Part shown: in pieces, positions 1 to 64,000 of the stretch | How the letters are laid out: the number at the start of each line of letters is the position of its first letter | How positions within the stretch are numbered: the first letter of the stretch is position 1 | Assembly (NCBI GenBank): GCA_964607485.1 | Contig: CAZSKP010000013.1 | Coordinates: 55,799 to 119,798, forward strand | From: an uncultured bacterium | GTDB lineage: Bacteria; Abyssobacteria; SURF-5 | DNA: 64,000 nucleotides | Direction of reading: 5' to 3' | Made by a program: the position numbers and the translations under genes | The notes under the pieces: generated by a model | Databases searched by the model: none | Seen by the model: the letters and a program-made list of their open reading frames with translations, nothing else | What the model was told of the DNA's origin: nothing

Positions 1-1
1 T

Positions 2-175
2 CCGCCCGTCGAGTTTGACAGGAAAATGTTGGAGACGCTGAGCGCATCTGCGGAGCCCGACATGAACAAGGAAGGCATCTATTTTTGGGTGAAAAAGGAT
101 AGCCGGGAGTCAAGATCTGTGCAGATCGACGGGGAAACAAAGAAAGAGCTCGAATCTCTCGGCTATTTGAACTGA
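2..175 (+). CDS. 3' end of a gene truncated by the window edge; C-terminus resembles sulfatase/alkaline-phosphatase-superfamily tails
   Basis: Open frame from nt 2 ending ...VQIDGETKKELESLGYLN* (TGA 173-175); an L..LGY terminal motif is typical of sulfatase-like proteins. Confidence 0.5.
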   Translation, partial: PPVEFDRKMLETLSASAEPDMNKEGIYFWVKKDSRESRSVQIDGETKKELESLGYLN

Positions 176-203
176 AGATTTCGGTTCCGCCGGACGGTAC
201 GCC

Positions 204-1919
204 TCAATTATCCTCCTGCCCGAAGTTGCACTTATATACTACCAGCAGGTCCGAGCCGACTATGGTGTTATCGTCGATGCTGAAACCGTGCACCGGTTGA
301 AAATAGTCTTTTTGGCTCACGATCAGCGGAAACCATTTCGGAAATACTATCAAATAGTCCGGCCGGGTCTTCTTGATATACTCGAAGATACCCCTCTGGC
401 CTCGCTTGAGGTAGGGCCATGCGTCGGGATTGACAAGGCCGAGGATATCGATGACCTCCCTGTCTGAGAAACAGGCGATCGCGCCCACATCGTGAATAGC
501 CAGCCTGGCGTCTGGCGGCACGTTCCTATCGAGCCATTTCCCTGCCGCCACATTCATCTCGTTGACGTTTTTCACATTCATCGCATAGGTCAGCGAGTTT
601 CCCCATTGCTTAAAGGCCATCGTTCCCAACACCAGCGCCATCAGCAGCAGGGCCGCGTATTTCGAGCGCCTCCCGTGCCTTCCGATCGTCCCCACGCCCA
701 GAGAGCATACGAACGCCCACACCACCAGCAGGTTGGTGAAATACCTTCCCTGCGCTCCATATACATAGGTTGTGCCGAAAACCGCTACGTTTTGCACGCT
801 TACGACAAGAGGGTATCCGAAGGCCACGAGCGGAATGATGCCGAGACCGGGACGTACGTCCGAGGGAGAAAACGTGGCTTTGAATAGGCGGTACAATCCA
901 AACGGCAGCAGCACAGCCAGAAGCCAGCCGGTGCTGCGGCAAAAGAAGAGGAAGAGGTGAAGATTATACTCGAGCCATGCGGTGAAATAGAACCAGGCCG
1001 CCCCAGCCGCCCCATCGGTGGGCAGCTTCCCCTCGTTCAGCTTCAGCCAGAAGATATTCTTCGCATAGTACGTATTCGGAAACAAGTGCCCCGAAGTGGC
1101 GTAGTTGAACGCAAAGAAGGGGGAGGTCAGCAGGCAGAATACGAGCCCGTGCAGCGCCACGTTTGCCGCCGTCCGGGCAAGCGGGCGCCGGCCTCTGACG
1201 GCGAACCACAGGTAGTCGAGTGTCGAAAAGCCGAACAGAAGGAAACATTCCGGTCGTGCAAGGGCGGCGAGCGCGAAAATCAGCGTCGGGGCGTACTGCC
1301 TCAGGCCGCTTTCTCTCCTCAGGAGCATGTGATAATAGATTCCCATGACCGTCAACAGCACGAAGAGCGGCACGCCCATCCCGGACATACTTCCCCACGT
1401 GAGAAACGGAAGGAAGGCGGGCACTATCGACGCGAACGCGGATACGACGCCGTTGCCGGTGATGAGAAACGCCAGCTTGAATGAATAGAAACATGACAGC
1501 ACTAACGTGACCAGCCCCAGCGCGTACGCCGCCGCTATCGGCTGCTTCACGAAAAGAAGGACAAACGCCAGCAGAACCGTCCAAAGAGGCTCGGTCGAAA
1601 CTGCGGCATACACCCCCTTGTTGAACGAAAAACCATACCCATGGCGGATGTTCTGCGCTATCCTGACATGGATCCATGAGTCATCGAGCGGGAAGCCCAA
1701 TTGCCTGCCGACGGTGAGTTCACGAAACAGGTAGAGGCCAAAAAAGGATAAAACGGCCAAAAGGATTAGCGGCACGGCCCAGACCAAGGCTCTCTGACGT
1801 GTTTCCATCGGGACAGGTTCTCGCAAGACCTTTTCCAATAAGGGATTTGACAACCGTACTAATTTATCAGAAAAGCCGGTGGCTTTCAACGAAAAAGGAG
1901 TAAGGGACGAGAACACCAT
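204..1919 (-). CDS. Polytopic membrane glycosyltransferase, GT-C-like
   Basis: 571 aa, many TM segments, GFPLDDSWIH acidic motif after TM1, ARPE motif, soluble C-terminal domain; start uncertain. Confidence 0.7.
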   Translation of the reverse strand: MVFSSLTPFSLKATGFSDKLVRLSNPLLEKVLREPVPMETRQRALVWAVPLILLAVLSFFGLYLFRELTVGRQLGFPLDDSWIHVRIAQNIRHGYGFSFNKGVYAAVSTEPLWTVLLAFVLLFVKQPIAAAYALGLVTLVLSCFYSFKLAFLITGNGVVSAFASIVPAFLPFLTWGSMSGMGVPLFVLLTVMGIYYHMLLRRESGLRQYAPTLIFALAALARPECFLLFGFSTLDYLWFAVRGRRPLARTAANVALHGLVFCLLTSPFFAFNYATSGHLFPNTYYAKNIFWLKLNEGKLPTDGAAGAAWFYFTAWLEYNLHLFLFFCRSTGWLLAVLLPFGLYRLFKATFSPSDVRPGLGIIPLVAFGYPLVVSVQNVAVFGTTYVYGAQGRYFTNLLVVWAFVCSLGVGTIGRHGRRSKYAALLLMALVLGTMAFKQWGNSLTYAMNVKNVNEMNVAAGKWLDRNVPPDARLAIHDVGAIACFSDREVIDILGLVNPDAWPYLKRGQRGIFEYIKKTRPDYLIVFPKWFPLIVSQKDYFQPVHGFSIDDNTIVGSDLLVVYKCNFGQEDN

Positions 1920-2081
1920 TCCCCCTTTTCCCTCGTCTCTTTTGGCGCCTTTGCCCCGCCCTCCTTTCAGGGGAAGTGATCGAGCCTGTACTCAAGGACA
2001 CCGAGTATTTCGCCGATAAGTTATTTCGGATGAAGGCGTTGCATGCTCAATATGGTTTCTTTAGCCATGCGCAAAATTTCC

Positions 2082-2110
2082 TTGACAAATCCAAATTCGT
2101 GTGGTATATT
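2082..2110 (+). promoter_or_regulatory. sigma70 promoter upstream of cspA
   Basis: TTGACA-17 nt-TATATT with extended -10 TG. Confidence 0.75.
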
Positions 2111-2170
2111 CTAGCTAAATTGCGGGACGATGGGTTCAGGTTTTATGATTTTGCAACAAATGTGGTAAAT

Positions 2171-2210
2171 AAATCCGCAGAATGAGAGGGGAATTCTGCG
2201 GATTTTCTTT
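2171..2210 (+). terminator. Terminator-like hairpin within the cspA leader
   Basis: 13-bp perfect stem AAATCCGCAGAAT/ATTCTGCGGATTT, 9-nt loop, followed by TCTTT. Confidence 0.5.
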
Positions 2211-2260
2211 ATTGTGCCCTCGTACCGCGCGATGGGTCAGTACCGAGGAGGTAAGAGTTC

Positions 2261-2467
2261 ATGGCACCGGTAGGAATGGTCAAGTGGTTCGACAACAAAA
2301 AGGGCTTTGGCTTCATCAAGCGGGAGGAGGGCGACGACGTTTTTGTTCATTACACTGCGATAAAGGGAGAGGGTTTCAAGACTCTCAACCAGGATGAGAA
2401 GGTAAGCTTCGACATTATTGAAGGTCCGAAGGGCCTTCAAGCGGCTAATGTCTTGAAGGTAGAGTAA
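2261..2467 (+). CDS. cspA: Cold-shock protein
   Basis: 68 aa, VKWF..KGFGFI (RNP1) and DVFVHY (RNP2); GAGGAGG RBS. Confidence 0.95.
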
Positions 2468-2495
2468 CCACAGGATTCTTAAAGATATGCGGACG

Positions 2496-2530
2496 AGGCG
2501 GATATGCGTGAAACAGGTATCCGCCTTTTC
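2496..2530 (+). terminator. Intrinsic terminator after cspA
   Basis: AGGCGGATA/TATCCGCCT stem followed by TTTC. Confidence 0.6.
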
Positions 2531-2662
2531 TCTCTAGCGCGTGCCCCAAGGGTTTTTTCATTGTATCAGGGGTGGAAGGACAAACCCGAGGGGTGAGTGG
2601 GCGGTTGTGGGTGCCCACGGCATAAGCTGGCAAGCGGCTCGACGAAGGGGATTGCGCCGGAT

Positions 2663-2893
2663 TCATTCCTCGTTGTAACTTTGGCAGCGCGGACACTGCG
2701 AAATATCTTCCTCTCCCGTTCCCAGGTACATGTATCCGCAGTAGTTACACCGCCATTTCTTCTGTGTGGTTCCGAACCCTCCCAGACTTCCGCTGTGAGC
2801 GTTGAATTCTATCCACATCCATATCCCGACCAGGAACGCGAGGATTACGCCCATGTATGCGGAAATGGCTATATAGAAATTCACATGAAACAT
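2663..2893 (-). CDS. Small membrane-anchored zinc-ribbon protein
   Basis: 76 aa, N-terminal TM helix, CNYC...CPRC; 7 nt after upstream gene. Confidence 0.75.
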   Translation of the reverse strand: MFHVNFYIAISAYMGVILAFLVGIWMWIEFNAHSGSLGGFGTTQKKWRCNYCGYMYLGTGEEDISQCPRCQSYNEE

Positions 2894-2900
2894 TTGTTTC

Positions 2901-3365
2901 TCAGTCGCTTCCGAATACCTCCGGGAAGCCCGGGCCGAGGGCGAAATCGGCTATCGGCATGACCTTCGATTCCGCCGGCGGGCGCGAAAATGCTCCTTCG
3001 GGCGGTCCGGCATAGGCCTTGCTGGCGAGGCCTGCGACGTCGATTCGGGGAACGAGGGTATCCTTGGGTGAGAAGGAGGGAATATCGGGCGACCCGAACT
3101 GGGTCCACTTCTCGATATCGGCATCAAAGCTCTTCAACACTCCCTCGGCAGAAAAGGCCGGCTCGGCCCTCGGGGGCGTCGGCCAGGCCGCCTTGCTCTG
3201 GACAATCTCCCCTTCGCCGCCGCCGCGTGTCCTGAGCGTGAGCGAGAGCTCCTTGACGGGAGGCAGCGAAAAGCTGGGGATCACCTGTGCGAACAACAGG
3301 GCGAAAGCCACGTGCATGACGACTGAGAAGAGAACGAATATCGTGATTTTTCCCGGGTACAGCAA
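2901..3365 (-). CDS. Short TonB/TolA-like energy-transducer lacking a recognisable TonB_C domain
   Basis: N-terminal TM with SxxxH (SVVMH), Pro-rich remainder, directly downstream of exbD. Confidence 0.55.
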   Translation of the reverse strand: MLYPGKITIFVLFSVVMHVAFALLFAQVIPSFSLPPVKELSLTLRTRGGGEGEIVQSKAAWPTPPRAEPAFSAEGVLKSFDADIEKWTQFGSPDIPSFSPKDTLVPRIDVAGLASKAYAGPPEGAFSRPPAESKVMPIADFALGPGFPEVFGSD

Positions 3366-3378
3366 ATCGGTGTCTCCG

Positions 3379-3789
3379 CTATTGAGGTTCGGTGGCGATG
3401 CCGAGCGACTCTACCCCGACGCTCTTCGCTATCCCCATTACCTCCACCAGCTTGCCGGTTTCGACCCGTTTATCGGGCTTTATCAACACGATTTTTTTCT
3501 TTGATTTCGTTAACCTTTCCAAAAGCGCTATCGGCAGTTGGGCCGAGGTCATCTTTTCATCGCCCAAGAATATTTCGTTGTTGCGCGTTATCGTTATCAC
3601 GATGTCCTGTTCGTCCTGCAGTTTGGGCACTCTGGCCTTGGGGAGGTCGACCCGTACGCCGGTTTGAAGCACAAAGCTCGAAGAGAGCATGAAGAATATC
3701 AGCAACTGCAGCACGCAATCTATGAGCGGCGTCATGTTGAGCGTCACCGTGAGCTTCTGGTGCGTAACCGACTTTTTCCTAAACTGCAT
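3379..3789 (-). CDS. exbD: ExbD/TolR family protein
   Basis: LNMTPLIDCVLQLLIFFM with the conserved TM Asp; VDLPKA. Confidence 0.9.
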   Translation of the reverse strand: MQFRKKSVTHQKLTVTLNMTPLIDCVLQLLIFFMLSSSFVLQTGVRVDLPKARVPKLQDEQDIVITITRNNEIFLGDEKMTSAQLPIALLERLTKSKKKIVLIKPDKRVETGKLVEVMGIAKSVGVESLGIATEPQ

Positions 3790-4408
3790 AGGTTCTTTCC
3801 TTCTCCGAAAGAATGTCGAGCAGCTCCGACGAGAGGATTTCCATTTCCCAGACCATGTTGTCGACCTGCGTCACGAAATAGTTGTAAGCGACGAGGGTCG
3901 GGATAGCCACGATCAGCCCCCACACGGTGGTCAGAAGCGCCGTCCCTATTCCGCCGGCGAGGTCGCCCGGCGTGACCGCGCCGCCGTGGGTCTGTATCAC
4001 CATGAAGGCCTCGGTCATGCCGACGACAGTTCCCAGCAAACCGAGCAGAGGCGCAACGTTGGCGATGGTCGCGAGCACGCTCAGGTAACGCTCTAGGCTT
4101 GGGATTACCAGGAGGCCGGCGTCCTCGACGGCCTCACGAATCTCGGCGCGCGGCCTTCCCTTCTTCAGCAGCCCGGCCTTGAGTATGAAGGCCAGCGGTC
4201 CGCCAGTCTCCTCGCAGAGAATGATGGCTTCGGAGATGCGATTGTGCTTCAGTATCTCACGGATGTTGTCCATCAAGTCTTTGGAATACGCTCGCGCCCG
4301 TCGGAGGCTGAAAAAGCGCTCCAGAATGAGCGATACCGAGATCAACGAACAGGCAAAGATGGGAATCATGAGCCAACCGCCGCCCGTGATGATGTTTATC
4401 TGAGACAT
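3779..4408 (-). CDS. exbB: MotA/TolQ/ExbB proton channel protein
   Basis: APLLGLLGTVVGM, GIGTALLTT..GL.VAIP; start moved to ATG 4408 behind GGAGG. Confidence 0.9.
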   Translation of the reverse strand: MSQINIITGGGWLMIPIFACSLISVSLILERFFSLRRARAYSKDLMDNIREILKHNRISEAIILCEETGGPLAFILKAGLLKKGRPRAEIREAVEDAGLLVIPSLERYLSVLATIANVAPLLGLLGTVVGMTEAFMVIQTHGGAVTPGDLAGGIGTALLTTVWGLIVAIPTLVAYNYFVTQVDNMVWEMEILSSELLDILSEKERTYAV

Positions 4409-4475
4409 TCTTTCCTCCCGTTCTCTTGGACTTCCAAAAGCCGTTACTGAGGAGCCGTCGCTCAAGAACCGCGGC

Positions 4476-7415
4476 TCAAGGCACGGCGACTTTCCGCTTC
4501 TCTGTTTCCAATCTCTTGATAGCCCTCAGGGCGACCATACCCGCGGCGTCGTCGCTGTACGTGTCGGCGACCGTGGAGTACATCAGACGAGCCTCGGCCG
4601 TCTGTCCATCGCGCTCGAGCAATCGCGCCACCTGGAGCTGGACGCGCTCGGCCCACCCGGCCGGGAACCCGCCTCGCGCAATGCCGATGAGTTCGGCGAT
4701 GGCCTCGCCGCCCCGATCGAGTTCAGCGAGGCACTCCGCGATGGCAAAGCGCGACCTGGCCGCCAACTCGGTCGTCTCGCCCCCCGCGGCCGCCCTGTAC
4801 TGCTCGATCGCCTCGTCGAATCTGCCCGCTCGCTGGAGCGCTTTTCCCCTATCATACAGCACGAGGGGTCGCAAGGGCGACTCGACATTGCCTTCGATGA
4901 ACCGCTCAAACTCGCGGGCCGCATCGTCCGCTCTGCCGGCCTCGATCATGCATTCCGCGGCCTCTATCCTGGCCTGTTCGATGAGGGGGCTTTTGGGAAA
5001 GCGCTGGCCCAACAGTTGAAATATCTCTATGGCCCTCGGGTAATCCGACGATCTGCAGGCCGCTCTGGCTGCGAAAAAGAGCGCGTCGTCGGCCAGCGTC
5101 GACGTAGGATACGTCTCACTTAGACCGAGCAGATTGTTCACCGCGCTTTCCCATCGGCCTGAGGCGTAGTCCAGTCTGCCCTGCCAGAAACGCGCCTGCT
5201 CTGCCATGGGGCTCTGAGGGAACTCCTCGAGCAACCTGCCGAACGCCTCGGCTGCCGCGTCCTGGTTCGCCACGCTCATCTCCGCGCAGGCTGTGCCGTA
5301 GAGCGCATCTGCGCGAACGCGAGGCCCGCGGCCCGACGCCAACGCCTCTCTGTAAAGCGCGAGCGCGTTTTCCGGATGATTCAACTTTTCCTCGCACACG
5401 CCCGCCCATATCATCGCGTCCGGTGCGAGCGGATTTTCCGGGAAGCGCTGGAAGAATTTTTCGAATTCCGGTTCGGCGACTTTTGGGAATCCTTGTTTGT
5501 AATGAGCGGCGGCGGCAAAAAACTGAGCCGAATCGCCAAGGTGAGAGTGGGGAAAGCTGGAGGAAAACCGCCCGAAGAGTTCTCCCGCTCCGGAGTAATT
5601 CCCTCGCTCAAACTCGGCCCATCCGTATGCGAAGGCCGCCCTGTCGGCGAGTTTGAATCCAGGGTTGTTGTATAACAGAAGGCGAAATTGTTCGGCTGCG
5701 TCGGCGAAGTCTCCCCTCTTCATTTGAGACAGCCCGAGAAAATATCTGGCGGGCGTCGCGGTCGGATAGCGGCGGATTACCTCCTCGAGAAAGGAGGAGG
5801 CGTCTCCGTATCTGCCCAGGCTCAAGTTTGCCAGGCCGCTCTGGTACAGGGCCGATATCGCCATCGCATCATTCGGCCATTTCTTAAGAAACGCCTCGTG
5901 GGAACTCGCCGCCTCGGCCAGCTTTCCGGCTCTCAGAAGCGAGTTGCCCCTCATGTAGCCGGCCAGCGGAAGCAAAATTTCCGGCCTGCCTCTTTTGATA
6001 AAGCGGTCGAATTTTTCGCTGGCCCGCGCAAACTGCGATTCCCGGAACAGGCAAAGGCCCTCGTAGTAGGTTATCTGCGGCCACCTGTCCAAGGTTCGTT
6101 CATCCGTCGAGAGCTGCGTCAAAACGAGACGGGCCTCGCCGAACTGTTGTGCCAGAATGAGCGAGCCCGCCAGGGCGAAAAGGAGGTCGGGCGAGCGCTT
6201 GGAGGAAGCCCTCGTGTCGAGAAACGAGCGCAGTGTTTCCGCCGCGACGGTCGGCTGGTCGAGATTCAGCAAGCACGCAGTGCGCAGAAGAGCCGACGAC
6301 TCATCCAGAGGATCGCAACTGGTTTCTCGGATGATTGTCGAAAGTCGAGCCGCGGCGCCGGCAAAATCGCCCAGCCCTGCCTGTGCGAGCGCCAGCTGGT
6401 AAGAAACGGAGCATCTCTCCGCTCTGTTACCCGCTTCTTCGAACAGTTTCTGAAAGACGTTTTCGGCTCTTTTGTAATCGCCGGCTCTGAGGTAACAGTT
6501 GCCCAGCGTCAGCCTCGCTGTCCTCGCCGTCTCCCGCTGAGGCTTTTTCGTCAGCAGTTTTTCCAAGACGGCTATCGACTCTTTTGGCTGCCCCGTTTCC
6601 GCCAAAAGAAGCCCCGCCCTCAGCAGCGCCTCTTCTCCCAAAGACGATGGAATATCGCCGGTGCCGGCCCGCAGGTAGTGTTGTATGGCCGCCCGCCTGT
6701 CGGCTGTGTCGAAGTAATCGGCAGCGAGGAGGAACTCGGCATTGCCTCGGAGCAGACTATTAGGGAATTCCTTGAGAAACCTCTGTCGTGCTTCTATCGC
6801 ATCGGCATACCTGCCCAACCGTTCCAGGCACCAAGCGGCCGAATCGAGCGCATTCTCTCTGAGGCCGTGGCGGGGATATTCGTCGAGAAATGCATTGAAT
6901 CGCGCGAGCGCGCCCGAGTAATCTCCTCGCCGGTAGAGACATTCTCCCAACCAGTAGAGCGCGTCGGCGAGAATCTCGCTCTCCGGGTACGAGTCGGGGA
7001 TCGCTTCAAGGGTCCGGGCAGCTCTGTAGTAATCGAGCATGCCGCATTGCGCCATGGCCAATCCGTATGCGGCCATGTCGGCGTGCTCCCATTCGGGATG
7101 CTCGTCGATGATTTCCGAAAACGCCGCGACTGCTCCAGGATAGTCGGCGCGCCTGTAGAGTATCTGGCCCAGCAGATACTTCGCCTTCAGCAATCTGCGC
7201 CCACCCCTATGACTATCAATAAATTCCTCGAGCAGACTCTGCGCTTCGAGCAGGTTTCCCGACGCGACGGCCGCGCCTGCCCGCCGGAACTCCGCCTCCT
7301 CGTCCGCCGATGCGAAGCGGGACAGAGCCGCGAGCAGACACATTGCGATAATCGAGGCGAGCAGAAGCGGAAGCACAGCCAGCTTGCTGTCCATTTTGCA
7401 AGCAAGAAGTTTCAT
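4476..7415 (-). CDS. Large exported tetratricopeptide-repeat protein (CpoB/BamD-like repeats)
   Basis: Signal peptide then many TPRs with YP.S..A..A motifs; start at ATG 7415 behind GGAGG (the longer ORF overlaps argB). Confidence 0.85.
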   Translation of the reverse strand: MKLLACKMDSKLAVLPLLLASIIAMCLLAALSRFASADEEAEFRRAGAAVASGNLLEAQSLLEEFIDSHRGGRRLLKAKYLLGQILYRRADYPGAVAAFSEIIDEHPEWEHADMAAYGLAMAQCGMLDYYRAARTLEAIPDSYPESEILADALYWLGECLYRRGDYSGALARFNAFLDEYPRHGLRENALDSAAWCLERLGRYADAIEARQRFLKEFPNSLLRGNAEFLLAADYFDTADRRAAIQHYLRAGTGDIPSSLGEEALLRAGLLLAETGQPKESIAVLEKLLTKKPQRETARTARLTLGNCYLRAGDYKRAENVFQKLFEEAGNRAERCSVSYQLALAQAGLGDFAGAAARLSTIIRETSCDPLDESSALLRTACLLNLDQPTVAAETLRSFLDTRASSKRSPDLLFALAGSLILAQQFGEARLVLTQLSTDERTLDRWPQITYYEGLCLFRESQFARASEKFDRFIKRGRPEILLPLAGYMRGNSLLRAGKLAEAASSHEAFLKKWPNDAMAISALYQSGLANLSLGRYGDASSFLEEVIRRYPTATPARYFLGLSQMKRGDFADAAEQFRLLLYNNPGFKLADRAAFAYGWAEFERGNYSGAGELFGRFSSSFPHSHLGDSAQFFAAAAHYKQGFPKVAEPEFEKFFQRFPENPLAPDAMIWAGVCEEKLNHPENALALYREALASGRGPRVRADALYGTACAEMSVANQDAAAEAFGRLLEEFPQSPMAEQARFWQGRLDYASGRWESAVNNLLGLSETYPTSTLADDALFFAARAACRSSDYPRAIEIFQLLGQRFPKSPLIEQARIEAAECMIEAGRADDAAREFERFIEGNVESPLRPLVLYDRGKALQRAGRFDEAIEQYRAAAGGETTELAARSRFAIAECLAELDRGGEAIAELIGIARGGFPAGWAERVQLQVARLLERDGQTAEARLMYSTVADTYSDDAAGMVALRAIKRLETEKRKVAVP

Positions 7416-7549
7416 CCGGATTGCCTCCGACGGTTTTCGCCGGAAATCGTTCGAAATGGCGGCCTGCAAGTGGCGCCAGCCCTGACAGCAGATTGGCCGC
7501 TGCCGTGCACCGAGGGCCTTGCGCTGTGGGCGGACGGGATGAATTTCCT

Positions 7550-8419
7550 CTAAGGGATTATCTGAGTTCCGATACCCTTGTCGGTGAATATTTCCAGCAA
7601 CAGCGCGTGAAGTATCCGGCCGTCGATTATGTGCGTCTTGCTCACGCCCTCTTTCAGGGCGCACTCGCACGCCTCCACCTTCGGTATCATGCCGCCTTCG
7701 ATCACGCCGGTGTCTATCAATTCCTTGATCTCGGACAGTCTCACCGTGGATATGAGAGTCGATTCGTCTCCCTGTTTTCTGAGGATTCCCGGAGTGTCCG
7801 TGAGCAGGACGAGTTTTTCGGCCTTCAGCGCCGCCGCCGTCTCACCCGCCACGGAATCGGCGTTGATGTTGTAGGTTTCCCCGTTCTCGCCGACCCCGAT
7901 GGGCGCGACGACGACGATGTAGCCATCGTGCGCCAGAGACCTTATCAGGTCGGGGTTTATTTCGGTCACCTTGCCGACGAACCCCATGTCCACCCCCGAT
8001 GCGTCCTCCGGGTACAACTTCGTCGAGCGGATGAGGTTGCCGTCTTTTCCCGATATGCCCACCGCCTTGCCGCCCGCCTGATTTATCAGTGTGACGACCT
8101 CCTTGTTGATTCGGCCCACGAGCACCATCTCCACAATGTCCTTGGTCTCGTCGTCGGTCACCCGCATGCCCTTATGGAAAACCGGTTTCTTGCCCATCTT
8201 CGCCATGACGTCGGAGATCGCCTTGCCGCCCCCGTGAACGACGACGGGGTTCATGCCCACATATTTCATCAGCACGATGTCGCTGGCGGTCGTCTGCCTG
8301 ATATGTTCGCCTTCCATCGAGCTTCCGCCGTACTTGATGACGACGGTTTTCCCGTAGAATTTCCGGAAGTAGGGAAGGGCCTCGCTCAGGATGTTCGCTT
8401 TCTCGATGTATTCTTCCAT
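7550..8419 (-). CDS. argB: Acetylglutamate kinase
   Basis: VVIKYGG, VVVHGGG, YNINAD, GGMIPKV. Confidence 0.97.
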   Translation of the reverse strand: MEEYIEKANILSEALPYFRKFYGKTVVIKYGGSSMEGEHIRQTTASDIVLMKYVGMNPVVVHGGGKAISDVMAKMGKKPVFHKGMRVTDDETKDIVEMVLVGRINKEVVTLINQAGGKAVGISGKDGNLIRSTKLYPEDASGVDMGFVGKVTEINPDLIRSLAHDGYIVVVAPIGVGENGETYNINADSVAGETAAALKAEKLVLLTDTPGILRKQGDESTLISTVRLSEIKELIDTGVIEGGMIPKVEACECALKEGVSKTHIIDGRILHALLLEIFTDKGIGTQIIP

Positions 8420-8444
8420 CTCCGCATCCTTTCCTGTGCCGAGC

Positions 8445-9656
8445 TCAGGTGCGATAGGAGGCGTTTATCTTCACATAATCATAGGAGAGGTCGCAGGTGA
8501 GCACGGCCGCCGATTCGCTGCCCGAGTGGAGGTCAACCATGAGGCTCACTTCCTTCTGCGAAAGAAGTTCCTTGGCCTGTTCCTCGTCAAAGCTTTGCGG
8601 GCAGCCGGCCTTCAGGAGCGTCAGTCCGGCCATATGCACGTCGATAAGCCCGATGTCTATCTCGACGCCCGCCCTGCCTGCGGCCGCGACGATGCGGCCC
8701 CAGTTTGCGTCGTTCCCGAATATCGCCGTCTTTACCAACAGCGAGTTCGCTATCGTCTTGGCAATTTTTTGGGCATCCGTCTTTTCGGCAGCCCCGACGA
8801 CCTCTATTCGAACCAGCTTGGTCGCGCCCTCGGCGTCGCGAACGATCATTTCCGCCAGTTTCGCGCACACGTGTTGAAGGGCCGAATGGAATGCCTGGTA
8901 GTCGTCCGAAAACTCATCGATGGACGGCGTGTCAGAGGCGCCGTTCGCCATAGCGAGCACCGTGTCGTTTGTGCTTGTGTCACCGTCCACCGTGATCGAG
9001 TTGAATGACGACTCGGCCGCGACCTGAAGCGCACGCAAGAGGAACGCGATTTCGATCTTGGCGTCCGTTGTTATGAAGGCAAGCATGGTGGCCATGTCGG
9101 GGCAAATCATCCCCGCGCCCTTGGCCATTCCGCCGATGACGATTTCCCCTCTCGAGAGAGGCACTTTCACCGCCGCAGTCTTTGGAAATGTGTCGGTCGT
9201 CATTATCGCACGTGCCGCATCTTCGCTTCCCTCGCGGCTCAGAGAGGATGTCAGCTTCTTTATACCCGCGACTATCCTGTCAATTGGGAGATTCTGGCCT
9301 ATGACGCCGGTGGATGCGACCGCCACCTCGTACGGCGGTATGCCGAGGCACTTCGCCGCTGCCTCGGCCATCGCCTCCGCGTCGCGCATGCCCTGCTCGC
9401 CGGTGACGGCGTTGGCATTTCCGCTGTTTGCAACTATGGCGCGCGCAGCGCCTGCCTCCACCACTTTTTGCGAATAGAGAACTGGCGCGGCCTTCACAAA
9501 ATTCTTTGTGAACAGGCCCGTCAGTATTGCGGGCTGCTCGGAGAAAATTATCGCCAAGTCGGATGCGTCGTCTTTTTTGACTCCGCAGTGCAGTCCGCCC
9601 GCAAGAAATCCCACGGGCGCGGTCACGCCGCCCGGAATTTCAATCAGTTCCGGCAT
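8445..9656 (-). CDS. argJ: Ornithine acetyltransferase
   Basis: KGAGMICPDMATML autoproteolysis site, DGDTSTND, INASYRT. Confidence 0.97.
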   Translation of the reverse strand: MPELIEIPGGVTAPVGFLAGGLHCGVKKDDASDLAIIFSEQPAILTGLFTKNFVKAAPVLYSQKVVEAGAARAIVANSGNANAVTGEQGMRDAEAMAEAAAKCLGIPPYEVAVASTGVIGQNLPIDRIVAGIKKLTSSLSREGSEDAARAIMTTDTFPKTAAVKVPLSRGEIVIGGMAKGAGMICPDMATMLAFITTDAKIEIAFLLRALQVAAESSFNSITVDGDTSTNDTVLAMANGASDTPSIDEFSDDYQAFHSALQHVCAKLAEMIVRDAEGATKLVRIEVVGAAEKTDAQKIAKTIANSLLVKTAIFGNDANWGRIVAAAGRAGVEIDIGLIDVHMAGLTLLKAGCPQSFDEEQAKELLSQKEVSLMVDLHSGSESAAVLTCDLSYDYVKINASYRT

Positions 9657-9667
9657 GAAGTGGCCCC

Positions 9668-10714
9668 CTATGGAGTAAGCCCGCCGAACCCGAGCCCGCT
9701 CTGCTCAGGCAGGTCGAACATTATGTTCATACACTGGACCGCCTGCCCCGCGGCGCCTTTGCACAGGTTGTCTATGGCGGATATCGCGATGAGCTTGCGC
9801 GTCCTGCGGTCATACGCCAGCCCGATATCGCCGTAGTTGCTCCCCCGCACGAACCGCAGCTCTGGGTACGAGCCCGGCTCGCAGATTCTGACGAATGGCG
9901 CGTTCTTGTAGAACTGCCGGTACATCTCGACCAGCTTCTCCGACGAAGTTTCAGAGTGAGCGCCGGCCGCGACGGTGGTCAATATGCCCCTGTTCGCGGG
10001 AACGAGGTGGGGCGTGAAAAGGACTGTCATCTTTTCGCCGGCGAGTAGTGAAAGCTCCTGCTCGATCTCTGGCGTGTGCCGGTGCGAGGTGATCCCGTAG
10101 GCCCGCAGGTTGTCGGCGATTTCGGGGAAATGCGTCTGCGCAGTGGGCGTCTGTCCCGCGCCAGAGACTCCCGACATGGAGTTGATGACTATCTGTTTCA
10201 CGTCTATCAGCTTGTGCTTGACCGCGGGCGCCAATGCGAGCAGGGCGCCTGTGGGGTAGCATCCGGGCAACGCCACAAGCTGCGCGTCGCGCACCTCTTC
10301 CCCATGCAATTCGGGCAAGCCGTAAACGCTCTTTTCGAGCAGGGCCGGCTCGGTGTGCGCGGCCTTGTACCAGCCTTCGTACACCTTCGGGTCTTTCAAC
10401 CGAAAATCCGCGCTGTAATCGATGACGCGGACGCCCTCCTTGACGAGGCCCGCCACGATGGGCATCGCCTGGGTGTGCGGAATGGCGAGGAATACGGCGT
10501 CGCATTTCTTGGCGATGTCGCCCACGTCGAGCTCGACGAGCGGCATGTCCAGTATTCCGCGAAGGGCGGGGAAAACGTCGGCGATGTTCTTTCCCGCAAA
10601 CTGGCGCGAGGTGAGAGCCGCTATCTCGACAGAGGGATGGCCCGCAAGCAATCTGACCATCTCGCCGCCGGTGTAGCCGTTCGCCCCGACGACTGCGACC
10701 TTGAGCTTCTTCAT
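9668..10714 (-). CDS. argC: N-acetyl-gamma-glutamyl-phosphate reductase
   Basis: GANGYTG, PGCYPT, SGVSGAG, DNLCKGAAGQA. Confidence 0.97.
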   Translation of the reverse strand: MKKLKVAVVGANGYTGGEMVRLLAGHPSVEIAALTSRQFAGKNIADVFPALRGILDMPLVELDVGDIAKKCDAVFLAIPHTQAMPIVAGLVKEGVRVIDYSADFRLKDPKVYEGWYKAAHTEPALLEKSVYGLPELHGEEVRDAQLVALPGCYPTGALLALAPAVKHKLIDVKQIVINSMSGVSGAGQTPTAQTHFPEIADNLRAYGITSHRHTPEIEQELSLLAGEKMTVLFTPHLVPANRGILTTVAAGAHSETSSEKLVEMYRQFYKNAPFVRICEPGSYPELRFVRGSNYGDIGLAYDRRTRKLIAISAIDNLCKGAAGQAVQCMNIMFDLPEQSGLGFGGLTP

Positions 10715-12969
10715 CGTCTGCGGCCCTTCTTTCCCTTTTTCCCCGCCGAGGACCGACCTCCGCGGGTTCTGCGGCCTGCGGCGGCCGCTCTGCCCGCGGC
10801 TCGTTTGCCCTTCTTACTCTTCTGCGCGGGGCGGGTTTCAACCTCACCATCCGAAAGGACGAAATCCATCCGTCTTTTCTCTATGTCCACTTTTACCACC
10901 TGGACGCTGACTTCGTCGCCCAGCCGGTAGCTTTTTCCCGTGTTTTCGCCCAGCAGACAATGCTTGTCCTCGATGAACGTGTAGTAATCGTCGTCGAGAG
11001 AACTCACATGCACCATTCCCTCGGCCAAAAAGTCGACCAGCTCGACGAACAGGCCGTAGGAGTGGACGCCCGTTATTCTGCCGTTGAACACGTCTCCCAC
11101 CTTGTTGCTCATGAACATGAGTTGCTTGGTTTTGAGCGACTCGCGCTCGGCCTCCATCGCCTCCCTTTCGCGCAATGAGCAGTGTTCGGCCACCCGTTCG
11201 AGCTGCTCGGCGTATTCCCCTTCCACGAGCTTGGCGCCTCCCTTGGCGAGCATCCGCAGTATCCTGTGAACGACGAGGTCGGGATAGCGCCTGATGGGCG
11301 AGGTGAAGTGCGTGTAACAATCGCACGCGATCCCGAAGTGGCCCGCGTTCTCCGAGGAATAGCGCGCCTCCTTCAGCGAGCGCAGCATGAGATAATTGAT
11401 GAGCGTCTCTTCAGGCCGGCCTTGCGCTTCGTGGGATATTCTTTGCAGACCGCGGGGCGTCATCGACTCTTTTTCGCCGAGCCGATAGCCGAGCGAGGCG
11501 ATGAATTCACGAAACGCGTCCATCCGTTCCGGGTCGGGCTCCTCGTGGATGCGGTACATCATGGGGGCCTTGAGCGCGGTCACGTGGCGCGCGACCGTTT
11601 CATTCGCCTTCAACATGAATTCCTCGATGAGCTCGTGCGCGATCGTGTGTTTTTGCAGCACGATGTCAATGACCTCGCCCTCGCGGTCAAAGATGGCGCG
11701 GGCCTCCGGGAAATCGAAGTCCAGGCTCCCTCGGGCCATCCTCTTGGCCCGGAGCGTCCGGGCGAGCTTGTTCATTGTGTGGAGGCTCTCGGCGACATCG
11801 GCGTATTTCTTGGCCAGCGCCTTGTCTCCTTCCAGAATTGCATACACATCGTCGTATGTCATTCTGTGGTGGGAGCAGATAACGCTGTCGAATATCTCGT
11901 GCCCCACGACGTTTCCCTTCTGGTTTATCTCCATCTTGACGCTGAACGCGAGCCGGTCTTCCTTTTCTCTGAGGCTGCACAGGTCGTTGGAAAGCCGCTC
12001 CGGCAGCATGGGCAGCACACGGTCTTCGAGATAGATGCTGGTTGCCCTGTCGTAGGCCTCGTCGTCGATGATGCCCCCTTGCTCGACATAGTAACTCACG
12101 TCGGCGATGTGGACGCCGAGCAGATAGTTTCCCCGGTCGTTGATCTCTATCGAGACCGCATCGTCGAAATCTTTCGCGTCGACGGGGTCGATGGTCACCA
12201 TCGAGAGTTTGCGCAAATCGACGCGCGAGCGCAGTTCCGTCTTGGGAATCGCCCGAGGGAGCTTCTCCGCGGCCTTCAGCACGTTGGGCGAAAACTCCGC
12301 GGCGAGGCCATGTTTGCGAATCAGAAGCTCCGTGTCGAGTCCCCTGTCGCCCCGCTGGCCGAGCACCTCCACGATCTTTCCCTCGGGATTCCTATGATGG
12401 GAGGGATATTCCGTTATCTCGGCGGAGACGACCTGGCCGGGCTCGGCTCCGAGCGAATCGGCGAAATTAACAAAAATGTGCTGAGTTATCCTGTTGTCGA
12501 TGGGCACGACGAATCCGAAATTGCGCCCCTCGTCGTACATGCCCACTATGTTGCGATGCGCGCGTTCGAGCACGCGGATTATTTCCCCTCGAACCCGTTG
12601 GCTCGTGAGATGGCCCGACACTCTGATGACCACCTTGTCGCCGTGCATCGCGCCGCCGATGTCTCGGCCGCTCACGTACACGTCGGGCAGGTTCACCTGT
12701 CCCGGCCTTGGCAGAGGCCGAACGAAGCCGTACCCGTCCGGATGCCCGATGAGGTTGCCGACGACAAGGTTCATGTGCTCGGGCACGCCGAACCGTCGGC
12801 CGCGGGTCTGCACGAGTTCTCCCGTCTCGATGAGGTCTTTCACGGCGTCTTTGAGGCCGCGGAGCGATTCGTCGCCCACCTCGAGCCGGCGCGCGATCTC
12901 TTTCATCTTCAACGGGCGGTTGGCCTCCTCGCGCAGCATCAGAATAACTTTTTCCTTGAGCTTTTCCAT
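10711..12969 (-). CDS. rnr: Ribonuclease R
   Basis: TIDPVDAKDFDDA catalytic motif, HFTSPIRRYPD, S1 domain, basic tail. Confidence 0.97.
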   Translation of the reverse strand: MEKLKEKVILMLREEANRPLKMKEIARRLEVGDESLRGLKDAVKDLIETGELVQTRGRRFGVPEHMNLVVGNLIGHPDGYGFVRPLPRPGQVNLPDVYVSGRDIGGAMHGDKVVIRVSGHLTSQRVRGEIIRVLERAHRNIVGMYDEGRNFGFVVPIDNRITQHIFVNFADSLGAEPGQVVSAEITEYPSHHRNPEGKIVEVLGQRGDRGLDTELLIRKHGLAAEFSPNVLKAAEKLPRAIPKTELRSRVDLRKLSMVTIDPVDAKDFDDAVSIEINDRGNYLLGVHIADVSYYVEQGGIIDDEAYDRATSIYLEDRVLPMLPERLSNDLCSLREKEDRLAFSVKMEINQKGNVVGHEIFDSVICSHHRMTYDDVYAILEGDKALAKKYADVAESLHTMNKLARTLRAKRMARGSLDFDFPEARAIFDREGEVIDIVLQKHTIAHELIEEFMLKANETVARHVTALKAPMMYRIHEEPDPERMDAFREFIASLGYRLGEKESMTPRGLQRISHEAQGRPEETLINYLMLRSLKEARYSSENAGHFGIACDCYTHFTSPIRRYPDLVVHRILRMLAKGGAKLVEGEYAEQLERVAEHCSLREREAMEAERESLKTKQLMFMSNKVGDVFNGRITGVHSYGLFVELVDFLAEGMVHVSSLDDDYYTFIEDKHCLLGENTGKSYRLGDEVSVQVVKVDIEKRRMDFVLSDGEVETRPAQKSKKGKRAAGRAAAAGRRTRGGRSSAGKKGKKGRRR

Positions 12970-13070
12970 TCAGCCCTTTCGTCTTCGAACGTAGATATTT
13001 GTCAGCATGAGGCTTACAGAAGCAAAAAAGCCCGACTGTTCTTATATCGAGCCCCGGCCAAATTTCGGTT

Positions 13071-13100
13071 ATTATAGCGTAACGCAGAATCTTGTGTCAA
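13071..13100 (-). promoter_or_regulatory. sigma70 promoter for rnr-argCJB
   Basis: Minus strand TTGACA-18 nt-TATAAT. Confidence 0.75.
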
Positions 13101-13180
13101 TGAGGATTGCACACAAGGCAATGGGGAAAACGCGCAAATTTCCTTCTGAGCGTGCGTGAGGGAAAGAACTTCAACTCGTC

Positions 13181-13711
13181 TCATTCCACGAGTATCAGCC
13201 CGTGGAAGAACCATTCGTCTTCGCTGGATTTCTTCAAATCTGCGGGGATACTCGCGTTTCTGAGCGTGGCGAAGACATCTATGCCAAGCGCTTCCATCGA
13301 TGGGCGCGCCTCTTCGGGATGACGGCAGGGTTCATCGGGGTCGGTGCACTCGGCGCACAGCATACACGGCCCGCCGCGCAGCCCGAGCGCCAGATAGTGG
13401 CCCAGGAGAAACGCCTTCCGCTCGACCGCGACGACGATCTTGTTTATCTCATCCGGGCGCGTCTTCACCAAAACTCCCCACCGGTACCGCCTGAGGGCGC
13501 GCTCGAACTCCTGTGGGAGCGGCGTGTTGGGCGGGCACATCTTCGATGAATCGTATGAAGGGCAGCCGTACAGGCACTTGTAGTACACGCGCTCGTCGGT
13601 GACCACTTTCTCGACGGGGATTCTCTTAGCGACGACGGCTCCTTGTCGTTTCGCGTAGGCCTCGAGTTTTTGCAGGTCTTTTTCGATGTCCGACGCAGAC
13701 TTTCGTTTCAT
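13181..13711 (-). CDS. DUF2284-like Cys-rich metal-binding protein
   Basis: KC.YGC..Y....CPP, GPC.LC..C, CRHP..ARPSMEA.GIDV; start moved to ATG 13711. Confidence 0.8.
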   Translation of the reverse strand: MKRKSASDIEKDLQKLEAYAKRQGAVVAKRIPVEKVVTDERVYYKCLYGCPSYDSSKMCPPNTPLPQEFERALRRYRWGVLVKTRPDEINKIVVAVERKAFLLGHYLALGLRGGPCMLCAECTDPDEPCRHPEEARPSMEALGIDVFATLRNASIPADLKKSSEDEWFFHGLILVE

Positions 13712-13722
13712 CGTTGAAATGG

Positions 13723-14883
13723 TCACAGGCCCGAGCGCTGTTTTATCTTCGCGAGCACCTCTTCGGCGATCGCCTCCGCCGCCTTGCGCGGAAGCATGCG
13801 GCGCTTGCGGCTGGCCGCTATGACGGTAGCCGTCGCGTTCCTGATCCGACGGCCTATTTCCTGCATTATCGCCTGTGGGTCGAACGGGCACTGGCCCGAC
13901 AGAAGCAGCCCGAATCCGCACGCGGCTCCGGCATTGGCGATGAAATCGGGAACCAGCGCGACGCCCATGTGGTGCAGTTGCTTTTCCGCCTCGACGGTCA
14001 CGGGAATGTTCGCCGCCTCGATCACGAGTTTCGAGGAAATTCGTCGGACGTTGTGCTTTGTTATCGTGTCGGCGATTGCTGCCGGAATCAATATGTCCGC
14101 GTCCAGCGACAGCCAATCCTCGCGCCGATGCTTCTCATAGTCGAAGTCGAGCTTGCTCCTGTCAATCGTCCCGAATTCATCCCGCGCGGCCATCAATTGC
14201 TCGAACGGCAGGCCGCCGCTCCGAAAGATTGTTCCCTCCGCGTCGGCGACGGCCACTATCTTGGCGCCCTTTTGGCTCAGAAACTCCATCGAGCTGGCCC
14301 CCACCGTGCCGAATCCCTGAATTGCGATGGCGCTCTCCAATATGTTCATGTCGAGCTGGCGGCACGCCTCCTCAGCGCACTCGGCGATGCCGTAGCCGGT
14401 CATCAGCTCTTCCAGGTTCGGGTCGTCGGATTGCAGGTCGAGATTGTCGGGCAGATCGATGGTGATTCCTCTCGAGGACATCTTCTTCTTTGCGACCGCA
14501 ATCGGACTGACACCGGCGGAACGGTAGAGGTTGCCTACGTCGGCCCGCGTCGTGCCCATGTCCTCTCCCACGAGGTACATCTCGGCCAGAAGCGGCTTGA
14601 TCAATTTGCCAAAATTTTTGATGACCTCCGCTTTGTCGGGCCGGCGCGGGTCGGCGTCGATGCCCGACTTGGCGCCGCCGATGGGAATCTGAGACGCGGC
14701 GAACTTGTGCGTCATCGTCCGGGCGAGCCGTGCGACCTCGCGCTCGGTGAGGCCCTTGCGCATCCGCAGCCCGCCCGCCGAGAGTCCGTTGACGAGCGAG
14801 TCTACAACCACGAAGCCCTTGATTCCCAACGCCTCATAGTGTATCTGCAGCTTGTAGATCGGGCGCCTGACTTTTGCCGCCAT
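13723..14883 (-). CDS. Glu/Leu/Phe/Val dehydrogenase
   Basis: GGLRM, LARTMTHK, GGAKSGI, IQGFGTVG, EAAN, PDFIANAG. Confidence 0.9.
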   Translation of the reverse strand: MAAKVRRPIYKLQIHYEALGIKGFVVVDSLVNGLSAGGLRMRKGLTEREVARLARTMTHKFAASQIPIGGAKSGIDADPRRPDKAEVIKNFGKLIKPLLAEMYLVGEDMGTTRADVGNLYRSAGVSPIAVAKKKMSSRGITIDLPDNLDLQSDDPNLEELMTGYGIAECAEEACRQLDMNILESAIAIQGFGTVGASSMEFLSQKGAKIVAVADAEGTIFRSGGLPFEQLMAARDEFGTIDRSKLDFDYEKHRREDWLSLDADILIPAAIADTITKHNVRRISSKLVIEAANIPVTVEAEKQLHHMGVALVPDFIANAGAACGFGLLLSGQCPFDPQAIMQEIGRRIRNATATVIAASRKRRMLPRKAAEAIAEEVLAKIKQRSGL

Positions 14884-14929
14884 CTGACCCTCCTATACGA
14901 GATTGTTTGGGGTGGTGGACAGACGCTGT

Positions 14930-15541
14930 TTATTTCCTTATGTGCTCGACGCCGAGTTGAAAGGCCCGCTGGTTGACCGAAAGGATCTTCTGGGGTATGA
15001 CCTCCTTCAGCACGTCCGCGAACTTCTCGACGGGGATGGGCACCCAGCCCGACCCGGCCAGCGCACCGACCATGACGACGTTCGAGGCCATCGCCTCACC
15101 GGCCTCTCTCGCCAGCTCCGTGCTCTCGACGACCTTGACGGTCTCAGCCATCTCGTCCAGCCGCGCAAGAAGCACCTCCACCGGGGGATACTCCTGCGCT
15201 CCGTAGAGCACCATGAGCGGATAGTTGGGCCGAGGATTGACGATGATCTTCGTGCCGGGATTGGCGTAGGTGGCCGCCACGCGCAGGGTTTCCATCGGTT
15301 CGAGCCCGACTATTACGTGGGCCTTTCCCTCGGGAATCAACGGGCCGAACTGCGTCTCTTTGGAAAGCCTGACGTGACTCATGACGGCGCCGCCGCGCTG
15401 CGACTGGCCGTACGTTTCGCCGATGATTGCGCGCAGGCCGTCGGCAATCGCGGCGGTGGCGAGGAGGTGCGAGGCCAGAATGTTTCCCTGGCCGCCGACG
15501 CCCGTTATGATCACATTGAGACAGTCGCCGTTTGATTTCAT
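14930..15541 (-). CDS. iorB: Indolepyruvate:ferredoxin oxidoreductase beta subunit
   Basis: GVGGQGNILAS, ETYGQSQRGGAVMSHVR; ATG overlaps the iorA stop. Confidence 0.9.
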   Translation of the reverse strand: MKSNGDCLNVIITGVGGQGNILASHLLATAAIADGLRAIIGETYGQSQRGGAVMSHVRLSKETQFGPLIPEGKAHVIVGLEPMETLRVAATYANPGTKIIVNPRPNYPLMVLYGAQEYPPVEVLLARLDEMAETVKVVESTELAREAGEAMASNVVMVGALAGSGWVPIPVEKFADVLKEVIPQKILSVNQRAFQLGVEHIRK

Positions 15542-17478
15542 GGCTGCAACTCCCCGGCCTTCTCGACCTCGATGGCGCCCTGCGGACAGAGGTAAGCGCA
15601 CACGCCGCAGCCTGTGCACACCACGTCGTCCACCTTGGCGCGCTGATTCTTCTCGTCCCATATCAGAGCCGGACACCCGAACACACGCGTGCAGAATCGC
15701 GCGCAGCCGCATTCATCTCCAAGGCATTTCTCCGGGTTAATGGTCACCTTGTCTTTCTTCTTCTTCCGGCTTTCGATCAGTCCGCACGTTCGGCGCAGGA
15801 TGAGTATGCTCGATTCGTCCGCTTGCATGAGATCGTAGAGCGTTTCGACAGCCTCGTCCACCTCGAACGGGTCGCGAATCTCGACGCGGAAGCCGAGCCC
15901 CCTGCAGACCTCTTCTATGTTCACCTGGGTCGTGGGATTGCCCTGGGCGTTGACGCCGATGCCGGGATGCGGCTGAAAGCCGGTCATCGCGGTCGCGGCG
16001 TTGTCGAGCACGACGCTGGTGAATTTGGCTCCGTTGTAGCGTGCGTTGACGAGCGCCGGTATGGTGGCATGAAAGAAGGTGGAATCGCCCATCACCGCGA
16101 CCACCGGCTGGTCGAACTCGAATTTCCCGAGGTTGCCCAGGCCGCATGCCACTCCCGCTCCGGAACCCATGCAGTGCAACGTGCGGTTGAGGAACCAGCC
16201 CGACCGTCCGGCGCCCATGCCGTAGCAGCCGATGTCGCCCAGCACGAAACCGCCCCGGCCGTCGAGCGCGAGCGCGTTCTTCATCACCCAGTAAGAAGCG
16301 CGGTGCGGGCAGCCGGCGCAGAAGGCGAGGTCGCGGGCCGCGGTGTATTCGCCCAGGAGCTTCTGCACGCGCTCGGCGTAGTCGGGGCTTCGCGGCTTAT
16401 ACTCTATGCCCTTTACCTCGGCGAGCGCCTGCAGCACGATGTCGGGGTCGATTTCTCCGAGCGCCGGCCCAAACCTGCTCCTGACGTGACCGGAGCCCTT
16501 GCCGAAGAACTTGATGACCTCGAGCTCGCTGCCGATGTAGTCGGCGAGCAGGCTCTTCACGTTCTGCTCCAGGAACGGGTCGGTCTCTTCAACGAACAGC
16601 ACCCGTTTGACGCCCTTGAGGTTGTCGATGATGAATTGATTGGGCAGCGGCCACGTCGTTCCGAGTTTCAGGATTCCGACCTCTTTGTCGAGCGACAGCG
16701 TGCGGACGGCCTCCAGCGAGTAAAGCCAACCGGAGCCCGAGGTGATGATGACCAATTCCGCGCCTGCGGGGCCCACATATTGGTTGAATTTGGATTTCTC
16801 GAACAGCTCGCGCGCCTTCTCCAGCTTGCCGTGGAGCACAGAGTGAGTGACCGTGCCTAACGACAGGAACCGGTCGTACGCCTCAAAGCGTGGGCTCGGA
16901 CGGGCGCGGTTGATCTGGCCCAGCGAGAGGTCGCCGCGTGCGTGCGAGATGCGTGTGACGCTGCGGATGATGCACGGCAGCTCCAGCTCCTCCGAGAGCT
17001 CGAAGGCGCGGCGTGTCATCTCCTTGGCCTCCTCGATGCTGGCAGGCTCGAGCAGAGGCGCGTCGAGCATGCGCGCGAATGCCCGCGAGTCCATCTCGTT
17101 GTTGCTGCAATGTGCGGATGGGTCGTCGGCGACGACCAGCACGAGGCCGCCCTTGTTTCCCGACATGATGACCGACATCAAGAAGTCGGAGGCCACGTTG
17201 ATGCCGTTCTGTTTCATGGCGCAGAGCGCGCGAAGCCCGGCGAACGAAGCGCCCGCCGCCGCCTCCAGCGCGACTATCTCGTTGGTGGACCATTCGGCGT
17301 GGTGCCCGAAGTTTTCGGCCACCTCCGGCAGGGCCAACGTTCCGATGATCTCGGAGGAAGGCGAGCCCGGGTATGCGGCACAGAAGCCGACCCCCGCCTC
17401 GATTGCCCCGCGGGCAATCGCCTCGTTGCCCATCATCAGGACATGTTTTCCCGGTTCATCGAGCAGAATGCTCAACAT
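15538..17478 (-). CDS. iorA: Indolepyruvate:ferredoxin oxidoreductase alpha subunit
   Basis: GNEAIARGA, YPGSPSSEI, FCAGCPHR, GDIGCY, GDSTFFH TPP motif, C-terminal ferredoxin. Confidence 0.93.
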   Translation of the reverse strand: MLSILLDEPGKHVLMMGNEAIARGAIEAGVGFCAAYPGSPSSEIIGTLALPEVAENFGHHAEWSTNEIVALEAAAGASFAGLRALCAMKQNGINVASDFLMSVIMSGNKGGLVLVVADDPSAHCSNNEMDSRAFARMLDAPLLEPASIEEAKEMTRRAFELSEELELPCIIRSVTRISHARGDLSLGQINRARPSPRFEAYDRFLSLGTVTHSVLHGKLEKARELFEKSKFNQYVGPAGAELVIITSGSGWLYSLEAVRTLSLDKEVGILKLGTTWPLPNQFIIDNLKGVKRVLFVEETDPFLEQNVKSLLADYIGSELEVIKFFGKGSGHVRSRFGPALGEIDPDIVLQALAEVKGIEYKPRSPDYAERVQKLLGEYTAARDLAFCAGCPHRASYWVMKNALALDGRGGFVLGDIGCYGMGAGRSGWFLNRTLHCMGSGAGVACGLGNLGKFEFDQPVVAVMGDSTFFHATIPALVNARYNGAKFTSVVLDNAATAMTGFQPHPGIGVNAQGNPTTQVNIEEVCRGLGFRVEIRDPFEVDEAVETLYDLMQADESSILILRRTCGLIESRKKKKDKVTINPEKCLGDECGCARFCTRVFGCPALIWDEKNQRAKVDDVVCTGCGVCAYLCPQGAIEVEKAGELQP

Positions 17479-18596
17479 TATTTCGGCCCTCCTTCCGAGA
17501 ACAACTTCCGCTGCTCTTCGTCGATCCTGAGGTAGAGCAGGGGAGAGCTTTCATTGCCGCGCTCGGCCAACTCCTTTATTACCCGGCGCTTCTTGGCGCT
17601 GACCGCCTCGCGCAGAATCGCCTCGCGCTCGGCGGGGAATTTCTTAGTGGCTATGGCCTTCGCCTTCAATGCGTCCTGCACGAGTTTCTCGCCCGCCTCG
17701 CTCCGAACCAGCATGGTGTTCCAGTCGTCCTGCCATTCGGTCGAGCCGAGCGAGACATCGGCAAGTTCGGCGGTCACGTCGAAACACACCTGGCAGGTGG
17801 GCCGGATGAAGCTCTTTACCTTGTCGATCGGAACCCGCGCGGTGCCGCCGTTGGTGTAAACGATGAAGTCGTCGTTCTTCGGGATGTCTATCTTCTTAAT
17901 CCGCTTCAGGTCCACCTGATCGGTCAGGTAGGACGCATACCTGCGGTATTCCAGCGCCCAGAGGCAGAAGAGGCCTATCAGCAGACGGATGTTCTTCACC
18001 TCGGGACGGTCGTCGTAGCGTTGCATCTTGCGGATGGCCGTCACCTGGCAGGGCCTGCCGACCACGGCTATCTTCTCGCCCGTGCTAAGGAGTTCGTTCA
18101 ACATCGACAGCGTCGGGGCGGCGGTGTATTTCGACCCGGCGCAGGCCAGCACCTCTTCCCGGTTCCGCGCCACGGCCGGCCGCGGCAGCACGCTCTTGCG
18201 GTCCGAGTACTTGGTCAAGAGCGCCGCATCGACCACGCCGCTTTCCAGCGCGTGAATCACGAGCGCCGACACCACTCCGCCATATTGGCCCGCTGCGTGG
18301 ACGACTTTGTCACTCGCTTTCACCATGCTCAGCGACCGGTACGAGCCGAGCACAGGGTCGGCTCGTTTTGTTCCGAACGCCATCTCATCCAATGCGTCGA
18401 GGTCTGTCGCCGTGCGAGGACAGAAGCGGTAGCAGCGTCCGTCGCTCCGGCCGCACCGCTCGATGATGGCGACCTTCTCCTCCATCTCCTTTATGTACGG
18501 GCACAGCCCCACGCACATTCCGCAGCCCGTGCACAGGTCGGCCTGCTGAACCTCCGCCTGAAGCTCATCCGGCCCCTTGTTCGTCAGTTGTTCCAT
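17478..18596 (-). CDS. FrhB/FdhB-family (F420-dependent hydrogenase/dehydrogenase beta-like) Fe-S flavoprotein
   Basis: CTGCGMCVGLCP, GQYGGVVSAL, AGSKY, VGRPCQ, IGLFC, CQVCFD..AELADVS.G; GGAGG RBS. Confidence 0.88.
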   Translation of the reverse strand: MEQLTNKGPDELQAEVQQADLCTGCGMCVGLCPYIKEMEEKVAIIERCGRSDGRCYRFCPRTATDLDALDEMAFGTKRADPVLGSYRSLSMVKASDKVVHAAGQYGGVVSALVIHALESGVVDAALLTKYSDRKSVLPRPAVARNREEVLACAGSKYTAAPTLSMLNELLSTGEKIAVVGRPCQVTAIRKMQRYDDRPEVKNIRLLIGLFCLWALEYRRYASYLTDQVDLKRIKKIDIPKNDDFIVYTNGGTARVPIDKVKSFIRPTCQVCFDVTAELADVSLGSTEWQDDWNTMLVRSEAGEKLVQDALKAKAIATKKFPAEREAILREAVSAKKRRVIKELAERGNESSPLLYLRIDEEQRKLFSEGGPK

Positions 18597-18719
18597 AAAT
18601 GTTACCTCCAAGCATTATGCTGGATGCGTCGGTGAAATGTTTGAGCGTCCGACGCCGCATGCGGGGTTATGTATGTTTCATACTATCGGTCCGACAACCC
18701 TTGGGGTGTTAGGTTCTAC

Positions 18720-19808
18720 CTAGAGCCGCCCCTCGCGCATAATCTTAACGCCTTTGTCGGAGAGGCGGTCGAAGAATTGGACGGGCTCGATGCACATCTC
18801 GGGGGCCATCACGCCGCGTCGCGTGATCGTACCGTCGAGCAGCATCAGCGCGCCGACTGCGCATGGGGTGGCCGTCAGCGTGCGGATGCGGTCGATCATG
18901 TTGAAAACGAGGTGGCGCTCCTGCCCGTCTTTCTTCCCGAGTATGTCGAGACGCAAACCTGAGTGTTCGACGCCGCCGACGCTGAAAAGCCCTTGAATCT
19001 TATGGATGATGGCGGCGACCGAGTCGATCCTCTTTCGCGAACTCGTGAGTCCGAGCGAGCGGATGAGGCGCAGGGACTTGTTGTTCCACGGTGGGCTGAT
19101 GCCGCCCCTGACGGTGATGTTGTTTGCCTCGATCGTTTTCGGGAGGGTGATCGGTTCCGGGTGTCCGAACAGAAATGCCGGCATCTCGCCCAGCGGGGCG
19201 GGGAACTCGACCATTTCCATCTCGCTCCATGCCGGGAGCATGATGCGTTCGCCGTTCCTGAACATGGGTTTCTGGCCCGTTATTCCGTGGAGCGTGTGCT
19301 TGAGCGCGGCCAATCCCTTGGCGTCGCCCGAGCCGACGACCCAAGCGATTTTTATGTCGTCGATTTCGTCCAGAAGGTCTGCGCCCAGCCGTGCGGCGAC
19401 GTTGGACATGCCCGGGTTCCATCCCATTCCCGTTATGACTGTCACTCCGTTCCGTCGGGCCGCTTCGTTGAGCGCGAACAATTTCGAGAGCGGTTCGGGG
19501 TCGTCGCAGATGTCGATGTAGTGGGTTCGGGTCTCGATGGCCGCTGTGGCAACGTTGGCGCCGTATTTATAGAAAGGCCCGGCGCAGTTTATGACGAGGT
19601 CGAAATTTTCGAAGGCGGCGGTGAGCGTCGCCCTGTTGTGCGCATCGGCCTGAAGAGCGCCGACGTAGCCTTTAAAGGTGCGGCATACCGAGCGCGCCTT
19701 GTTCAGGTCGCGGCCGGCAATTGCAACCTGATGGGAGGAAAATTCGACGAGCTTCTCGACAACGCAACTGCCGATGTCGCCGTATCCGCCGACTACGACG
19801 ATTTTCAC
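18720..19808 (-). CDS. Saccharopine dehydrogenase-like NAD(P)-dependent oxidoreductase
   Basis: IVVVGGYGDIG, INCAGPFY, YIDICDD, GMGWNPG; probable GTG start at 19808. Confidence 0.85.
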   Translation of the reverse strand: MKIVVVGGYGDIGSCVVEKLVEFSSHQVAIAGRDLNKARSVCRTFKGYVGALQADAHNRATLTAAFENFDLVINCAGPFYKYGANVATAAIETRTHYIDICDDPEPLSKLFALNEAARRNGVTVITGMGWNPGMSNVAARLGADLLDEIDDIKIAWVVGSGDAKGLAALKHTLHGITGQKPMFRNGERIMLPAWSEMEMVEFPAPLGEMPAFLFGHPEPITLPKTIEANNITVRGGISPPWNNKSLRLIRSLGLTSSRKRIDSVAAIIHKIQGLFSVGGVEHSGLRLDILGKKDGQERHLVFNMIDRIRTLTATPCAVGALMLLDGTITRRGVMAPEMCIEPVQFFDRLSDKGVKIMREGRL

Positions 19809-19924
19809 CCTGCTTCTCGCTTCCTCAGTCCGACTACCCGGAGTTATATCACACCATTCCCCCCGTAACATACTACCATATTTGGCTCTTTTTTTAAACC
19901 CGAAACATTATGGGGGCGGATGAT

Positions 19925-19953
19925 TTGACAAAAGTAGCGAGGTTCGCTATAAT
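19925..19953 (+). promoter_or_regulatory. Consensus sigma70 promoter for tRNA-Ala
   Basis: Perfect TTGACA-17 nt-TATAAT, 13 nt before the tRNA. Confidence 0.9.
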
Positions 19954-19966
19954 TTTCGAGGAATAC

Positions 19967-20039
19967 GGGGATGTAGCTCAGCTGGGAGAGCGACGCGTTC
20001 GCAACGCGTAGGTCGGCGGTTCGAGCCCGCTCATCTCCA
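19967..20039 (+). tRNA. tRNA-Ala(CGC), CCA not encoded
   Basis: Cloverleaf with GGGGATG/CATCTCC acceptor (G3:U70), ACGCG-TTCGCAA-CGCGT anticodon arm, TTCGA T-loop. Confidence 0.97.
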
Positions 20040-20161
20040 CATTTTCACAGGCAAAAGGTGGGTCCGTGTATCTGCCGGCCGACGAAGTCGTGCCGATTTT
20101 TTTTGGCTTCTCTTCGGATTTACGCGGATTACGGAGCATTGATCCGGGTTGCCCGAGCGCC

Positions 20162-20190
20162 TTGACACATTTCGGCGCCTTTGCTATACT
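20162..20190 (+). promoter_or_regulatory. sigma70 promoter for porCDAB
   Basis: TTGACA-17 nt-TATACT with extended -10 TG. Confidence 0.8.
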
Positions 20191-20285
20191 TTGGAATCTC
20201 TTGCCGCCGCTGTGTTTCCGAGCTAAGCGGCGCGGGGCAACAGGGTAATGATTCGGCTGGCTCAGTCGAGAATGAAGGTAAGGAA

Positions 20286-20870
20286 ATGGCTGATAAGGTG
20301 GCAAAGCTGACTGAGATAAGATGGCACGCGCGCGGGGGGCAGGGCGCGAAAACCGCCTCTACCTTCCTCGCGGAGGCGGCGATCGAGGACGGGAAGTACA
20401 GTCAGGGTTTTCCCGATTACGGTCCCGAGCGCATGGGTGCTCCCATCCGGGGATTCACGCGGATCAGCGACCGCCCCATAAGGCTTCACTGCGCGATCGA
20501 AGAGCCCGACATCGTCGTCGTCCTGGACGACACACTGCTCGAGACCGTGAACGTGTGCGAGGGGCTCTCTGAAGAAGGTACCGTCATCATCAACACGAAT
20601 AAGGATGCCGCGACGATCCGCAAGATGGTCAATTGGAGCGGAGAGAAGTTGTTCGTGGTCAACGCGTCGGAGATAGCGCTCGACGAGTTGGGGCGTCCTA
20701 TTCCGAACACGCCGATGCTGGGTGCGCTGGTGAAGGTCGCCGGCACGATCTCGCTGGAGGTTCTGCTCGAAGATATCGCGAAGAAATTCTCGAAGAAATT
20801 CAAGAAACAGATAGTCGAAGGCAACCTCCGCGCCATCAAGCGAGCCTATGAGGAGGTTAAGTCCGTATGA
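20286..20870 (+). CDS. porC: Pyruvate/2-oxoacid:ferredoxin oxidoreductase gamma subunit
   Basis: EIRWHARGGQGAKT, YGPERMGAP, PNTPMLGAL. Confidence 0.93.
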   Translation: MADKVAKLTEIRWHARGGQGAKTASTFLAEAAIEDGKYSQGFPDYGPERMGAPIRGFTRISDRPIRLHCAIEEPDIVVVLDDTLLETVNVCEGLSEEGTVIINTNKDAATIRKMVNWSGEKLFVVNASEIALDELGRPIPNTPMLGALVKVAGTISLEVLLEDIAKKFSKKFKKQIVEGNLRAIKRAYEEVKSV

Positions 20871-21166
20871 GCGAACTCAAAGGATGGAGGGACATACCCA
20901 TCGGCGGGGTCCTCCCGCACGGGGGAACCGCATTCGATTACGAGACGGGCTCGTGGCGCTCGTTCAGGCCCGTGCATGACCGCGACAAGTGCATCGACTG
21001 TCTCGATTGTTGGTTCTGCTGTCCCGACGGCGCGATAATCGCGGAGGACCAGAAGTTCAAGGGATTCGACATGGTCCATTGCAAGGGATGCGGAATCTGC
21101 TCGAAAGTGTGCCCCCCAAAGGTGGGCGCGATAACCATGAAACCCGAATCGGAATTCAGGGAATAG
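20867..21166 (+). CDS. porD: Pyruvate/2-oxoacid:ferredoxin oxidoreductase delta subunit
   Basis: TGSWRSFRP, CIDCLDCWFCCP, CKGCGICSKVCP. Confidence 0.93.
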   Translation: MSELKGWRDIPIGGVLPHGGTAFDYETGSWRSFRPVHDRDKCIDCLDCWFCCPDGAIIAEDQKFKGFDMVHCKGCGICSKVCPPKVGAITMKPESEFRE

Positions 21167-21178
21167 CTGGAGTCGGAC

Positions 21179-22357
21179 ATGGCGAAGAGATTGGCCAACA
21201 CCAGGCTGGCGCTCACGGGAAACGAAGCAGTCGCCGAAGCCTTCAAACAAGTGAATCCGGATGTCGCTGCGGTTTACCCGATTACGCCCCAGACCGAGCT
21301 GATGCATAAGTTTGCTCAGTACGTGAACGACGGCAAGGTCGACACTGAGCTCATTTATGTCGAGTCGGAACACAGCGCGATGAGCGCATCCGTGGGAGCC
21401 TCAGCCGGAGGGGTACGTGCGATCACCGCCACCTCTGCCAACGGTCTGGCGCTCATGTGGGAGATACTCTACATAGCTTCGGGAATGAGGCTGCCGATTG
21501 TGATGGCGGTGGTGAACCGGGCCCTCAGCGGTCCCCTGAACATTCATTGCGACCACAGCGACGCGATGGGCGCCCGCGACTCGGGGTGGATTCAACTGTT
21601 CTCGGAAAACACGCAGGAGGCTTACGACAACGCGATCCAGGCCTTCCGCATCGCCGAGCACCCCGACGTGATGCTCCCGACGATGCTCACGCTGGATGGA
21701 TTCATCATAAGCCACACGACCGAGGTGCTGGAGATTCTGCACGACGAGACGGCGAGGAAGTTTGTGGGCGAATATGAACCACAGTATACGCTCCTCAATC
21801 CTGAGCAGCCCATGACCATGGGAGCGCTGAACCTGCAGGATTATTACTTCGAGCACAAGCGCCAGCAGGTCGAAGGAATGTACAATGCCCCCCGGGTGAT
21901 AGAGGAAGTCGCAAAAGAATATCACGAACTTACCGGAAGAAAGTATGAGTTCTTCGAGAACTATCGGATGGAAGACGCCGAGGCAGCCGTCGTCGTCATG
22001 GGTTCGGCGGCCGGCACCACGAAAGAAGCGGTCGATTCGCTGCGCGACAGGGGAGTGAAGGCGGGAATGATAAAGCTCCGCGTGTTTCGCCCGTTCCCGC
22101 ATGAGCAGCTTGCCGAGGCGCTCGGCCACCTGAACTCCGTCGCCGTGCTCGACCGCGCCATATCGTTCGGCGCCCAGGGCGGGCCGGTGTACATGGAAGT
22201 CAGGTCGGCGATGTATGGAAAGGCCATTCCTGTTTTCAGTTATATTTACGGTCTCGGGGGCCGCGACCTGTTCCCGAGCGAGATCGAGTCGGCGTACAAC
22301 GACCTGTTCGAGGGAAAAAGCGACACGAGGATGCGATACCTCGGCCTGAGGGAATAA
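21179..22357 (+). CDS. porA: Pyruvate/2-oxoacid:ferredoxin oxidoreductase alpha subunit
   Basis: YPITPQT, ESEHSAMS, NRALSGPLNIHCDHSD, YGLGGRD. Confidence 0.95.
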   Translation: MAKRLANTRLALTGNEAVAEAFKQVNPDVAAVYPITPQTELMHKFAQYVNDGKVDTELIYVESEHSAMSASVGASAGGVRAITATSANGLALMWEILYIASGMRLPIVMAVVNRALSGPLNIHCDHSDAMGARDSGWIQLFSENTQEAYDNAIQAFRIAEHPDVMLPTMLTLDGFIISHTTEVLEILHDETARKFVGEYEPQYTLLNPEQPMTMGALNLQDYYFEHKRQQVEGMYNAPRVIEEVAKEYHELTGRKYEFFENYRMEDAEAAVVVMGSAAGTTKEAVDSLRDRGVKAGMIKLRVFRPFPHEQLAEALGHLNSVAVLDRAISFGAQGGPVYMEVRSAMYGKAIPVFSYIYGLGGRDLFPSEIESAYNDLFEGKSDTRMRYLGLRE

Positions 22358-22382
22358 TCCCCCGGAAATCAAAGGTGGTTAC

Positions 22383-23333
22383 ATGGCTTCTGTGAAGGAA
22401 TTATCGAAAAAGCGGGACATCTTCTGCAGCGGGCACCGCGCATGTTCGGGGTGCGCGCCTGCAATAACAATGCGACAGGTCAGCCTGGCGGCGGACACGC
22501 ACCTCGTGACGGGGCTATCGACCGGCTGCATGGAAGTCGTATCGACCATCTACCCGTACACGGCGTGGAGAAGCTCGTTCATACACAACGCGTTCGAAAA
22601 CGTGGCGGCCACGATTTCCGGCGTGGAGACGGCCTACCGTGCGCTGAAGAGGAAGGGCAAGCTCGACGTCGAATACCGGTTTATCGCGTTCGGCGGCGAC
22701 GGCGGCACGTACGACATCGGGCTGCAATCGCTGTCGGGAGCCGTGGAGCGCGGCCACCGGATGCTGTACGTATGCTACGACAACCAGGGCTACATGAACA
22801 CCGGCATCCAGCGTTCCGGCTCGACTCCTTACGGCGCAGCCACCAGCACAACTCCCGCGGGCATCAAGATCGCCGGCAAGCAGAACTTCCAGAAGGACCT
22901 CACCGAGATTATGGTTGCGCATGAGTTGCCCTACGTGGCCCAAGCCTCGATCGGCTACTATCGCGACCTGCTCAAGAAGGTGGAAAAGGCGCTCGCCGCC
23001 GACGGTCCATCTTTCATCAACGTGCTCGCGTGCTGCCACAGAGGGTGGCGCATCGATCCCTCCGACTCGCTCAAGTACTCGAAGCTCGCCGTGGATACCT
23101 GCCTGTGGCCCCTCTTCGAAGTCGAGAACGGCGCGTACAAGCTCTCGCGCAAGCCCCGCGAGAAGCTTCCGCTCGAGGAATGGCTCAAGGGACAGGGCCG
23201 CTTCAGCCACCTGTTCAAACCCGACAACGCGGACATGTTGAAAAAGTTCCAGGAGTACGTGGACCGAAAGTGGGACCGGCTGCTCTGGAAGTGCGGTGAG
23301 TCGAAGGACAAGTCCGGAAAAGCCGCCAAGTGA
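22383..23333 (+). CDS. porB: Pyruvate/2-oxoacid:ferredoxin oxidoreductase beta subunit
   Basis: GHRACSGC, GGDGGTYDIG TPP motif, YDNQGYMNTGIQRS. Confidence 0.95.
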   Translation: MASVKELSKKRDIFCSGHRACSGCAPAITMRQVSLAADTHLVTGLSTGCMEVVSTIYPYTAWRSSFIHNAFENVAATISGVETAYRALKRKGKLDVEYRFIAFGGDGGTYDIGLQSLSGAVERGHRMLYVCYDNQGYMNTGIQRSGSTPYGAATSTTPAGIKIAGKQNFQKDLTEIMVAHELPYVAQASIGYYRDLLKKVEKALAADGPSFINVLACCHRGWRIDPSDSLKYSKLAVDTCLWPLFEVENGAYKLSRKPREKLPLEEWLKGQGRFSHLFKPDNADMLKKFQEYVDRKWDRLLWKCGESKDKSGKAAK

Positions 23334-23395
23334 CCCTGCGCTCCCGACTCCTCTCGCTCGGGCATGAATACCTCGCCATGCCGCGACCGTAGCAT

Positions 23396-24949
23396 TTGCA
23401 TAACATGGTATCGTGCAAGACCGGCTCGCTGAAATCCTCTTTGCCTCCGCCGTCCCGGAGCACTCCGCTGACTCTTATCCTCGTCCTTTTCATCATTGTT
23501 GACATCGGGCTGTTGCTCTTCGGGCTGTCCAGCCCGTTCGGGGGATTCCATGGTCTCCAGGAAGCATGGTATTCAGCGATCGCCAAGAATTACTCTTCGC
23601 ACTCGCTTCTCATGCCCACCACCTACGATAATAGGCTTGACCTCAATGTTCCTCCATTGCTCTCATACTTTGTTTGGTTGAGCTTTTCCGTGCTGAGGCC
23701 GACCGAACTGGCGGCGAGGCTGGTTCCCGTCTGCTTTGCATTGTTGTCATTGGCGGGAGTGTATCTGTTGGGCCGGCTCATGTTTCGGAAGGACGCCGGA
23801 CTCGAAGCGGCCGCCCTTTTTGCCTCAACTCCCATATTCCTGATACTGGGCCGAAACGTGCAGACCGAGATATTGTTTGTCGCGCTATCCCTGTTTTTTC
23901 TATATTTCTATCTGAAGGCGAATCGGAGCGGCAGGAGATCCGACATCGTGCTGGCCGGCCTTTTCCTCGGGGCCGCGTTGTTCAGCAAACAGTTCGCTGT
24001 GCTCCCGCTGATAGCTCTCATCCTCTGGGAACTGCTTGGGAGCGAGAGGCGTCGTTTGGTCAGGCGCGACTTTGTGCTGTTCTTGTTAATCGGCGGATGC
24101 GTTCTTGTTCCCTTCTACGGTTACCATCTTTTGCATGACCCCGCCTATTTGCTTCACGCGCAGCTTCACGGTTCGGCAAGCAGAGCCAGCCTGGCCTCAG
24201 GCTTCACACTCAGCTTCCTGGTGAGTGAGATTTTTTGGGGATGTTCGCCCCTTCTTCTCATCGGCGGGCTGGCCGGGCTGGGCCTTGCGCTACGGCAGCG
24301 CGAAAGGTATGGGGCGTTGGCCGGTCTCGTGATCGGCTGTTTTTTTGTTTTCTACCTGTTTCTGCACAAACACAGCTACTACTTCTTTGGAATGGTCCCC
24401 TTTTTGGCTCTCTGTTTCACGGACCTTGCGGAGCGAATGCCCGCAAAGGTTTATGCGGCAGGCTTGACCGTGACACTCCTCACGGCTACCCTGTTGGCGG
24501 CGTATCAATTGGCAGGCTGCAAATACGGCTTCGATGAATTCAAGCAGTTGAGCGCGTACATCAACTCATGCAAGCGGCCGGTCATTATGGTGGACCGCTC
24601 TTTTTACTACAGACCTCTCTTCAAGTACTATTCGGAGAACGTCGTGGTACTGCTTCGGAATTCGGACCTTTCGCCGTCCGAGAAGGAATCGCTGAGGAGC
24701 GCCGACAAGGTCTTCTCCTTTTCCGTTGTCCCGCTGAGCGGGGCCGGGGCTGAGATAATTCCCATCAAGGGCGTGAGATACGGCCTGAGGCTGGGCGGCC
24801 GAATCTACGTTCACACGCCGCCCAATGAACACTTCTTCACGCCTTCGTCTCCCATCGAACTCAAAGACTGCGATGTCATCCGCTCGTTCGGCCCGTTCGT
24901 GAAAATTGAACGAACCAGCTTCTACCTCATCGCCGGCCCGCCGATGTGA
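23396..24949 (+). CDS. ArnT/PMT-like (GT-C) membrane glycosyltransferase
   Basis: EAWY..IA, PPL, ELAARL, multiple TM helices; start uncertain. Confidence 0.75.
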   Translation: MHNMVSCKTGSLKSSLPPPSRSTPLTLILVLFIIVDIGLLLFGLSSPFGGFHGLQEAWYSAIAKNYSSHSLLMPTTYDNRLDLNVPPLLSYFVWLSFSVLRPTELAARLVPVCFALLSLAGVYLLGRLMFRKDAGLEAAALFASTPIFLILGRNVQTEILFVALSLFFLYFYLKANRSGRRSDIVLAGLFLGAALFSKQFAVLPLIALILWELLGSERRRLVRRDFVLFLLIGGCVLVPFYGYHLLHDPAYLLHAQLHGSASRASLASGFTLSFLVSEIFWGCSPLLLIGGLAGLGLALRQRERYGALAGLVIGCFFVFYLFLHKHSYYFFGMVPFLALCFTDLAERMPAKVYAAGLTVTLLTATLLAAYQLAGCKYGFDEFKQLSAYINSCKRPVIMVDRSFYYRPLFKYYSENVVVLLRNSDLSPSEKESLRSADKVFSFSVVPLSGAGAEIIPIKGVRYGLRLGGRIYVHTPPNEHFFTPSSPIELKDCDVIRSFGPFVKIERTSFYLIAGPPM

Positions 24950-25072
24950 ACCGAGGAGACGATCTGCCGTAGATTCAGGACCGTCCTCGTCGCGGGCCAC
25001 GTATCAGACAGATTCGCAACCCCCCTTGCGTATCGCTCTCGATTGTGTAATAGATTGATGAACGGAGGAGCG

Positions 25073-26212
25073 ATGAAACTGCCGAGACATGCCCAGAAAA
25101 GAGGCTGCACCGCGATTATTCCGCTGCTCGTCCTCGCATTCGCTTTCTCCTGCTCGCGAGCAAGCGGCGAGCAGGACCTGCCGCTCGACTTAATCAAACT
25201 CCCCTCGGGCTTCGAAATCGCTGTTTATGCCGACAATGTGCCCGGCGCGCGCTCGATGACGCTCGGCTCGGACGGCACACTGTTCGTCGGCACGCGTGGC
25301 GCCGGAAACGCGTACGCCGTCCTGGACCGTAACCATGATGCCAAAGCCGACGAAGTGCTCACCATCGCGCGCGGACTGAACATGCCGAACGGCGTGGCGT
25401 TCCGCGACGGCGCGCTCTACGTGGCAGAGGTCAGCCGAGTGCTTCGGTACGATGACATCGAATCGCGTCTGACCGACCCGCCGACACCAGCAATCGTCAA
25501 CGACAGTTTCCCGCAAGACACGCACCACGGCTGGAAATTCATTCGCTTCGGGCCCGATGGAATGCTCTACGTTCCCGTGGGAGCGCCGTGCAACGTGTGC
25601 GAGCGAGACGACGAGCGATACGCCTCGATCATGCGGATGAAATCCGACGGCAGTGGGCTGGAGCTGTTCGCGAGCGGCGTTCGTAACACGGTCGGGTTCG
25701 ACTGGCATCCCGAAACGAAGGAACTCTGGTTCACCGATAACGGGCGCGACTGGATGGGCGACAATCAGCCGCCCGACGAATTGAACCGCGCTTCCCGACA
25801 GGGGCTGCACTTCGGATTTCCGTATTGTCACGGCGGCGATGTGCCCGACCCCGAGTTCGGCCAAGAGCGCTCATGCGACGAGTTTGTCCCGCCCGAAATG
25901 AAACTCGGCCCGCACGTCGCATCACTCGGCATGCGCTTCTACACGGGCGCAATGTTCCCGAGCGAATATCGGAACCAGATTTTCATCGCGGAACACGGCT
26001 CATGGAATAGGAGCATCCCCATCGGATACCGTCTGACGCTCGTGCGGCTCAAGGAAGGTCATGCGGCGAGCTACGAGGTGTTCGCGGAAGGCTGGCTGCA
26101 GGGCGGGGTCGCATGGGGCCGCCCCGTCGACGTGCTCGTCATGCCCGACGGCGCCCTCCTCGTTTCCGACGACCGCGCCGGCGCCATCTACCGGATCAGC
26201 TACCGAAAATAG
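25073..26212 (+). CDS. Glucose/sorbosone dehydrogenase-family beta-propeller, possibly a lipoprotein
   Basis: FGPDG.LY, GVRNTVGFDWHP, HGSWNR, GRPVDV..PDGALLVSDD; signal peptide with FSC. Confidence 0.88.
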   Translation: MKLPRHAQKRGCTAIIPLLVLAFAFSCSRASGEQDLPLDLIKLPSGFEIAVYADNVPGARSMTLGSDGTLFVGTRGAGNAYAVLDRNHDAKADEVLTIARGLNMPNGVAFRDGALYVAEVSRVLRYDDIESRLTDPPTPAIVNDSFPQDTHHGWKFIRFGPDGMLYVPVGAPCNVCERDDERYASIMRMKSDGSGLELFASGVRNTVGFDWHPETKELWFTDNGRDWMGDNQPPDELNRASRQGLHFGFPYCHGGDVPDPEFGQERSCDEFVPPEMKLGPHVASLGMRFYTGAMFPSEYRNQIFIAEHGSWNRSIPIGYRLTLVRLKEGHAASYEVFAEGWLQGGVAWGRPVDVLVMPDGALLVSDDRAGAIYRISYRK

Positions 26213-26418
26213 CCGCCGGAGACCGGTCTTCCTCCATTTGAAATCGGGCGATTGCGAATATCCCGCCGATACACCGGGAATCCATTCTTCCGTCTTCCCT
26301 TAATATGCTATGCGCGCAAAACCGAGGGGCGAGGGTTGCAGAACCTCATCAACCGCCGCGGTGACCTAATCACGTATCTCCTTATAATGAAAAAGCTTAC
26401 CGACTATAGTCGGCTAAG

Positions 26419-26447
26419 TTGACGCCTCCGACAGCGTATGGTAGAAT
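26419..26447 (+). promoter_or_regulatory. sigma70 promoter with an adjacent palindrome at 26400-26413
   Basis: TTGACG-17 nt-TAGAAT with extended TG; CCGACTATAGTCGG just upstream. Confidence 0.6.
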
Positions 26448-26587
26448 TTATACAGAATTTCTCTTCTATTCACGGTTTTTTCGATTTTCAGCGACAGTTA
26501 CGACTATATAGTGGACTGTCAGTTACTCTCGTTCTTGTCCAAGGCTGGGTTGTCCACCGTACTAGGAGACTGGAGGGGATGGGATTT

Positions 26588-27916
26588 ATGAAGAGGTTCG
26601 TGTCTTTTGCCGCTCTGCTCACGTTGGTGTCGATCATCTTTGCGCCGGGGATGGTCTACGGCGCCATTTACATCGTGCCTGATGATGCTGCAACAATTCA
26701 GGAGGCACTGGATTTGGCGGAATCTCTTGACACCGTCATTGTGAGTAATGGCATCTATGCCGGTCCCGGCAACAGGAACCTCGATTTCCAGGGCAAGGCG
26801 ATAACGCTGAGTTCGGAAAACGGAGCTGCAAACTGCATAATTGACTGCGAGGGAAGCGGCAGGGGCTTCTACTTTCATAGCGGCGAAACATCTTCGTCGG
26901 TGGTGGACGGTTTTACGATCATCAACGGCGTTACTATTTATTCGGGGCCATTCCCCAACGGTTGGGGCGGCGCGATCCTGTGCGTCGACTCTTCGAGTCC
27001 TACTATCACCAACTGCGTCATCAGAAACAGTTCAGCGTTCTCGGGTGGTGGGATCGAGTGCTATGCGTACTGCTCGCCGACAATCGCAAACTGTCTCATT
27101 CGAGCGAACACGGCACAGTGGGGTGGGGGTATCACCTGCAACTTCAGCTCTTCGCCGACTATCACGAACTGCACATTTTACGGGAACACCGCCCAGGGCG
27201 GGGGAGGAATCTACACTGCCAACTTATCCTGGCCCATTATCACCAACTCTATCATGTGGAACGATTCGGCGCCTTACGGGCCGGAACTGGGGGTCGTGCA
27301 GGATTCCGACGTGACCGTCAACTATAGTGATGTCAAGGGTGGCCAGGCAGGCGCGTTTGTAGATACAGACTCCGTACTCCACCTGGGCGCCGGAAATTTC
27401 TCCTCCAACCCGTTTTTTGTTTCCGGTCCGCTCGGCGGCTGTTACCTGGCTCAGATTGCCGCGGGGCAGGGCGCCAACAGCCCATGCATAAACGCGGGAA
27501 ACGATAGCGCCGCCAATCTTGGGCTTGACGTGTTCACGACGCGGACGGACCATGTCGGCGATGCAGGCACTGTTGACCTCGGATTCCATTATCAGATTGT
27601 CTCGTTAACCGAATTGACACAGATCAACTGCACATTCCCGGCGAATGAATCCACCTTAGACACCGCGCCGACCTTCGTCTGGACGCCCAATGGCGGCATG
27701 GACAATGTTTTTGTGGTCGATATGGCCCTGTCGCCCAGCGGCCCGGTCTTTACAACACCCGTTATTCACGGAACGAGTTGGGCCATGCCCGCACGGGTGT
27801 GGGATTCGGTTCCAGGGGGAAGCTTCGTATATTGGAGGGTACGCGGAGCCGACCTGTACCACTCACCTTTGACAATCATCGCAAGCGACGAAATATGGCG
27901 GCTCCACAAGCCGTAA
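26588..27916 (+). CDS. Secreted right-handed beta-helix (pectin-lyase-like) protein
   Basis: Signal peptide, VP.D..TIQ.A, repeated GGGI.C...SPTITNC, SPCINAG, C-terminal beta domain with YWRVRG. Confidence 0.8.
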   Translation: MKRFVSFAALLTLVSIIFAPGMVYGAIYIVPDDAATIQEALDLAESLDTVIVSNGIYAGPGNRNLDFQGKAITLSSENGAANCIIDCEGSGRGFYFHSGETSSSVVDGFTIINGVTIYSGPFPNGWGGAILCVDSSSPTITNCVIRNSSAFSGGGIECYAYCSPTIANCLIRANTAQWGGGITCNFSSSPTITNCTFYGNTAQGGGGIYTANLSWPIITNSIMWNDSAPYGPELGVVQDSDVTVNYSDVKGGQAGAFVDTDSVLHLGAGNFSSNPFFVSGPLGGCYLAQIAAGQGANSPCINAGNDSAANLGLDVFTTRTDHVGDAGTVDLGFHYQIVSLTELTQINCTFPANESTLDTAPTFVWTPNGGMDNVFVVDMALSPSGPVFTTPVIHGTSWAMPARVWDSVPGGSFVYWRVRGADLYHSPLTIIASDEIWRLHKP

Positions 27917-27941
27917 GAGAGACTTCTACGCTTGAATCCCC

Positions 27942-29897
27942 TCAGCTTATCTGAACGAGCACGGTGCCTTTTTTCACCGAGTCGCCGATTTTGCAGTTGA
28001 TGGCGAGCACCTTGCCGCCGGCGGGGGCGGTGAGCGTGTTCTCGACCTTCATCGCTTCGAGGATGACGACGGCGTCGCCCTCGCTGACCGAGTCGCCCTC
28101 TTTCACGAGCACGTTGATGATGACGCCGGGCATCGGCGCAGTTACACCAGCGGCGCCAGCGACGACCTTTGGAGCAGCCTTCTCGGCGGGCTTCGGCGCC
28201 GGCTTCTGAGCGGGGGCGGTCGCAACGGGAGTCGCAGCCGGCGCGGCGGCTGGCCTCGTGATGTTCTGCACTACGGGCGTTCCGCCCGCCTCATCGACGG
28301 CCACCTTGAAATATTCGCCATCCACGAACACGTTGAACGTGCGCGCGCCCGGTCCCTGCGGCGGCGCTTCCTTCGGGGGCTTCTCCACCAACTCTCCCTT
28401 GAGCGCCTTCTGGACGATTGCTCTCTCGCGCTCGACGTCCTCGAGCGTCTTGGGTTTCACAGCATCGGGCACGGGCTCGAGGCCGTACTTCCACCGGAGG
28501 AACCGCTTGCCGGTCACCGGATACAGCGCCGCGATGAGCACATCGGTGTCGCTCTTTGCGAGGCCCTTTGTCTCTTCGCGCGCCTTGTCCATGCCGGGCT
28601 CGAGCAGGTCGGCTGGCCGCTTCTTCGTCGGCGTCTGGCCGCGTGAGTAATCCTTCAGCCCGATCTTCTGGACCTTCTTGTCGATGGGCGCGGGGGTGCG
28701 CCCATACAAACCGTAGAGGTAATCCTTCACCTGGTCGGAGATCATCTTGTAGCGTCCGAACAGCACGTTTTGGACGGCCTGTATGCCGACTATCTGGCTC
28801 GTCGGCGTGACGAGCGGCGGATAGCCGAGTTCCTTCCGCGTTTTGGGCAGTTCCTCATAGACCTCGATGATGCGGTCGAGCGCGTCGGCCTCGCGGAGCT
28901 GACTGACCAGATTGGTGGTCATCCCGCCGGGTATCTGATGCACGAGCACACGTGTATCCACGACGGCCATCGTCGTTGTGTCCATGTATTCGCGATACTT
29001 CGGCGCGATAGACTCGACGTATTGCCCCAGCTCGACCAGGTCGTTCAGGTCCAGCCCCGGGTCGCGGTCGGTTCCCTGCAGGGCGACGACGATGGGCTCG
29101 ACCGCCGGCTGCGACGACCTGAGCGCGAACGGCGCGAGCGCAGTATCGATGATGTCCACTCCCGCCTCGACGGCCTTGAGATAGCTCATCGACGCCATCC
29201 CGCTTGTGTAGTGGGTATGAAGGCAGATGGGAATATCGACGGCGTCCTTCAGCGCGCTGATGAGGTCGTAGGCGTCGAGCGGCGAGATGAGGCCGGCCAT
29301 GTCCTTCACGCACAGGATGTCCACGCCCATCTTCTGGAGGGTCTTCGCCTTTTCGACGTAGTACTTGATGTTGAACACCGGCCCGCCCAGCCGCCGCTCG
29401 GTGAGCGAGTAGCATATGGTTCCCTGTATGCGCTTGCCCGCCTGCTTAATGGCGTCGAACGCGGTCTCGAAGTTACGCTCGTCGTTCAACGCGTCGAACA
29501 CGCGGAACACGTCCACGCCCGCCTCTGCCGCCTCCTTCACGAATGCGCGCACGACGTCGTCGGGATACTGGCGGTATCCGACCAGGTTCTGTCCGCGCAG
29601 GAGCATCTGCAGCGGCGTGTCGGGGATTTCCCGTTTCAGCGTGCGCAGCCTGTCCCACGGGTCTTCGTTGAGGAATCGTGTCGGCACGTCGAAGCATGCG
29701 CCTCCCCAAACCTCCATCGAGAAGAAGCCCACCTTGTTCATCCGGGCGGCAATGGGCAGCATATCCGCCGTGCGCATGCGTGTGGCCAGGGTCGATTGGT
29801 GGCCGTCGCGGAATGTGGTGTCGGTGATTTTCACCGGATTCTTTCGGGATGTCTTCGCGGGCTTCTTCTTTGCTGCCTTCTTCTTTTGGGGCGACAT
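27942..29897 (-). CDS. Pyruvate carboxyltransferase fused to a biotin carrier (PycB/OadA/transcarboxylase 5S-1.3S type)
   Basis: TDTTFRDGHQS, EVWGGA.FD, KDMAG, HTH, Ala/Pro linker, EAMKVEN biotinyl motif; start at ATG 29897. Confidence 0.92.
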   Translation of the reverse strand: MSPQKKKAAKKKPAKTSRKNPVKITDTTFRDGHQSTLATRMRTADMLPIAARMNKVGFFSMEVWGGACFDVPTRFLNEDPWDRLRTLKREIPDTPLQMLLRGQNLVGYRQYPDDVVRAFVKEAAEAGVDVFRVFDALNDERNFETAFDAIKQAGKRIQGTICYSLTERRLGGPVFNIKYYVEKAKTLQKMGVDILCVKDMAGLISPLDAYDLISALKDAVDIPICLHTHYTSGMASMSYLKAVEAGVDIIDTALAPFALRSSQPAVEPIVVALQGTDRDPGLDLNDLVELGQYVESIAPKYREYMDTTTMAVVDTRVLVHQIPGGMTTNLVSQLREADALDRIIEVYEELPKTRKELGYPPLVTPTSQIVGIQAVQNVLFGRYKMISDQVKDYLYGLYGRTPAPIDKKVQKIGLKDYSRGQTPTKKRPADLLEPGMDKAREETKGLAKSDTDVLIAALYPVTGKRFLRWKYGLEPVPDAVKPKTLEDVERERAIVQKALKGELVEKPPKEAPPQGPGARTFNVFVDGEYFKVAVDEAGGTPVVQNITRPAAAPAATPVATAPAQKPAPKPAEKAAPKVVAGAAGVTAPMPGVIINVLVKEGDSVSEGDAVVILEAMKVENTLTAPAGGKVLAINCKIGDSVKKGTVLVQIS

Positions 29898-29953
29898 GTT
29901 ATCTTTCCTCCTGATGAATCTGGCGCGCCTGTAACAATCCGAACGGCGACGTT

Positions 29954-30142
29954 CTATCTCGGTACGATTCGCAACTGCCACATCTGGCGGTTGCGCATAA
30001 GCTGTTGACGGCCCGACTGGCTCCACAGGTTCGCCGCCGGACGAACAGCTCGCTCGCGGGCGGCCCGCTCGGCGCGTTCCGCCTGAATATAGGATGCCAC
30101 GCCGACGCCGATGGCCGCTACAACCTTGCTGTCGAGCTCCAT
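29954..30142 (-). CDS. Small carboxylase accessory-like protein
   Basis: 62 aa, VVAAIGVGV..Y and WSQSGR motifs, AGGAG RBS, located between carboxyltransferase genes. Confidence 0.65.
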   Translation of the reverse strand: MELDSKVVAAIGVGVASYIQAERAERAARERAVRPAANLWSQSGRQQLMRNRQMWQLRIVPR

Positions 30143-30258
30143 TCGGTTCTCCTAATCCTCGAATATTGCCTTAAGCATGACCCGGGCTGTCCGGGGGGCA
30201 ATGAATCCATCCCACGATTGCGGCGGGGACAGTCCCCATCGCTCTCGCGGATATCTTC

Positions 30259-30286
30259 GTAGGGGCGGTTCGCGAACCGTCCCTAC
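30259..30286. repeat. GTAG-type REP palindrome
   Basis: GTAGGGGCGGTTCGCGAACCGTCCCTAC; 1 mismatch to the copy at 32032. Confidence 0.85.
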
Positions 30287-30365
30287 AACAAGGTGCAGGA
30301 TAAAAGCCACAACAAAGATTCATCATTTTCACAGATAGTAGTACAGTTCCCATCTGTCCCCGCCG

Positions 30366-31922
30366 CTACACGGGGATGTTCCCGTGCTTCTTGGGCGGGC
30401 GGCTCTCACGTTTCGAGAGGAGCACCCGTAACGCGTCGATCAGCCGCGGCCGCGTCTCGCGCGGATAGATGACCGCGTCCACAAACCCGCGCGATGCCGC
30501 GATGTACGGATTAGAGAACAGCTCTTCGTATTCCCGTTTTTTCTCTTCCCTGACCGCATTCGGGTCGGCGGCGGACTTGATTTCCTTCCGGTGGATGATG
30601 TTCGCCGCTCCGGCAGCCCCCATCACAGCCACCTCTGCCGTTGGCCACGCAAACACGTAGTCGGCCCCCAGGTCGGAGCTGCACATGGCAAGGTACGCGC
30701 CGCCGATGCTCTTGCGGATAATGAGCGTGACCTTGGGCACGGTGGCCTCCGAGTAGCACCACAAGAGCTTGGCGCCGTGGCGGATGATGCCGCTCCATTC
30801 CTGGTCGCTGCCGGGCAGATAGCCGGGCACATCGACCAGCGTGAGCAAGGGGATGTTGAACGCGTCGCAGAATCGTATGAACCGCGTGGCCTTGTCGGAT
30901 GCGTTCACGTCGAGGCTCCCGGCCAGCGACATGGGCTGGTTGGCGATGATGCCGACAGTGTGCCCGTCCAGCCGGGCGAAGCACACGATCATATTCTCCG
31001 CGTAGTATCGATGCGGCTCGAAGATCCGGCCGCCATCGACTAACGACTGTATGACTCCCTTCATGTCGTACCCCTTGCGCGGGTCGTCGGGAACGATGGT
31101 GTCGAGCGCGGCGTCGATACGGCCGGGGTCGTCGCCGGGGTCGACTGCGGGCGGGTCTTCCATGTTGTTCGAGGGCAGATAGGATAGGAGCTCGCGGATG
31201 CGCGCGATGGCGTCGCGGTCGTCTTCGCAGGCGAAGTGGGCGACTCCGCTCTTGGTGTTGTGCGTCATGGCGCCGCCCAGCTCCTCGAACGTTATCTTCT
31301 CGCCCGTGACTGCCTTGATTACCTCGGGACCGGTGATGAACATGTAGCTGGTGTTCTTCACCATGAACACCCAGTCAGTCATCGCGGGCGAATACACGGC
31401 TCCTCCCGCGGTGGGTCCCATGATGGCCGATATTTGAGGAATGACTCCCGAGGCGCAGGCGTTGCGGTAAAAGATGTTCCCGTAGCCGCTGAGCGCGTCC
31501 ACGCCCTCCTGTATGCGCGCGCCGCCCGAATCGTTAAACCCCACGACAGGCACGCCGTTCTTGATGGCGAGGTCCATAATCTTGCATATCTTCTTCGCGT
31601 GCATCTCGCCCAGCGTGCCGCCGACGGTGGTGAAATCCTGCGAATAAGCGAATACGGTGCGGCCATCGACCGTGCCGTGGCCGGTCACCACTCCCTCGCC
31701 GGGGATGAAGGTGTCGGCCATGCCGAAATGGGTGCAGCGATGACGGACGAACATTCCCAACTCCCGGAACGTTCCGGGGTCGAAGAAAAGCTCCAGCCGC
31801 TCGCGCGCGGTCAGCTTGCCCGATGCGTGCTGCTTGCCGATTCGTTCTTCGCCCCCCATGGCAAGCTCGCGCGCCATCCTTTTCTTGAGGTCTTCCATTC
31901 TTTCCGAACCGCTTCCGCCCAT
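30366..31922 (-). CDS. Acyl-CoA carboxyltransferase (PccB/MmdA/transcarboxylase 12S type)
   Basis: GKLTARER, DSGGARIQEG, GIIRHGAK, KKHGNIP. Confidence 0.95.
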   Translation of the reverse strand: MGGSGSERMEDLKKRMARELAMGGEERIGKQHASGKLTARERLELFFDPGTFRELGMFVRHRCTHFGMADTFIPGEGVVTGHGTVDGRTVFAYSQDFTTVGGTLGEMHAKKICKIMDLAIKNGVPVVGFNDSGGARIQEGVDALSGYGNIFYRNACASGVIPQISAIMGPTAGGAVYSPAMTDWVFMVKNTSYMFITGPEVIKAVTGEKITFEELGGAMTHNTKSGVAHFACEDDRDAIARIRELLSYLPSNNMEDPPAVDPGDDPGRIDAALDTIVPDDPRKGYDMKGVIQSLVDGGRIFEPHRYYAENMIVCFARLDGHTVGIIANQPMSLAGSLDVNASDKATRFIRFCDAFNIPLLTLVDVPGYLPGSDQEWSGIIRHGAKLLWCYSEATVPKVTLIIRKSIGGAYLAMCSSDLGADYVFAWPTAEVAVMGAAGAANIIHRKEIKSAADPNAVREEKKREYEELFSNPYIAASRGFVDAVIYPRETRPRLIDALRVLLSKRESRPPKKHGNIPV

Positions 31923-32031
31923 TGGTCTCTCCTTGTCAGATATAGAAATTCATGGGGGTCAATCGTGAACTAATAGGTAATGTAAGGGACCGGCGCTCTT
32001 TCACGGATATCGGCATTTCCTCCAGGCCTTC

Positions 32032-32059
32032 GTAGGGGCGGTTCGCGAACCGCCCCTAC
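32032..32059. repeat. GTAG-type REP palindrome
   Basis: Perfect 28-bp palindrome GTAGGGGCGGTTCGCGAACCGCCCCTAC. Confidence 0.85.
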
Positions 32060-32374
32060 GTTGTCGGACGGCCTTTCTATTCCATCTTTCCCGATGAAAC
32101 CATTTGGACACTACTCCCTCGAATAATTGAAACAACGAAAAGGGAGATGCATTTCGCGGTTCAGGGTGTATTGAGCGCTCGATTGGAAGATGAACTGCGA
32201 ACCGCTATTGCAATTCTATCCAATCGCCGGGAAATTGTCAAACGCCCCAAACCGCCTGTGACGCCGCAAAAATGTTGGCGGACGCGCGGTTGGTCACTCG
32301 GATGACGGTATGTTATAATTGATGAAAGTGCACCGGACAAAACCCTTTTTGCGGTGTGTGAGAAACTAAGCCCC

Positions 32375-33736
32375 ATGCAAATCTCCGTTCCAAGAGTGCT
32401 CGTGGTCGATTCTCGCTCGAGGGCGACCGCGGAGCTCATCGCCTTCTTGAAGGACTGCGGCTACGAGGTCCTGTGGGCCGCCGACGGCGAGACCGCGTAC
32501 AACATTCTCGACGACGAGCCCATCGACGTGATGGTGGCCGAGCTTCACGTGCATCGCATAAACGGGATGCGTCTGCTGCAGGTGGCGAGGAAGCGTAACC
32601 CGGAGGTGTGCGTCATCATGATAACCGCCGACGCTCACGTCGAGCTGGCCACCGAGGCGATGCGGGAGGGGGCATACGACTTTCAAACGAAGCCTCTCAA
32701 CCTGAGCAAGCTCAAGGCGGTCATCGAACGGGCCCTCTCGCACCAGAAGCTCGTGCTCGAGATGCACGACCTCCACCAGCGCATCGACGAGCGGTTCGGA
32801 CTGGGAGGCATCATCGGCGGCACCCCTAAGATGGTGCAGGTGTATAACAGGATTCGCGAGATCGCGCCCACCCGCGCGACCGTACTGCTGGTCGGCAAGA
32901 CGGGCACCGGCAAGGCGCTCGCCGCGACCGCCATCCACGCAAACAGCCCCCGGCGCGACGCTCCCTTTGTCAAGCTCAACTGCGCCGCGCTTGCCGAGAG
33001 CATCATCGAGAGCGAACTTTTCGGTCACGAACGCGGCGCGTTCACCGGCGCGCTCAAGATGCGGAAGGGCCGCTTCGAAATCGCCGACGGGGGAACGTTG
33101 TTCTTGGACGAGGTGAGCGAGATCCCACCCTCCACCCAAGTGAAGCTGCTGCGTTTTTTGGAGGAGCGCCAGTTCGAACGCCTCGGCGGCAACGAGACCA
33201 TCGAGGTGGACGTGCGCCTTGTCGCCGCGACGAACCGCGGCCTGAGCGAGCTCGTCGCCGAGGGGAAATTCAGGGAGGACCTGTACTACAGGCTCGCGGT
33301 CGTCCACATCGAGATGCCCGAACTGCGCGAGCGCAAACAGGACATCCCTCTCCTGGTCGAGGCATTCATCGAAGAGTTCAACGAGAGCCACAGCAAATCC
33401 GTCAAGGGGGTGAGCCGTGGGGTGATGGATGCGCTCATGACCCACGACTGGCCTGGCAACGTTCGCGAGCTCCGCAACTGCATCGAGGGAATGGTCGCCT
33501 TCTCGCGTCCCGGCAGCGTGCTCGGCGTGTCGGCCCTGCCGCCGAACCTGCGCGGCCCGAAACCCTCAACCGACGGCTTCCACCTCCACGTCGGCATGAC
33601 GATGGAAGACGTCGAGAAGACCATTATCGAGAAGACCCTCCAATCCACCGGCCACAACAAAGAGAAGACCGCCGAAATCCTCCAGATCGGCCTCCGAACC
33701 CTCTACCGGAAGATTAAGGAGTATCAAATAGATTAG
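32375..33736 (+). CDS. NtrC-family sigma54-dependent activator with an atypical receiver domain
   Basis: REC, AAA+ (GTGK, GAFTGA, FLDEV, FREDLYYRL, WPGNVREL) and Fis HTH. Confidence 0.93.
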   Translation: MQISVPRVLVVDSRSRATAELIAFLKDCGYEVLWAADGETAYNILDDEPIDVMVAELHVHRINGMRLLQVARKRNPEVCVIMITADAHVELATEAMREGAYDFQTKPLNLSKLKAVIERALSHQKLVLEMHDLHQRIDERFGLGGIIGGTPKMVQVYNRIREIAPTRATVLLVGKTGTGKALAATAIHANSPRRDAPFVKLNCAALAESIIESELFGHERGAFTGALKMRKGRFEIADGGTLFLDEVSEIPPSTQVKLLRFLEERQFERLGGNETIEVDVRLVAATNRGLSELVAEGKFREDLYYRLAVVHIEMPELRERKQDIPLLVEAFIEEFNESHSKSVKGVSRGVMDALMTHDWPGNVRELRNCIEGMVAFSRPGSVLGVSALPPNLRGPKPSTDGFHLHVGMTMEDVEKTIIEKTLQSTGHNKEKTAEILQIGLRTLYRKIKEYQID

Positions 33737-33831
33737 CCAAAGTCAGGCAAAACTCTATGCCTTATGCGAAGAGTAATGAACCCATTCCTTGAGCCTTCCA
33801 ACAATAGAAATTGAGGACAATTGGAGCAGTC

Positions 33832-34638
33832 ATGCCAATCAAATGGTTTACAGTCGAACAGCATCAGCAGGTCGTTGAGAATTTGGTCGCCCTTGCTCGG
33901 AGCGTCGACGGCATGCGTTATCACTCCGCCGGTCCAGAATACACGTCACTCATGGTTTGTTTCTTGCTGCACAATCTCTCCGTAGCTAAGGCGTTACTAA
34001 GCCTGCGTGATTCCTTCGGAAACGAGTGGTTCCCGTGTACAGCAGGGTATGTTATAGTTCGATCAATGTTTGAGACTGAGGTGACAGCCCACTACATTTC
34101 AAAGTCTCCCAGGGACCGGTCCCGCCGATACATTGATTTTGGACATATCCTTAGCAAACGAGAAATGGACATTTGCCGGAAACACCGAGAAAGCAGAAGC
34201 CCTCAATGGCGAGAGGTGATGAATTTGATGTGGGATAACGTATGGGCATCAAAGGAAAATGAGATTCATTCGAAGTACAGTGCGGTGCGTTCAACTTTCG
34301 AGACAGTCACAAAGAAGGGCGGCAAACGCGAGTTGCACAATTGGTCAGGGAAGACCTTTCGCCAAATGGCTGTTGAAGTCGATCATGAAGAGGCTTACGA
34401 CGTGTTCTATGCTGAGTTATCATCTTTCACACATGTTGATGTCCGTCTTGCTGACAGATTCTTAAGGATTCATCCAAATGGATTATCTTGGTCACTACGC
34501 TCAAGTGAATCTGATGTTGGCAACGTCTTTCGATATGCTGCCTCTTTTCTGACATGTTTTCTGGAGCTATTGGCTGAACAGTTCAGCGTCTGGAAGAAAG
34601 AAGATGTCCGAAAGTGTTGGGATGTTGAAGCATCCTGA
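33832..34638 (+). CDS. DUF5677-like helical protein, AT-rich
   Basis: VRSMFE...HYI and YAELSSFTH motifs; codon usage visibly AT-shifted. Confidence 0.6.
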   Translation: MPIKWFTVEQHQQVVENLVALARSVDGMRYHSAGPEYTSLMVCFLLHNLSVAKALLSLRDSFGNEWFPCTAGYVIVRSMFETEVTAHYISKSPRDRSRRYIDFGHILSKREMDICRKHRESRSPQWREVMNLMWDNVWASKENEIHSKYSAVRSTFETVTKKGGKRELHNWSGKTFRQMAVEVDHEEAYDVFYAELSSFTHVDVRLADRFLRIHPNGLSWSLRSSESDVGNVFRYAASFLTCFLELLAEQFSVWKKEDVRKCWDVEAS

Positions 34639-34836
34639 AGTTTATCAAGAGGAAAGAGGCAGAAAGAAGAAAACAGAGGACCTCTCATAGTCCTTTGCGG
34701 TCTTCGCGCCTTTGCGGGTTGGACACCCTTTTGGTACCTTTGGGTGCCGCGTGCTGCGTCCCCTACATATTCTTTTCTTGACGTTTATAATTGTGATCTG
34801 CCCTATTCGCGGCCAAATGCTTCGTCTGCGGTAAGA

Positions 34837-34887
34837 CTGGATTCCTGCTCCCCGATCGGCATCAAGGATAAGTCTCGCGGGAATAAC
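34837..34887. repeat. Degenerate ATTCCCGC/GCGGGAAT-type palindromic repeat
   Basis: CTGGATTCCTGC...GCGGGAATAAC inverted ends. Confidence 0.5.
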
Positions 34888-34909
34888 AAAATGTGGGAGG
34901 GATAATCTC

Positions 34910-35125
34910 ATGTATATGGAAAATTGGATCAGACTTATTGCGGGGTGCTTTGTTCTGATAAGTCTGGCGCTTGGTCTGCTGGTGAGCCCGTACTGGTTTA
35001 TCTTCACGGCGTTTGTGGGGCTCAACCTGGCGCAGTCGGCTCTGACCGGATTCTGCCCGATGGAGCTCATCCTCAAGAAATTCGGCGTCCGCGAGAAGAG
35101 TGCTGTCGCCGAGTCAAAAGGTTAA
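34910..35125 (+). CDS. DUF2892/YgaP-like small membrane protein
   Basis: IRLIAG, FVGLNL.QSA.TGFCPM; GGGAGG RBS. Confidence 0.88.
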   Translation: MYMENWIRLIAGCFVLISLALGLLVSPYWFIFTAFVGLNLAQSALTGFCPMELILKKFGVREKSAVAESKG

Positions 35126-35148
35126 AAGGGGAAGGGGGCCTGCGGCCC

Positions 35149-36525
35149 TCACGTGACGGTTTCGATTGAGGCGCGGGTGACGGCAACCATTCGCTCAAGC
35201 TGGGCAGCGCTGAAGGTGAGGTGCGGCATGAGTATTATCACGTCGCCGAGCGGCCGGATGATGAGCCCCTTCCGCCTGGCCTCCATGATGACCTTGATCC
35301 CAATCTTCTCACCGTAATCGTACGGCTCGCGGGTTTTCTTGTTCTTGACAAGTTCGATGCCGACCATCAGGCCACACTGCCTTATCTCGCCGACGTGCGG
35401 CAGTTCCTTGAGCGGCCGGAGCAATTCTTCGAGCAGCTCCGCCTTCTTGCGTACCTTCTTCAGCGTCTGCTCGCGGTCGAAAAGCTCGAGGTTCGCCACG
35501 CCGGCCGCGCAGCCGAGCGGGTTGCCTGTGTAGGTGTGCCCGTGGAAAAGTGTCCGGGTCTCCTCGTAATCTCCCAAAAATCCCGCGTAGATGTCCTCGG
35601 TCGTCAGTGTCGCAGCGACGGGCAGGTAGCCCCCGCTCAGGCCCTTCGCGACCGCAAGGATGTCGGGCTCGACGCCCTCGCGCTCGCACGCGAACATCGT
35701 TCCCGTCCGCCCCATGCCCACCGCGACTTCGTCGGCGAGCATGAGTATTCCGTGCCTTGTGCAAAGCTCGCGTAAGCGTTTCAGGTAGCCGGGCGGCTGC
35801 ACGATGATTCCGCCCGCCGCGAACACGAGCGGCTCGATCACCAGCGCAGCGACTTCGTCGGCACATTCCTTGAGCGTGCGTTCCACGGGTTCGACGCACG
35901 CCATGCCGCATGTGGTCTCCTCGAGTTCGAGCGGACAGCGGTAGCAATAGGGCGCCGGCACGCGTATCGAGTCCATTAGGAGCGGGCGGTACAGTTGATG
36001 GAAAAGGTCGATGCCGCCCACACCGACGCTGCCGATGGTGTCGCCGTGGTAGGCGTTGTCGAAGCAGATGAACCTGGTGCGCTTCTTGTGGGAGCCGCTC
36101 CGGTGCTGCTGCCAGAACTGGAACGCCATCTTGAGGCCGACCTCGACCGCGGTCGAGCCATTGTCGGAATAGAAGACCCTTGCGAGTCCTTCCGGCGCTC
36201 GCTCGACGAGCATCTTCGCGAGTTTCACCGCCGGCACGTTCGATATGCCCAGCAGGGTCGAGTGCGCGACCATGTTGAGCTGTTGCCTGACGGCGGAGTC
36301 GAGCGCGCGCTTCCTGTGGCCGTGTACCGTCACCCACAGCGAGGAGACGCCGTCGAGGTATCTCCTGCCGCGAACGTCATAGAGGTAGGCCCCTTTCCCG
36401 CGCTCGATTATCAGCGGCACATCGGCCTCATAATCCCGCATTTGGGTGAACGGATGCCAGACGTACCGCCTGTCGTCGAGCTCCAGTTGTTCGGCGTCCT
36501 CTCGCATGCGTTTCTTCTTCGGCAT
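35149..36525 (-). CDS. bioA: DAPA aminotransferase
   Basis: WHPFTQM, SSLW...HGH, YHGDT.G, DEVA.G.GRTG, AKGLSGGYLP; ATG overlaps the bioD TAA. Confidence 0.95.
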   Translation of the reverse strand: MPKKKRMREDAEQLELDDRRYVWHPFTQMRDYEADVPLIIERGKGAYLYDVRGRRYLDGVSSLWVTVHGHRKRALDSAVRQQLNMVAHSTLLGISNVPAVKLAKMLVERAPEGLARVFYSDNGSTAVEVGLKMAFQFWQQHRSGSHKKRTRFICFDNAYHGDTIGSVGVGGIDLFHQLYRPLLMDSIRVPAPYCYRCPLELEETTCGMACVEPVERTLKECADEVAALVIEPLVFAAGGIIVQPPGYLKRLRELCTRHGILMLADEVAVGMGRTGTMFACEREGVEPDILAVAKGLSGGYLPVAATLTTEDIYAGFLGDYEETRTLFHGHTYTGNPLGCAAGVANLELFDREQTLKKVRKKAELLEELLRPLKELPHVGEIRQCGLMVGIELVKNKKTREPYDYGEKIGIKVIMEARRKGLIIRPLGDVIILMPHLTFSAAQLERMVAVTRASIETVT

Positions 36526-37256
36526 TATTGTGACTTCCTCCGTAGACATTTCAGAATTTTCGCTATGTCGATGTTGGCCTCGGTCGCGTCGAGGAGCCCG
36601 TCGTATTTTCTGGCCGGGACCGAAGCGCGCGGCAGGTGAGGCAGTATTCCCAGCAGACGAGCGCCCGAATACCGTTGAAGGATGTCGGGGTTCGTCCGCT
36701 CGGCGAGCGAGGGCCGGAGGGGGTAATTGTTGATGATGATTCCCGCGACATCTATTCCCCTTGCGCGCGCGATTTCGCACGTGAGCAGCGTGTGGTTTAT
36801 CGTGCCCAGTCCCGGCCTCGCGACGACAATGAGTGGAGAAGAAAGCTCCGCTATCAGGTCGAGCATGAAATAATTTCTCTTGATGGGGACGAACAGGCCG
36901 CCCGCGCCCTCGACTATCAGCACGTCGTGCCTGCGGCGAAGCTCTCTGAACGCGCGCGTTATCCTGCGGATGTCGATTCGCGCGCGCTCTTGCCGGGCGG
37001 CGACTTCAGGGGCCAGCGGTTCGCGGAGCATGTAGGGGCAGACAAGCTCACGCTCGTCTTCGCCGCCGCATGCGCCCACGAGGTATTCCACGTCCTCAGA
37101 GATTCGCCTGCCGCGGCGGGTGGAACAGCCGGTGACCGCAGGTTTCATGACGCCGACATCGAGCCCGCGTTTTGCGAGTGCGAGCGCGAGGCCGGCGGCG
37201 ACGAGCGTCTTGCCCACCTCGGTGTCGGTGCCGGTGACGAAGAGGGCCGAGTTCAC
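36525..37256 (-). CDS. bioD: Dethiobiotin synthase
   Basis: FVTGTDTEVGKT, MKP, VEGAGG, LGTINHT. Confidence 0.95.
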   Translation of the reverse strand: MNSALFVTGTDTEVGKTLVAAGLALALAKRGLDVGVMKPAVTGCSTRRGRRISEDVEYLVGACGGEDERELVCPYMLREPLAPEVAARQERARIDIRRITRAFRELRRRHDVLIVEGAGGLFVPIKRNYFMLDLIAELSSPLIVVARPGLGTINHTLLTCEIARARGIDVAGIIINNYPLRPSLAERTNPDILQRYSGARLLGILPHLPRASVPARKYDGLLDATEANIDIAKILKCLRRKSQ

Positions 37257-37266
37257 GCGAGCCTCC

Positions 37267-37890
37267 TCAGCCCTTCATCCTGAGCGCTTCGAGCAGTTCT
37301 TTGGCGCGCGTGGGATTGAACGCGCCGCATTCGCACGGTTTGGCGAGATGATACGCTCCCTGCTCGGGAGTCATCCTTCCGAGCTTCACCTCGTCGATAA
37401 TCTTCTTGATGAGATTGAACGAGACCATGCCGTGTCCGCACATGCTGTTCATTTCCACGAGTTCGCGCGGCGGCAGCCTGTCCTTCCTCCCGAACACGCC
37501 CAGCGACTGTTCGACGCTGTGCCGCTTCAGGCCCGCTTTCTCGCAGCACTCCTTCACTTCCTCGAACAGTCCGCTGACGTTTATCGGCACTCCGAGGTCG
37601 GCCTCTTTCAACTCTGCGATAACCGAGGCGACTGCCTCGACGTTGTCGTAAGTGGCGGTGATGCCTATCTCGTCCTTCATTTCCTCTTCGATGCGGCGCG
37701 CATCGACGCGCCTCATGGCCATGTTCTCGACCTTCGCCATGTTGACAGGCCTGTGCTTCAGGCAGATTTCAGTGAAGCGTCTCATCTTGTCGGGCAACTC
37801 GGGGGAGATGCTCCGCGTCGGAGTCGCGAAGACGACGAAGTCGCGCCTCAGCGCCTCGGCTGTCCCCTTCCTGTGGAGCGTATTCGTCAT
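37267..37890 (-). CDS. Uncharacterised protein with Cys/His metal-ligand motifs (gene Y in the bio operon)
   Basis: 207 aa, MTNTLHR.G, ECC, SMCGHG, CECGAFNP.RA; GGAG RBS, 1-nt gap to the upstream gene. Confidence 0.8.
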   Translation of the reverse strand: MTNTLHRKGTAEALRRDFVVFATPTRSISPELPDKMRRFTEICLKHRPVNMAKVENMAMRRVDARRIEEEMKDEIGITATYDNVEAVASVIAELKEADLGVPINVSGLFEEVKECCEKAGLKRHSVEQSLGVFGRKDRLPPRELVEMNSMCGHGMVSFNLIKKIIDEVKLGRMTPEQGAYHLAKPCECGAFNPTRAKELLEALRMKG

Positions 37891-37891
37891 T

Positions 37892-38698
37892 TCAATCTCC
37901 CATTCTCACCGGACGTCCGAGCCCCAGGTTGGTCTTTCCGTTGGGCGAAGGCGAATAGCCGGCCTCGACGCACACGCGCTCATGCGAGATGCTCCCGTCG
38001 CCCGCGCACCGGCTCGACACTCCGACGCTCACCACCGTGTCGAGTTCGCCCGCGGTTTTCTCGATGGTTTGCAGGACGGCCGGCAGTTCGTTCAACGTTA
38101 CCTTGAGCTCGATTATGGCAGAGAGCACCTTCTCTTTCAGGATATCCTCGCGAATGCAGCCCTTCGCCACGTCGGTCATAAGGACGGTGAGAGGATTTTC
38201 GGGTTCGAACTTTATGTAGTGGGGCGCGAGCGCCCTTGTCATTCTGTCGATGTCTGAAAAGAAGACGCCGGTTCCCGGCCGCCCAAGGTCGATGACGACA
38301 CCAGCCTCGCCCGGTCCGATACGGCCGGTGATGTCGTTCGTCTTTATCTCCTCGGTACCGCGGCCGGCCATGCCCGTGCTGTCGTGCGTGACAGTCGGGT
38401 CGCTGAACGCCTTCCTAAGCGACCGCGGCCACTCGAGCTCGGGCGCCACGAGCGCTCCCGTCGGGCAGGCGTCGGGACGCGCATCGTAGCGCAGGCGAAA
38501 TATCTCGAACACTTTCCTGAGCGCGCGCACGACCGTGGGGTTCAGGCCTTCCGACTCACAGCATCGATAGCAGGTGTTGCACTCGACGCATTCGTCCTCG
38601 TTAACGACGGCGAGTCCGTCCTCGACGCGTATCACGCCCATCGTGCAATAGGGCACGCAGTTGCCGCAGCCCACGCATTTTTCTTTGTCAATTTCCAT
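37892..38698 (-). CDS. 2x[4Fe-4S] ferredoxin-domain protein with an unknown C-terminal domain (gene X in the bio operon)
   Basis: CVGCGNCVPYC, CVECNTC...ACP, then GRGTEEIKTND.TGR and GRPGTG motifs. Confidence 0.85.
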   Translation of the reverse strand: MEIDKEKCVGCGNCVPYCTMGVIRVEDGLAVVNEDECVECNTCYRCCESEGLNPTVVRALRKVFEIFRLRYDARPDACPTGALVAPELEWPRSLRKAFSDPTVTHDSTGMAGRGTEEIKTNDITGRIGPGEAGVVIDLGRPGTGVFFSDIDRMTRALAPHYIKFEPENPLTVLMTDVAKGCIREDILKEKVLSAIIELKVTLNELPAVLQTIEKTAGELDTVVSVGVSSRCAGDGSISHERVCVEAGYSPSPNGKTNLGLGRPVRMGD

Positions 38699-38719
38699 GG
38701 TTGTTTTCGCGTTCGCCGG

Positions 38720-39922
38720 TCAGACGACGCCGCACCTCTCGCCGGCGCGCACAAAGGCGTCGAGCGCAAACTCGAGGTCGCCTATCTCATGTTCGGCGGT
38801 GGGAACGACGCGCAGCCTGGACGCTCCTTCGGGCACCGAGGGCGGCCTTATGGCCTGTGCGAACACGCCTTCGTCCAGCAGTGTCTCAGCCATTCGCACG
38901 CATTCACGCGCATGGCCTATTATCACGGGAATGATGCACGTCTCCGACGCGCCTATGTCGAACCCAGCCGATGCGAGTTCCTTCTTCAGAAACTTCGTGT
39001 TGCTCCACAGGCGCTCTCGCCGTTCCGGTTCACGCTCGATGATGCCCACCGCTTCGAGCGCCGCTGCGGCGGAGGCCGGTGGCAACGCCGTCGTGAAGAT
39101 GAAGCTACGGGCACGGTTCACGAGAAGGTCTATCAGTTCGCGCGAGCCCGCGACGAACGCTCCGTAACTTCCCAGTGCCTTGCTCAGCGTGCCCATCTGA
39201 ATATCGACGCGTCCCTCGAGCCCGAAGTGAGAGGCGGTTCCTCTGCCCTCGGGACCGAGCACGCCGGTGGCGTGCGCGTCGTCGACCATCAGGAAGCAGT
39301 CGAACTCCAAAGCGAGCCCCGCGAGTTCGGGGAGCGGCGCGATGTCGCCATCCATGCTGAATACGCCGTCGGTGACGATAAGTCTCCGGCCGCAGGCGAC
39401 GTTGTTGGCGAGCATTCTTCTCAGGGCACTTGCGTTGGCGTGAGGGAAAACTCTCACCGCCGCGCGGCCGAGCCGGCATGCGTCAACGATGCTGGCGTGA
39501 TTGAGCTCGTCGCTGTAAACGACGTCGCCCCGTTGCGCCAGCGAGGAAACGGCGCCTATGTTGGCGAGGTAGCCCGAGCCGAACACAAGCGCAGCCTCGG
39601 TCCCCTTGAGCCGTGCGAGCGCGGCCTCGAGCTCGGCATGTATGGGCAGCGTGCCTGAGACGAGCCGCGATGCTCCCGCTCCCGCTCCGTATCTGTCCAC
39701 GGCCTTCTTCGCGGCGCGCCTGACTGAGGGATGATTTGCGAGTCCGAGATAGTCGTTCGTGCAGAGGAGCAGCGTCTCGCGTCCGTCGATAGTCACGCGG
39801 GGCCCGATGGGGCCCTCGACGAGCTTCGGCTTGCGGGTCAGCCCCAGCGCGTCTATCTCTCTGAGTTCGTTCTCCAGCGCGCTATACTTCCGCGCCGCAG
39901 ATTTTCTTTGTGCCGTGGTCAT
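38720..39922 (-). CDS. bioF: 8-amino-7-oxononanoate synthase
   Basis: NDYLGLA, GAGASRLVSG, LNHASI, DDAHA.G, GTLSKA, IRPPSVP. Confidence 0.95.
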   Translation of the reverse strand: MTTAQRKSAARKYSALENELREIDALGLTRKPKLVEGPIGPRVTIDGRETLLLCTNDYLGLANHPSVRRAAKKAVDRYGAGAGASRLVSGTLPIHAELEAALARLKGTEAALVFGSGYLANIGAVSSLAQRGDVVYSDELNHASIVDACRLGRAAVRVFPHANASALRRMLANNVACGRRLIVTDGVFSMDGDIAPLPELAGLALEFDCFLMVDDAHATGVLGPEGRGTASHFGLEGRVDIQMGTLSKALGSYGAFVAGSRELIDLLVNRARSFIFTTALPPASAAAALEAVGIIEREPERRERLWSNTKFLKKELASAGFDIGASETCIIPVIIGHARECVRMAETLLDEGVFAQAIRPPSVPEGASRLRVVPTAEHEIGDLEFALDAFVRAGERCGVV

Positions 39923-40928
39923 GGTCGGCGTTCAGCGTGCCTCCGGGACGGGCGCGAAGGCCGAGGTCGGCTATCATTTCGAGGTCTTCGGCATAGTCGC
40001 GTCCTGGCGTCGTCAGATAGTTTCCCACCACCGTGCAGTTCGCCCCGGCCACGTACATGAGCGGCTGGAGCGAGCGGAGGTTTCGTTCGCGTCCTCCGCA
40101 TACCCTTATATCTTTGTCCGGCAGCATGAACCGGAACATCGCGATGGTCTTCAGGATATCCAGCGGATGAATGGGCTCGGCATGTTCGAGGGCCGTGCCG
40201 GGAATCGGGTTCAGGAAATTCATCGGGACCGAATCGACGTCCAGCTCCCTCAATGCCAGGGCCATCTCTATTCGCTGCTCCGCCGATTCGCCCATCCCGA
40301 ATATTCCGCCACAGCAGACGTAGAAGCCCGCTTCCTTTGCCGCTCTGACTGTCCGTATTCTGTCCGCGTACGTGTGCGTGGAGCAGATTTTGTCGAAGAA
40401 GCTTTCGGCGGTCTCGATGTTGTGGTGAAGGCTCTGCAGCCCGGCGGCCCTGAGCCTTTCGAGCTGGCTGCGGTCGAGGCTCCCAAGCGAAGCGCATCGG
40501 TCGAGGCCTGTCTCCCGCGCGATGGCGGAGATGGCCGAGCAGATTCTGTCGAGGTCCTCCTCGCGCTCGACACCGGGGCCGCTCGTGACGAAGCACAGCT
40601 TGTTCGCTCCCATCGCCTCGGCCGACCTGGCGCGCTTGAGAATCTCTTCTTCGTCCATGAGGGGATACTCGGGCGCGTCGGTCGCGTGGTGGGCCGATTG
40701 CGCGCAGAACGCGCAGTCTTCCGAACACGCGCCCGATTTGGTGTTCACTATGGCGCACAGGTCCACGTCGCCGCCCTTGAAGTGTCGGCGCACGTCGCTG
40801 GCGGCCGCGAGCAGGTGGAACACGCTTTCGTGGGGCGTCTGGAGCAACTCGCGCGCCTCGTTGCGGCCAAGCCTTTCGCCGTTCATGACGCGTGCGGCAT
40901 AGCTATTGAACAGTTCGCCGTTTTGCAT
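39882..40928 (-). CDS. bioB: Biotin synthase
   Basis: CSEDCAFCAQS radical-SAM motif, HHNIET, GGIFGMGE, SVPMNFL, GNYLTT. Confidence 0.96.
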   Translation of the reverse strand: MQNGELFNSYAARVMNGERLGRNEARELLQTPHESVFHLLAAASDVRRHFKGGDVDLCAIVNTKSGACSEDCAFCAQSAHHATDAPEYPLMDEEEILKRARSAEAMGANKLCFVTSGPGVEREEDLDRICSAISAIARETGLDRCASLGSLDRSQLERLRAAGLQSLHHNIETAESFFDKICSTHTYADRIRTVRAAKEAGFYVCCGGIFGMGESAEQRIEMALALRELDVDSVPMNFLNPIPGTALEHAEPIHPLDILKTIAMFRFMLPDKDIRVCGGRERNLRSLQPLMYVAGANCTVVGNYLTTPGRDYAEDLEMIADLGLRARPGGTLNADHDHGTKKICGAEV

Positions 40929-40973
40929 AGGAGATTTTTCCTTTTTGTCTGGTGGGAGAAATGAACGCTCCAA

Positions 40974-41028
40974 ATGGTATCAGTTGTCGGGGGAATTGTC
41001 AACCACGACCTTGCATTTGGTTGACGTT
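40974..41028 (-). promoter_or_regulatory. bio operon promoter overlapped by a BirA operator
   Basis: AATTGTCAACC-N14-GGTTGACGTT (40994-41028) matches the BirA box; minus strand TTGACA-17 nt-TACCAT with its -35 inside one half-site. Confidence 0.85.
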
Positions 41029-41093
41029 CTGCCCTGCCAGTGAATCCGAGGGTTCTCGGCCAGCCGCTCTTGCAGGAAAGGCGGAGGGTCGTC

Positions 41094-43304
41094 CTATTGC
41101 CCGCCGGTGTGACTCCTCTGTTCGACTTCCCGAAGGAGTTCGCGCACGTCCTGCAGGTCGGGATTGAGCTTGAGCGCTTGCCTGAGTTCGCGAGCCGCCA
41201 TCTCGTATCGTCCCTGGCGGGCGTATATCATGCCGAGTTGAACCGACGCGAGGTATTTGTCCGGGTCCAGTTTCTTTGCTTTCCTGAAGCATTCCGCCGC
41301 CTCGTCGATTTGGCCGGTGACGAGGTACATGTTTCCGAGGTTCATGAGATTTGCCGCCGAGCGCGGATTGAGTTTTCGCACGGCCTCGAATTCGGCCAGG
41401 GCAAAGGGATACAGCTTCAGCTTCCAGTACACCGTCCCGAGGCCGGAATGCGCAATCGTCGAATCGGGATAGACCTCCAGCGCCCGTTCGTACAGCAGCC
41501 GCGCGTTGTCGTAGTAGCCCAGCGATTTGTAAAAATCGGCCCGTGTGACCTCGGCGAAAGGAAAGTTCAGCCGGGGAATCCTGTCGGTGAGACGCGAGAG
41601 CGTGCCGTGAGCCCGGGCGAGGTGAGACTCACCGATGTCGGCGGGCAGCGCGGCATCGAATTCCTCCTTCTTGCTCTCGAAGGTGGCGAAGTCGATGCCG
41701 AATGTGTGTATCACCTGCGCGTTCTCCGGGATGTTCCTCACAAACACGACCGAGATCTCATCGAAATAGACCGGTTTCCAGAGGGGAGAATCTATCAGGC
41801 TCCTTATCAAGCTTTCCGGGAGGTATCCGACGTCGTAGTGGAGCACCACATACCGGATATCCATGGCGTCCGCATACCGCTCGAAGAAGCCGGGATCGCT
41901 GCCGATCCGCTTGAAATTCGCCATGAACTCCTCTCCGTAGAGCTCGGTGCGAAGGTCGAAACACACTTTGCGTTCCGGGTAGAAGCGCCAGATCAGGTAT
42001 GCTCCGTCGGTCGGGTCGTTGAACATGTTGCCCGGCAGGTCCATCGCCCCGATGAAGTTCGCAGCCTTGATTGGATAAGACCTCTCCGATATCCCAAAGC
42101 CGAACTGTCTGGGACTCCTATCGTCGATATAGTACCTGTCCGTCGCTATGAGGAACATCATGTATATCATGCCGGCCGCTATCAGGGGGGTGGCGACTAT
42201 CTGCGCCCGGACGAGCAGGCGCATCGCACGCGAAAAGTCGAAGCGCTCCGAGACGTAATCCATAAATCCGCCGACGTTGACCACGGTGACCGGAATGGCG
42301 ATGATTGCAAAGATGTCCAGGTTGCGCCGGGCGTTCAGGGCGAGATACAGGAACGCACCGAACAAGAGCGCGTGAGTCAGGTTCAGCCGTTTCAGATTAA
42401 GAAGGAAACAGAGCGTGCAGAGATAGATCATCCACTTGAAGTAAGTCTGGGAGCGATTCAGGCTGGCCCCGGCCAGCGGGGGCATGTGTTCGGAAACGCT
42501 GGCGCCCACGGCACTCACCCCGCTATGGATTTCTCTGAAAAGAGTCAGCGGGTAGAGCGCCAGGTCGAAGGTATAGGGATTCAGTACGCTTTCGCAGCCC
42601 ATGACCAGGAGGACGAGCGCCAGCCACCACCACCTCTTTCCGCGCAGCCCTCCCTCTTCGTTCCATCGCCACGGCAATTTGAGCTTCCAATCAATGAGGC
42701 CGGCGGAAAGGTAGATGATCGGCACGACCAGCCCGAGCACATAAAGGCCGTGCATGTTCACCCACAGGGGCTGAATGAGAGGCAGGAGGAATATCATTCG
42801 GCCGCCGCGTTTCCTGTGCTTTTCGAGGATGAAGAAGTAAACGGAAAGGAGCAGAAGCGTGATGAGCTGCGGCCGCACAAGGAACCGGTCGCTCGCCATC
42901 ACGATCGCGGCGATCATGAGCACGGGCGTTATGACATATTTCTTCTTATCATATCCGATGAAATACACCGTCGAGAATGTGGCCAGCAGGATGCCCGCCA
43001 TCAGCAGCGTCAGGCCGGTGAGTCCGAGTAGTCTGTAGGAAATATAAAGAATCAATTGGAACAGCCACTGTGAATCGATGTATTTCTTGCCGGGAATCGT
43101 GAACGAGTACGTGTCAACCCGGGGCACTCGATGCGTTTCGTAGATGTATTGTCCGTTCTTCAGCAGCCAGCCGAGGTCGCGATTCTCGATTTTGTGAATG
43201 GAGAAAAAGAGCACGAGCACGAGGGTGAGACAAAAGAGGATTATTCGCGAGACGCTGTCAAGGCGGTCCGTCGGGCCGCATATGTGTGAGGAATTATCCT
43301 TCAT
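41094..43304 (-). CDS. GT-C-like polytopic membrane protein with C-terminal TPRs
   Basis: DLGW.LK.G.YI, RPQL, WVNMHG motifs, many TMs, C-terminal TPRs; start uncertain. Confidence 0.75.
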   Translation of the reverse strand: MKDNSSHICGPTDRLDSVSRIILFCLTLVLVLFFSIHKIENRDLGWLLKNGQYIYETHRVPRVDTYSFTIPGKKYIDSQWLFQLILYISYRLLGLTGLTLLMAGILLATFSTVYFIGYDKKKYVITPVLMIAAIVMASDRFLVRPQLITLLLLSVYFFILEKHRKRGGRMIFLLPLIQPLWVNMHGLYVLGLVVPIIYLSAGLIDWKLKLPWRWNEEGGLRGKRWWWLALVLLVMGCESVLNPYTFDLALYPLTLFREIHSGVSAVGASVSEHMPPLAGASLNRSQTYFKWMIYLCTLCFLLNLKRLNLTHALLFGAFLYLALNARRNLDIFAIIAIPVTVVNVGGFMDYVSERFDFSRAMRLLVRAQIVATPLIAAGMIYMMFLIATDRYYIDDRSPRQFGFGISERSYPIKAANFIGAMDLPGNMFNDPTDGAYLIWRFYPERKVCFDLRTELYGEEFMANFKRIGSDPGFFERYADAMDIRYVVLHYDVGYLPESLIRSLIDSPLWKPVYFDEISVVFVRNIPENAQVIHTFGIDFATFESKKEEFDAALPADIGESHLARAHGTLSRLTDRIPRLNFPFAEVTRADFYKSLGYYDNARLLYERALEVYPDSTIAHSGLGTVYWKLKLYPFALAEFEAVRKLNPRSAANLMNLGNMYLVTGQIDEAAECFRKAKKLDPDKYLASVQLGMIYARQGRYEMAARELRQALKLNPDLQDVRELLREVEQRSHTGGQ

Positions 43305-43361
43305 GCTTCTCGCTATGGGATCTCTATCTATCGTCCCAAATCTCGATGGCTGGAGAGCCAA

Positions 43362-44462
43362 TTACCGAAGGAAAGAGTGGTACACCTCCAGATACAAGCG
43401 GAGGGCGGCGCGCGGGCTGAACTTCTCGGCGGCGATCGCGCGTCCGCGTTGGCCCAATCGTTGTCGCAACGCGGGGTCTCGGAGTATGTCGAGCGTACGT
43501 GCGGCCATCGCTTCGACGTCGCCTACCGGTAGCAGGTAACCCGATTCCCCGTCCTCGACAACTTCCTCCAGGCCGCCGACCCTTGTGGCGACCACCGGCA
43601 CCTCGCATGCCATCGCCTCCAGGGCGGCAAGGCCGAAGCTCTCCATCTCGCTCGGCAGGAGGAACACCTGCGCGGTCGAGAGGATGTCTGCGACGCTCTC
43701 GGTCACTCCCACAAAACTCACGTCGTCGGCGATGCCGAGACCGAGCGCCCGGGCGAGGGCCCGCGATCTGTCGGGTCCGTCGCCGACCATTATCAGCCGG
43801 GCCTGCACCTTGTCGCGCACGCGCTTGAAAATATCGATCACGTCGACGGTCCTTTTGAGCGGCCGGAAGTTGGATGTGTGGACTATCACCGGCGTGTCTG
43901 CCTCGCGGCCTTCGGCACGGCTGTATTCATCGAGGTCAACGAAATTATATACCGTATGCACGTCCTTCTCGAGTCCGAACGAGCGCTTTACCGTTTCGGT
44001 GAGCCATTTCGACACCGAGGTGACCGAGTCGCACATCTCGATGCAAAACTTCACGAGCGGTCGGTAAGAAGGGTCCGCACCCACGAGCGTGATGTCTGTT
44101 CCGTGGAGCGTGCAGACGATTCGCAGCCGCTCCGGCGCAATCATCTCGCGCGCCAGGTATGCGCTCAACGCGTGGGGTATCGCATAGTGCACGTGAAACA
44201 GGTCGAGCTTGGCGAGCTTCGCGACGGCCGCCATCTTGACGGCGAGCGCCATACCGTAGGGCGGGTGCTTGAGCGGAGGATACTGCGTTGCCTCGACTTC
44301 GTGGATGGTAATGCCCCGGTGGCGGCCGCCCGCGAGGCCGAACGGGATGTCGTGACAGACGAAGTGGACGTCGTGCCCCTCGTCGGCCAGCAGTTTCCCA
44401 AGCGACGCGGCAATTGCTCCGCTTCCGCCGACGGTGGCGTGGCAGGTGATACCGATCCTCAT
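43362..44462 (-). CDS. bshA: N-acetylglucosaminyl-malate synthase
   Basis: IGITCH.TVGGSG, HVHYAIPHA, TLHGTDIT, SNFRPLKR, ESFGLAALEAM. Confidence 0.95.
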   Translation of the reverse strand: MRIGITCHATVGGSGAIAASLGKLLADEGHDVHFVCHDIPFGLAGGRHRGITIHEVEATQYPPLKHPPYGMALAVKMAAVAKLAKLDLFHVHYAIPHALSAYLAREMIAPERLRIVCTLHGTDITLVGADPSYRPLVKFCIEMCDSVTSVSKWLTETVKRSFGLEKDVHTVYNFVDLDEYSRAEGREADTPVIVHTSNFRPLKRTVDVIDIFKRVRDKVQARLIMVGDGPDRSRALARALGLGIADDVSFVGVTESVADILSTAQVFLLPSEMESFGLAALEAMACEVPVVATRVGGLEEVVEDGESGYLLPVGDVEAMAARTLDILRDPALRQRLGQRGRAIAAEKFSPRAALRLYLEVYHSFLR

Positions 44463-45193
44463 GTGCGGCACCACAGTTCGAACGGATTGTCGATCCGGAG
44501 CGCGCCGTGCATGTAATAGGGCTCGCCGTACATGGCGCCGACCATCGCTCCATACGTGCGGTCCCTGAGCGCCAGCAGGTCGAGGAAGCCCGGTTCGGAT
44601 ATGCGTGTTTCGTCCTCGTCGACTGCGTCGGGTCGGTAGAACTGTGACGCGTGCGCCCTCACGGCCTCCATCTTCCGCTCGAAGTATTCGTCGATGGGCA
44701 CAATGAACGTTGGCTCGAAGCGGTGGTGAGTCATGTAATGGATGACCCTCTTCGGCCTGAAGCGCTCCTGGCCCGTTTCGATCTTCTTCAAACCCGCGAG
44801 GTAGGCCGATTCCTTCACGAGTCGGCCGGTGTTGGCGTGGTCGGGGTGTTCGCATTCCCAATAGGGTATGGCGATGAGCGACGGACGATGCCTGCGCAGC
44901 ACGCGAATGACTTCGAGGCGCGCATGCTCGGTGTTGGCCACGCCTCCGTCGGGCATGTCGAGACATTCCCTCGTCTTCGCGCCGATTATCTTCGCCGCCG
45001 CCTGTGCCTCTTCGGCGCGGATTTCGGGCGTGCCGCGCGTGCCGAGTTCGCCCCGGGTGAGGTCGACGATGCCGACTCTGAGGCCGCCGTCCACCAGCCG
45101 GCAAAGCAGGCCTCCGGCGGTCATGTCCACATCGTCCGGATGCGCGCCGAATGCGAGCACGTCGAGCGTGTCGTCGCTTCTGTTCTCAGACAT
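44459..45193 (-). CDS. bshB1: GlcNAc-malate deacetylase
   Basis: GAHPDD, LTRGELGTRG, HPDH, HASQF. Confidence 0.93.
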   Translation of the reverse strand: MSENRSDDTLDVLAFGAHPDDVDMTAGGLLCRLVDGGLRVGIVDLTRGELGTRGTPEIRAEEAQAAAKIIGAKTRECLDMPDGGVANTEHARLEVIRVLRRHRPSLIAIPYWECEHPDHANTGRLVKESAYLAGLKKIETGQERFRPKRVIHYMTHHRFEPTFIVPIDEYFERKMEAVRAHASQFYRPDAVDEDETRISEPGFLDLLALRDRTYGAMVGAMYGEPYYMHGALRIDNPFELWCRT

Positions 45194-46784
45194 AGATGAT
45201 CTGCCTGTCGAAGTTCGAGATGTCCAGCGTCTTCTCCAACAGGGCTATCAACTGGACGCCATACGTGAACAGGTACGGGAAGACGTTGAACACCCGCTCC
45301 TGTTCCTTCCCTTCGGGGAAGAGGTGAGCCCTGAGCTTGTCCACCTGTTGCTCGACGACCGCGAAGTCGTGCTGCTGCGCCTGCAGCAGCTTCTCCCTGA
45401 GCTTATCCATCTCGTAACCGATCTTTCGCTTCAGTTTGTCCACCGGCTCGGTCAGCGTCGGCTCTACTTCGTCGACCTCGCGTCTGAACTCATCGAGGAC
45501 CATCTGCAGCACGTCGAGCTTTCGGTCGCACGCCTGCACAATCGGGCGAGACGTTCTCTGCGACGTGATGGTCTGTAGCAATTCCTTCCTGCTCTTGCTC
45601 GCGTCGTCCGCATGGAGCCCGTATCTCTCCAGGATCTTCGCTATCTTGGCCTCAACGAGCACGACGCGGCTTCGGGGGTAGATGACCGGCATGACGAGGT
45701 CGAAGAAGGAATAGGTGTTTCGCATCTGAGCGAAATAGGATACTTCTCCGGGGCCGGCCACGTAGGCGACTGTGGGCAGGATGTGGTCTTGCACGAGCGG
45801 CCTCAACACTGCGCTGGGGCTGAACCGCTGGGGTTCCTCCGCCAGCATATCGAGCATTTCCGTCTGGTCGTATTCGAGCCCGACGCGCTCGACCAGGAAC
45901 TTGCCCTGCTTGAAGCGAACCTTGTTCCGGCGGCCTTGCGCGTAGAAGAAGAAGTTCACGTCGTCCGGCTTGCGTTCTATCTGCTGGTGGTATCCCAACA
46001 CACGAAGCTGTGCGCCCGCCTCGTTGATGAGCCGCGACGTCCGGACCGGCATCTTTATCTCGCGCCCCATGACGGGACGTGCGAGCTGACGGCACGGAGG
46101 CAGGTGCGCGTCGAGTATTATCAGCCCGTATGCGTTGAAAAGCGCCTGCATTATGTGCGAGAACCAATCGGCGAGCGAGTAGCACCGGCCGAGCGAATTG
46201 CGGAGGAGGCCTACGAGGTGGGGCTTGAATTCACTTTCGTTTGTATCTCCCTCCATCAAGTCTATGAGAAAGCCGAGCGAGGGGTCGAGGGGGATGTCGA
46301 ATATCGATTTTCCCTCGACATCGGCCTGGGGTTCATAGAGCAGGCTGATGACGCGGTTGTCGCGGTTGACGAACTCGACGTGGCGGACCTCCCGAAAGTC
46401 GTGGTCTTCGGAAGCGTTCCAGAATACGGGCACAGCGGTAACGTCCGTTTGTTCGGTTATGTGTCTCGCGAGCTTTATCGCCGTGAGCGTCTTGTAGATG
46501 GTGTAGAGAGGCCCCGTGAAGATGCCGGGCTGCTGGCCGGTGACCACGACCATCGTGCCGTCCCTGCCCAGCTTGTCGATGTTCTTCAGTGTCTCTTCGC
46601 TGCAATCCGTCCTCTTGTTGTAGAGCTTTATCTCGTTGAGCTGGCTTTCGTCGAAATGCCTTTGCTGTGTGCCGCGCAGCTCGGCTATGGCTCTCATCAG
46701 GTCGCGCGGATCGTAGCGGAAATATTGCCGCAGTTTCGGGAAATCGTTGCAGTAATCTGCAAAGAGCTCGCGCACCCGCGCCAT
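45186..46784 (-). CDS. bshC: Bacillithiol cysteine-adding enzyme
   Basis: VTGQQPG.FTGPLYTIYK, EDHDF.E, FSPSAVLRP, GPGE.SY, QER..N. Confidence 0.93.
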   Translation of the reverse strand: MARVRELFADYCNDFPKLRQYFRYDPRDLMRAIAELRGTQQRHFDESQLNEIKLYNKRTDCSEETLKNIDKLGRDGTMVVVTGQQPGIFTGPLYTIYKTLTAIKLARHITEQTDVTAVPVFWNASEDHDFREVRHVEFVNRDNRVISLLYEPQADVEGKSIFDIPLDPSLGFLIDLMEGDTNESEFKPHLVGLLRNSLGRCYSLADWFSHIMQALFNAYGLIILDAHLPPCRQLARPVMGREIKMPVRTSRLINEAGAQLRVLGYHQQIERKPDDVNFFFYAQGRRNKVRFKQGKFLVERVGLEYDQTEMLDMLAEEPQRFSPSAVLRPLVQDHILPTVAYVAGPGEVSYFAQMRNTYSFFDLVMPVIYPRSRVVLVEAKIAKILERYGLHADDASKSRKELLQTITSQRTSRPIVQACDRKLDVLQMVLDEFRREVDEVEPTLTEPVDKLKRKIGYEMDKLREKLLQAQQHDFAVVEQQVDKLRAHLFPEGKEQERVFNVFPYLFTYGVQLIALLEKTLDISNFDRQIIYV

Positions 46785-46786
46785 CG

Positions 46787-48250
46787 CTATCCTCGCTTTC
46801 CGGATTTTCGCCTCGACGCCGTCGAGCCGGTGTGAGCGCCCACGCGAACAAGCTGCATCATGTTCGTCGTGCCCGACACGCCCAGCGGATAACCGGCCGT
46901 GATGATTATGCTTTCGCCTTTGCGAACCATGCGGCGGCTGAGAAGCTCGCGCTCGACGTTTGCGATCATCGCATCAATCGTTTTTGTTTTCTTGATAAAG
47001 ATGGGCCGCACGCCCCAGTACAGGCTCATGCGGGGGAGAACTTCTCGATTGTGAGAGGCCGCGATTATGGGCGCCTCCGGCCTGTAGCTGGATACCTGTT
47101 GAGCGGTGAATCCCGACGAGGTGAAGCATACGATGAGGCGAGTGGGCAGATGCCGCACGGTGGTCTCGGTGGCCTGGCCTATGGCGTCCTCGAAGCTGTC
47201 GATTGTGTCGGAATGGCGGAATATCTTCTTCAGCTTCTCAGCCACATAGGTGTCGGCTTCATCGGCCACGCGGGCCATCATCTTCACCGCATCGACGGGG
47301 TAGGCGCCCACGGCGGTCTCGCCCGAGAGCATGACTGCGCCCGTGCCGTCGTATATTGCGTTGACGACGTCGGAGGCCTCGGCGCGCGTGGGCGTCGGTT
47401 GCGTTATCATCGACTCAAGCATCTGAGTGGCGGTTATCACCGGCTTGCCCGCCCTGATGCACCGCTGTATGACGTCCTTCTGGATTTGCGGGACCTTCTC
47501 CGGCGGCATCTCGACGCCGAGGTCGCCCCGTGCTATCATTATGCCGTCGGCCACGGAGATAATGGCGTCGATGTTTTCCAGCGCCGCCGGCTTTTCGATC
47601 TTGGCAATGACGGGGATATTCGACTTCAAGTCTTGCAGCACATTCTTGAGACGAACGACGTCGCCGGGAGTCCGCACGAAGCTCATCGCGAGATAGTCCA
47701 CTCCGAGCTTGACCGCAAACCGAACATCCCGCTTGTCTTTTCTGGTGAGCGATGGTTCGGAAATCTTGGCGCCGGGCAGGTTGATGCCCTTGTGCGCGCC
47801 GAGCTTCCCGCCGTACACCACGCGGCAGTGGATGTCGCGGCCCGCGACCTTGAGAACTCGCACCTGCATCGAGCCGTCATCGAGCAGGATCATGTCGCTC
47901 GGCTTGACGTCGCGGTGCAGCCGCTCGTACGTGGTCGAGATAATGCCGTCGCTGCCCTTGACCTTCCTGGTGGTTATGATGAGCGTGCCGCCCTTACGGA
48001 GCTTCAGGGGAGCGCCCGCAAGCTCGCCGGTCCGCATCTTCGGGCCCTGCAGGTCGCCGATTATGCCGATGGGTTTGCCCATCTCCTCACTGAGCCTGCG
48101 GATTTGCCGGAAGTTGTGCTCGTGGTCGGCATGGGTTCCGTGCGAGAAATTGAGCCGGGCCACGTCCATGCCCGCCTCGATCATCCGCCGAAGCACGCTC
48201 TTATCGCTGGAACTCGGGCCGATTGTGGCGACTATTTTTGTTCTGCGCAT
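46787..48250 (-). CDS. pyk: Pyruvate kinase
   Basis: RRTKIVATIGP, ARLNFSHG, AKIEK, ARGDLG, MLSGET. Confidence 0.97.
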   Translation of the reverse strand: MRRTKIVATIGPSSSDKSVLRRMIEAGMDVARLNFSHGTHADHEHNFRQIRRLSEEMGKPIGIIGDLQGPKMRTGELAGAPLKLRKGGTLIITTRKVKGSDGIISTTYERLHRDVKPSDMILLDDGSMQVRVLKVAGRDIHCRVVYGGKLGAHKGINLPGAKISEPSLTRKDKRDVRFAVKLGVDYLAMSFVRTPGDVVRLKNVLQDLKSNIPVIAKIEKPAALENIDAIISVADGIMIARGDLGVEMPPEKVPQIQKDVIQRCIRAGKPVITATQMLESMITQPTPTRAEASDVVNAIYDGTGAVMLSGETAVGAYPVDAVKMMARVADEADTYVAEKLKKIFRHSDTIDSFEDAIGQATETTVRHLPTRLIVCFTSSGFTAQQVSSYRPEAPIIAASHNREVLPRMSLYWGVRPIFIKKTKTIDAMIANVERELLSRRMVRKGESIIITAGYPLGVSGTTNMMQLVRVGAHTGSTASRRKSGKRG

Positions 48251-48303
48251 CGAAATTCTGCATCCGTAACCGGCAACAGCGAAGAAATAACAGGTAGTGA
48301 ACA

Positions 48304-48332
48304 ATTATAGTGAAACACCGGCGGATTTGCAA
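48304..48332 (-). promoter_or_regulatory. sigma70 promoter for pyk-bsh
   Basis: Minus strand TTGCAA-17 nt-TATAAT. Confidence 0.7.
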
Positions 48333-48421
48333 TTGCGGGAGCGGGCGGGCTCAGCGTTCCGACCCGCTGGCCGAGGAGATCATGAAGGGGTATCTCAGAA
48401 GAGTAGGTTGAAATGGGAGGA

Positions 48422-48450
48422 TGTGTGAAGCCGTCGGGCGGCTTCACACA
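48422..48450. repeat. Intergenic 12-bp-stem hairpin (terminator or REP-like)
   Basis: TGTGTGAAGCCG-TCGGG-CGGCTTCACACA; no clear U-tract. Confidence 0.5.
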
Positions 48451-48483
48451 ACCAAACCGATTCTTTCCGTCCGCTTTCTCTCT

Positions 48484-49635
48484 CTATTCCACCACGATGC
48501 GCTCGTGTTCTTTGATGGCGTCTTCGTTCAGCTCGACGCCGAGGCCGGGCGTGTCAGGGATTTCGAAGTAGCCGTCCTTGGCCTTGGGCTCGAGCGGGCT
48601 CGTGACGAGCGCATAATGCTCGTCGCTGAAATAGGGGAACCATTCCTGTATTACGAAGTTCGTCATGCACGCGTCGAGCTGCACCGCTGCCGCCGTCGCG
48701 ACGGGGCCGGCGCAGTTGTGAGGCGCGACGACGAGGTTGTAGGTCTCGGCATACGTGGCGATCTTCTTCGTCTCGGTCAGGCCGCCCGCCAGGCCGATGT
48801 CGGGCTGCAGGATGTCGAGCACTTGGTCTTCAATGTACTTGCGGAAGTGGTATCGACTGTACAGCCGCTCGCCCGCCGCGATGGGCACGTTGACGTGCTC
48901 GGACACCTTCTTCATGCTGTCCACGTTCAGCGCATCGACCGCCTCCTCGTAGAAGAACGGCGCAAACTCCTCCAGTTGCTTTCCTATCTGGATGGCCGAG
49001 GTGGTGCCGAGGTTGCCGTGGCATTCTATGAGGATGTCCACGTCGGGCCCGACGGCCTTGCGCACCGCCTTCACCCTCTCATACACGCACCGTGCCATGT
49101 CCTTCTCGATGACGCGGCCCGGATAGCCCCAGCTCCCGTCGGGCTGTATGGCGAATGGGTCGAACTTCATGGCGGTGTAGCCGTCGTTGACGACCTTCAT
49201 GGCTTTCTCGGCGTATTCCTCAGGCTCCGACGCGCCGACGTACCACCCGTTCGCGTACAGTCGAATCCGGTCGCGGCATCTGCCGCCGAGCAGCTCGTAC
49301 GCCGGCACCTTCAGCGCCTTGCCCTTGATGTCATACAGCGCCTCGTCGATACCGCTCATCGCGCCGTACACGACCGGTCCGCCGCCCTGTCCCCAAAACG
49401 TGTCCCGGAACATCCGGTCCCAGAGATACTCGATGCGGAACGGATCTTCGCCGAGCAGCAGGAACTGGGCGATTTCCTTCACCATCTTGGCTCCGGCCTC
49501 GCCGCCGAGGCCATAGGCGAGAGCGACCTCGCCTATCCCGGAGATGTTTTTGTCGGTATGAATGCGGACCATCACGGGATTCATCCATGCGCGCGGCGGC
49601 GGGGCGTTAAGAATCTCGATTCGGGTAATCTTCAT
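48484..49635 (-). CDS. Mandelate racemase/galactonate dehydratase-like enolase-superfamily enzyme
   Basis: GIDEALYDIKGK, KFD, ECH, YEE, GERL, APHN, PGLGVEL. Confidence 0.88.
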   Translation of the reverse strand: MKITRIEILNAPPPRAWMNPVMVRIHTDKNISGIGEVALAYGLGGEAGAKMVKEIAQFLLLGEDPFRIEYLWDRMFRDTFWGQGGGPVVYGAMSGIDEALYDIKGKALKVPAYELLGGRCRDRIRLYANGWYVGASEPEEYAEKAMKVVNDGYTAMKFDPFAIQPDGSWGYPGRVIEKDMARCVYERVKAVRKAVGPDVDILIECHGNLGTTSAIQIGKQLEEFAPFFYEEAVDALNVDSMKKVSEHVNVPIAAGERLYSRYHFRKYIEDQVLDILQPDIGLAGGLTETKKIATYAETYNLVVAPHNCAGPVATAAAVQLDACMTNFVIQEWFPYFSDEHYALVTSPLEPKAKDGYFEIPDTPGLGVELNEDAIKEHERIVVE

Positions 49636-49698
49636 CGCTCTTCCTCCTCTTCACAGTGACCGGGATGGGGTATCCATGTTATCGAATTCTCGCGCTCT

Positions 49699-52032
49699 TT
49701 ACAAGCGCACCATTGTTCGTTTCAGCTCTGCCTGCTTCACACGCGGCTTTCCATCGACCTTAATTTCGAGACCCTGAGCGGAATGCCACGCGACATCGAC
49801 CGAATGTCCCCTGAACGGAACACCGGTAAGCGTGAAATGGTCGAGCCCAAACGGAAGCGGATCGACCACAAACGCCTCGTCATCGACGGGCCGGAACCCG
49901 GCGACGTACTTGATTATCAGGTTAACTACCCACGAGTGCTGGTAATCGTCGCAGCCTCGGTATTCGCATGGCCGGCCCGTGAGCGGGTTGTAGTGCTCAA
50001 AGCAATTCGGCCTTCCGACGTCGCCGTCGAAGAACATCATCCGGACGAATTTTCTGATGAGTTCCGCCGCCCTCGGCTTCAGGCCCGGGTCGAGTTCGAA
50101 CGAGGCGCGCGCGAGGGCCTCGCACACGTGGCTGTTGGTCATCGGCCACGTGCGGCCGTTCCACGGACAGTTGCGCCTCATTCCCTTCCATTCCGGCGTT
50201 GTCGAAAACAGCTCGTCGTTGGCGCTCGACGAGGGCACAGGGTGTTCGGTCCAGAATTCATCGGGATTGAGGAGGTGGTTTCGTAGCGCGCCGAGGTGTT
50301 CTTCTCCGGCGACGTCCGTCATGAATGGGTAGAAACACACGGCCGACTTCGAGCGCAGCTTCTGCATGGTATCGGCATTGAGGTCGCAAAACATCTCAGA
50401 CGAGCTGTCCCACATCTCTTCTCTGATGGCTTTGGCTGTGGCCCGGGCTCGTTCGAGCCACCGGGCTGCCTCCTCCTTCTTTCCGAGCCGGAGAGCTATC
50501 TTTGCCAGCGCGGCTTTGGTTTCGTAAAGATACACCGATGCGTCAACTCCCTTGATTGGCGGGTTGAGTGCCAGCCACATGTCGCCGTAGGGGTCGGCCT
50601 CGACATAGCGGGGCATGTACTCTTGGCCCGTTTCCCCCTGGTTTATGACGTCGTACAGGTGGGTTTGCTTCTCGTCGCGCACCTTGTCGAAAAATTCCAC
50701 GCAGCGGCAGAGCGCAGGGTAAGCTTTCTCAAGAAAATTGGCATCCGGATGCAACTCGTCCACTGCGAGCACGGCTCTGCCCCAGTTCGCGTGGTAGATC
50801 GCCTCGCGGTCGCTTTTGACATCGTAGTCGGTGCGGTCCCTCGCACCGATCTTGGCCGGGAAATGGCCCGCGTCGGCCTGATTTTCGAAAAAATTCAGAA
50901 CCGAGCCCTGCCCGAGCGCCGGACTGTGCATCCAGCGAGTCTCGAGCGCGTGACATTGAGCGCTGTAGCTTATCAGGTTTCTGAACCAGCCTATGTTGGG
51001 TCCCTCGAAAACACAGGGATGCTTCAGGTTGTCACGGCCGAATTCGATTCGGTTGAGATTGATTCCGTACCATCTGTACCAGTAATATTTTTCAAAGTAC
51101 TCGTCTGAACAGGTGAAGTGAGGGACGGAGGAAAAGAAATCGTTCCAGGCGGCCGCGCTCTTCGAAATGGGGTCGCTCGAGAGCGTCTGCCTCAACAGGC
51201 TCTCTGTCTTTTCCGGCTCAAGCCCGAGCGACATCGACACCGTCCTTTCGCACGCGCCGCGGGCCGGTATGAGCATCTTGAAGTGCAGAGCGAGGTACAC
51301 ATGACGAAGCGTCAGCACATTGGCGCCCGGAATGTTTCGGGTTGTGTTCCGATTCGAGAGATGTCCCGCGGCTATATCCTCCGTGAAAGGGGCGAGCTTC
51401 CAGAAAGGAAAATTCGATTCCGCCACAGTGGGATTCTCAGAGATCAGCGCGGCGAAGGAATCGGCCTCGACGTCGCCCGCAAGAACGTGAAGTATTTCCA
51501 GCGGGTCGTCGTCGAGCAGTTCAATTTCCTCGGCGGCCATAGTGGTTGCGTAGCACTTCTTCCGGAAAGAGAATGCGGAAGCGTCGATTCGGACAGTGTC
51601 TTGTTCGCCAACGCTCAGCCTGTCCGCCGGCTGACACGTCCAGACTATCAGATGAATTGTCCGGTTCGTGTCGGACCGGTTCCGCACGGTGAACTTTGCC
51701 GCGAGGTTGTCGGTTTTGAGAACGCACCTCTCCTCGACGACCGATAGATCGCCTGCTGTGTATTCCTGTCGGAGCCGGGACGGGTTCCAATTCCTCTCTT
51801 CGAGGCGCAGTTCGATTTCCTGCAGATGTTCGTCGAGGAAAGTGGCTGTGAAAAAGGGCCGGAGCTTGAAATTCACAAAATAGCCGGCGTCCCAGTACCC
51901 GGGCTTATCCAAGAAGAGGGGAAACCCGGGCGCCCAAAGCGTCGCTCCTCCACCTCCCAGGTACCACTTGTCGTTCCTCTCGAGGAATTCGAGTACGGGT
52001 TTGTCTGAAACGTGGACGACCGTGCCTTTCAA
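49699..52032 (-). CDS. GH63/trehalase-like (alpha/alpha)6 glycoside hydrolase
   Basis: W.G..WP..N, FEHYNPLTG, ETGQE..PRY, C-terminal beta domain; TTG start behind GGAG. Confidence 0.65.
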   Translation of the reverse strand: MKGTVVHVSDKPVLEFLERNDKWYLGGGGATLWAPGFPLFLDKPGYWDAGYFVNFKLRPFFTATFLDEHLQEIELRLEERNWNPSRLRQEYTAGDLSVVEERCVLKTDNLAAKFTVRNRSDTNRTIHLIVWTCQPADRLSVGEQDTVRIDASAFSFRKKCYATTMAAEEIELLDDDPLEILHVLAGDVEADSFAALISENPTVAESNFPFWKLAPFTEDIAAGHLSNRNTTRNIPGANVLTLRHVYLALHFKMLIPARGACERTVSMSLGLEPEKTESLLRQTLSSDPISKSAAAWNDFFSSVPHFTCSDEYFEKYYWYRWYGINLNRIEFGRDNLKHPCVFEGPNIGWFRNLISYSAQCHALETRWMHSPALGQGSVLNFFENQADAGHFPAKIGARDRTDYDVKSDREAIYHANWGRAVLAVDELHPDANFLEKAYPALCRCVEFFDKVRDEKQTHLYDVINQGETGQEYMPRYVEADPYGDMWLALNPPIKGVDASVYLYETKAALAKIALRLGKKEEAARWLERARATAKAIREEMWDSSSEMFCDLNADTMQKLRSKSAVCFYPFMTDVAGEEHLGALRNHLLNPDEFWTEHPVPSSSANDELFSTTPEWKGMRRNCPWNGRTWPMTNSHVCEALARASFELDPGLKPRAAELIRKFVRMMFFDGDVGRPNCFEHYNPLTGRPCEYRGCDDYQHSWVVNLIIKYVAGFRPVDDEAFVVDPLPFGLDHFTLTGVPFRGHSVDVAWHSAQGLEIKVDGKPRVKQAELKRTMVRL

Positions 52033-52109
52033 TTCCGATGCTCCTGTCTGCCGGTTCGGCGGATGCTGAGCTCGCTTATTGTTCGCTGCGCAAAGGCAAT
52101 AGCCTATTC

Positions 52110-52215
52110 GTCATTCTGAGCGAAGCGAAGAATCTCTGTCTTGAGATAAGAATTTCCAGAAAAATGAGAGATTCTTCGTCGCCCGGGTCTGCGACCCTTC
52201 GCTCCTCAGAATGAC
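52110..52215. repeat. GTCATTCTGAG-type palindromic repeat element (REP/MITE-like)
   Basis: Terminal IR GTCATTCTGAG/CTCAGAATGAC and inner IR CGAAGAATCTC/GAGATTCTTCG. Confidence 0.75.
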
Positions 52216-52454
52216 AGTTCTGATAGACTCTCGAAACAAGATGCTGTTTGGGCAACACTCCGTAAGGTTCTGAAAAACAGCGAGCACATTCTACCATTTT
52301 GGCCGATTGACTTCCAAGTCGGGGCTCTGGTTGTCCCTTGTTCCCCATGTGGCTTCCACAGAAATGGTTGCCCCATTCTCCCCGCGTCTCGGAGTCATTT
52401 GGACAGCGAGCCGTCACGCCCATGCTTCTTGTGAGGGCGGCCCGAAAAAAGTGC

Positions 52455-52483
52455 TTGACAGATCTATTATTTGATGATATATT
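52455..52483 (+). promoter_or_regulatory. Dedicated sigma70 promoter for rpoBC
   Basis: TTGACA-17 nt-TATATT with extended TG and an A-tract upstream. Confidence 0.8.
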
Positions 52484-52599
52484 TAGAGATTGCTTGACTG
52501 CTCGACGAAGTCCCAAAATCCTTACTCTAACTAATTTCGAGTGAGGGACCCGTATATCCCACTCTCTCGCACAACTAAACCTGTTGGGGGCATGACCTT

Positions 52600-55500
52600 A
52601 TGGCATCCAAGAAAGCCATGACGACGGAAAGATATTCTTTTGCGAAGAACCCGGACATCGTAGAACTTCCCAATCTGATAGAAATTCAGAGGGAGTCCTA
52701 TGACAATTTTCTCCAGATGGACAAACCGCCCGAGACACGCGAGAATGAAGGTCTGCAAGCGGTCTTTCAGGACGTGTTTCCCATTGTCTCGCACGACGGC
52801 CTGTCCTCGCTCGAATTTGTGAGCTATTCCCTCAGTTCACCCAAGTATTCCGTGGCCGAATGTCAGAAACGGGGCATGACGTTTGCCGCGTCCCTGAAGG
52901 CCAAAATCAGGTTGGTCCTCTACGAGGAAGACCCCAGCGGCAACAAGCAGCCCATCGCGATAAAGGAGCAGGATGTATTCGTCGGCGAGCTGCCCCTGAT
53001 GACCGAGAAAGGCACCTTCATCATCAACGGCGCCGAGCGCGTGGTGGTGAGCCAGTTGCATCGTTCGCCGGGAGTCTGCTTCGAGGAGAAGCAGCATCCC
53101 AGCGGCCGCATGTTGCTCTCCGGTCGGATAATCCCCTACCGGGGCGCCTGGGTGGAGTTCGAGTTCGACATCAACGACGTCCTCTACATGCACATCGACC
53201 GGCGCACGCGCATCGTGGCCACCGCTCTGCTGAGGGCGTTGGGATATGAGACCGACGACGAGATTCTCGCCCTTTTCTACGAAATCGAGGATGTCAGGCT
53301 CGGCCAGGTGAAGGCCATGACCGAGGGCTCGCGCTTTGACATCGAGCAGTTGATCGACCGGTACCTGGCAAAGGACGTCGTGGACGTGACCACAGGAGAG
53401 GTGATCGCCTCGTCCCGGGAGAAGATAACGAAGACGCTGCTGGCAACCTTGCAGGACAGGGGCGTCAAGGAGATCTCGATCCTGAAGTTCAAGTCGGCCA
53501 ACGAGACGGTGGCCCTGCTGAAGACACTCGACGCCGACCACGTCAAGACCACGACCGAGGCGCTCATCGAGGTGTACAGACGCATCCGTCCCGGCGACCC
53601 GGCGACCGTGAACACGGCCAAGACATTGTTTGAAAAGACCTTTTTCGACCCGTCCCGGTACAATCTGTCGCCGGTCGGCAGGTACAAGATAAACAGAAAG
53701 CTGAATCTCAGCATTCCCATGGAGACGCTTACCCTCCGGCCGGAGGACGTGATAGAAACCATTCGCTACCTCATAAACCTCAAGAACGGCCAGGGTCAGA
53801 TCGACGACATCGACCATCTCGGCAACCGCCGCGTCCGCTCCGTGGGAGAACTGTTGGCCAACCAGATACGCATCGGGCTCGTCCGCATGGAGCGCACCAT
53901 CAAGGAGCGCATGAACTTTCAGGAGATGGATGCCGTCACGCCCCAAAGCCTGATCAATCCGAAACCGGTGAGCGCCGTCATAAAGGATTTCTTCGGCCGA
54001 AGCCAGCTTTCTCACTTCATGGACCAGACCAACCCCCTGGCCGAACTGACGCACAAGCGCCGCCTGAGCGCCCTCGGTCCGGGAGGCTTGAGCCGCGAGA
54101 GGGCGGGCTTCGAGGTGCGCGACGTTCACCCGACCCATTACGGCAGAATCTGTCCCGTGGAAACGCCGGAAGGCCCCAATATCGGCCTGATGGCATCCCT
54201 GAGCACCTATGCGAGGATTAACAAGTTCGGATTTCTGGAGACGCCGTACCGCAAGGTGGAAAAGGGGAGAGTCACCGAAAAGGTCGATTACCTTTCGGCA
54301 TACGAAGAAGACCGCTACGTCATCGCCCAGGCCAACGCACCCCTGGACAAACGTAACCGATTCCTGAACGAGCTCGCCCTTTGCCGGCACCTGGGCGACT
54401 TCAAGTTGATGCCTTCCGAATCGATAGAGTACATGGACGTCTCCCCCAAGCAGCTCGTCAGCGTCGCCGCCGCGCTGGTGCCGTTTCTCGAGCACGACGA
54501 CGCGAACCGCGCGCTGATGGGCTCCAACATGCAGCGCCAGGCCGTGCCGCTCCTGCTGTCCGAGGCGCCGCTCGTGGGAACGGGCCTCGAAATGATCACG
54601 GCCAAAAATTCCGGCGCCGTCATCGTCGCCCAACACAGCGGCACCGTCGAGAGCGTCACCGCCGAGCGCATCATAGTGCGGCGCAGAGGCAGCGCGCCGG
54701 GCGGAGACGGGCCTCAGGAAGACATCTACTGGCTCCAGAAGTTCGTCCGGTCGAATCAGGGCACCTGCATAAACCAGAGGCCGATCGTCGGCGAAGGCGA
54801 ACGCGTGAAGAAGGGCCAAATAATCGCCGATGGGCCGGCGACCGACGGCGGCGAGCTTGCCCTGGGCTTCAACGTGCTCGTCGCGTTCATGCCGTGGGAA
54901 GGATATAACTTCGAGGACGCCATACTCGTCAGCGAGAAGGTCGCCAAGGCCGACATCTTCACCTCCATCCACATTGAAGAGTTCGAGATCGAAGCCCGCG
55001 ACACCAAGCTTGGGCGGGAGGAGATTACGGCCGACATACCCAACGTCAGCGAGGACGCCTTGAAAGACCTCGACGAAGACGGCATCGTCCGCATCGGGGC
55101 CGAGGTCGGCCACGGCGATATCCTCGTCGGCAAGGTCAGCCCCAAGGGCGAGACCGAGCTGGCGCCGGAGGAAAAGCTGCTCAGGGCGATTTTCGGGGAG
55201 AAAGCCGAAAACGTGCGCGACGCCTCGCTCCGGGTGCCTCCGGGCGTCGAAGGCACGGTCATAGACGTTAAGGTGTTCTCCCGAAAGGAACGCGCACAGG
55301 GCGAGAAAGCGAAGATAAGCGAAAAGAGGGAACAGAAAAAGATCGAGCAAAGGTTTGCCTATGAGATCACACGACTGCACGCCGAATGCATGGAGGCGGC
55401 CAAGAAACTCCTGGAAGGCGCACGGGCGAGCAAGGATGTGATAGACGGCAAGACCGAAGAGGTCATCTTCAAGCAGCGACACATCATCCGCGACGAAGAC

Positions 55501-56466
55501 CTCGAAGCGGCCAATTACGCGCACCTTTTCCAGCTCAAGGTCTCCGACAAAGACATCCAGGCCGGGCTTGAAACGCTCCTCATGCAGACGCAGGAGCGCG
55601 AAAACCGTCTCTTCGCCCAGAAAGATCAGGCACTGGACCTGCTGAAAAAGGGCGATGAGCTTCCCCCCGGCGTCATTAAGATGGTGAAGGTGTACATCGC
55701 CGCCAAGCGCAAGCTCTCGGTGGGCGACAAGATGGCGGGCCGCCACGGCAACAAGGGCGTCGTGGCGAAGATACTCCCCGAGGAGGACATGCCCTTCCTG
55801 CCCGATGGCACGCCCGTCGAAATCATACTGAACCCCTTGGGAGTGCCCTCGCGGATGAACGTCGGCCAGATACTTGAGTCGCACCTCGGATGGGCCACTC
55901 AGAAACTGGGCATGAAGGTGACCTCGCCGGTGTTCAGCGGGGCAGACGAGGACGAAATAAAGGCGTTCCTGAAGAAGGCGGGCCTCCCGGAAGACGGAAA
56001 GACGTTGCTCTACGATGGACGCACGGGCCGGCCGTTCGACCAAGAGGTCACCGTCGGCTACATCTACATGATGAAACTGGCGCACCTTGTGGACGACAAG
56101 ATCCACGCCCGCGCCATTGGACCCTATTCCCTCGTCACGCAACAGCCTCTCGGCGGAAAAGCTCAGTTCGGCGGCCAGAGGTTCGGCGAGATGGAGGTGT
56201 GGGCGCTGGAGGCATACGGAGCGGCCAACATTCTGCAGGAGCTTTTGACCATCAAGAGCGACGATGTGACCGGCCGCGCCAAGGCGTACGAGGCAATCGT
56301 GAAGGGCCAACAGCACCTTGAAACGGGCACACCCGAGTCGTTCAACGTGCTTCTGAAAGAAATGCAGGGCCTTTGCCTTGATGTTCAGAAGCTGAAGAAA
56401 ACAGAAGAGGAAACCAAAGAAGATCCCCCAAAGGTCGTTGACCCGCTTGGAGGAGGACTCCCTTAA
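52600..56466 (+). CDS. rpoB: RNA polymerase beta subunit
   Basis: [35 protein letters not shown]. Confidence 0.99.
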
Positions 56467-56487
56467 AGAGCAGGAGGGATTGAAAAG

Positions 56488-60560
<4,073 letters not shown>

Positions 60561-60564
<4 letters not shown>

Positions 60565-60589
60565 CAAAGCATAACGTTATAAGTATACT
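60561..60589 (+). promoter_or_regulatory. str operon promoter
   Basis: TTGACA (contains the rpoC TGA)-17 nt-TATACT. Confidence 0.8.
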
Positions 60590-60685
60590 TAATTTCTGTG
60601 CCCAGAGCGGGCAGTTCGAATAACGTGTGCTTGGCAATATGCCGAGCGCGAGGGGAAAAACTAACCAGAGGAGTGGGAGCCGAAA

Positions 60686-61057
60686 TTGCCCACCATAAGT
60701 CAGTTGGTGAAAAAGGGGCGCACAAGGCCGAGAACCAAGACCACGGCGCCCGCCCTGCAAAGATGCCCTCAACGTCGTGGCGTCTGCACCAGGGTCTACA
60801 CCGTGACTCCCAAGAAGCCCAACTCCGCCCTGCGGAAAGTTGCAAGGGTAAGGTTGACCAACGGGATAGAGATCACAACTTATATTCCGGGAGTCGGCCA
60901 CAACCTGCAAGAACACTCGGTTGTGCTCGTAAGAGGCGGAAGGGTTAAGGACATACCGGGCGTCCGTTACCACATCATACGGGGCACCCTGGACACCATG
61001 GGCGTTCAGGACCGCCGTCGCGGACGCTCTAAGTACGGCGCAAAACGGCCCAAGTAG
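60686..61057 (+). CDS. rpsL: 30S ribosomal protein S12
   Basis: [25 protein letters not shown] start. Confidence 0.99.
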
Positions 61058-61180
61058 GGGCCGAAGACGCATACGGCCGGCACCACGGATTGTCCTCACG
61101 ACGCAGCGGGAGTTACAGTTTCCCCAAGACGAAGTGAAGAGCGAACGTGATGCCGATTTTTATTGCCAGGAGATAGGCAG

Positions 61181-61651
61181 ATGCCTCGAAGGAAAGCAGC
61201 CGTAAAACGTGTGCCGCTTCCCGACCCCAAGTACAACAGCGAACTGGTCTCCAGCTTCATCAACACGCTCATGATGCGGGGCAAGAAGGGGTTGGTCGAG
61301 AAGACGGTGTACGAGGCGCTCGAACTCGCCGCCAAGAAGCTCAACGTCGATGTGCTCGACGTGTTTCACAAAGCGTTGAACAACGTCAAGCCCGTGCTCG
61401 AGGTGAAGTCCAGGAGAGTCGGCGGTTCGACCTATCAGGTTCCGGTCGAGGTGAGACCGGAAAGGAGAACGAGCCTGGCGATGCGGTGGATCATATCCTA
61501 CGCTCGTCAACGCAACGAGAAAACGATGAAAGAAAAACTTGCCGGCGAACTCGTCGACGCCTACAAGGGCGAGGGAGCGTCGGTGAAGAAGAGAGAGGAC
61601 ACACACCGCATGGCGGAGGCCAACAGGGCTTTCGCGCACTACAGGTGGTAA
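61181..61651 (+). CDS. rpsG: 30S ribosomal protein S7
   Basis: [27 protein letters not shown]. Confidence 0.99.
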
Positions 61652-61717
61652 TGCCGAGGGCTTGGGCCGGGCGGGGTCGTCCGGGCTCCAGGCCTTCTTC
61701 TAAGGATACATCAGGTT

Positions 61718-63892
61718 ATGAAAAGCGAAGCAGCACGAAAACTCAACGGCAAGCGCAAGCCGCCCACGGTCGGCTCCGGAAACGCCCAGACCAAACAGCC
61801 TTCGCTCGACAAGGCGGACCAGCGGAGCACCCTCTTGAACACGCGCAACATCGGCATAATGGCCCATATCGACGCCGGAAAGACGACGATCACCGAACGC
61901 ATACTCTACTACACGGGCCGCACGTACAAGATGGGCGAGGTCCACGAGGGCGCCGCCGAGATGGACTGGATGGAGCAGGAAAAGGAGCGCGGCATAACGA
62001 TCACGTCGGCGGCCACGACCTGCTATTGGAAAAATCACCGCATAAACATCATCGACACGCCCGGCCACGTCGATTTCACCGTCGAGGTCGAACGCTCGCT
62101 GCGCGTGCTCGACGGAGCCGTCGCCGTGTTCGACGGAGTCGCGGGGGTCGAGCCTCAGACGGAGACCGTCTGGCGGCAGGCCGACAGGTACCGCATCCCG
62201 CGCATCGCGTTCGCGAACAAGATGGACCGCGTGGGTGCGGACATGGACCTGTGCGTCAAGACAATGCGCTCGCGGCTCGCCACGAAGCCGCTTGTGCTGC
62301 AACTTCCCGTCGGCCGTGAGGAGACCTTCTGCGGCATGGTGGACCTCGTCCGCATGAAGGCCTATCGGTACAACGACGAGAGCCTCGGCGCGACTTACGA
62401 AGAAATGGAAATTCCGGACGAACTCCGCGATGCCGCCATGACGGCCCACCAGACCATGCTTGAAACGCTCGCCGAAGAGGACGATGAAATTACGGAAAAG
62501 TACCTCGAAGGAGAGCCCATTGCCCCCGAGGAGATGGAAGCGGCAATCCGCCGCTGCACGCTCGCGAACAAGCTCACGCCCGTGCTCTGCGGAGCAGCCT
62601 TCCGCAACAAGGGTATTCAGCTTCTCCTCGATGCGGTAATCAAATACCTGCCCTCCCCGCTCGATGTCCCGCCCGTCCGGGGGATATCGCCCACGAAACA
62701 GAAAGAGGAAATCAGATATCCGAGCGACGACGAGCCATTCTCGGCGCTGGCCTTCAAGCTGATGAGCGACCCGTTTGTGGGCAAGCTCACCTATTTCCGT
62801 GTCTATTCCGGCACGACGAAAACAGGCCAGATGGTATACAATCCCGTGCGCAAGGCGAGGCAGCGCATCGGCAGGCTGCTCCTCATGCACGCAAACAAGC
62901 GTCAGGATGTTTCCGTCGTTCGCGCGGGCGACATCGTCGCCGCGGTCGGCCTGAAGGAGACCACCACGGGCGACACGCTCTGCGACATCAACCACCAGAT
63001 AGTTCTGGAAAGCATGCAGTTCCCCGAGCCCGTCATCTCGGTCGCCATAGAGCCTAAGACGAAGGCCGATCAGGAAAAATTGAGCGGCGTGCTGTCGCGC
63101 CTCTCCGAGGAAGATCCGACCTTCAGGGTCAAGGTCGACCCCGAGACCGGCCAGACGATCATCGAGGGCATGGGAGAGCTTCACCTCGAAATAATCGTCG
63201 ACCGCATGCTGCGCGAATTCTCCGTCAAGGCCAACGTCGGCAAGCCCCAGGTCGCATACAAAGAAACTTTCACCAAGACCGCCCTCGGAGAGGGAAGGTT
63301 CGTCAAGCAAACGGGCGGACGCGGGCAGTACGGCCACGCCAAGATACAGGTCGATCCCCAGGAGGAGGGGAAGGGATTCGAATTCGTAAACAAGACCGTC
63401 GGCGGAGTCATTCCAAAAGAGTATATCCCGCACATCGAACGCGGCGTTCGCGAAGCGCTCGAAAACGGAGTTATCGCGGGCTACCCCGTCGTGGGCGTCA
63501 AGGTTACGCTGCTTGACGGGTCATACCACGAGGTCGATTCCTCGGATTTGGCCTTCAGGGTGGCTGGCTCGATGGCACTGCGCGACGCCGGTCGAAAGGC
63601 TGGCCCAGAGTTGCTCGAGCCCGTCATGAAGGTCGAAGTCGTGGTGCCCGAGGTGTACATGGGCGACGTGCTGGGAGACATCACCTCGAGGCGGGGCCGC
63701 GTCGAGGGCATCGAGACTCGCGGTGACACACGAATCGTAGACGCGGTCGTCCCGCTGGCCGAGATGTTCGGCTACGCGACCGATTTAAGGTCGAAGACGC
63801 AGGGAAGAGCCACATACACGATGCAGTTCTCACACTACGGCGAGATGCCCAAAGCCCTCGCCGATGCGATTGTCGAAAAGTTGACTGGATAG
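61718..63892 (+). CDS. fusA: Elongation factor G
   Basis: [24 protein letters not shown]; alternative TTG start at 61835. Confidence 0.98.
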
Positions 63893-63947
63893 CTTCAACT
63901 CATGGGGAGCGAGTTATTCAGGGCAGAATAAGGAGGCGGCATCAATC

Positions 63948-64000
63948 ATGGCCAAGCAGAAATTTGAGCGTACGAAGCCGCACGTGAACGTGGGGACGAT
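63948..64000 (+). CDS. tuf: Elongation factor Tu, 5' end truncated by the window edge
   Basis: MAKQKFERTKPHVNVGT behind AAGGAGG, directly after fusA. Confidence 0.95.
   Translation, partial: MAKQKFERTKPHVNVGT

Follow-up and report, generated by a model that had tools for sequence, protein, structure and literature searches.

An FrhB-like Fe-S flavoprotein gene directly precedes the genes for the two subunits of an IorAB-type 2-oxoacid oxidoreductase in an uncultured bacterium (Abyssobacteria; SURF-5), and this arrangement is kept across many phyla. The FrhB-like protein is most likely the IorAB-type enzyme's own Fe-S flavoprotein, that is, its third subunit and electron outlet. The best explanation, which we consider probable, is a three-subunit 2-oxoacid oxidoreductase in which this subunit is a dedicated outlet to an acceptor other than F420. 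No description of an FrhB-like-IorAB three-gene unit was found in the literature searched.

Structure of the locus

The window is the whole analysed stretch of 64,000 nt (assembly GCA_964607485.1, contig CAZSKP010000013.1, positions 55,799 to 119,798, forward strand). Coordinates below are positions in the window.

13181..13711, minus strand: DUF2284 protein, 176 aa (PF10050, 134.5 bits)
13723..14883, minus strand: ELFV-family amino-acid dehydrogenase, 386 aa (PF00208 and PF02812, ELFV_dehydrog and ELFV_dehydrog_N)
14930..15541, minus strand: IorB-type beta subunit, 203 aa (POR gamma-like domain, PF01558, Pfam POR, 110 bits)
15538..17478, minus strand: IorA-type alpha subunit, 646 aa (Pfam POR_N, PFOR_II, TPP_enzyme_C and Fer4)
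17478..18596, minus strand: FrhB-like Fe-S flavoprotein, 372 aa (Pfam PF04422, 75 bits; PF04432, 136 bits; Fer4)
18720..19871, minus strand: saccharopine-dehydrogenase-like NAD(P) enzyme, 383 aa (PF03435 and PF16653), 123 nt upstream of the FrhB-like gene
20181..23333, plus strand: porGDAB, divergent neighbour

The order and tight packing of the first five genes, as given in the initial annotation, are confirmed, and the Pfam matches uphold the domain names assigned there. The FrhB-like gene starts with the ATG at 18596, preceded by GGAGG, and relatives share the same methionine in the alignment. Its stop codon overlaps the start of iorA by 1 nt (TAATG), and iorA overlaps iorB by 4 nt (ATGA). 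These overlaps suggest translational coupling. The dehydrogenase gene follows iorB after a 46-nt gap containing AGGAGG, and the DUF2284 gene follows after 11 nt. Next to the five-gene set there is no gene for the catalytic subunit of a hydrogenase or formate dehydrogenase, in agreement with the initial annotation. RNase R and argCJB genes lie downstream of the set. The saccharopine-dehydrogenase-like gene is a kept neighbour in the window's family only: it is found upstream of the FrhB-like gene at loci L009-L012 (72-78% identity, 140 nt to 2.2 kb away) and not in the remaining loci of the best-80 set described below. Its operon membership is uncertain.

Conservation of the linkage

The 80 best matches to the FrhB-like protein of the window (36-81% identity) were considered, and the linkage applies to this FrhB subfamily. 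An iorA gene lies immediately downstream on the same strand at 78 of these 80 loci. Of the two exceptions, L071 ends at a contig edge and L015 has no iorA. The linked loci belong to Bacillota, Chloroflexota, Thermodesulfobacteriota, Myxococcota, Rokubacteria, Spirochaetota, Bathyarchaeia, Hadesarchaea and Alkanophaga. The FrhB-like-IorA arrangement far exceeds chance; other neighbour families each recur at eight of the 80 loci at most. The iorB gene follows iorA at 70 loci, and seven of the ten loci lacking it are at contig ends. The core therefore is formed by the first three genes, FrhB-like, iorA and iorB. The linkage, first noted in the window alone, is thus a stable feature of the subfamily.

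The FrhB-like subunit

Apart from the FrhB-like gene, the 4.70-Mb genome has no PF04432 gene. The protein consists of an N-terminal ferredoxin-like domain (cysteines 22, 25, 28, 32, 48, 55 and 59), an FrhB-type reductase domain (cysteines 183, 211, 268 and 271) and a C-terminal helix; all listed cysteines are invariant in the alignments. No NAD(P)-binding motif was recognised. The protein does not reach the equivalog cut-offs for FrhB (TIGR03289, 177 bits against 331.5) and FpoF (116-118 bits against 444-475). The reductase domain is homologous to FrhB of the F420-reducing [NiFe] hydrogenase (3ZFS, 4OMF, 6QGR, 9R51; 217 bits, TM on target 0.84-0.88). However, FrhB has no N-terminal ferredoxin domain, and its partners FrhA and FrhG are absent from the window locus. 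HCAR (7-hydroxymethyl chlorophyll a reductase, 5DQR; 100 bits, TM 0.72) is likewise an FrhB-family Fe-S flavoprotein and does not use F420, but it is only 18% identical to the FrhB-like protein and has no OFOR partner. The substrate of HCAR is a chlorophyll derivative, and its electron donor is ferredoxin.

Among solved structures, 8RIU_B is the nearest relative, matching along the full length with 300 bits. The AF2 model of the FrhB-like protein (pLDDT 91) superimposes on it (TM 0.88; rmsd 1.9 across 349 columns; 33% identity). 8RIU_B belongs to the F420-reducing CO dehydrogenase of Ethanoperedens thermophilum as its zeta subunit, which, in the description by Lemaire, Wegener and Wagner (2024, PMC11493965), has a three-part architecture and connects a CO dehydrogenase of the ferredoxin type to a flavin. 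As described there, it shares with the FrhB-like protein the two-cluster ferredoxin domain, the FrhB-type [4Fe-4S]/FAD reductase domain and the C-terminal extension. It also has the role proposed here, that of a plug-in reductase that redirects electrons from a "ferredoxin-dependent" enzyme to a hydride carrier, and docks via its N-terminal Fe-S domain, as predicted for the FrhB-like protein. In contrast, the predicted partner of the latter is of the IorAB type, not CODH or Fwd. Most of its hosts are bacteria, and F420 biosynthesis genes are missing from 37 of 46, so the acceptor probably differs from that of the zeta system.

The linked IorA proteins form a separate clade

The IorA of the window resembles canonical IorA in domain order, the TPP-binding motif (GDSTFFH ... 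DN), the C-terminal Fe-S domain and the IorB partner. However, both subunits score below the equivalog cut-offs (IorA, TIGR03336, 580.7 bits against 650.9; IorB, TIGR03334, 181.6 against 205.8), inserts make IorA some 50 residues longer, and IorA proteins of this type are always accompanied by an upstream FrhB-like gene. PadE (NF045762) is a weak match to IorB. The 2x[4Fe-4S]-type domain of IorA is remodelled (C585-x4-C590-G-C592-x3-C596-x5-C602-P plus C621, C624, C627 and C631), with five cysteines in the first cluster motif instead of the canonical C-x2-C-x2-C-x4-CP.

The same division is seen in 15 host genomes. Their FrhB-linked IorAs (about 640-670 aa) score 531-625 bits, below the 650.9 cut-off, whereas all 12 IorAs above the cut-off are unlinked to FrhB-like genes and have about 590-600 aa. 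In a tree of 93 rows, 75 linked and 18 unlinked from the same genomes (quick method, LG+G4), all linked IorAs fall on one side of a branch whose SH-aLRT support of 94 is just under the star threshold of 95, several long rows being flagged. The tree requires one label change, and none of 500 shuffles was as low. Thus the FrhB-linked IorAs are a separate clade. Clade-specific inserts occupy positions 403-408, 424-427, 593-595 and 599, and the extra Cys592 is present in all 75 linked rows and in none of the 12 canonical ones.

Predicted FrhB-like/IorA complex

The complex was modelled with the FrhB-like protein cut at residue 350 and IorB left out, and the score is the model's own confidence. The ipSAE is 0.67 (runs 0.66, 0.69 and 0.67), against 0.00 for the best of three controls. 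In the tool calibration, 116 of 157 solved complexes and two of 215 mismatched pairs reach the mark; these counts are only rough here because our own alignments were used. The partner pLDDT is 87, and contacts agree between runs by at least 95%.

The predicted interface involves residues 30-54 of the FrhB-like protein, in its Fe-S domain, and residues 400-407, 428, 544-548, 591-599 and 630-632 of IorA. The IorA loop touched in the model carries the extra Cys592. Seven of the 18 IorA interface residues are among the 67 positions present in linked and absent from canonical IorAs (expected 1.9, hypergeometric p 0.0012); under a moderately strict circular-shift control, 28 of 645 shifts reach seven. 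Since the modelled interface falls on clade-specific inserts, it supports the three-subunit organisation with an FrhB-family Fe-S flavoprotein that the initial annotation had suggested, as do the synteny and the separate IorA clade.

Accessory genes

On sequence grounds, the ELFV dehydrogenase is not of the glutamate type. It scores at most 161 bits against glutamate dehydrogenase equivalogs (cut-offs 536-822) and has GLSAGGLR where the enzyme of T. maritima has GPAKGGIR. Alanine occupies this position in all seven module-linked copies, and lysine in the unlinked copy of L143. A dehydrogenase gene follows iorB at seven of 81 loci (six of the 80 plus the window) and in two of the five closest relatives. 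It is a probable local 2-oxoacid supplier and a lineage-variable accessory. Thus the name "amino-acid oxidation operon" from the initial annotation holds only locally.

The DUF2284 protein has seven cysteines (46, 50, 59, 116, 119, 122 and 129) invariant in the alignment. Its AF2 model (pLDDT 92.7) best matches the fold of reductive dehalogenase and FMN nitroreductase-like chains, with middling Z of 5-7.4. Probably this lineage-specific accessory is a small redox protein that binds a metal or a cofactor. The pathway context suggested for DUF2284 is weak, since linkage of the gene to the module is confined to L008-L012 and genomes of the window's own family, and the gene is altogether absent from 25 of 47 module-bearing genomes.

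The recurrent neighbours elsewhere encode GlcD-like oxidase, LutB-like, LarA-like, IlvD, L-aspartate-oxidase-like and RidA proteins and ELFV dehydrogenase. All of these are 2-oxoacid makers.

F420 biosynthesis genes

The search for cof/fbi genes suggested in the initial annotation gave no match to cofC, cofD, cofE or cofG/H in the genome of the bacterium, which is 97.5% complete; fno and F420-dependent LLM (one model tried) gave no match either. Two CofH-like matches were rejected, as they are MqnE (505 bits, above 434.55) and MqnC (503.1, above 428.1). Credible cofD genes are present in nine of 46 host genomes, including all four archaeal hosts and both Rokubacteria tested, and cofG in eight genomes of the same set. 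Neither gene is found in the other 37, which include four cultured isolates and two records with a chromosome label, although incompleteness of MAGs may hide some cof genes. Thus, judging from gene content, F420 is an unlikely acceptor in this bacterium, and the F420 reduction initially proposed is not sustained for this organism.

Alternative explanations

One possibility is that the proteins are merely co-transcribed, sharing regulation, with IorAB reducing free ferredoxin like a canonical IOR. The fusion form that would speak against this was not found among longer proteins (six matches, all other fusions, in a weakly informative search). However, the immediate gene order persists across phyla while everything else around it changes, the linked IorAs have their own inserts and an invariant cysteine at the predicted contact, and the complex model outscores its controls, which makes independence extremely improbable. 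Reduction of F420 (or Fo) by the FrhB-like protein, with the deazaflavin taken from the surroundings, is also very unlikely here. It agrees with the fact that every close relative with a solved structure is an F420 enzyme (8RIU_B, 8RJA_E, FrhB, Fsr), with cofactor-binding motifs well conserved in alignments to them, and it is the natural reading for the nine cofD-bearing hosts. The F420 site in FrhB proteins is described as undefined at the residue level (PMC10229431). Against F420 stand the missing genes in this genome and in most hosts, cultured ones included, and the existence of an F420-independent family member, HCAR.

2-Oxoacid:ferredoxin oxidoreductases are reversible, as are ELFV dehydrogenases, and IOR-type enzymes have been given an anabolic role in methanogens. 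The gene order fits both directions, so the FrhB-like protein could feed electrons from a hydride donor into the formation of a 2-oxoacid from acyl-CoA and CO2, the dehydrogenase aminating the product. This direction seems unlikely, since reductive carboxylation requires about -500 mV and, unless further coupling is provided, lies beyond the reach of F420H2 or NAD(P)H (about -320 to -340 mV), an argument made for FrhB-POR clusters in Chadwick et al. (PMC9012536). Moreover, no bifurcating partner is encoded nearby, and the recurrent neighbours elsewhere make 2-oxoacids catabolically. An improbable variant of the outlet is that the FAD site reduces an organic metabolite, with electrons from 2-oxoacid oxidation received in the complex or via ferredoxin. 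HCAR and BciB are FrhB-family enzymes that reduce organic metabolites, HCAR matches both profile and model, most hosts lack F420, and the NAD(P) motif is not recognised. However, the FrhB-like protein is far nearer to the zeta subunit than to HCAR, and its neighbours differ widely among phyla while it stays constant, which argues for a common, general acceptor over a pathway-specific metabolite.

Proposed mechanism

In the three-subunit enzyme, IorA and IorB would convert a 2-oxoacid to its acyl-CoA by TPP-dependent oxidative decarboxylation. The electrons would be withheld from free ferredoxin and pass to the third [4Fe-4S] cluster of the FrhB-like subunit and on to its predicted FAD, which would transfer a hydride to a soluble two-electron acceptor. 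As the genome has no route to make F420, the acceptor in this bacterium would not be F420; NAD(P)+ is the leading candidate and possibly the final acceptor. In this lineage, the dehydrogenase encoded just downstream probably converts a neutral amino acid to the 2-oxoacid, and the Cys-rich DUF2284 protein with its nitroreductase-like fold is probably a lineage-specific add-on.

A similar logic is known from PadEFGHI (NADH-dependent phenylglyoxylate dehydrogenase) and pyruvate:NADP+ oxidoreductase, where a flavoprotein connects an enzyme of the 2-oxoacid:ferredoxin type to NAD(P)+, but the flavoprotein modules there belong to other families (GltD-like, CPR-like). In ANME-1 archaea, FrhB6 paralogues are clustered with pyruvate:ferredoxin oxidoreductase and are read, in the account of Chadwick et al. 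(2022), as a dedicated route from a 2-oxoacid to a hydride carrier. That genomic prediction concerns a four-subunit PorABDG partner in F420-using archaea, whereas the window encodes an IorAB partner of two subunits, and its bacterial host lacks F420 genes. FrhB-like genes of this kind usually carry the mistaken label "F420 hydrogenase beta subunit".

Gene order in the window

Five genes, all read from the minus strand, fill the region 13181..18596 of the window.

17478..18596, minus strand: FrhB-like protein, 372 aa
15538..17478, minus strand: IorA, 646 aa
14930..15541, minus strand: IorB, 203 aa
13723..14883, minus strand: ELFV-family dehydrogenase, 386 aa
13181..13711, minus strand: DUF2284 protein, 176 aa

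As read from the sequence, the FrhB-like gene and iorA overlap by 1 nt (TAATG), and iorA and iorB by 4 nt (ATGA). The 46 nt gap between iorB and the ELFV dehydrogenase gene contains AGGAGG, and 11 nt separate the latter from the DUF2284 gene. The initial annotation had described five packed genes with these domains, and its coordinates, junctions and every domain name (by Pfam) were confirmed. The domains of the neighbours also agree with its statement that hydrogenase and formate dehydrogenase catalytic genes are absent: there is no hydrogenase gene within approximately 5 kb of the FrhB-like gene, and no formate dehydrogenase catalytic gene near it. The FrhB-like gene is the sole PF04432 gene of its own genome (4.70 Mb, 97.5% complete).

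A saccharopine-dehydrogenase-like gene lies on the same strand, 123 nt upstream of the FrhB-like gene. A promoter and terminator scan found no promoter-like site on the minus strand in the gap between these two genes (the counts did not exceed those of shuffles, at 3 vs. 1.7 and 10 vs. 8.4). Divergent from the saccharopine-dehydrogenase-like gene is a four-gene pyruvate/2-oxoacid:ferredoxin oxidoreductase set (porG, porD, porA, porB by Pfam; 20181..23333, plus strand), so that two different 2-oxoacid oxidoreductases are encoded less than 10 kb apart. Downstream of the five genes are the RNase R gene and argCJB. A perfect sigma-70 consensus (TTGACA, 18 nt, TATAAT; 13071..13100, minus strand) follows the stop codon of DUF2284 and precedes the start of RNase R, which suggests that RNase R is transcribed from a separate promoter and that DUF2284 is the last gene of the operon. 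The stretch is represented in DNA metagenomes from sediment, marine sediment and hot springs, for the most part with small shares, and no RNA dataset is among those listed.

Conservation of the FrhB-like/IorA/IorB unit

A word-indexed protein search produced 709 scored matches to the FrhB-like protein. A genome scan with one genome per species yielded at least 567 confirmed FrhB-like stretches, and the best 80 of them, with 36-81% identity, were examined. These loci come from Bacillota, Chloroflexota, Thermodesulfobacteriota, Myxococcota, Rokubacteria, Spirochaetota, Bathyarchaeia, Hadesarchaea and Ca. Alkanophaga. The initial annotation had named a non-conserved linkage as an argument against its reading. 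The linkage is kept: 78 of the best 80 loci have a co-directional iorA directly 3' of the FrhB-like gene. One of the two exceptions (L071) stops at a contig edge, and the other (L015) has no IorA. IorB follows IorA in 70 loci out of 80, and seven of the ten misses are cuts at contig ends. No further gene family recurs in more than eight of the best 80 loci. The conserved unit, below called the module, is the first three genes of the run, encoding FrhB-like, IorA and IorB. In the family of the window's organism the FrhB-like gene is present in 8 of 9 other genomes; outside the family it was found in 1 of 21 sampled genomes.

The genes that recur beside the module at other loci encode a GlcD-like FAD oxidase, LutB-like and LarA-like proteins, an IlvD-type dehydratase, an L-aspartate-oxidase-like flavoprotein, RidA and an ELFV dehydrogenase. 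All of these are 2-oxoacid makers, and such neighbours point to varied 2-oxoacids at the other loci. LarA-like, IlvD/Edd-type dehydratase, LutB-like (LUD+Fer4) and HpaB/AbfD-like genes stand 3' of the trio in several Bacillota loci (L018, L020, L029 and others), a hint that the oxidoreductase is fed by a route from hydroxy acids or sugar acids.

At a few loci the module is interrupted. A nucleotidyltransferase/HEPN pair resembling a toxin-antitoxin system lies between iorA and iorB in a deltaproteobacterial module (L046:10053-10788), genes for a CdhD-like/Fer4 protein and a SAM methyltransferase occupy the same position at a second locus (L014:4173-5896), and an ORF resembling an outer membrane beta-barrel protein separates the FrhB-like gene from iorA at a third (L013). 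No fusion of FrhB-like to IorA was found among longer proteins; the six matches are other fusions (GltD-like, MTD, pyruvyl-transferase) with 29-34% identity. One apparent FrhB-IorA fusion (L049) was rejected, as there is an in-frame stop between the two genes.

The FrhB-like protein

The protein scores 75 bits with PF04422 (cut-off 22) and 136.3 bits with PF04432 (cut-off 23.3), and by these domains it is a member of the FrhB/FdhB superfamily. It is not FrhB proper: the TIGR03289 score is 177.2 bits against a cut-off of 331.5, and the neighbours are IorA and the saccharopine-dehydrogenase-like gene, with no FrhA or FrhG. It is also far under the cut-off of the FpoF equivalog. Among solved structures, the family profile best matches chain B of 8RIU (300 bits, full length), followed by FrhB (217 bits), 8RJA_E (214) and then Fsr, HCAR (100) and FdhB. 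Residues 7-358 align with 7-359 of 8RIU_B, and the AF2 model (pLDDT 91) superimposes on it with TM 0.88 over 349 columns, rmsd 1.9 A and 33% identity. Each of the two proteins is a single chain of approximately 370 aa in which an N-terminal ferredoxin domain with two clusters is joined to an FrhB-type [4Fe-4S]/FAD domain and a C-terminal extension, and the alignments of the FrhB-like family show an invariant Cys set.

The available text of PMC11493965 identifies 8RIU_B as the zeta subunit of an F420-reducing CO dehydrogenase from Ca. Ethanoperedens thermophilum, with a C-terminal extension that serves dimerisation; the plug-in reductase principle was demonstrated in 2024 for archaeal CODH and Fwd enzymes. 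In ANME-1, FrhB paralogues adjoin POR and CODH genes, as stated in the available text of Chadwick et al. (PMC9012536). However, the partner of ANME-1 FrhB6 is a four-subunit PorABDG POR, whereas that in the window is IorAB, and thus FrhB6 is not a published case of FrhB-IorAB. Literature searches found no published link of FrhB with IorAB and no description of an FrhB-IorAB unit. The unit is probably a form of the plug-in FrhB-type reductase, a known principle.

Linked IorA and IorB

The window IorA carries POR_N, PFOR_II and TPP_enzyme_C in that order, followed by a C-terminal Fe-S domain; its GDSTF.H and DN motifs are invariant in the alignment, which also shows the Cys set. IorB is a POR-gamma-like beta subunit. 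Both score below the equivalog cut-offs (IorA, 580.7 bits vs. 650.9 for TIGR03336; IorB, 181.6 bits vs. 205.8 for TIGR03334). In 15 module-bearing genomes, 12 IorA matches are above the cut-off; they are approximately 590-600 aa long, and none of the 12 has an FrhB-like neighbour. The linked IorAs, that is, those encoded beside an FrhB-like gene, score 531-625 bits in these genomes and have approximately 640-670 aa. In a tree of 93 rows, made by a quick method (LG+G4) with long rows flagged, 75 linked IorAs fall on one side of a branch with SH-aLRT 94, and 18 IorAs without the linkage, taken from the same genomes, fall outside. By these sequence comparisons the linked IorAs are a clade separate from the above-cut-off ones.

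Sixty-seven positions, including 403-408 (L-x-L-D-G-R), 424-427, 593-595 and 599, are present in the linked clade and missing from canonical IorAs. The loop C585-x4-C590-G-C592-x3-C596-x5-C602-P replaces the canonical C-x2-C-x2-C-x4-CP, and its extra Cys592 is shared by all 75 linked rows and by none of the 12 canonical ones. The window's own genome encodes a second full-length IorA (L091, contig C69; 643 aa, 35% identity) with no FrhB-like neighbour, behind MetF/MetV-like genes, and a third one split into two ORFs (L092/L093, contig C20).

A complex of IorA 1-646 and FrhB-like 1-350, with IorB left out, was modelled with ipSAE 0.67 (0.66, 0.69 and 0.67 in separate runs; 0.00 for the best of three controls). 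In calibration, 116 of 157 solved complexes passed the mark, as did 2 of 215 mismatched pairs; these counts apply only roughly here, where our own alignments were supplied. At least 95% of contacts agree between runs, and the partner pLDDT is 87. In the model, FrhB-like residues 30-54 of the Fe-S domain, with Cys32 and Cys48, touch IorA residues 400-407, 428, 544-548, 591-599 and 630-632. Seven of the 18 IorA contact residues are among the 67 linked-only positions, with 1.9 expected (hypergeometric p 0.0012; 28 of 645 circular shifts reach seven). This concentration, together with the extra Cys592 in the contacted loop, supports a predicted dedicated docking surface for FrhB-like on linked IorA. 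The proposal of the initial annotation that FrhB-like would be the third subunit of an IOR is well supported by the comparative evidence and the complex model.

Accessory genes

An ELFV dehydrogenase gene is found 3' of iorB in seven of 81 loci: the window itself, two of its five closest relatives and four Chloroflexota loci. The Lys of the motif G-x-x-K-G-G-x-R binds the substrate gamma-carboxylate in glutamate dehydrogenase. The window protein has GLSAGGLR where the T. maritima enzyme has GPAKGGIR, and all seven module-linked copies have Ala at the Lys position; they are therefore not glutamate dehydrogenases. The window copy scores at most 161 bits with the glutamate dehydrogenase equivalogs, whose cut-offs are at least 536. 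The substrate, judged from the motif, is probably a neutral amino acid. In the alignment, the copies from the window's family carry an insert of approximately 20 residues (residues ~128-155), and the Chloroflexota copies do not.

The DUF2284 protein (134.5 bits with PF10050, cut-off 25) has seven invariant Cys in the alignment and no sequence match in PDB. The best fold matches of its model (pLDDT 92.7) are reductive-dehalogenase and FMN-nitroreductase-like chains, with Z of 5-7.4; since this is below the caution line of 8 of the tool, such a fold is a lead only. Linkage of DUF2284 to the module is seen only in the window's family, and 25 of 47 module-bearing genomes have no DUF2284 gene at all. 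A second, independent ELFV-DUF2284 adjacency lies away from the module in another genome (L143, G008:C25), where the ELFV gene is of the true glutamate dehydrogenase type, with the Lys retained, and is directly followed by DUF2284. Three further DUF2284 copies, two of them in tandem, are present in the window's own genome (C55:7105-8436 and C1:98253-98684). The initial description of the run as an amino-acid oxidation operon holds locally, where the ELFV gene is present, but not as a general feature; likewise, the pathway context suggested for DUF2284 is weak and local, confined to the window's family.

Electron acceptor

Two acceptors had been proposed at the outset, F420 and NAD(P). For the F420 site of FrhB proteins, the available text of PMC10229431 speaks only of a cleft with positive charge, gives no residue-level definition and reports no F420-bound structure. 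The suggested search for F420 genes was run on the window's own genome (97.5% complete), and F420 reduction in this bacterium was not borne out. There is no match to cofD, cofE, fno or an F420-dependent LLM model, cofC gives only matches of at most 27 bits, and no genuine cofG/H was found. Two CofH-like matches (352 and 349 bits) were rejected as Fo synthase, being MqnE and MqnC. Their genes (L002 and L003, contig C8) lie side by side and belong to the futalosine route to menaquinone, and the products mimic CofH in family searches.

Credible cofD was found in nine of 46 module-bearing genomes (seven matches over the cut-off, two split at contig ends) and cofG in eight, in the same set, which consists of the archaea, the Rokubacteria, two Dehalococcoidia and one 'delta proteobacterium'. 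Neither gene was found in the other 37, among them four cultured isolates and two chromosome-labelled records. As most hosts lack both genes and the window's own genome gave no match to F420 genes, F420 is not the general acceptor of the FrhB-IorAB family and is very unlikely to be the acceptor in the window's organism. Some other 2-oxoacid oxidoreductases with added flavoproteins use NAD(P)+. By analogy, NAD(P)+ would be the obvious candidate acceptor for FrhB-IorAB.

Biological implications

Bacterial 'frhB' is routinely read as a marker of hydrogenase or F420; for instance, a sediment study (PMC10116835), in its available text, lists it as a hydrogenase gene in degraders of organic matter. 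If the gene instead encodes the flavoprotein subunit of an IOR-type enzyme, reconstructions of this kind misrepresent the metabolism of many anaerobes, including Dehalococcoidia, Desulfotomaculum-like Bacillota, syntrophs, Rokubacteria and the window's own sediment lineage. The plug-in reductase principle would then also apply in bacteria and to the 2-oxoacid oxidoreductases. This raises a testable question, namely, what an FrhB-type flavoprotein reduces in the absence of F420, and the cultured hosts, among them Desulfotruncus arcticus DSM 17038, Desulfovirgula thermocuniculi DSM 16036 and Desulfocucumis palustris NAW-5 from the loci examined, make the experiment feasible.

A tentative possibility, which we consider somewhat doubtful, is that hundreds of F420-less anaerobic bacteria share a widespread new class of soluble oxidoreductases that couple an IorAB-type enzyme with a flavoprotein of the FrhB type and pass electrons from 2-oxoacids to NAD(P)+ or another hydride carrier. 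In that case, the FrhB fold would have a general, F420-independent coenzyme specificity, and free ferredoxin would be bypassed during oxidation of 2-oxoacids derived from amino acids and hydroxyacids.

Follow-up and report, generated by a model that had tools for sequence, protein, structure and literature searches.

A putative iron-sulfur enzyme family for carboxylic acids, widespread in anaerobes, with one two-subunit member in the predicted biotin regulon of an uncultured sediment bacterium

The origin of pimelate in strict anaerobes that lack BioC/BioH, BioW, BioI and BioZ is an open question. A second one, raised in excerpts of a recent study, is which factor lets the anaerobe-type biotin synthase BioB turn over (PMC10813225). 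Both questions meet in a stretch of 64,000 nucleotides (hereafter the window) from an uncultured sediment bacterium, in which two uncharacterised genes, X and Y (together XY), lie inside a biotin operon. The ORF coordinates place the operon on the minus strand in the order BirA box, bioB, bioF, X, Y, bioD and bioA, with gaps of 21 nt between bioF and X, 1 nt between X and Y, and 10 nt between Y and bioD, exactly as the initial annotation had described. It starts with bioB (biotin synthase, 39882..40973; TIGR00433, 413 bits against a cut-off of 225), the likely true start of which is the ATG at 40931, followed by bioF (8-amino-7-oxononanoate synthase, 38720..39922; TIGR00858, 476 bits against 426). 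X (37892..38698) and Y (37267..37890) encode proteins of 268 and 207 amino acids, respectively. Downstream are bioD (dethiobiotin synthase, 36525..37256; TIGR00347, 180 against 83) and bioA (adenosylmethionine-8-amino-7-oxononanoate transaminase, about 35149..36525; TIGR00508, 527 against 405), for which ATG codons at 36549, 36525 and 36504 are all candidate starts. Having six genes, one operator and X and Y as the sole two uncharacterised genes between bioF and bioD, this operon is a compact and clonable test case.

The BirA-type operator was read at 40998..41025 of the minus strand as the palindrome GTCAACC-N14-GGTTGAC (acGTCAACC-N14-GGTTGACaa with its flanks). It is the single match in the whole 4,698,057-base genome and is kept upstream of bioB in seven of the seven loci examined from the source bacterium's family, which bears out the box first proposed from the window. 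A sigma-70-like promoter, recognised as a consensus match only (10 of 12 positions), lies on the same strand at 40974..41002 (TTGACA, 17 nt spacer, TG-TACCAT), and its -35 hexamer TTGACA sits in the right half of the BirA box. The genome also encodes, on contig C38, a BirA of 323 amino acids with HTH_11, BPL and BPL_C domains. With a palindrome at the promoter and a BirA that has a DNA-binding domain, the bio operon, X and Y included, is a predicted member of the BirA regulon; an Rfam scan of the window returned no riboswitch. Promoter-like and terminator-like sites within the operon were no commoner than in shuffled sequence. From this and the tight spacing we infer co-transcription of X and Y with the bio genes, and the two are probably expressed together from the BirA-box promoter, in line with the original proposal.

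The genes that supply pimelate were searched for at three scales. As first reported, bioC, bioH, bioW and bioI are all absent from the window, and the bio operon around XY encodes no thioester-forming enzyme. Across the whole genome (4.7 Mb, 97.5% complete) the best BioC match scored 68.9 bits against a cut-off of 185 and the best BioH match 94 against 207; there was no match to BioW, no match to BioG over its cut-off, and no P450. The initial annotation had regarded a bioC or bioW elsewhere in the genome as an argument against its reading; neither was found over cut-off there or in any of the ten genomes of the source bacterium's family, and the lineage of this test case is therefore one in which neither of these searched precursor routes was found. 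The search comprised BioC, BioW, BioH, BioG and P450. X and Y themselves do not match the BioC, BioH, BioG, BioW or BioI models.

The N-terminal residues 1-80 of X belong, according to Pfam and our alignment, to the bacterial-type 2x[4Fe-4S] ferredoxin domain (PF00037, 31.5 bits against a cut-off of 21.1; PF12837 (Fer4_6), 30.9 bits against 25), while the dicluster models Fer4_21, Fer4_9 and Fer4_7 all stayed under their cut-offs. All 22 aligned homologues keep the cysteines C8, C11, C14 and C18, together with C37, C40, C43 and C78-P79; an insert of about 31 residues separates the eighth cysteine from the rest of the second motif. In the same alignment GRGTEEIKTND and GRPGTG fall in highly conserved stretches. 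They belong to a description, made from the window, of a 2x[4Fe-4S] domain with an insert of about 30 residues and a further domain of no known family, which these matches uphold. The C-terminal domain of X has no family, and the predicted model gives it a generic beta-alpha-beta-beta-alpha-beta fold; for the whole-chain model (pLDDT 74) the best Z was 5.9, with all matches being generic ferredoxin-like or ACT-like folds.

Y had no Pfam match at E <= 0.01 and no NCBIfam match, and a profile search of PDB sequences gave one match at E 0.92. Its motifs TLHR (residues 4-7), CGHG (151-154) and C-x-C-G-x-FN (186-192), already pointed out as ligand-like, proved real, each being invariant in 23 of 23 homologues, as are C116, C151, C186 and C188. 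The N-terminus MTNTLHR-G is likewise invariant, and three of the cysteine columns remain so across 15 distant members. The protein is predicted to consist of an N-terminal ferredoxin-like fold and a C-terminal helical part with the cysteine motifs CC, CGHG and CxC; its whole-chain model (pLDDT 86) reached a best E of 0.086 with Foldseek and a best Z of 4.2 with VIA-align, the matches again being generic ferredoxin-like folds. Searches of Pfam and NCBIfam with X and Y gave no nitroreductase or flavin domain, and the ESM Atlas returned only unnamed clusters of their own family. Several candidate relatives were set aside: the thiamine-salvage protein TM0486, a weak match at a Z of only 4.2; the formiminotransferase domain, which at Z values of 5.1 and 3.5 was not taken as evidence; and the Fe-S hydro-lyases (SDH_alpha/beta, Fumerase/Fumerase_C, aconitase), with no Pfam or NCBIfam match at E <= 0.01. 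Assignment of Y as a CCG-domain or HdrB-type protein (PF02754) was also rejected. The CCG signature is CX31-39CCX35-36CXXC, and Y, which has no Pfam match to it, carries its cysteines in a different order (CC-x34-C-x34-CxC). Y and the C-terminal domain of X are without a Pfam or NCBIfam model and without a solved relative, literature searches found no published description of the gene pair, and the two define a large family regardless of biotin.

Y immediately follows X in all of 81 loci and in 67 of 79 loci from more distant subfamilies, and the two also occur fused, as X-Y in P0381 and as Y-X in P0358 and P0365. On the strength of this strict adjacency and of the fusions in both orders, XY is very likely a heterodimer, as had been suggested from the window. 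The alpha/beta domains of the two proteins showed no relationship in a profile-profile comparison (probability 1.6%).

Among ten genomes of the source bacterium's family, XY lies between bioF and bioD in five from four genera (G000, which is the source genome and has XY in single copy, G001, G004, G005 and G008). Identity between these bio-linked genomes is 73-83% for X and 77-83% for Y, which equals or exceeds that of BioD (61-71%) and BioF (68-77%), and the synteny around XY is otherwise not kept. A contiguous bioB-bioF-bioD(-bioA) without the XY insert is found in G003 and G009 and a contiguous bioBFDA without it in G007; in G007 and G009 no XY ortholog was detectable, only a paralog, X2Y2, of about 35% identity. 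An 80%-identical XY is located in unrelated contexts in G003 and G006, with no BirA box at either locus. Orthologs of the genes neighbouring the unlinked pair of G006 are scattered over four different contigs of G000 (its Nramp gene had no match), and therefore no ancestral empty XY site can be defined. A BioA tree of seven family genomes supported 0 of 4 inner branches.

The family-restricted linkage may result from a single rearrangement, and one possible, though doubtful, reading goes no further than that: XY would be an organic-acid catabolic enzyme that was moved once into the bio operon of the ancestor of several genera and was kept because the operon stayed intact. The unlinked orthologs of G003 and G006 fit this account, as does the failure to detect XY in G007 and G009 despite bio operons that look complete. 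It sits less well with the source genome, in which the sole copy lies behind a BirA-box promoter with preceding gaps of 21 and 1 nt that leave no space for a promoter of its own. Moreover, a catabolic pair with no part in biotin synthesis, switched on only when biotin is scarce, should in time decay or relocate, but both the arrangement and the sequences have been kept across four genera, at or above the level of BioD and BioF, despite the shuffled synteny.

Beyond the family, linkage to biotin genes is rare. XY was bio-linked in 4 of 160 fetched loci (the window being extra), all from the source bacterium's family; the 160 comprise 81 loci and the 79 from more distant subfamilies, built with a crude procedure of tblastn anchoring and six-frame ORF clustering. 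The bio linkage that the initial annotation had expected of XY homologues was thus largely contradicted, since they are almost never bio-linked. This confinement to one family favours the catabolic passenger just described, as does the presence of XY in three of five tested genomes from other phyla that have no bioD over cut-off. So do the gene neighbourhoods, in which carboxylate uptake and catabolism prevail, with counts inflated by related genomes. Among the 81 loci these include TctC (11), GntR/FCD (10) and FAD-oxidase+CCG genes (6), with CoA-transferases, enoyl-CoA hydratase, thiolase, the isocitrate-dehydrogenase family and MOFRL as other direct neighbours. The 79 further loci yielded TctA (17), TctC (16), TRAP DctP (9), DctM (9), LarA-like (8), Zn-ADH (8), AOR (7) and parts of 2-oxoacid:ferredoxin oxidoreductase (5-6). 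Pyr_redox_2 and Fer4_11 are the redox neighbours of the pair. In a quick tree of Y, with SH-aLRT support only, each gene context formed its own clade, and one genome holds three XY copies in three contexts. The Y family amounts to 795 clusters at 50% identity (E <= 0.001).

In Thermodesulfobacteriota, Chloroflexota, Bacillota and Bathyarchaeia the XY family appears to be a common part of organic-acid metabolism. Judged from sequence and gene context, XY is a putative new and widespread family of two-subunit Fe-S enzymes that act on carboxylic acids, of which one copy is placed here in the predicted biotin regulon. That XY takes part in biotin synthesis is plausible, yet unproven: the pair is widespread in anaerobes beside organic-acid genes and not beside biotin genes.

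A minority of the loci pair XY with other vitamin genes. In four loci Y is followed after 28-91 nt by ThiM and then by ThiE, and both are nearby in a fifth; L093 carries PdxS/PdxT/RibD downstream and L087 carries PdxA upstream. These neighbours, together with the ACT-like, small-ligand-binding folds that the predicted models assign at low Z to both non-Fer4 domains, bring up the idea that XY clears a reactive by-product of cofactor pathways, or is a redox- or ligand-sensing module, which would explain its place in vitamin operons, bio in this case and thiM-thiE in Syntrophales. We hold this to be most improbable. The vitamin contexts are few (bio 4, thi 5 and pdx 2 of 81 loci), Rfam found no TPP riboswitch in the four thi-linked loci, Pfam and NCBIfam show neither a DNA-binding nor a signalling domain in X or Y, and the fold matches are generic, with Z below 6.

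A closer tie to the pathway would exist if XY gave low-potential electrons to the anaerobe-type BioB, or reloaded its sulfide or auxiliary cluster. X is an electron carrier of the ferredoxin type, in P0252 Y is joined to a Fer4_11 polyferredoxin, and the BioB of the operon is nearest to Type II enzymes (326 bits to 8VDW versus 193 bits to E. coli 1R30). Excerpts of the work on Type II biotin synthases define them by Ser and Cys where E. coli has C97 and S43, respectively, and relate that a missing factor, a sulfide supplier or an electron-transfer protein, was sought through analyses of genome neighbourhood and co-transfer and none was found (PMC10813225). Aligned with 8VDW, 8VCW and 1R30, the BioB of the operon has a Cys at the S43-equivalent, as in Type II, and a Cys, not Ser, at the C97-equivalent, as in Type I; classification as a Type II enzyme proper, with a 4Fe-5S auxiliary cluster, was rejected on account of the latter. 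Auxiliary proteins of BioB are known from mycobacteria; one of them, BsaP, is described as an accessory required for a step of the pathway and encoded with or near bio genes (PMC11099021), as XY would be in the role of a helper. It differs in partnering a Type I BioB in aerobic actinobacteria, and no similarity to X or Y is apparent; XY, unlike BsaP, is mostly found in genomes and loci without bio genes. For the pair as a helper of BioB the wider family speaks less well. A radical-SAM gene occurs only once among its annotated neighbours (L068), where transporters and acid dehydrogenases dominate, and in G007 and G009 a bio operon of this type does without an XY ortholog. XY was found in no more than 263 stretches (at least 560 with a looser pattern) of a collection of species-representative genomes covering 185,579 species, and is therefore not a general helper of Type II BioB. 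The strong conservation of motifs other than cysteines argues for a bound substrate over simple electron transfer, and, from the contexts of the wider family, a small carboxylate as substrate is likelier than a function purely as BioB reductase. On balance we consider a helper of BioB improbable.

Known enzymes with comparable surroundings help to place the candidate chemistry. LutABC and GlcDEF are multi-cluster Fe-S hydroxy-acid oxidoreductases encoded beside carboxylate transporters and GntR/FCD regulators. XY resembles them in its multiple predicted clusters and its neighbours, and FAD-oxidase+CCG genes adjoin it in several loci. In contrast to those systems, however, no Pfam family, CCG (PF02754) and LUD included, matches Y, whose cysteine pattern is only loosely CCG-like, and X lacks DUF3390 or a LutB-type extension. 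The two-subunit [4Fe-4S] hydro-lyases (L-serine dehydratase, class I fumarase, tartrate dehydratase alpha/beta) act on hydroxy-dicarboxylates and have no 2x[4Fe-4S] electron-transfer domain. Their subunit sizes (about 270 and 200 amino acids for XY) and Fe-S dependence are similar, and the isocitrate/tartrate-dehydrogenase-family and MOFRL (glycerate kinase type) genes beside XY fit the hydro-lyase theme. XY is nevertheless unmatched by them at E <= 0.01, and X carries the 2x[4Fe-4S] domain that those enzymes lack.

A functional parallel comes from Desulfovibrio vulgaris. According to excerpts of its description, DVU1220, a nitroreductase-like FMN/[4Fe-4S] flavoprotein, is needed for biotin synthesis and was suggested to be the missing enoyl reductase, and nitroreductase-like genes occur in the bio clusters of Syntrophobacter and Desulfobacter (PMC10102598). 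As XY would be, it is an Fe-S redox protein tied to biotin synthesis in anaerobes without bioC and bioH, and the part proposed for it there (PMC10102598), the missing reductive step of pimeloyl-thioester formation, is the one that we guess for XY. XY differs from DVU1220 in having two subunits, no recognisable flavin site and no sequence relation to it. In addition, the Desulfovibrio cluster, as described in part of the same paper, has ACP, KAS, reductase and dehydratase genes of its own (PMC10102598), whereas these are absent from the XY-bearing bio operon.

Our best guess is that the role of XY here is pimelate supply, to which we give a probability of roughly 0.3. X and Y would be the subunits of an Fe-S oxidoreductase of strict anaerobes, and at a similarly tentative level the copy in the bio operon would carry out a reductive step toward pimelate or pimeloyl-thioester for BioF. 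Ferredoxin, or a Fer4_11 or NAD(P)H-oxidoreductase partner, would feed electrons into the pair of [4Fe-4S] clusters in X, from which they would pass to a further, putative cluster, held by the three cysteines of Y that are invariant in the superfamily (CGH ... CxC). This additional cluster would adjoin a pocket formed by the two small alpha/beta domains of ligand-binding type and the invariant N-terminus of Y, in which a small carboxylic acid or its thioester may be reduced, or reductively dehydroxylated or dehydrated. Paralogous pairs would each be tied to a different carboxylate pathway, and in the source bacterium's family one copy would have settled under the BirA operator, in the slot between bioF and bioD, where a single reductive step catalysed by it may produce or condition the dicarboxylate precursor (pimelate or pimeloyl-thioester) for BioF. 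The heterodimer, the Y cluster, the substrate class and the pimelate link are the inferred parts of this model; its observed parts are the anatomy of the operon and its proteins, their conservation, the pairing of X with Y, the BirA box and the lack of the searched precursor genes. Two small proteins are unable to build a C7 chain, which limits the pimelate reading.

A bolder version, which we think rather unlikely, would make XY the catalytic core of an O2-independent, ferredoxin-driven pimelate route and the representative of a new Fe-S enzyme superfamily, whose paralogs in anaerobic bacteria and Bathyarchaeia would act in the same way on other carboxylates. An example of such a step would be the conversion of a hydroxy-, oxo- or enoyl-C7 dicarboxyl-thioester from general metabolism to pimeloyl-thioester. 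Cultured carriers of XY include Desulfosporosinus lacus DSM 15449, a Halanaerobium sp. and a Moorellaceae isolate, and the family is therefore open to genetics.

The biotin operon on the minus strand of the window consists of bioB (40973..39882), bioF (39922..38720), bioD (37256..36525), and bioA (about 36525..35149), each assigned by a curated equivalog model above its cut-off, and carries two adjacent genes between bioF and bioD, namely X (38698..37892, 268 aa) and Y (37890..37267, 207 aa). Calculated from the coordinates, these genes are separated by 21 nt (bioF-X), 1 nt (X-Y), and 10 nt (Y-bioD), the same gaps as in the initial annotation. A BirA-box palindrome read from the sequence 5' of bioB (acGTCAACC-N14-GGTTGACaa, 40998..41025) overlaps the -35 hexamer of the best predicted promoter-like site of the region (TTGACA-17-TACCAT). 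The same palindrome was present 5' of bioB in all seven loci examined from the window's family, a full scan of the 4,698,057-base assembly found it once, at bioB, and this genome (G000) encodes a BirA of 323 aa with an HTH_11 domain. Because of the short spacing and the BirA-type operator, X and Y very probably belong to a biotin-repressed transcript. The genes flanking the operon appear unrelated to biotin: a response-regulator/sigma-54-activator-like ORF read from its translation (32354..33736), a DUF5677 protein (33811..34638), and a 71-aa YgaP-like membrane protein (34910..35125) on the plus strand, and a membrane protein of 755 aa with TPR repeats at its C-terminus (41094..43361) on the minus strand. 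A tRNA lies at 19967..20039 (plus strand).

The N-terminus of X is a 2x[4Fe-4S] domain (Fer4 and Fer4_6 above cut-off) and is unremarkable within the ferredoxin family; polyferredoxin subunits were its only matches among PDB sequences. Cysteines C8, C11, C14, C18, C37, C40, C43, and C78 (followed by P79) were invariant in 22 of 22 homologues, with about 31 residues inserted ahead of the last Cys of the domain. The remaining 190 residues matched nothing in Pfam or NCBIfam and hold the near-invariant motifs FSDP..H, GRGTEEIKTND.TGR, GRPG.G, EKVLSAIIE, and NGKTNLGLGRP. Y had no match in Pfam or NCBIfam and no sequence relative in the PDB (a single row, E 0.92). Its N-terminus MTNTLHR.G, C116, C151-G-H-G, and C186-x-C188 were invariant in 23 of 23 homologues, and 15 distant members, which begin with M-T-H-T-L-H-R, retained only three invariant Cys columns (those of CGH and CxC). 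AlphaFold models (pLDDT 86 for Y and 74 for X) predicted a ferredoxin-like alpha/beta domain in both proteins and, in Y, a C-terminal part that is helical and bears Cys residues, and no solved structure stood out in comparisons by Foldseek (Y model, E >= 0.086) or VIA-align (Z <= 4.2 for Y, Z <= 5.9 for X). Y and the non-ferredoxin part of X were thus placed in no family by Pfam, NCBIfam, PDB sequences, or fold libraries, and literature searches found no paper on either. Accessory genes inside bio clusters are already known, such as the FAB-like insert of Desulfovibrio and nitroreductase-like genes (in the available text of PMC10102598) and BsaP (in that of PMC11099021); what is new here is accessory genes built from an undescribed protein family, and they merit a bench test.

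X was directly upstream of Y in all 81 loci retrieved with the Y profile and in 67 of the 79 retrieved with a profile of the distant members, the 12 exceptions being contig edges, one reversed order, and Dehalococcoidia loci with no detected X. Fusions in the representative library join the proteins in both orders (X-Y in P0381, Y-X in P0358 and P0365), and P0252 joins Y to a Fer4_11 polyferredoxin. The Y family comprises 2,741 clusters at 90% identity and 795 at 50% identity (E <= 0.001), and with one genome per species a first pattern set matched 263 stretches and a second matched at least 560. Carriers of the pair (XY) are anaerobes, a few of them isolates, from the window's family (whose records are labelled Abyssobacteria, Hydrogenedentota, or Poribacteria), Thermodesulfobacteriota (many Syntrophales), Chloroflexota, Bacillota, Nitrospirota, NC10, and Bathyarchaeia. 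In a quick Y tree with only a midpoint root, all Bathyarchaeia sequences (loci L095-L120) formed one clade (SH-aLRT 99) nested among Thermodesulfobacteriota, a position that suggests transfer of the pair from bacteria.

Neighbors of XY were identified by clustering six-frame ORFs and scanning representatives against Pfam, with counts that are inflated by related genomes. The 81 loci of the first set yielded TctC (11), GntR/FCD regulators (10), Pyr_redox_2 (10), Fer4_11 (9), the prismane family (8), the metallo-beta-lactamase fold (6), an FAD-oxidase fused to a CCG domain (6), ThiM and ThiE (5 each), TctA (5), the penicillin-amidase family (4), and Zn-ADH (4), along with single cases of CoA-transferases, enoyl-CoA hydratase, thiolase, SDR, the isocitrate-dehydrogenase family, MOFRL, LarA, and PrpR-type activators. 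The 79 loci of the second set yielded TctA (17), TctC (16), TRAP DctP and DctM (9 each), LarA-like proteins, Zn-ADH, and Fer4_11 (8 each), TctB and AOR (7 each), Pyr_redox_2 (6), parts of 2-oxoacid:ferredoxin oxidoreductases (5-6), and GlcD-like proteins, SDR, and an sCache sensor kinase (5 each). A consistent theme runs through these neighbors: the import and conversion of small carboxylic acids, accompanied by partners for electron transfer. The BIO, THI, MBL, TctC, and FAD-oxidase/CCG contexts each formed their own clade in the Y tree, and one Syntrophales MAG held three XY copies in three contexts; such a distribution is typical of an enzyme family that has diversified in substrate.

Vitamin operons were a minority of the contexts. 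In L015, L059, L068, and L091, thiM lies 28-91 nt 3' of Y and is followed by thiE, and both genes are near XY in L070; the X-Y-thiM-thiE units occur in Syntrophales-type genomes, and the tree places their Y sequences in a single clade. A TPP riboswitch was detected neither in the window nor in any of the four thiM-linked loci searched. PdxS/T-RibD were downstream of XY in one locus and PdxA upstream in another. In L018 (5522-7252), the genes after XY encode a UGSC-family protein of 97 aa and a protein of 465 aa with no Pfam match. Around this block, which may be a larger reductase cluster, lie two family-III CoA-transferases, an enoyl-CoA hydratase, a TRAP binding protein, and a GntR regulator. 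A paralogous pair (X2Y2, ~35% identical) lies 2-8 kb from XY in eight Thermodesulfobacteriota loci (L058, L060, L062, L065, L086, L087, L092, and L096), in several of which it shares a block with Pyr_redox_2, a Fer4_11 ferredoxin, a prismane/CODH-family protein, a GntR/FCD regulator, and TctC. X2Y2 was also found elsewhere in most genomes of the window's family, and was absent from G000.

We consider XY to be an Fe-S redox enzyme that is heterodimeric and linked to the metabolism of carboxylates (probability about 0.7), a reading much firmer than any specific to biotin; a role in repair or sensing seems highly improbable. Fe-S reductive dehydroxylases and hydro-lyases have a cluster with an open iron site for the substrate. 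X has eight Cys for two cubane clusters, and Y has three to five conserved Cys. X would pass electrons to a cluster on Y, which by analogy may leave such a site open, because only three Cys are invariant across the superfamily. The substrate would be a carboxylic acid or a thioester.

The initial annotation had tied XY to biotin through pimelate supply or through reduction or sulfur reloading of BioB, and linkage to bio genes, the main point on which it had staked this, proved rare outside the window's family: such genes lay within 8-10 kb of XY in 4 of 160 loci (4/81 and 0/79 in the two sets), all four from that family (G001, G004, G005, and G008). Of five carriers from other phyla, bioD passed its cut-off in two; the three without such a match were a Bathyarchaeota chromosome of 2.3 Mb, an isolate of the Moorellaceae, and a MAG of the Syntrophaceae. 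Seven of the ten family genomes have an XY ortholog (over 300 bits), embedded among bio genes in five (those four and G000). At another site from XY, G003 has a contiguous bioB-bioF-bioD-bioA and G006 has bioD-bioA, and a BirA box is lacking at both unlinked XY loci. Since the bio operons of G007 (97% complete) and G009 (94% complete) contain no insert and these genomes have only X2Y2, XY is apparently not required for making biotin in close relatives, unless X2Y2 can take its place. That XY is a passenger in the operon is possible, though doubtful, and about as probable as pimelate supply. Several observations speak for a biotin role in this lineage. The embedded arrangement is retained in four genera, although the neighbors of the unlinked ortholog are spread over four contigs in G000, and the sole XY copy of G000 sits behind the BirA-box promoter. 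Among genomes with embedded XY, X (73-83% identity) and Y (77-83%) are conserved at least as well as BioD (61-71%) and BioF (68-77%).

A helper of the anaerobe-type BioB was sought but not found in the study of PMC10813225, which makes assistance to BioB attractive as a function of XY, but the contexts of the family support it poorly and we regard it as unlikely. The BioB of the window is closest to structurally defined Type II (4Fe-5S) enzymes, scoring 326 bits with 8VDW, 247 bits with 8VCW, and 193 bits with E. coli 1R30. It has Cys at the equivalents of both E. coli S43 (Type II-like) and C97 (Type I-like), and therefore fits neither of the motifs separating the two types in the portion of PMC10813225 available.

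Pimelate supply by the XY of the bio operon is possible, though doubtful. Also in favor of a biotin role in this lineage, BioC and BioW were over cut-off in none of the ten family genomes, and G000 had no BioH or BioG over cut-off and no P450. The economical version would be a single reductive step towards pimeloyl-thioester, which parallels the suggestion made for DVU1220, an Fe-S flavoprotein of Desulfovibrio, in the available part of PMC10102598. Outside the window, contig C4 of G000 (about 99812-103584) encodes another BioF/Kbl-like alpha-oxoamine synthase (38% identity to BioF), and the adjoining open frame of 1298 aa includes a stretch resembling alpha/beta-hydrolases.
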